20,291 bases of DNA from Thermotogota bacterium (GTDB lineage Bacteria; Thermotogota; Thermotogae; Petrotogales; Kosmotogaceae). Of the stretch, positions 1 through 20,291 are shown in pieces; position 1 is the stretch's first letter, and each line of letters begins with the position of its first letter. The notes beneath the pieces were generated by a model that saw nothing but the letters and a program-made list of their open reading frames with translations, was not told the DNA's origin and made no database searches. The stretch covers positions 1 to 20,291 of the forward strand of contig JAYEJL010000032.1 in the NCBI GenBank assembly GCA_034660555.1, read 5' to 3'. Made by a program: the position numbers and the translations under genes.

Positions 1-1338
1 TGGATCAACAGACCATTTCTTTTCGTTATCTCCTACCATTATGATTTTGCCTTCATCAATTTCGGAGGTACCAACTATTATTTTATTTTCAATATTGAGA
101 GAAGCTGTTACCCTGACATCAAGGCTTTTTTCTAAACTTTCAAGATCACCAACACTTTTTTTTGTAGAGGATTCACCAATAACTTTCTCGACTTCTACCT
201 TTTTCTCGATAATCACCGGTTTAGTTTTATCTTCAACTTTGAATCCTGTTCTTCCTGTTGAGTAAGTTTTACCGTCAGATACAGCACAGGATAATTCATA
301 CGATCCTGTTGAATCCGGTGTTAGAGTCAATGATGATGATGATTTTTTCAATAATTGTCCGTTTAATTTCCATGAATAATTTAATGCATCTCCATCTTTA
401 TCATCTGCCTCAATTATTATTTTTACTTCTTCACCTGGGTATATTACAGGAGGAAGACATGAAATGCTGTTAATTGTTGGTGGAGAATTTTCCCATTCTG
501 GAGATCTGTATTCACCGGTGTATATATTATCTGTAACTGTCTGTACTTTTATAGAGTGCTGTCTATTGTAGTCCATAAATGGTGTTCTGTATTCTACATA
601 GTAAGTCATAAAAAAGGTTTCTTCTAAATATTTGATTGCATTTACCAGTCCGTCAAAAGCGAAAATATTGTATAGAGTGCTTTCTGTTTTAGATGCCAAT
701 TCAATATAATCTTCGTGATTGGGTGCACAGAGTACCATTTCTATTCCCATGCCGTTTAATTCGTTCTTGATTGTATTGACCGAAAGAGATGTGTTTGAAC
801 TGTTTGAGCTTTGATGAGGAGGGGCATTTGTGATCAAACAAATGATTTTTCTGGCTCTGCTGTCAAAATCTAAATTTAATGCCTCGTGTATTGCCTGTAG
901 TGAATTTTCATTGTCATCTCCTCCCCCAAAGGGTATGATGCTTCCTATCCAATCCAAAAAAATGCCAGAATCACTGGTAAATCTGTGTAATTTATTTATG
1001 TGATCAGTAAAAGTAATCATGGCATAACGTACATTGATGTTACGCTTAGCGAATGTTTCTGTAAGCTCACTAGATAGTTTGTTGAGTTGATTAATGTAAT
1101 CTCTCATACTTCCAGATTGATCGATAAGGAAAACCAGATCAAGATCTGAAACAAATCCTTCTGGAGTTTTGGTAAATGAAAAATCAACTGCTTTACCATC
1201 TTCGGTTATTTCACTTATGGTAGCATCTGCAGTAAAATAAAATCTAATCATGGGATAACGGTTTAGATCAATTCCTGTAATTTGTCCAAACAATGATAAA
1301 GAAATAATCAAGAAAACCAGCGTAATTGTTTTTTTCAT
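1..1338 (-). CDS. Secreted vWA-domain protein with Ig/PKD-like domain, 3' end beyond window (>=446 aa); not in ORF track
   Basis: Manual translation from ATG at 1338 is open to position 1: MKKTITLVFLIISLSLFG (signal peptide), DLVFLIDQSGSM (MIDAS DxSxS at 1108-1122), GGGDDNENSLQAI, ICLITNAPPH, then NSPPTINSI...ADDKDGDALNYSWKLNG...CAVSDG (Ig/PKD-like). SD-like GGTGGTGA overlaps the upstream gene's stop; 5-nt gap. Confidence 0.92.
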   Translation of the reverse strand, partial: MKKTITLVFLIISLSLFGQITGIDLNRYPMIRFYFTADATISEITEDGKAVDFSFTKTPEGFVSDLDLVFLIDQSGSMRDYINQLNKLSSELTETFAKRNINVRYAMITFTDHINKLHRFTSDSGIFLDWIGSIIPFGGGDDNENSLQAIHEALNLDFDSRARKIICLITNAPPHQSSNSSNTSLSVNTIKNELNGMGIEMVLCAPNHEDYIELASKTESTLYNIFAFDGLVNAIKYLEETFFMTYYVEYRTPFMDYNRQHSIKVQTVTDNIYTGEYRSPEWENSPPTINSISCLPPVIYPGEEVKIIIEADDKDGDALNYSWKLNGQLLKKSSSSLTLTPDSTGSYELSCAVSDGKTYSTGRTGFKVEDKTKPVIIEKKVEVEKVIGESSTKKSVGDLESLEKSLDVRVTASLNIENKIIVGTSEIDEGKIIMVGDNEKKWSVDP

Positions 1339-1343
1339 GAGAT

Positions 1344-4300
1344 TCACCACCTGAGTGTTTTCTCAGAAATGTTTCCTGCAATATCCTGAGCTATTATATG
1401 GATTTCATTTTTGTCCTTTCTAAATGTTCGTTCAATTTCAAATTCCTTTTCCCCGTCTGCATCAATTTTATAGGAATCAATCTTTATCCAGTCCAGTTTA
1501 TGATTATCAGAGACCTTTAGAATCAATTTGACTTTATCTTCTAATGCTGTAATTTCCGAAGAAATTTTCGGTGAAGTAGTGTCTACATAAATATTGTAAA
1601 CCAGGTCACTGGTAAGACCATAAATATCAACTGCTTTTATATAGAGCAACGATTCACCCTCAGGAAAATATCTCTTTTCATTAAATGTTGTGTCCTTTTT
1701 TCCATATAATCTGTATTCCTGCTCTGTTACTCCCCAGAAATCTGTATTTGTGATAACTCTGTCCAATCCCTTGTTATCTGAAGCAGATATTGTGTAGTCA
1801 ATAATATTCTCATTTGAAAGTAGTTCTTCACTTAAATCTGCAGTTATTTGAGGGATTTCTCTGTCAGGTAATTTAAGTGAAACATAGCCAGCATCATACC
1901 AGTCGATACCATCACTAAACCAGTCACTATTATATGGATCAAAATAGGTTAGTGTTGCTGTTTTCTCAAAAGAGATTCCATAACCTTCAACGTCGAGATT
2001 GAAACCAACGGGTTCCCCATATTGTTTTGAATCAAAATAGTGTACTTTAATCTCATACTTCCCATCGGGCGGTATGTAATCTTCTCCATATCGCAATATA
2101 TATTCTTCTACCTTATGGAGTTTGTCCTGATAAATACGTTCATCGGTTGTCAGGTAGCCACCCTCTCTACTGCTCCTGTTTTTATAGCTAACAATGGCTC
2201 CACCGGGTTCTCTTACAAATAAATCAAGATCTGCGCCCATAGCTGACCACGAGAGTGTGACTTTTAAGGCTGGTTGACCTGTAATATAATTAACTTCTAA
2301 TGAAATACCACCAATACCTTTATTTGATTTCACAGTAATCGTTATTCTGTTACTACCTTTTTCTAATATGATGTTCTGGTTGAATCTGTTTTCCTTTACA
2401 GGTAATGAGTACGGGGTATCCCCAACCATAATTTCAGCCACACCATTTTCGATCTCTGGCCCTTCTATTTCTCCGCTTAATGTTATTCTTTCTGTTCCAA
2501 CAGTATTCTCAAATTCTTTGTTAAGATTTATTTTAAGCCATTTAAGAGTTCTTTCGGTTTTCCTGCCAGCTATATCAATGGCTGCCAATTTTATGGGTTC
2601 CAATATTTTATCAACAGATATTGGAATATTCTTTTTCCTTTCTCCGGCCAATTTATAGATTTTATCGCCAAGCTGGAGATATTTTAGTCCGGAATCATCT
2701 GAGAATATTATCTTTACAGCTTCTGCAAATTTTCCATCAAATATCAATTCTGGCTCAATCACTGGTCTCATTTTGTCAACATAAAGGTATCGTGAGAGTT
2801 CACTAACATTTCCTGATCCATCTTCAACCAAAATGGCAATATCCTGAGATTCATTCAAACTAAGTTTGAAGGTTTCTCTTAGATGGTTTGGATTATCGTA
2901 ATCACGTACAATGTCACCAACAGTTATTCTTTTTATACCACTTATGTCTGTTGCAATTACTGTTATTTCTGCTAAATCAGAAACAACTTGACTCTCCAGT
3001 TTTACTTCAACCTCAGGAGGAACATTATCCTGTTCAACTGTAAAAGCTCTTGATGAAGAATTCCCAGCAAGATCAATAGCTTCTACTTTAACAATCTTAC
3101 TTTCATCTTCTTCCAGCTCAATACTTATTGTTTCTTCAAAAGACTTTTTGCTATCAGCATTGTATCTTTTGTCTTGAATTGTAATAAACTGAAGACCTGT
3201 ATCATCGAATGCTTCAATAACCAGTTTTGCTTGATTTTCACCGGTGAAAGAACGTCCTTTGATATTAATTTCGGGTGGGTTAACATCGTAGATCACATAT
3301 ATTTTTTCATTCGTTATGTTGCCTGCAATGTCAAGAGCTGAAAGTGTTAACGCCTTTGACTTTCTGTCAAGTTCATAACTAAGACTATACTTTCCATTAA
3401 TAATTTCATAACTGACTTCATTTCCATCAAGTAATACGTTTTCTACTTCTGTGTCATCAAGTATTTCAGCTTCTATGGTAATTGTGTTAAGAGATGTATA
3501 GAAAAATCTATCCACTTTTATTGTGGGCGAAACTTTATCATAAATAATATCAACAGGAAGTTCAGCAATTTTTGAACCATTAGCATTTACTATACTTAAT
3601 ATCGGTGAATGCTTGCCCTGTAATGGCGAATGTAAGTCATAACCTCTAAAGAAAATAATAAATGGATCAACATAAGTTTTCATTAGATTGCTGTTAAAAA
3701 AGAACGGCGAGAACGTAGAGAGGTTACTTCTTCCTCTAACAGGGATATTTTCCTTTACCTTAGTGATATAGGGTAATTCAACTGGTAACTCAAGAGTCAA
3801 ACTGGCATCAAGAGACGGTTTTTCAAGCAGCAAAAGAAATCTTATATCGGCAGGATCCATTGTTTTAAGCTTTTCAAGTAAATTATCAATAGCTGCAATA
3901 TTGGAGTTAAGAATTTTCGCCTTAACAATGTTAGGATACTCAGTTGTGCTTTCAATAAGATTGTTAGCTTTAGTTGTATTTTCTGTCAAATTCAATGTGT
4001 GGTAATTCCAGTATATTTTAAGCGGTTTAAGGGTCTCATAAGGTTCTATCTTATTATTTATATGTTTTAACAAATCGCTATTTCCCGTATAAAAACCGCC
4101 CAAGAAGATGCTACTTAACAGCAATGGATCATCATTTTCAGTTTCAACTAACCTTTCACAAAATGCTGTTGCCTGTTCATCTTTTCCAGTAGACAGTAGA
4201 GATTCTATGTAGATTCTTGAAGCAAAAGGATCAAGAGTGTTAATGGCGATATCTTCAATGATACCCAGTGCTTCCTCGGGATTTTCTTTTACAGCAAATA

Positions 4301-6413
4301 ATGCGTTTATAATTGACTTTCTACTTTCCTCTTCAAATGATGTTTCTTCAAGTTTTTTATAAGCTTTTGCCATTTGTCCAATGTAATAATAAGATATGAC
4401 TTCATAATAAATATTTACCGGCTTTTTGAGTTCATTGTCAAATCTTTTGCTAATTTCTATGAATTCACTAAGCTTTGTCACTGAACCTTCGATCAGAGCT
4501 GCTCTGAATTGATTTTCCGCAAGTTTTTCCAGCAAATATGGAATAAGTGAGTTTGGATAATTAGCATTCTCTAAATAATTCTTGATGAAGTTTACGGCTT
4601 CAAGATAATCTTTTTTGTTTATTAACTGCTCAATCATTGATTCCAGTGAAAGAACTGTTATGGATTTTCTTTCAAAAAAGTCCACCGCTTGAAGTTCAAT
4701 AAAAAATTCTCCATCTTCTTGAATGTTCAACCTTATTGTCGACTGGTCTTTAAAGAGTTCTTGTTTGCTAAACAGAACATTGTTTTCGCCATCGACAACA
4801 GATAGTTCTAATTCCAATGGTTCAGTCATGGTGGCTCTTGATGTTATTTTTACAGGGAACATCTGTCCGGAAACAACTGAATCAGGTAATGATAATTCAA
4901 GATCGACATAATCAAGGGGTACGAAAAACTTACCTTTTAGTATTCTTTCTGGTGTATCTATCACCATAGTAGGATTTCTGTCGTCAATGTACTCATATCT
5001 TAGAACATAAGAGCTGTTGAACAGTTCAAGAAGCTTCTCGAATGATGTTTTAAGTTCATCAATTGTTGGAGTATTTAAGAAAATACCTCCTGTTGACAAT
5101 GCAAGAGTTCCCAGACTAAACTCATCTATTTCTGTGCCTATTCCTATTGTTAAAATCGGGATACCCTTTTCTCTGGCCAATCTTATGGCATCTGATAGTC
5201 TGCTATTACTACCAAAAGCTGTGTCTGTATAATTTGCATCTACGCCGTCTGTAATAAGTACGAGAAATCTCAGCCCTTCGCGCGAGGAAAGAATTTCTAT
5301 TGCTTCAATAACTGTATCATAAAGTGGGGTTGATCCCTCTGCATTTATTCTATCTATCGCTGCATTTAACTCATCTTTATTGGATGTGAAGTTTTTAAGA
5401 AGTTCAATTTCCGTGCCAAAAGCCATTAATGCTGTTTCGTTGTTTTTGGGAAGCATTTCGATAAATTCTTTGGTGGCATTTTTTGCCTGTTCCATAACGG
5501 GTATCATACTACCACTTCTATCGAGAGCAATCATAAAATTCAAATTCATTTCTCTGTAGATCTGTCTAACACTTTCAGGAGTTGTTGGGTTATCATTCTG
5601 CAGGATGGTGAAGGTACTTTTATCTATTTCTTCAAGAGAAAGAGGTAATCCTTCTTCATCAATTGGTCTAAAGATCAATGAAATTAAAGGAAACTGTGTG
5701 ATGTCAATACTATAAAACTCAATATTCCCGAGTGTTTCTGAATATATTTTCTTGACCAGTTTATAACTAAAATCACCAATCGTGCTGTCTAAAACTGGTA
5801 AAAAACCTTCAACAAATTCCTGTCTGGTAGCTTTTACACTAAATTTAGTTTTAGTATTAAAAAAGCTTTCTTCGATATTTTCTGCAGTATATCCCTTTAT
5901 TTGTAAATCGAAGTCATGTCCTGAAGGTGAAGCTTCAGAAGCGGTCAAGAATACATCAATATAGTAATTAAAATCTTCAAGTTTATTTTTGTCAAGAGAT
6001 TCTCCATTTACAACCTTTGATTCTAATCCAAAACTATCAATTGTTTCTTTTAAAGCAATTTCAGTGTTCTCAAAAAACCAGTTTTCCGTTTCAGAAGCTT
6101 CAACAGTAATCCCAAATATTATATTTCCAATACTTGAAGCGAGATCTTTCCTCACCCGAAGTATAGCTCTGATGTCTTTTTCTACATTGTCTTCTATAAA
6201 AGCATATGTTTCAAAGGGTTCAAATCCTTTTAACTGAACTGCTACCCTGTGGAACCCGGGAACAACATTGTAACTAAAAGGTGTATATCCCAGTCTATTG
6301 CCATCTATAAAAACCACAGCGTTTGTTGGATTACTTCCGACGTTGATTGATCCATATGAAAAAATGGTTGCTGTAACAGCTATAAAGATAAGCATAAAAA
6401 ACAACTTCCGCAT
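1344..6413 (-). CDS. Large secreted multidomain protein (1689 aa): PEGA, vWA, helical/TPR-like region, Ig-like repeats, YfaP/DUF2135-like domain
   Basis: Start moved to ATG 6413 (SD AAAGGGGGAG; signal peptide MRKLFF...TIFS). PEGA-like GSINVGSNPTNAVVFIDG..GYTP; intact MIDAS LDRSGSM / TPLYD / ITDG; six D..P.I ... D.AGN Ig-like repeats; KVTLSWSAMGADLDLFVREPGG motif. Confidence 0.9.
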   Translation of the reverse strand: MRKLFFMLIFIAVTATIFSYGSINVGSNPTNAVVFIDGNRLGYTPFSYNVVPGFHRVAVQLKGFEPFETYAFIEDNVEKDIRAILRVRKDLASSIGNIIFGITVEASETENWFFENTEIALKETIDSFGLESKVVNGESLDKNKLEDFNYYIDVFLTASEASPSGHDFDLQIKGYTAENIEESFFNTKTKFSVKATRQEFVEGFLPVLDSTIGDFSYKLVKKIYSETLGNIEFYSIDITQFPLISLIFRPIDEEGLPLSLEEIDKSTFTILQNDNPTTPESVRQIYREMNLNFMIALDRSGSMIPVMEQAKNATKEFIEMLPKNNETALMAFGTEIELLKNFTSNKDELNAAIDRINAEGSTPLYDTVIEAIEILSSREGLRFLVLITDGVDANYTDTAFGSNSRLSDAIRLAREKGIPILTIGIGTEIDEFSLGTLALSTGGIFLNTPTIDELKTSFEKLLELFNSSYVLRYEYIDDRNPTMVIDTPERILKGKFFVPLDYVDLELSLPDSVVSGQMFPVKITSRATMTEPLELELSVVDGENNVLFSKQELFKDQSTIRLNIQEDGEFFIELQAVDFFERKSITVLSLESMIEQLINKKDYLEAVNFIKNYLENANYPNSLIPYLLEKLAENQFRAALIEGSVTKLSEFIEISKRFDNELKKPVNIYYEVISYYYIGQMAKAYKKLEETSFEEESRKSIINALFAVKENPEEALGIIEDIAINTLDPFASRIYIESLLSTGKDEQATAFCERLVETENDDPLLLSSIFLGGFYTGNSDLLKHINNKIEPYETLKPLKIYWNYHTLNLTENTTKANNLIESTTEYPNIVKAKILNSNIAAIDNLLEKLKTMDPADIRFLLLLEKPSLDASLTLELPVELPYITKVKENIPVRGRSNLSTFSPFFFNSNLMKTYVDPFIIFFRGYDLHSPLQGKHSPILSIVNANGSKIAELPVDIIYDKVSPTIKVDRFFYTSLNTITIEAEILDDTEVENVLLDGNEVSYEIINGKYSLSYELDRKSKALTLSALDIAGNITNEKIYVIYDVNPPEINIKGRSFTGENQAKLVIEAFDDTGLQFITIQDKRYNADSKKSFEETISIELEEDESKIVKVEAIDLAGNSSSRAFTVEQDNVPPEVEVKLESQVVSDLAEITVIATDISGIKRITVGDIVRDYDNPNHLRETFKLSLNESQDIAILVEDGSGNVSELSRYLYVDKMRPVIEPELIFDGKFAEAVKIIFSDDSGLKYLQLGDKIYKLAGERKKNIPISVDKILEPIKLAAIDIAGRKTERTLKWLKINLNKEFENTVGTERITLSGEIEGPEIENGVAEIMVGDTPYSLPVKENRFNQNIILEKGSNRITITVKSNKGIGGISLEVNYITGQPALKVTLSWSAMGADLDLFVREPGGAIVSYKNRSSREGGYLTTDERIYQDKLHKVEEYILRYGEDYIPPDGKYEIKVHYFDSKQYGEPVGFNLDVEGYGISFEKTATLTYFDPYNSDWFSDGIDWYDAGYVSLKLPDREIPQITADLSEELLSNENIIDYTISASDNKGLDRVITNTDFWGVTEQEYRLYGKKDTTFNEKRYFPEGESLLYIKAVDIYGLTSDLVYNIYVDTTSPKISSEITALEDKVKLILKVSDNHKLDWIKIDSYKIDADGEKEFEIERTFRKDKNEIHIIAQDIAGNISEKTLRW

Positions 6414-6617
6414 TGGATCTCCCCCTTTAGAATGCGTCTTATGTTTCATTTGACTAAAGAATAATTATTTTACTAATCATGAGCAAAAAACAGAACCCTT
6501 AATTTTTAACCGGAACGTATTCCCTGGTTTTTATACGTTGTTTACACGCAATATGAGTTAAGTTTTTCTTAGTATGTTCCAGGTATTGTTATAATTTAAG
6601 ATTACGGTGCTTCTTAT

Positions 6618-6626
6618 ATTTTAGCA
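6618..6626 (-). promoter_or_regulatory. Putative extended -10 promoter for the vWA operon
   Basis: Minus strand TGcTAAAAT about 205 nt upstream of ATG 6413; no good -35. Confidence 0.4.
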
Positions 6627-6698
6627 CTTTCGTTGCCAATAACTATACAAGAACGCTGCCTGATAACATAAGAAAGAATAATCCTTTATAACCTAAAT

Positions 6699-6965
6699 TC
6701 ACTCTTCGTCTGAATTTTCTTCTTTTTTTGAAAGCTTTTCCTGCAATTTCTTTTCTGATTCATTATTGAAGAAATACTCTTTAGGATTTTCAGTCATTGA
6801 AGATACTTCACCAAAAAACATTCCCATTACTTCCATAAGTGCTTCTTTTTCTTCTTCCGAAAAATTTTCTTCAATTTCTTTCAAAGCTTCCGTTTCATTC
6901 ATCTTTTCCTTTTCGATTCTTTCAATAATCTGCTCAAATTTCTTTTGAATTTCTTCTTTATTCAT
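6699..6965 (-). CDS. Small acidic helical hypothetical protein (88 aa)
   Basis: Strong SD AAAGGAGGA within the end of the TPR gene, 2-nt gap; E/K-rich sequence. Confidence 0.8.
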   Translation of the reverse strand: MNKEEIQKKFEQIIERIEKEKMNETEALKEIEENFSEEEKEALMEVMGMFFGEVSSMTENPKEYFFNNESEKKLQEKLSKKEENSDEE

Positions 6966-6967
6966 TA

Positions 6968-8701
6968 TTATCCTCCTTTAGTAATTGTTTGGATGTTGTA
7001 AAATGTACAGAAAAGAACGTGTCTATCCTTAAAATCCTTTAATGTGTTATTTTGTATGGTCCTTATCAAAACCAGAACCAAGTTTTCTGGTTTTTCATAA
7101 TATTGATCCATTAATTCTTCTACATCGTAGGTTTTTTTTATCAAATTATCCACTACATATTTGTATAAATTGAAAGAAAGGTCTTTAAGTTCTTCAAGAT
7201 CATCAATTATTAGCTCATTCTCGAAAGGTTCTCCAGAAAGTGCTCTTAAAAATAATTTGAATATCGTTCTGCAAATCGCAGTTGCCTTTCCATTACCAGA
7301 AACAAGAAAAGGGAATCGATAACTCAACAACTCAGAAGAAGAGATTCTCTGTTTATTCAACAAAAGATACTTCAAAAATAACTCAATATGTTCTGTCTTG
7401 AAAGGTTTTTCATCAGGTTCAATACCTTGAATTAATCTAATAATTCTTTCTGACTCTGTATACTGCGATAAAGACTTAAGCAACAGGCCATAATCAATGC
7501 CTTCATCTTTAATAGCTTGTTCTTTATTGTTTGAAAAACATTCAAGTGCTTTTGTAATTGCTTTATTTAAGATTCTGTTAAAGTAAATTAATTCTATCGA
7601 TGTAAGAACAGGTTCTATGGTATCAACAGGCTCTGCAATTTTTTTCTCCTTCTGAATGTTTTCGTGTACCTTTAACCTTTTAATCAAATCCTTTTTTTGA
7701 TCATCAGGGAGATATTCTAATGTTTTTTTAGCTTCTTCGAAGTTGCCGTTCAGTCTAAAACACTCACTAAGAGCAAAGTAACCTTTCGGATCATTTCCGT
7801 TTTGAAGATATGTTTGCAATAAATCTGTTGCGTGTTCGACGAAACCTCTTTTTTTGTTTATCAATGCGAGTTCGTAAAGAATGAAATAACCCTCTTTGTT
7901 TAGTTCCCAGGCATTTTCCAGATCTATTTGTGATTTCTTAAGTTTTCCCAGCCTCATTTTTGAAAAGGCTCTGTTGTAAAATAATTCCCATCGCTTTTCT
8001 TTTTTTATGGCTTGCGAAAAAATCTTTTCTGCTTTCTCGTATTGCTGTTTTTCGTTGAATATTACTCCCTTTCTAAGTAATGCATCGGTTATAACGGGTG
8101 AAGAGTAAGGGATTTTTTCAAGTATTTCCATTGCAGGTTCGATTAATCCTGAAGCCATATAGGAATCCACGATGCCAATATAAGGCAGATGAAATTCTCC
8201 TTCAGATAATTCTATTGCTTTCAGGTAAAATTCTGCTGCATCTTCATATTCTTTTTTTGAATAAAGAACATTACCCAGTTCATGATAACCGATAGCAAAT
8301 GCTTGATTCATTCCCGTTGATTTTCTTAGGTTAAGTTCAGCAGCATCTAATTGGTTTTGTTTCTTCAATAAAATTCCCCGATAGAAATAATATCTATAAT
8401 CCAACTTAACTTCTTTTGCTTTGTTAAGCCATGACTCTGCTTTTTCGTATTGACCTTTATTTAAAGCCCTTTTAAAAGCTTCATAATAATGGAACACAAG
8501 ATATGAAGAGTAATAACCATCTTTTTTTGTGACCTTATACTGTGCTTCAAGACCCCTAATGATAATATCCGGATCAATTCGATCTTTATCAACAATGGAA
8601 GGGAAGTCTTCAATTCTAACGGGAAGCTTTACAGGAAGGTTTTGTATTTTTGCTTTTTCCGGTTTTAGGGGCAAATAAACAATTACATTTTTGGATTCCA
8701 C
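6968..8701 (-). CDS. Tetratricopeptide repeat protein (577 aa), probably cytoplasmic
   Basis: GTG start with SD GGAGGT; repeated TPR signatures (YHELGNVLYSKKEYEDAAEFYLKAIEL, LLRKGVIFNEKQQYEKAEKIFSQAI); no signal peptide. Confidence 0.9.
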   Translation of the reverse strand: MESKNVIVYLPLKPEKAKIQNLPVKLPVRIEDFPSIVDKDRIDPDIIIRGLEAQYKVTKKDGYYSSYLVFHYYEAFKRALNKGQYEKAESWLNKAKEVKLDYRYYFYRGILLKKQNQLDAAELNLRKSTGMNQAFAIGYHELGNVLYSKKEYEDAAEFYLKAIELSEGEFHLPYIGIVDSYMASGLIEPAMEILEKIPYSSPVITDALLRKGVIFNEKQQYEKAEKIFSQAIKKEKRWELFYNRAFSKMRLGKLKKSQIDLENAWELNKEGYFILYELALINKKRGFVEHATDLLQTYLQNGNDPKGYFALSECFRLNGNFEEAKKTLEYLPDDQKKDLIKRLKVHENIQKEKKIAEPVDTIEPVLTSIELIYFNRILNKAITKALECFSNNKEQAIKDEGIDYGLLLKSLSQYTESERIIRLIQGIEPDEKPFKTEHIELFLKYLLLNKQRISSSELLSYRFPFLVSGNGKATAICRTIFKLFLRALSGEPFENELIIDDLEELKDLSFNLYKYVVDNLIKKTYDVEELMDQYYEKPENLVLVLIRTIQNNTLKDFKDRHVLFCTFYNIQTITKGG

Positions 8702-8726
8702 AAAACACCTCCATATGTTTAGCTAT

Positions 8727-8755
8727 TTGCCAGTGTTATTTACATATAGTATAAT
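8727..8755 (+). promoter_or_regulatory. Sigma70-type promoter for secG-tyrS-(ompA-ompB)
   Basis: TTGCCA (8727-8732), 17-nt spacer, TATAAT (8750-8755). Confidence 0.75.
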
Positions 8756-8776
8756 ACGAAAAGAATGTTCATGCAC
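8748..8776 (-). promoter_or_regulatory. Putative sigma70-type promoter for the TPR gene
   Basis: Minus strand GTGCAT (8776-8771), 17-nt spacer, TATACT (8753-8748). Confidence 0.45.
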
Positions 8777-8792
8777 TCGGGAGGTAATAGTT

Positions 8793-9044
8793 ATGGTTAT
8801 ACTTTCGTATGTTTTGGTTGTGCTTCATGTAATTATCAGTGTAGCTCTCACTGTTGTCGTTTTCAATCAGATGTCAAAGGCCTCTGAACTGGGAGCTGGA
8901 TTTGGTGGTGGTGCAAGCCATACGATGTTTGGCAGAAAAAAGGGTCTGGATACAATGGGTAAAATCACTGTTGCACTTGCAATAGCTTTTGTTGTTAATG
9001 GAATTTTATTGAGTGTTATCATGTCTAATCTTATGAAGGGTTAG
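8793..9044 (+). CDS. secG: Preprotein translocase subunit SecG (83 aa)
   Basis: ATG 8793 after SD GGGAGGT; two TM helices flanking Q..K..ELGAGFGGGASHTMFG and LDTMGKIT, the SecG signature. Confidence 0.93.
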   Translation: MVILSYVLVVLHVIISVALTVVVFNQMSKASELGAGFGGGASHTMFGRKKGLDTMGKITVALAIAFVVNGILLSVIMSNLMKG

Positions 9045-9054
9045 GTGAAACTTT

Positions 9055-10254
9055 TTGCAGTCTGGGGGAGATCAGTACTCGACTTTAAGCAAGAACATAG
9101 TAACACTTATTTCAAAAGAGGAACTACTTGAAAAACTCAAATTAAATAGACCTTTGAGGATTAAACTGGGGGTAGATCCTTCAAGACCGGATTTGCATTT
9201 TGGTCATGCTGTAGTTCTAAAAAAATTGAGAGAATTTCAGGAATTTGGCCACAAGGTAGTTCTTATTATTGGTGATTTCACAGCAAGAATAGGAGATCCG
9301 AGCGGTAGATCAAAGACAAGACCCATGCTTTCCAAAGAAGAAACAAAGGATAATGCCAGGACTTATACTTCACAGGCTTATAAAATACTCGATAGAAAGA
9401 AAACAGAGTTAAGGTTCAATTCAGAATGGCTCGATCCTCTTTCCTTTGAAGATGTTCTTAAGCTTTCAGGTAAATATACTGTTGCACGTATGCTGGAAAG
9501 AAATGATTTTTCAAAGAGATACTCTAATAATGAGCCGATCAGTGTATCAGAATTCCTTTACCCTCTTGCTCAAGCATATGATTCGGTAGTGGTGAAAGCA
9601 GACATAGAAATAGGCGGAGAAGATCAGCTATTTAATTTTATCGTTGCCAGAAAAATACAGGAAGAATATGGACAAAAACCTCAGTGTATTATGACACTCC
9701 CATTAATAGAGGGCACTGATGGACATCTGAAAATGTCCAAAAGCTACGATAATTATATTGCTTTCGAAGATACCCCGGATGACAAATACGGGAAAATAAT
9801 GTCCATTCCTGACAGTTTAATCATCAAGTATATGCGTTTATTGACAGACATCTCTGAGGAAGATATAGAAGAAATTGAGGAAAAGATTAAAGAAAAGGGT
9901 ACAAATCCTAGAGATGAAAAGATGAAGCTGGCATATGAAATTGTTTCATTTTTTCATGGGGGAAAAACAGCACAGGAAGCACAGAATAATTTTATCAGTG
10001 TGTTTAGAAGGAAAAAAGTTCCTGAAAATATGCCAGTGATAGAGTTAAAGAGTGATATAATAAATATAATAGATCTTATGGTAGATTACACAAATATTCA
10101 GTCACGAAGTGAAGCAAAACGTTTAGTGATGCAAAATGGAGTGAAGTACAATAACAAGACGGTTTCTGATATTAATGCTGAAATGAAGATTTCAAATGGT
10201 AATATTTTACGTATTGGTAAACGTAGGTTTTTCAGATTGAAGAAAATCGTGTGA
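9055..10254 (+). CDS. tyrS: Tyrosine--tRNA ligase
   Basis: GVDPSRPDLHFGH (HIGH), YPLAQAYD, KMSKS, C-terminal S4-like SRSEAKRLV..NGV / RIGKRRF; TTG start after AGGTGA. Confidence 0.98.
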   Translation: MQSGGDQYSTLSKNIVTLISKEELLEKLKLNRPLRIKLGVDPSRPDLHFGHAVVLKKLREFQEFGHKVVLIIGDFTARIGDPSGRSKTRPMLSKEETKDNARTYTSQAYKILDRKKTELRFNSEWLDPLSFEDVLKLSGKYTVARMLERNDFSKRYSNNEPISVSEFLYPLAQAYDSVVVKADIEIGGEDQLFNFIVARKIQEEYGQKPQCIMTLPLIEGTDGHLKMSKSYDNYIAFEDTPDDKYGKIMSIPDSLIIKYMRLLTDISEEDIEEIEEKIKEKGTNPRDEKMKLAYEIVSFFHGGKTAQEAQNNFISVFRRKKVPENMPVIELKSDIINIIDLMVDYTNIQSRSEAKRLVMQNGVKYNNKTVSDINAEMKISNGNILRIGKRRFFRLKKIV

Positions 10255-10258
10255 ACTC

Positions 10259-10288
10259 TTGAATACAGATACGATTTTCCTGTATAAT
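10259..10288 (+). promoter_or_regulatory. Putative internal promoter for ompA
   Basis: TTGAAT (10259-10264), 18-nt spacer, TATAAT (10283-10288) in the tyrS-ompA gap. Confidence 0.6.
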
Positions 10289-10348
10289 AAACTTGTGCAT
10301 TAATTTACTAAAAAGAATCATTTGACATTTTGAAAGGGGGTAGGTTTC

Positions 10349-11881
10349 ATGAAGAAATTTGTTGTGTTAGTTTTCCTGGCCCTGGTGATGTCCGCTTTTG
10401 CTTTGGCAGTAAGCTATTCGGATGTTCCGGAGGATCACTGGGCATATGATGCGGTTATGAAAACCACTTCTGCTGGATTGTTGAAGGGTTTCCCGGATGA
10501 AACATTCCAGGGAAAAGAGGTAGTATCAAGATATCAGCTAGCAGAAGTACTCAGTAAGACTTTAGATTATGTTGACACAGGCGATCAAAAGGTACAGGAG
10601 GTCGTTTTTGCTCTAACGAAGAAAGTTGCTAGTCTTTCACTTGAAATCTCTGATTCTAAAAAAGCAGTTGCAGATGTTAATAATGATATTGAAGGTTTGA
10701 AGGACAGAGTTGGTACACTTGAGACGGATATGGATGTTGTTTTTGATCAGGTAGATTCAAATGTGTTCAATATTATGGAGATCGAAAATAAGGTATCCGA
10801 TCTAGAAAAAGACATGGGTGGCTTTATAACAGTTGATGATTTTGAATACATGGAAAATGCAATTGACAAAATCAGCAGTGATCTATTCGCCATTAAGATT
10901 TCAAAAGCATCTGCTCAAAGAGTAGATATGCTTGAAGAAAATCTGGCCGATCTTGATGAAAAAATGGCTGAAATTGAAGGAAAAACGGATGCTTTCGTAA
11001 CATCTGAACAAATGTCCCAGAAGATTGATTTCCTTTATAAGAAGATAGGCCTTACAGAAAACAAACTTGATGAAAAGATAGCTGGATTGGAATCTGAGTT
11101 ATCAGGAGTAAAAGAGGGAGTAGTAGGTCCAGCATTTGATCAAATCAACAAAAATGTATCCGATATAACCAGCATGAAAGAAGAAATTGGCATGATAAAT
11201 GCTGATATTGATGAACTCAGTGGTACATACAATACAAAAATCAGCAGTCTTGAAAAATCACTATCAGATTTGCAAATAACAACGAAGTTTATTGGCCAGG
11301 CCGTAGCTAATCTGGGAAATAAGTTCGTAACAAAAGAAGAAATGGATGCTTTTGAGGGCAAATTAGATGTAGTTTATGATCAAATCGATTCTAATATCTT
11401 TGACATCATTGGCCTTGAAGATGAAGTTAAGAACATCAAAGAAAATTATGTAACTGTAGAAGAATTTGAAGCTGCAAAGGCAGAATATGATGAAATGTTC
11501 GAGGTTACTTATGACCAGATTGATTCAAATGTTTTTGATATTTTAGATCTTGAAAGATCAATTGAAGATATCAAAGAGAATTATGTCAGCGCAGAAGATT
11601 TTGAGTATATTGAGAATGTCACAGACAAACTCAGTAGTAATCTTTTTTCTATAAAATTGGCTAAAGCTGACGCGAAAGACGTAAAGAACCTGGAAGAAAA
11701 AGTTAGCACACTTGAAAGTGATGTAAATGAAAAAGTAGAATCCGTTAAAAGTGATAATGAAGAAGCAGTGAAAAAGGTTGACGAAAAAGTCGAAAAAGCC
11801 AGCAAAACAGCTAACAGCTCCTTGTGGATTGGTCTCGCAGGTCTTGCTGTTGGTATCGTTGCGCTGATTCTTGGACTGTAG
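10349..11881 (+). CDS. ompA: Toga anchor protein Omp-alpha: signal peptide, SLH domain, long coiled coil, C-terminal TM
   Basis: YSDVPEDHWAYDAV...GLLKGFPDETFQG...SRYQLA (SLH); ~400 aa of heptad-rich sequence; terminal hydrophobic SLWIGLAGLAVGIVALILGL; synteny with secG-tyrS as known in Thermotogota. The symbol refers to Thermotoga Omp-alpha, not E. coli OmpA. Confidence 0.92.
   Translation: MKKFVVLVFLALVMSAFALAVSYSDVPEDHWAYDAVMKTTSAGLLKGFPDETFQGKEVVSRYQLAEVLSKTLDYVDTGDQKVQEVVFALTKKVASLSLEISDSKKAVADVNNDIEGLKDRVGTLETDMDVVFDQVDSNVFNIMEIENKVSDLEKDMGGFITVDDFEYMENAIDKISSDLFAIKISKASAQRVDMLEENLADLDEKMAEIEGKTDAFVTSEQMSQKIDFLYKKIGLTENKLDEKIAGLESELSGVKEGVVGPAFDQINKNVSDITSMKEEIGMINADIDELSGTYNTKISSLEKSLSDLQITTKFIGQAVANLGNKFVTKEEMDAFEGKLDVVYDQIDSNIFDIIGLEDEVKNIKENYVTVEEFEAAKAEYDEMFEVTYDQIDSNVFDILDLERSIEDIKENYVSAEDFEYIENVTDKLSSNLFSIKLAKADAKDVKNLEEKVSTLESDVNEKVESVKSDNEEAVKKVDEKVEKASKTANSSLWIGLAGLAVGIVALILGL
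10733..11700 (+). repeat. Diverged internal repeats in the ompA stalk
   Basis: DVVFDQVDSNVFNI (from 10733), DVVYDQIDSNIFDI (from 11366), EVTYDQIDSNVFDI (from 11501); copies 1 and 3 continue alike through DFEY.EN..DK.SS.LF.IK..KA.A..V..LEE. Confidence 0.85.
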
Positions 11882-11894
11882 TAATTGTAATAAC

Positions 11895-11941
11895 TAGCAC
11901 AAGGCGCTCAGTCGTTTGGTTTTAGGGAGTTCTTTGTGCTA
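11895..11941 (+). other. Imperfect stem-loop between ompA and ompB, without U-tract
   Basis: TAGCACAAGG-C-GCTC ... GAGT-T-CTTTGTGCTA; pairs on the + strand using G-U wobbles. Confidence 0.6.
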
Positions 11942-11945
11942 AAAT
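11916..11945 (+). promoter_or_regulatory. Putative ompB promoter (extended -10)
   Basis: TTGGTT (11916-11921), 18-nt spacer, TGcTAAAAT (11937-11945). Confidence 0.45.
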
Positions 11946-12005
11946 TTGAGATAGTACGTAATTAATATTGTTACCACAAAAATCTCTTGAAGGGGGTAAG
12001 TGCAT

Positions 12006-13196
12006 ATGAAAAAGCTTTTGATAGTTTTAATAGTCCTTGTATCAGTAGGTCTATTTGCTACAACTCAGGTAAACCTAAATCCTTGGGTTGAAGGTACAGT
12101 AAAAGGTAGTGTATTGTTTGACAAAGATGGGAAACATACTGCACTGCAGACATGGGATCTAGATTTCGGTTGGGGTTTTAGCGTACCACATGATAATTTG
12201 AGTATTTCAGTAAGCCTGGATGAACCACTTGATGACCTTTCTATTGGTCAACTTGCTATTGAGAATGATAATCTAGGTTTAACATGGTTTTCTAGTATGG
12301 CGTTATCAGGGAAGTATTCTCTTAAATGGTTCAACTACCTCGATGATGGATTATGGAATCATTTAATGCGCATGAACCTCAAACAGATTGGTTTGCAGAT
12401 TGCAACACAAGATGGTACAGACGACAAAGTTGCAGTAAAAGCTAATATTCTTGATATGGTTGATCTTAGGGCACAGGCAAAGTTCAATGTTTACACATTT
12501 GTTTCTGCTGCAGGTGAGCTCTACGTTACTCCAATTGAAAACCTTAATCTCAAAGCAGGTTATGACACAGATAACAGATATTTCGCGGGCGCTGACTACA
12601 CAATGACAGTAGCTGATCTTGTTACGCTCAATCCTTATGTCTTCTATTCTACTGATTGGGGTCAGTTTGCAGGATTAAGAGCTTCCCTGACACAGGGTAT
12701 TTTTGGTGTTGATGCTGGTTATGAATATGACATAGCTGGTACCAGTCATTTCATTGATGGCAAACTTTCTGTTGATCATGATATCGCTTCTGCCTGGGTA
12801 TATGGAGACGCAACATTCCCAGCAAATGATTACACAGCTCAGGTACATGCAAGTACTTCACAAACATTTGGTCCTCTAACTGTATCAGTTGATGTCGGAT
12901 CAGGTGATTATAATAATTGGTTTGCTTATCCACCAACTTACGGTAACTTAGTTGATGACTTTAAAGATTTGAGTGCATATGCAAAATTGTCAGTAACACC
13001 AGAATTAGGTCTTGGCGTAATTTCAGATCCTGCACTCACATTAGATGGTGGTTACTACTTGCTTGATGGTTCTTCCTCAGCATCAATAAATTTAGCTACA
13101 AAACTGTATGATCTCTTAAATATCAGTGCAGGTATCTCTGAACTATTTGATATTTCAACCTGGTATGTAGAATTCTTCTATATAATTACATTTTAA
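12006..13196 (+). CDS. ompB: Toga beta-barrel outer-envelope protein, Omp-beta/porin candidate (396 aa)
   Basis: ATG 12006 after G-rich SD; signal peptide MKKLLIV...GLFA; alternating amphipathic strands rich in Y/F/W/G; C-terminal WYVEFFYIITF ending in Phe; directly downstream of ompA. Confidence 0.8.
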   Translation: MKKLLIVLIVLVSVGLFATTQVNLNPWVEGTVKGSVLFDKDGKHTALQTWDLDFGWGFSVPHDNLSISVSLDEPLDDLSIGQLAIENDNLGLTWFSSMALSGKYSLKWFNYLDDGLWNHLMRMNLKQIGLQIATQDGTDDKVAVKANILDMVDLRAQAKFNVYTFVSAAGELYVTPIENLNLKAGYDTDNRYFAGADYTMTVADLVTLNPYVFYSTDWGQFAGLRASLTQGIFGVDAGYEYDIAGTSHFIDGKLSVDHDIASAWVYGDATFPANDYTAQVHASTSQTFGPLTVSVDVGSGDYNNWFAYPPTYGNLVDDFKDLSAYAKLSVTPELGLGVISDPALTLDGGYYLLDGSSSASINLATKLYDLLNISAGISELFDISTWYVEFFYIITF

Positions 13197-13219
13197 TTGA
13201 TTGATAGCTAATGGAATTC

Positions 13220-13250
13220 GACCCCGGCCATGCGCCGGGGTTTTGTTTTG
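13220..13250 (+). terminator. Intrinsic terminator of ompB
   Basis: GACCCCGGC-catgc-GCCGGGGTT followed by TTGTTTTG. Confidence 0.92.
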
Positions 13251-13593
13251 TTATAAGCAATTAAAAAAATTTCAGTTAGAACATATAAAATAATAAACGT
13301 ATTTAAAAGATTGGTCAAAGATATCAAGAAAAATTGGCAGAGCGATATAAACGATAAAAGAGACTCTATGTTAAAACTGTAAAACTGAACATCATTTATA
13401 TATAGATAAACCGATAATTACACGATTTCTATAATGCTATCTAAAATTTCCGGTTGAAATGTGATTAGCTAACGGAGAAGGGAAAAATTTAATCCTGTTT
13501 ACTTTGATTAAATGCTCTTACTTCATTGGTAATTAAGAGAGAATGTCTACATATGTAACGCACCTGTTTTAGTAATAATTTTATTCTAATCAG

Positions 13594-13602
13594 TGGTATG
13601 AT
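13594..13602 (+). promoter_or_regulatory. Putative extended -10 promoter in the spacer
   Basis: TGgTATGAT; would start a transcript near 13609, upstream of the 32-codon ORF. Confidence 0.45.
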
Positions 13603-13653
13603 AAAGTTCAAAAGATAAAACAAGGCTGTCGAGAAAAATGTGAAATGATAACG

Positions 13654-13743
13654 AAAAAATGACCACCCCGAGCAATAACCCTGATAAGCTTTAAGTATCC
13701 ACAAAAAGAAAGCGGGGTATAAAAGGAGATGCTCAGGATGGTC
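13654..13743 (-). ncRNA. Candidate ~90-nt structured small RNA (family unrecognised)
   Basis: Minus strand GACCAUCCUGAGCA pairs with UGCUCGGGGUGGUC (14 contiguous bp, two G-U); inner helices AUACCCC/GGGUUAU and GCUUU/AAAGC; TATACT ends 7 nt before the first G; AUUUUUU follows the stem. Confidence 0.5.
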
Positions 13744-13836
13744 GACAAAGAGTATATACGAAAAACAACAATCAATTATCGGGATTCATTTATACGTTTG
13801 GTGGTCCTAATTTATTCGGCTTTGGGTTTAGTATAA
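13738..13836 (+). CDS. Putative 32-aa peptide MVDKEYIRKTTINYRDSFIRLVVLIYSALGLV
   Basis: AAAAGGAG (13721-13728) 9 nt before ATG 13738; stop TAA 13834-13836; hydrophobic C-terminus. Below the ORF-track cutoff; no homology evidence. Confidence 0.35.
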   Translation: MVDKEYIRKTTINYRDSFIRLVVLIYSALGLV

Positions 13837-13885
13837 TTATATTGGAAGACATTCGACTCTGGTGATTTATTTGGAGGTAGATTGT

Positions 13886-14293
13886 ATGAAGATGATTCTT
13901 ATAATAATGACTGACATTCTTCTGTTAGCAGCTGTAGCGTTGCTGGTAGTGTCAGCTGGTAGCGGTTTCTTGGGGAATCTGTTTGAGAAAAACCTTGAGT
14001 TTTCGGAGATTTCTATCTGGTTTTCTGTTAATTTGTTTTTATTAGCCATTTCAATGCAGATTTTTTTGATTGTTTCTTTTAAGAAGATAGCAAAGGCTGC
14101 TCTAATTTTTCTGAGTTCATCAGCTCTTGTAATATATGTATATGGAGTTTATCAAAAAGGACTTGGATGGCTCACACGTCCTTTATACAACCTCTTTGAT
14201 ATTCAGGATATACCCTCTTTGCCAGGAATTCTTATGCTTCTCTTTTTATGTTTGGTGCTTGCGTTATCAGTAGTATTAAGCACAAAAAAATAA
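13886..14293 (+). CDS. Hypothetical membrane protein, ~4 TM helices (135 aa)
   Basis: ATG 13886 after SD GGAGGT (13873-13878); four hydrophobic segments. Confidence 0.82.
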   Translation: MKMILIIMTDILLLAAVALLVVSAGSGFLGNLFEKNLEFSEISIWFSVNLFLLAISMQIFLIVSFKKIAKAALIFLSSSALVIYVYGVYQKGLGWLTRPLYNLFDIQDIPSLPGILMLLFLCLVLALSVVLSTKK

Positions 14294-14323
14294 ACGAGCC
14301 CCCGGAATGATCTGGAGCGCTCG
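14284..14323. terminator. Imperfect hairpin between convergent genes; possible terminator, mainly for the opp operon
   Basis: CGAGC..CCGGA-atga-TCTGG...GCTCG preceded by an A-tract (U-tract on the minus strand). Confidence 0.45.
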
Positions 14324-14406
14324 CAATTATTTTCATCTAATTAAAAATCAAGAAAGCAAATTAATACAGTACTTCGGTTATAGCCGATCTATCATACTGC
14401 AGTGAA

Positions 14407-16086
14407 TTATATTCCCAATGCTCTTGGATCAAGCGCGTCTCTCAGCGCATCGCCAAGCAGGTTAAATGCCATAACAACTATAAATATAAACAGACCGGGT
14501 ACCAGCAACCACGGGGCCTCAGTCATAGATTTTATATTTTGCGCCTGGCTGAGCATCAGTCCCCAGCTAGCTGAAGGTTCTGAGATACCCAAACCAAGAA
14601 AACTAAGTCCTGCCTCGCCAATTATATATTGAGGAATCGAAAGTGTTGCTGCAACTATTATATATGTTGAAGTGTTTGGGATAATATGCTTCCAAATAAC
14701 CCTTCTGTCAGGGTAGCCCATAGCCATAGCAGCTTCAACAAACTCGTTAGATTTTAAAGAAAGAACCATACCACGTATGACCCTTGACATACCGGGCCAG
14801 CCAATAAAACTCAGAATAACCACAATTAGTAAATAAGTAATATGAGGGGGTAAACCTACAGGTAATATAGCACGTAAAGAAATAAGCAAATAAAAACCAG
14901 GAATTGACATCAAAATCTCAGTGGACCTCATAGAAATTTCATCAGCCCAACCACCATAATAGCCTGCTGCTCCACCGATAATAAGTCCTAATGTAAAAGT
15001 GATAATTATTCCCAATATACCAATAGATAGGGAAATTCTTGAACCAAAGAGTATTCTTGAAAAGACATCTCGACCATAAGCATCTCCACCAAATAAATGA
15101 ACTTCTGCTGGTGTTTCAACACCAAAAAGATGAATATCTGATGGAATCAACCAAAGTAGTTTGTATTCCCAGGATCTAATAAAAAACTTAATTGGGAATT
15201 TTCTCGTTTTATATTCAATAACTTTAGGTTTTTGAGCAACCTCAAACAAATCCGGGTCGACTGCAAATTCACTAAGATAACTCCTTGCAAGTTCTAAATC
15301 GCCACCTTCAACATCAAGAACATCATTGACAATTACAATCGCTTCTTTTACCACTTCTTTGATTTCATCTTTTGTTATTGCATATATTCTATGTAATCGT
15401 TTTTCTGTTATAAGTTTGACCGGTTCACCAATCTCTTTCAAACCAGGATATTGCCAGGTAGGTAAGTTTTTAAGATAATTTGGATCTTCACGTTCAGTTC
15501 TTAGTGGTCCCTCCAAAATGCCTACTTCACTTAGCTTCAATGACTCTACAACTTTATATACAGGTCTTGTTGTTAGTTGGGCAATGTTTCCCTCAGTATC
15601 TTCTGCATATTGGGTTGTTTCAACAACCAGATATATTGAATTCACATTCTCTTCTCCAATAGTAAATTCACTAATCTCACCGGTTTTAAGATCTTCAGCT
15701 GTAATATGTTGTAGTGAGGTTCCTTCAGAAAATGAGGTTCGGTAGGTTTGAGGGTCTCTTTCTAAAACGTATGGATATACATAAGGCCAGGTTAATTTTC
15801 CTTCTTCATCAAACCATCTAATATTCGATGGAGGAGAGTACGATAAATCCTGATTTTGCGCATAGGGATTGTATGGTGAAAGAAAATTAGCAAATATCGC
15901 AACAAGATAAAAAATCAAGAGAATCCACATTGAAATGATGCCAAGTTTATGTTTTTTTAAAGCTCGCCAGATAAGCTGCCAACGATTCAGGTACTCTACT
16001 TCAAAAAGATCTTCTTTTTTTACTTCTTCTGTTTTTTTAGTTGGTTTATTCGTTTTTTTGTTATTTTTCTTATTCAAAAAACTCAC
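14407..16086 (-). CDS. oppC: Opp/Dpp-family ABC permease C with large extracytoplasmic insertion
   Basis: WRALKKHKLG N-terminal motif, GGDAYGRDVFSRILFGSRISL, EFVEAAMAMG (EAA loop), KHIIPN, GDALRDALDPR. The start may be the TTG at 16077. Confidence 0.93.
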   Translation of the reverse strand: MSFLNKKNNKKTNKPTKKTEEVKKEDLFEVEYLNRWQLIWRALKKHKLGIISMWILLIFYLVAIFANFLSPYNPYAQNQDLSYSPPSNIRWFDEEGKLTWPYVYPYVLERDPQTYRTSFSEGTSLQHITAEDLKTGEISEFTIGEENVNSIYLVVETTQYAEDTEGNIAQLTTRPVYKVVESLKLSEVGILEGPLRTEREDPNYLKNLPTWQYPGLKEIGEPVKLITEKRLHRIYAITKDEIKEVVKEAIVIVNDVLDVEGGDLELARSYLSEFAVDPDLFEVAQKPKVIEYKTRKFPIKFFIRSWEYKLLWLIPSDIHLFGVETPAEVHLFGGDAYGRDVFSRILFGSRISLSIGILGIIITFTLGLIIGGAAGYYGGWADEISMRSTEILMSIPGFYLLISLRAILPVGLPPHITYLLIVVILSFIGWPGMSRVIRGMVLSLKSNEFVEAAMAMGYPDRRVIWKHIIPNTSTYIIVAATLSIPQYIIGEAGLSFLGLGISEPSASWGLMLSQAQNIKSMTEAPWLLVPGLFIFIVVMAFNLLGDALRDALDPRALGI

Positions 16087-16088
16087 CC

Positions 16089-17060
16089 CTATCTAAGTCT
16101 GTAGCGTATTCTGGGGTCAACCCAGGCGAGTAGTAAATCAGCAGACAGATTTCCAATAACTAACATCAGTGATGCCAATAACAGCGAAGCCATAACAAGG
16201 AATAAATCCTGTGATGTTAGCGCTTCAATGACTAATCTTCCCATACCAGGCCATCCAAAGACCGTCTCTGTTAAAACAGCTCCACCCAATAAAGCAGAAA
16301 GTGCATAACCAAACATAGTTATTAGAGGATTAATAGCATTTCTTACAGCATGGGTATAGATGACATTATTTTCTGGCATTCCTTTTGCTCTGGCAAAGAT
16401 AACATAGTCCTGAGTCAACTTATCCAATAGTTGACCACGCATTTGTCTCATCTGACCAGCTAAACCTGCTGTACCGAGAGTAACAACAGGTCCGACAACG
16501 TGCCATAAATAATCTCCTAATTTGCCTATCATTGAGAGTTCATCGTGATTTAATGAGAGAATGCCACCAATAGGGAACCACCCAGTTTTCGCTGCCATAA
16601 ACAACCACAAAAGGGCAAAGAAAAAGTTAGGTATAGATAAACCTATAAAAGCAAAAACCGATAACCCCTGATCACTAGCAGAATACTGGTGCAGTGCTGC
16701 ATAAATTCCCAAAGGTATGGCTATACCCCAGGTGAATATCAACGTTGGTATACTGAGAAGTAATGTTGCACCCAATCTTCTCCAGATTAGATCAAAAACT
16801 GGCACATGATAAACAAACGAATAACCAAAATTACCTCTTAAAACTTCACCAAGCCATTTGAAATATTGAACAACAATAGGTTTGTCAAAACCAAATTGCC
16901 GTTCAAGAATCTCAACCTGTTCTGGACTTACTGAGGGGTTCAATCTGTAGTTGTCTAAAAAATCACCAGGTGCTGTAGAAATTATCAAGAATGCCAAAAC
17001 TGATATACCCAGCAATACTGGAATAGCAAGGATAATTCTTCTTACAATATACTTGAGCAC
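16089..17060 (-). CDS. oppB: Opp/Dpp-family ABC permease B
   Basis: KYIVRRI, QYFKWL..LRGNFGYSF, DYVIFARAKG, HAVRNA, ETVFGWPGMG, DPRIR; GTG start with SD AAGGAGGG. Confidence 0.95.
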   Translation of the reverse strand: MLKYIVRRIILAIPVLLGISVLAFLIISTAPGDFLDNYRLNPSVSPEQVEILERQFGFDKPIVVQYFKWLGEVLRGNFGYSFVYHVPVFDLIWRRLGATLLLSIPTLIFTWGIAIPLGIYAALHQYSASDQGLSVFAFIGLSIPNFFFALLWLFMAAKTGWFPIGGILSLNHDELSMIGKLGDYLWHVVGPVVTLGTAGLAGQMRQMRGQLLDKLTQDYVIFARAKGMPENNVIYTHAVRNAINPLITMFGYALSALLGGAVLTETVFGWPGMGRLVIEALTSQDLFLVMASLLLASLMLVIGNLSADLLLAWVDPRIRYRLR

Positions 17061-17085
17061 TTTCTTCCCTCCTTGAGAAGCTGAA

Positions 17086-17126
17086 AATCAGTAAAACGGG
17101 AGGGAAACTCCCTCCCGTTTAAAAAA
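17086..17126 (-). terminator. Strong hairpin after oppA (partial terminator / 3' stabiliser)
   Basis: Perfect 12-bp stem AAACGGGAGGGA (17094-17105) / TCCCTCCCGTTT (17109-17120), 3-nt loop; minus strand continues UUUUACUGAUUUU. Confidence 0.85.
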
Positions 17127-17142
17127 GAGAATTTCCTTTATA

Positions 17143-18864
17143 TTAGTCTTTCCAGATTCCGTACAAATGCCATAGTTGGCCTGCAAATGGATTTGGATTA
17201 GGATTGGCGAGATGTACATTACCCTGATGTGCATAAAGATAATTCTGTGAAATTGTGTAAAGCATAGGCTGATACTCAGCACATAGCATCTGGAATTCGG
17301 CAAATAAGTCATATCTTTCTTCTCCAAAAGCACCAACAGATTCTAAATAAATCTCATGAATGCGTTTTTCCCAATCGAATTGCTTGTAAATCTCTTCAGA
17401 TACTGTATCAGGTCTTAGTTCTGGTGAGAAGTTGAAGAAATGAAGTCCACCATCAAGTCTCCAAACATTCCAACCACTACCTGGATCTGAACCACCAGTC
17501 AGACCAATAATAACTGCATCAAAATCAGGCCCGAGAAGCTTCTGTACGAGTGTATTGAACTGCATTGGAACAAAATTGATTTTTATACCAACTTTGCTTG
17601 CACTTTCGACCATAATGTTACCTATGGCCTCACGCACATTATTACCAACATTAGTTGTCATGATGAATTCAACGCGATTTCCATCAGCGTCTATTAAATT
17701 ACCTGCATTATCCCAGTTAAAACCGCCTTTTTTGAGCTCAAGTCTGGCTCTAATGACAGAGTATTTGTACGGGAATGCCTTTTCGATTTCAGGATTGTAG
17801 AATCCTGAAGATGGAGGAACAGGTCCGTACAATGGAGTACCGAGACCGTTGTAAAGTGTCTCAATAACACTTTCTCTATCCAGCAAGTAAACGAGAGCTC
17901 TTCTGAAATGTACGTTTCTAAACCATGCTCTCTTTGCATCATCCTGATTAACCAGATTCAAAGTAATGAAGCTTGAACCGGTTGTAGGTCCACCAGTACC
18001 TACCACCCAGCCTTTTTCTTCTGCCTGTTCGGCAATTCTCGGGAAGTTTTCAGCTGTTGGTCCGTAAATATCACATTCTCCTGCCTCAAATTTTAAGAGT
18101 TCAGTATTGAGGTCAGGTACAATCTGGAAAACTACTCTGTCAAGATATGGCAGTTTTACGCCATTTTTATCAACTGCATAAAAATGGGGATTTCTTTCTA
18201 GTACAACTCTTGTGCCTTCTGAGTATTCGACAGGAATAAATGCCCCCATACCAACAACTTTATCAATTTCGTTTACTGTCCAGGCCTGCTGGTATGTTCC
18301 ATTCCGCACAGCCTCGCCTAGGACATGTTCAGGAAGAATTCTTGTCCATCCGACAGCTCTGAAGCCCCAGTAAGAAGGAGTTGACCAGGTGAAAGAAATT
18401 GTTGTGTCATCAACAACTTCGATTTCTGGAAGCTTGTCATTACTGTCAACGTAGCCTGTAGGTCCATTTGCTGTCATACCTTCAACAAAGTAAATGTCTT
18501 TGAAGGTGAAAACAACGTCATCAATGGTGAAAGGTTCTCCATCTGACCATTTTAATCCGTCCCTAATCTGGAAGAAAACGGTTTTTTGATCTTCGGAGTA
18601 CCACCAATCTTTTGCAAGTCCTCCGCCTGAAGGATTACCTGTTAGGTCTGCATCGAGTAAAGAATCCAGGAACATGTCTATAATGTCTGTAGAGCTTGTT
18701 TCCTGAGCCCAGGAGTAATTCAGTGTTTTTGGGCCCGAAGTAGTTGTCAAATATAATGTACCTCCAGGGTTACCTTCGAGGTCTGTCACTAAATACTCAG
18801 GTTCCTGAGCAAAAGCGAAGCCCACTGCAAAAAGAACAACCAATAACAATGCTAACTTTTTCAT
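17143..18864 (-). CDS. oppA: Family 5 ABC substrate-binding protein (573 aa)
   Basis: Start moved to ATG 18864 (SD AAAAGGAGG; ATGA overlap with the oppF stop); SPase I-type signal MKKLALL...AFA; GLAKDW, IRDGLKWSDGEPFTIDDVVFT, LPYLD, FRRAL. Substrate (peptide or sugar) cannot be determined. Confidence 0.95.
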   Translation of the reverse strand: MKKLALLLVVLFAVGFAFAQEPEYLVTDLEGNPGGTLYLTTTSGPKTLNYSWAQETSSTDIIDMFLDSLLDADLTGNPSGGGLAKDWWYSEDQKTVFFQIRDGLKWSDGEPFTIDDVVFTFKDIYFVEGMTANGPTGYVDSNDKLPEIEVVDDTTISFTWSTPSYWGFRAVGWTRILPEHVLGEAVRNGTYQQAWTVNEIDKVVGMGAFIPVEYSEGTRVVLERNPHFYAVDKNGVKLPYLDRVVFQIVPDLNTELLKFEAGECDIYGPTAENFPRIAEQAEEKGWVVGTGGPTTGSSFITLNLVNQDDAKRAWFRNVHFRRALVYLLDRESVIETLYNGLGTPLYGPVPPSSGFYNPEIEKAFPYKYSVIRARLELKKGGFNWDNAGNLIDADGNRVEFIMTTNVGNNVREAIGNIMVESASKVGIKINFVPMQFNTLVQKLLGPDFDAVIIGLTGGSDPGSGWNVWRLDGGLHFFNFSPELRPDTVSEEIYKQFDWEKRIHEIYLESVGAFGEERYDLFAEFQMLCAEYQPMLYTISQNYLYAHQGNVHLANPNPNPFAGQLWHLYGIWKD

Positions 18865-20033
18865 GCTTTTTCCCCTCCTTTTAGAGAAGTATCTGAATAA
18901 AGATGACACGCCACGTAATGGTTATCATCAATTTTGTACATAGGTGGATATTTTTCGTCACAAAGACCTTTAATTTTATATTTACATCTTGGGTGGAAGA
19001 AACATCCCTTTGGTCTATTAATGGGACTAGGGACCTGCCCTCCTACAAGATCTTTCCTGCTTCTTTTCTTTTTAGGATCTGCTATTGGTGCCGCTGCTAA
19101 AAGAGCTCTGGTATAGGGATGAAGTGGGTCATCAAAAATTTTCTGAATGTCTCCCTGTTCAACGATCCTACCCAAATACATAACACTGACGCTGTCACAT
19201 ATAAATCTTACAAGAGCAAGGTCATGTGAAATAAACAGATAACCTGCATTCAAGTCTTCTTGAAGTTTTTTAAACAATTTAACTATCTGTGCCTGTACCG
19301 AAACATCTAAGGCGGATGTAGGTTCATCTAATACCAGAAGATCTGGATTAACGCTTATTGCTCTCGCAACTGCGATCCTCTGTCTTTGACCGCCACTGAA
19401 TTGATGTGGATATCTATCTATATGATACGGTTTTAACCCTACTTTGGAAAGCAAATCCTTAACCATTTTTACTGCTTCATCAATATTTTTTGCGAAACCA
19501 TGAAACACTAGTGGTTCAGAAAGCATCTGACCTACGGTCATTCGTGGATTCAAGGATGACATAGGATCTTGAAAAACTATCTGTGCCTTTTGACGAAACA
19601 TCTTCATTTTCTTTCTACGATCCTCAAGAAGAAAATTCAAAGCCTTTTTTGGATCTTTATCTGTTTTTTTATAAGCTTCATATATCTTCAGCTGATGGTG
19701 TTCAAGGTCTTTACCACCATTATTGAATGCAGGGAGAGAGAAGTAATTCTTGTTTAAATGCTCCAGAGCATCTTTTTTTCTAAAAAAATAGAATGTAGTA
19801 TCTTCACCATCAATTAACAGCTCACCCTCAGTTGGTTCATGTAATCTCAAAATTGTCTTTCCTATGGTAGTTTTACCACAACCCGATTCACCAACGATAC
19901 CGTGGCTTTTTCCTCTATCCAGAGTAAATGAAACATTATCAACAGCTTTGACAAATCCTACAGTTCTCTCTATTAAAAAACCCTGTCTGATTGGAAAATA
20001 TTTTTTTAGATTGCGTACATCCAGTAACTTCAT
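18861..20033 (-). CDS. oppF: Opp/Dpp ABC ATP-binding protein F
   Basis: GESGCGKTT, IVFQDP, FSGGQRQR, VLDEPTSALD, HPYTRAL, GCFFHPRC...C...ACH. Confidence 0.96.
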   Translation of the reverse strand: MKLLDVRNLKKYFPIRQGFLIERTVGFVKAVDNVSFTLDRGKSHGIVGESGCGKTTIGKTILRLHEPTEGELLIDGEDTTFYFFRKKDALEHLNKNYFSLPAFNNGGKDLEHHQLKIYEAYKKTDKDPKKALNFLLEDRRKKMKMFRQKAQIVFQDPMSSLNPRMTVGQMLSEPLVFHGFAKNIDEAVKMVKDLLSKVGLKPYHIDRYPHQFSGGQRQRIAVARAISVNPDLLVLDEPTSALDVSVQAQIVKLFKKLQEDLNAGYLFISHDLALVRFICDSVSVMYLGRIVEQGDIQKIFDDPLHPYTRALLAAAPIADPKKKRSRKDLVGGQVPSPINRPKGCFFHPRCKYKIKGLCDEKYPPMYKIDDNHYVACHLYSDTSLKGGEKA

Positions 20034-20291
20034 TCAATATCCTCCTTGACGACTGAAACTTTTTTTGTAGCAGGATTGAAGCAGCGAATATAATGATTAT
20101 CTTCGATTTCTTCAAGTTCAGGTAATTCCTGATAACATTTTTTGGTAGCTCTTTCACATCTTGGTAAAAATGGACAAAGACTTGGAGGATCCATCATCAC
20201 TGGTGGTTGACCGGGTATAGGTGCAAGTTCTTTTTGTTTAACATCCAGTCTTGGTATACAGTTCAATAGAGCGAATGTGTATGGATGCATT
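20030..20291 (-). CDS. oppD: Opp/Dpp ABC ATP-binding protein D, C-terminal part (5' end beyond window)
   Basis: HPYTFALL..IP, IPGQPP, CPFLPRC...C...RCF C-terminal extension; stop overlaps the oppF ATG (ATGA). Confidence 0.9.
   Translation of the reverse strand, partial: MHPYTFALLNCIPRLDVKQKELAPIPGQPPVMMDPPSLCPFLPRCERATKKCYQELPELEEIEDNHYIRCFNPATKKVSVVKEDIE

Follow-up and report, generated by a model that had tools for sequence, protein, structure and literature searches.

Organization of the locus

We analyzed a 20,291-nt stretch of a Thermotogota genome (hereafter the window), in which a hairpin occupies the spacer between two plus-strand genes. The gene to its left (12000-13196) encodes a 398-aa protein with a signal-like start and a C-terminal Phe; the protein looks by eye like an outer-membrane barrel and had no Pfam or NCBIfam match, and a terminator-like hairpin (13220-13242) follows the gene. 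The gene to its right (13862-14293) encodes a small hydrophobic protein, which likewise had no match in Pfam or NCBIfam, and is kept in same-genus genomes together with an upstream TATAAT. Elsewhere in the window, the regions 1-6449 on the minus strand and 10349-11881 on the plus strand encode two large proteins with what we take by eye to be vWA-like DxSGS motifs, and a long coiled-coil protein that begins with what looks like an S-layer homology domain.

The hairpin had originally been predicted to be a minus-strand small RNA, and a check of the sequence found every element of that description in place. TATACT (13756-13751) is followed by 7 nt and then by a 14-bp closing stem (13743-13730 paired with 13674-13661), which is continuous on the minus strand if two G-U pairs are counted; an A-U6 stretch comes after the stem and ends at 13654. 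The 90-nt minus-strand stretch folded with -31.8 kcal/mol (z -4.83) and the plus strand, on which two C-A mismatches break the closing stem, with -24.1 kcal/mol (z -3.80). Since none of 200 shuffles equaled either value, the hairpin is better than chance on both strands. Inside the closing stem, the pairs originally drawn were supported in part, the centroid structure keeping two short inner helices and no more. Rfam offered no credible family: the window had five matches with E-values of 1.4-4, all far under their gathering scores, and the sole match overlapping the hairpin was bxd_4 (24.3 bits against 40, E 1.5). The caution about the -35 was borne out, as neither the sequence nor promoter scoring revealed one at this site in the window, and a simple promoter scan left the site unlisted because it requires a -35.

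The hairpin is the left end of a truncated IS21-family element

Although the parts were all present, the proposed stand-alone host gene was not what they belonged to: the sequence consists of the leader and the first codons of an IS21 transposase gene, and the hairpin is what remains of the left end of an IS21-family element that breaks off after codon 9 of istA. The genome holds two further copies: contig C14 ends with one (90% over 156 nt) and contig C115 starts with the other (88% over 124 nt). The hairpin is thereby a repeat with three copies in its own genome (E <= 2.3e-39), an outcome that had been named beforehand as one that would refute the original prediction. Among 40 relatives there were two strong matches, in genomes G001 and G016. 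In C14 and in G001 (contig C164) the hairpin directly overlaps the beginning of a 473-codon frame, and the C14 frame matched the NCBIfam IS21 transposase model NF033546 with 271.8 bits against a cut-off of 160. A 257-codon open frame with a Walker A-type motif (GKPGTGKT) follows istA in the C14 copy and was read as IstB by this motif; in five plasmid relatives istB is annotated downstream of istA.

The intact-looking element (G000:C14, 21417-23788, minus strand) is 2372 nt long, comprises istA and the ATPase frame, and begins at the contig end. It starts with TGTAAACG and ends with TTCACA, which gives it TG...CA ends, and it has matching repeats at both ends. A further copy is represented by its left end at a contig edge (G000:C115, 1-127). 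IS21-family elements such as IS5376 share the downstream ATPase frame, the TG...CA ends and the two repeats per end, and the available parts of two papers describe these repeats in IS21 as L1/L2 and R1/R2 (PMC10122671, PMC11208146).

The remnant (13607-13765, plus strand) gave a gapless alignment with the initial 159 nt of the intact copy, in which 17 positions differ. Its outer end (13607-13646, the L1 region) is decayed and has lost the terminal TG (TTCAAAAG against TGTAAACG). The inner terminal repeat (13647-13668, plus strand), identified by alignment and by an inverted-repeat search, was read as L2, a putative transposase-binding repeat; in the intact copy this 22-mer was in the first-listed inverted pair and is 86% complementary to the repeat at the other end. 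The A-run of this repeat (13654-13659) is the stretch earlier taken for a U-tail, which exists as A-U6 and is equally part of the terminal repeat, and its GACCA core makes up one arm of the closing stem. Two further features belong to istA: a Shine-Dalgarno sequence AAGGAG (13723-13728, plus strand), found at the same place upstream of the intact gene, and codons 1-9 (MVDKEYIRK, 13738-13764, plus strand), from which the frame continues into unrelated sequence up to a stop at 13836. The unpaired anti-Shine-Dalgarno tract noted originally is real and is the cis complement of this Shine-Dalgarno sequence. TATACT (13751-13756, minus strand) is the reverse complement of sequence within istA codons 5-7.

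A type I toxin-antitoxin pair was also considered, with the plus-strand frame 13729/13738-13836 (32-35 codons) as the toxin and the hairpin RNA as the antitoxin. The small frame does have a Shine-Dalgarno sequence and a hydrophobic C-terminus and does overlap the hairpin on the opposite strand, but it consists of nine istA codons fused by chance to downstream sequence; the frame of every intact copy continues as transposase, and the fusion was not found at the site in same-genus genomes. We rejected this candidate and give it next to no probability.

The genes flanking the insert are kept in four same-genus genomes (G001-G004), and a search of the matching intergenic site in these four did not find the remnant; G003 alone has both flanks and the whole spacer on one contig, and the contigs of G001, G002 and G004 span the spacer in part. 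IS5376 makes a target-site duplication of 5 bp (PMC10122671); around the remnant none was visible by eye. Past the break, 13774-13789 resembles by eye the last bases of the right end of the element (10 of 14 letters). This likeness would make the remnant an internally deleted element, and similarity to the G001 host sequence starts at about the same place.

A minus-strand covariance model gave three hits in the own genome with E <= 2.1e-5 and two with E of about 0.5. In 101 genomes of the class it produced 25 hits, of which 24 coincided with left ends of IS21 type or with remnants of these; the remaining one was weak (E 0.005) and lay elsewhere. An independent host sRNA gene is not supported, because the insert was not found at the same-genus site and because 24 of the 25 hits were of IS21 type. 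What looks like an orphan sRNA in the window was left behind by a mobile element.

Relatives share the leader layout and a predicted istA promoter

We gathered IstA relatives with their DNA from the phylum, from metagenomes, from viral contigs and from plasmids. Scanning with a single protein gave one locus in the genome collection and one partial relative in the phage collection. The main set comprised 23 left ends: 19 intact or partial elements (IstA identity 47-97%), two plasmid elements (~40%), the window and the G016 remnant. L048, L057, L059 and L063 were left out as duplicates or as too short, and L058 because its gene start is missing. All 23 share a plus-strand layout of terminal repeats, a TAnnnT, inner stems, G-rich Shine-Dalgarno tracts and two starts. 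The two in-frame start codons are conserved nine bases apart, the first being ATG, GTG or TTG, and each has a possible Shine-Dalgarno sequence. IS21 itself makes a shortened cointegrase from a second start.

The TAnnnT lies 23-27 nt past the repeat core in 23 of the 23 relatives and is preceded by TGn in 17 of them; its T, A and final T are invariant alignment columns. This conservation marks TGA-TAAGCT (13682-13690, plus strand) as the extended -10 of a predicted istA promoter with a start near 13697. The IS21 promoter described in the available text of two papers is a weak one whose -10 comes from the left end and whose -35 comes from the right end, and it is masked by IstA (PMC10122671, PMC11208146). 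The outer repeats of L050, L051, L053-L056, L060 and L126 often have TGCTAA.., with a TAnnnT just inside the terminus, and this TAnnnT is a candidate -10 for such an end-to-end junction promoter.

A conserved promoter motif lies antisense to istA codons 5-8

We assessed codon use at the antisense site in 18 relatives less than 75% identical to each other. The minus-strand motif TGnTAnnnT was present at istA codons 5-8 in 11 of the 18, where the codon usage of the individual genes predicted 0.87; elsewhere in the gene, on whichever strand, the best column reached 3. Tyr6 was TAT in 15 of 16 genes and Glu5 was GAG in 15 of 18, which ranked them second and fourth of 72 conserved two-fold columns; 10 of the 11 other Glu columns preferred GAA. 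Similarly, Ile7 was ATC (11/15) and Arg8 was AGR (13/17), each the highest column of its own kind. The antisense motif was kept while codons 5-6 encoded EY, NY, HH, NS, EL, EF or HR.

A census of 85 distinct gene starts, drawn from the 92 usable among 121 loci with an IstA hit, delimited the motif further. Of 32 starts with the double-start layout, 23 had TAnnnT at the antisense site, 18 of these with TG. Among the other 53 starts none had TAnnnT at this site, and two had the extended motif at a shifted place. Since the motif was absent at the site in these 53, the predicted antisense promoter is a feature of one subgroup and not of all IS21 elements. Extended -10 promoters are reported to be the main promoter class in Thermotoga maritima, where this element has the highest information for 63% of transcription units (PMC3636130).

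The lineage of the window is without the TG. Its intact copy has TTAACA-16-TATACT, with the -35 near codons 12-14, and L046, a 73% relative, has TTGACA-16-TATACT; in each gene this is the best minus-strand site. The window copy has no -35 because the truncation removed the TTAACA of the intact copy. In most relatives the antisense -35 is poor, and the combined -35/-10 score per element gave P values of 0.045 to 1.0 against a synonymous null, with 1 of 21 under 0.05; the significance comes from the fixed-site motif test only, the per-element promoter score being mostly not significant.

The same codons could be read in terms of a sense structure alone. The hairpin would then serve to hide the istA Shine-Dalgarno tracts and starts in read-through transcripts, the minus strand would yield no RNA, and the -10 would have arisen incidentally from codon use together with a short sense hairpin. 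GAG-TAT could indeed be kept by a short hairpin with the pre-ATG spacer, but this reading leaves unexplained both the TG extension arising from synonymous ATC and AGR codons and the retention of TAnnnT through amino-acid changes. The possible short sense hairpin would pair 13729-13734 (the spacer after the first ATG) with 13750-13755 (codons 5-6). Spacer C/T and the third base of the Glu codon never formed a C-A pair among the rows of the aligned relatives.

The closing stem covaries across lineages

The closing stem P1 pairs an arm overlapping the repeat core and its 3' flank (13661-13674) with an arm over both in-frame start codons (13729 and 13738), the latter arm (13730-13743) being supported by folding and by the alignment. 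Changes on both sides were seen in four of nine P1 pairs. The whole consensus structure beat 500 of 500 shuffles on paired cells and on the covariation score, a comparison that related sequences can inflate. We then compared pairing within and between elements in 16 lineages. The 5' arm paired with its own start region at a mean of -22.0 kcal/mol and with those of others at -13.8 kcal/mol on the minus strand, and at -16.9 against -10.3 kcal/mol on the plus strand; on neither strand were any of 100000 permutations as good. Distant elements have the repeat cores GACCA, TACCA, GAGCCA, GATCAT, AGCCAT, GTCCA and GAACCA, and istA codons 1-3 co-vary with them and stay complementary. RNAalifold on a MAFFT alignment recovered the closing stem alone, with a consensus energy of -9.64 on the minus and -0.54 on the plus strand; since the inner stems were misaligned in that alignment, they were judged per sequence. 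We take the structure to be under selection.

Symmetry at the level of DNA could produce the same pattern if the start-codon arm were an inverted transposase-binding operator and the stem its by-product. The arm does mirror the repeat core and changes with it across lineages, and binding of IstA has been proposed to mask promoters at IS21 ends, according to the available part of the source (PMC10122671). The complementarity nevertheless reaches past the inner repeat (L2) into its 3' flank, a stretch not shared by the other repeats, and for this reason an RNA stem accounts for it better than a DNA-binding site. Moreover, the start region has no upstream half of the repeat, and the inner stems covary and use G-U pairs. 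We consider an operator highly improbable.

Predicted promoter, rod and transcript ends coincide

The rod was examined in 30 elements with the double-start layout, picked by eye, 22 with the antisense -10 and 8 without it. In 22 of the 22 elements with the -10, the rod starts within 3 nt of the start that this -10 predicts, and the outer pair spans more than 75% of the RNA; a sense structure alone does not explain this coincidence. All 22 had rod z-scores of -3.1 or below and all 8 others of -3.0 or above (medians -5.4 and -1.4), with the reservation that the elements are not independent. The 8 represent some four or five groups at most guess, judged for part of them from a tree, and the p-value of the comparison is therefore overstated. 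What the original prediction said of the strand, the -10, a start near 13743 and a ~90-nt rod agrees with this conserved antisense unit of intact elements, and these features do not make up a host gene. For the window, the fold (z -4.83) and the conserved rod in relatives predict a rod-shaped antisense RNA of about 90 nt (13654-13744, minus strand).

In the predicted folds, the expected 5' end of the mRNA maps to the apical loop of the antisense RNA or to its immediate neighborhood. The mean unpaired probability opposite the first 8 nt of the mRNA exceeded the overall mean of the RNA in 21 of 22 elements; in the exception, L136, the script probably picked the sense -10 at a wrong place. The predicted overlap of mRNA and antisense RNA is 40-51 nt, apart from an outlier of 62 nt that probably has a mis-picked sense -10. 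In the window the overlap is 48 nt (13697-13744) and covers the Shine-Dalgarno tracts and both ATGs. A U-run of at least 5 U was present in 16 of the 22 elements with the -10 (L025 has 2 U), and one of at least 4 U in all 8 without it. Because the U-run belongs to the terminal repeat, termination there is plausible at best.

Our search for RNA found one run, with 6% of the words, which holds an unstranded 231-nt metatranscriptome contig from an intact copy. It covers the equivalent of 13647-13765, starting at 13647 and running into istA, and neither its strand nor its ends can be read. The contig fits overlapping sense and antisense RNAs, and it fits read-through RNA or DNA equally well; we therefore do not use it as evidence.

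Strand evidence

The strand evidence is split. In 25 of 32 elements the minus strand has the stronger closing stem, but most of this preference comes from a single C-A/G-U position, which the repeat core and the ATG hold fixed, and the other positions of the stem form wobble pairs on both strands. Because one mismatch is fixed in this way, we do not treat the strand preference of the closing stem as independent evidence. The inner stems P2/P3 (13679-13717, plus strand, CCCTG..GCGGGG) cover a G-rich Shine-Dalgarno-like tract. In 19 of 23 relatives, folding of the inner domain favors the plus strand, with 42 G-U pairs against 15. In 22 of 23, the start region is costlier to open in the read-through transcript (mean 12.8 kcal/mol) than in the transcript from the element's own promoter (mean 7.1 kcal/mol).

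These preferences of the inner stems and the opening energies speak for a structure that acts in the sense strand only. The folding of the plus strand by itself (z -3.8) points the same way, as do the elements that have no -10, whose rods are weak whichever strand is folded (median z -1.5 for plus). Davis, Simons and Kleckner reportedly described such read-through shielding in Tn10 in 1985. It is also known for IS200, according to the available part of the source (PMC4513863). Weighed against the codon pattern and the placement of the rod, we think it unlikely that the sense structure is the whole explanation; shielding of the start region in read-through transcripts likely coexists with an antisense RNA.

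A model for antisense control of istAB

The IS21 identity, the two conserved promoter motifs, the covarying stems and the geometry described above form the base from which we propose how transcription, termination, pairing and repression would proceed. Intact elements of the subgroup would have two facing housekeeping-type promoters. The leader promoter would start the istAB mRNA near 13697, and the promoter in istA codons 5-8 would start an antisense RNA of about 90 nt near 13744, which would fold into a rod and probably end at the U-run that the inner terminal repeat encodes. The free 5' end of the mRNA is complementary to the apical loop of the predicted antisense RNA, and pairing would start there and spread over about 48 nt, across the Shine-Dalgarno tracts and both start codons. 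Translation of the transposase would thus be blocked, as by RNA-OUT in IS10. In sense transcripts entering from outside, the same inverted repeats would fold and hide the start region. We regard as probable, for the intact element, an arrangement of facing promoters in which the antisense RNA first contacts the 5' end of the mRNA through its loop and then covers the Shine-Dalgarno tracts and starts. Somewhat more tentatively, we favor the wider view that a subgroup of IS21 (in Bacillota plasmids, the phylum of the window and metagenomes) carries an RNA-OUT-like gene, with its promoter in the first transposase codons and its closing stem made from the transposase-binding repeat, and that truncated left ends could persist as stand-alone silencers of intact copies; this last part is much less likely than the part on the subgroup.

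IS10 belongs to the IS4 family; IS200 uses another kind of transposase and lacks terminal inverted repeats. The IS21 left end differs from IS10 in that its closing stem uses the inner terminal repeat and its target is the istAB operon. According to the available parts of the sources, antisense control is documented for IS10, IS30 and IS200, with ISPpu9 as an activating case (PMC8450116, PMC9330008). In IS10/Tn10 the cis-encoded antisense RNA-OUT pairs with RNA-IN, the mRNA 5' end first meeting the terminal loop (PMC4513863); here too a cis antisense RNA would lie opposite the transposase start, and the meeting of mRNA 5' end and loop is predicted from the geometry. The paired region is 35 bp in IS10, where it was experimentally shown, and a predicted 40-51 nt here. 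The art200 RNA of IS200 matches the predicted RNA closely in length, placement and dual RNA control, as far as the available text describes it (PMC4513863). Asr9 of ISPpu9 (IS110 family) is likewise an antisense sRNA complementary to a structured transposase 5' UTR, but it is about 180 nt long and activates translation by opening that structure, whereas the RNA predicted here would cover the Shine-Dalgarno sequence and start codons (PMC8450116); for that reason repression is the expected sign.

The available text of two papers on IS21 control mentions no internal sense promoter, antisense promoter or leader RNA structure (PMC10122671, PMC11208146). A literature search by title and start of abstract found no report of an IS21 antisense RNA; older papers on IS21 regulation lay outside this search, and an earlier description is possible. 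We thus describe a known kind of control in a family for which we found no description, seen in a broken copy. IS21 elements occur widely and carry resistance genes or switch them on (PMC9330008, PMC10122671). If the proposal is true, the antisense RNA adds IS10-type copy-number control to the IS21 family, the DNA-level constraint on the first transposase codons is explained, and the repeat, the start codons and the antisense RNA must evolve together.

State of the window copy

The window copy has lost the terminal TG, the antisense -35 and the rest of istAB and, judged from what is left, cannot move. Because both the TG extension and the -35 are missing, it is probably weak or silent as an antisense promoter, and we consider meaningful antisense expression from it doubtful. 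Relative to the intact copy, its specific letters include T at 13676 and A at 13684. The latter breaks one P2/P3 pair; both the intact copy and the RNA contig have C at this position.

The host might have retained the remnant as an antisense gene in its own right, which would repress intact copies in trans. Its differences from the intact copy are concentrated in the outer end (11 in the 47 nt of 13607-13653, against 6 in the 112 nt of the RNA unit; Fisher p 0.0016), and it breaks 9 nt past the -10. Other remnants also break in the first 5-12 codons. Yet the outer end varies between two intact copies as well, one of the window differences breaks an inner pair, and the G016 remnant has mismatches within its closing stem. 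The missing -35 and TG extension, the failure to find the remnant at the site in the four same-genus genomes, and the match of the RNA contig to an intact copy and not to the window copy argue further against such a silencer, which we judge improbable.

Five other left-end remnants were noted: L145 (G044:C51), L146 (G051:C73), L152 (G028:C23), L161 (G044:C64) and L010 (G016:C1). Like the window copy, they break or stop within about the first 3-15 istA codons. These early breaks may reflect a deletion hot spot or retention of the leader.
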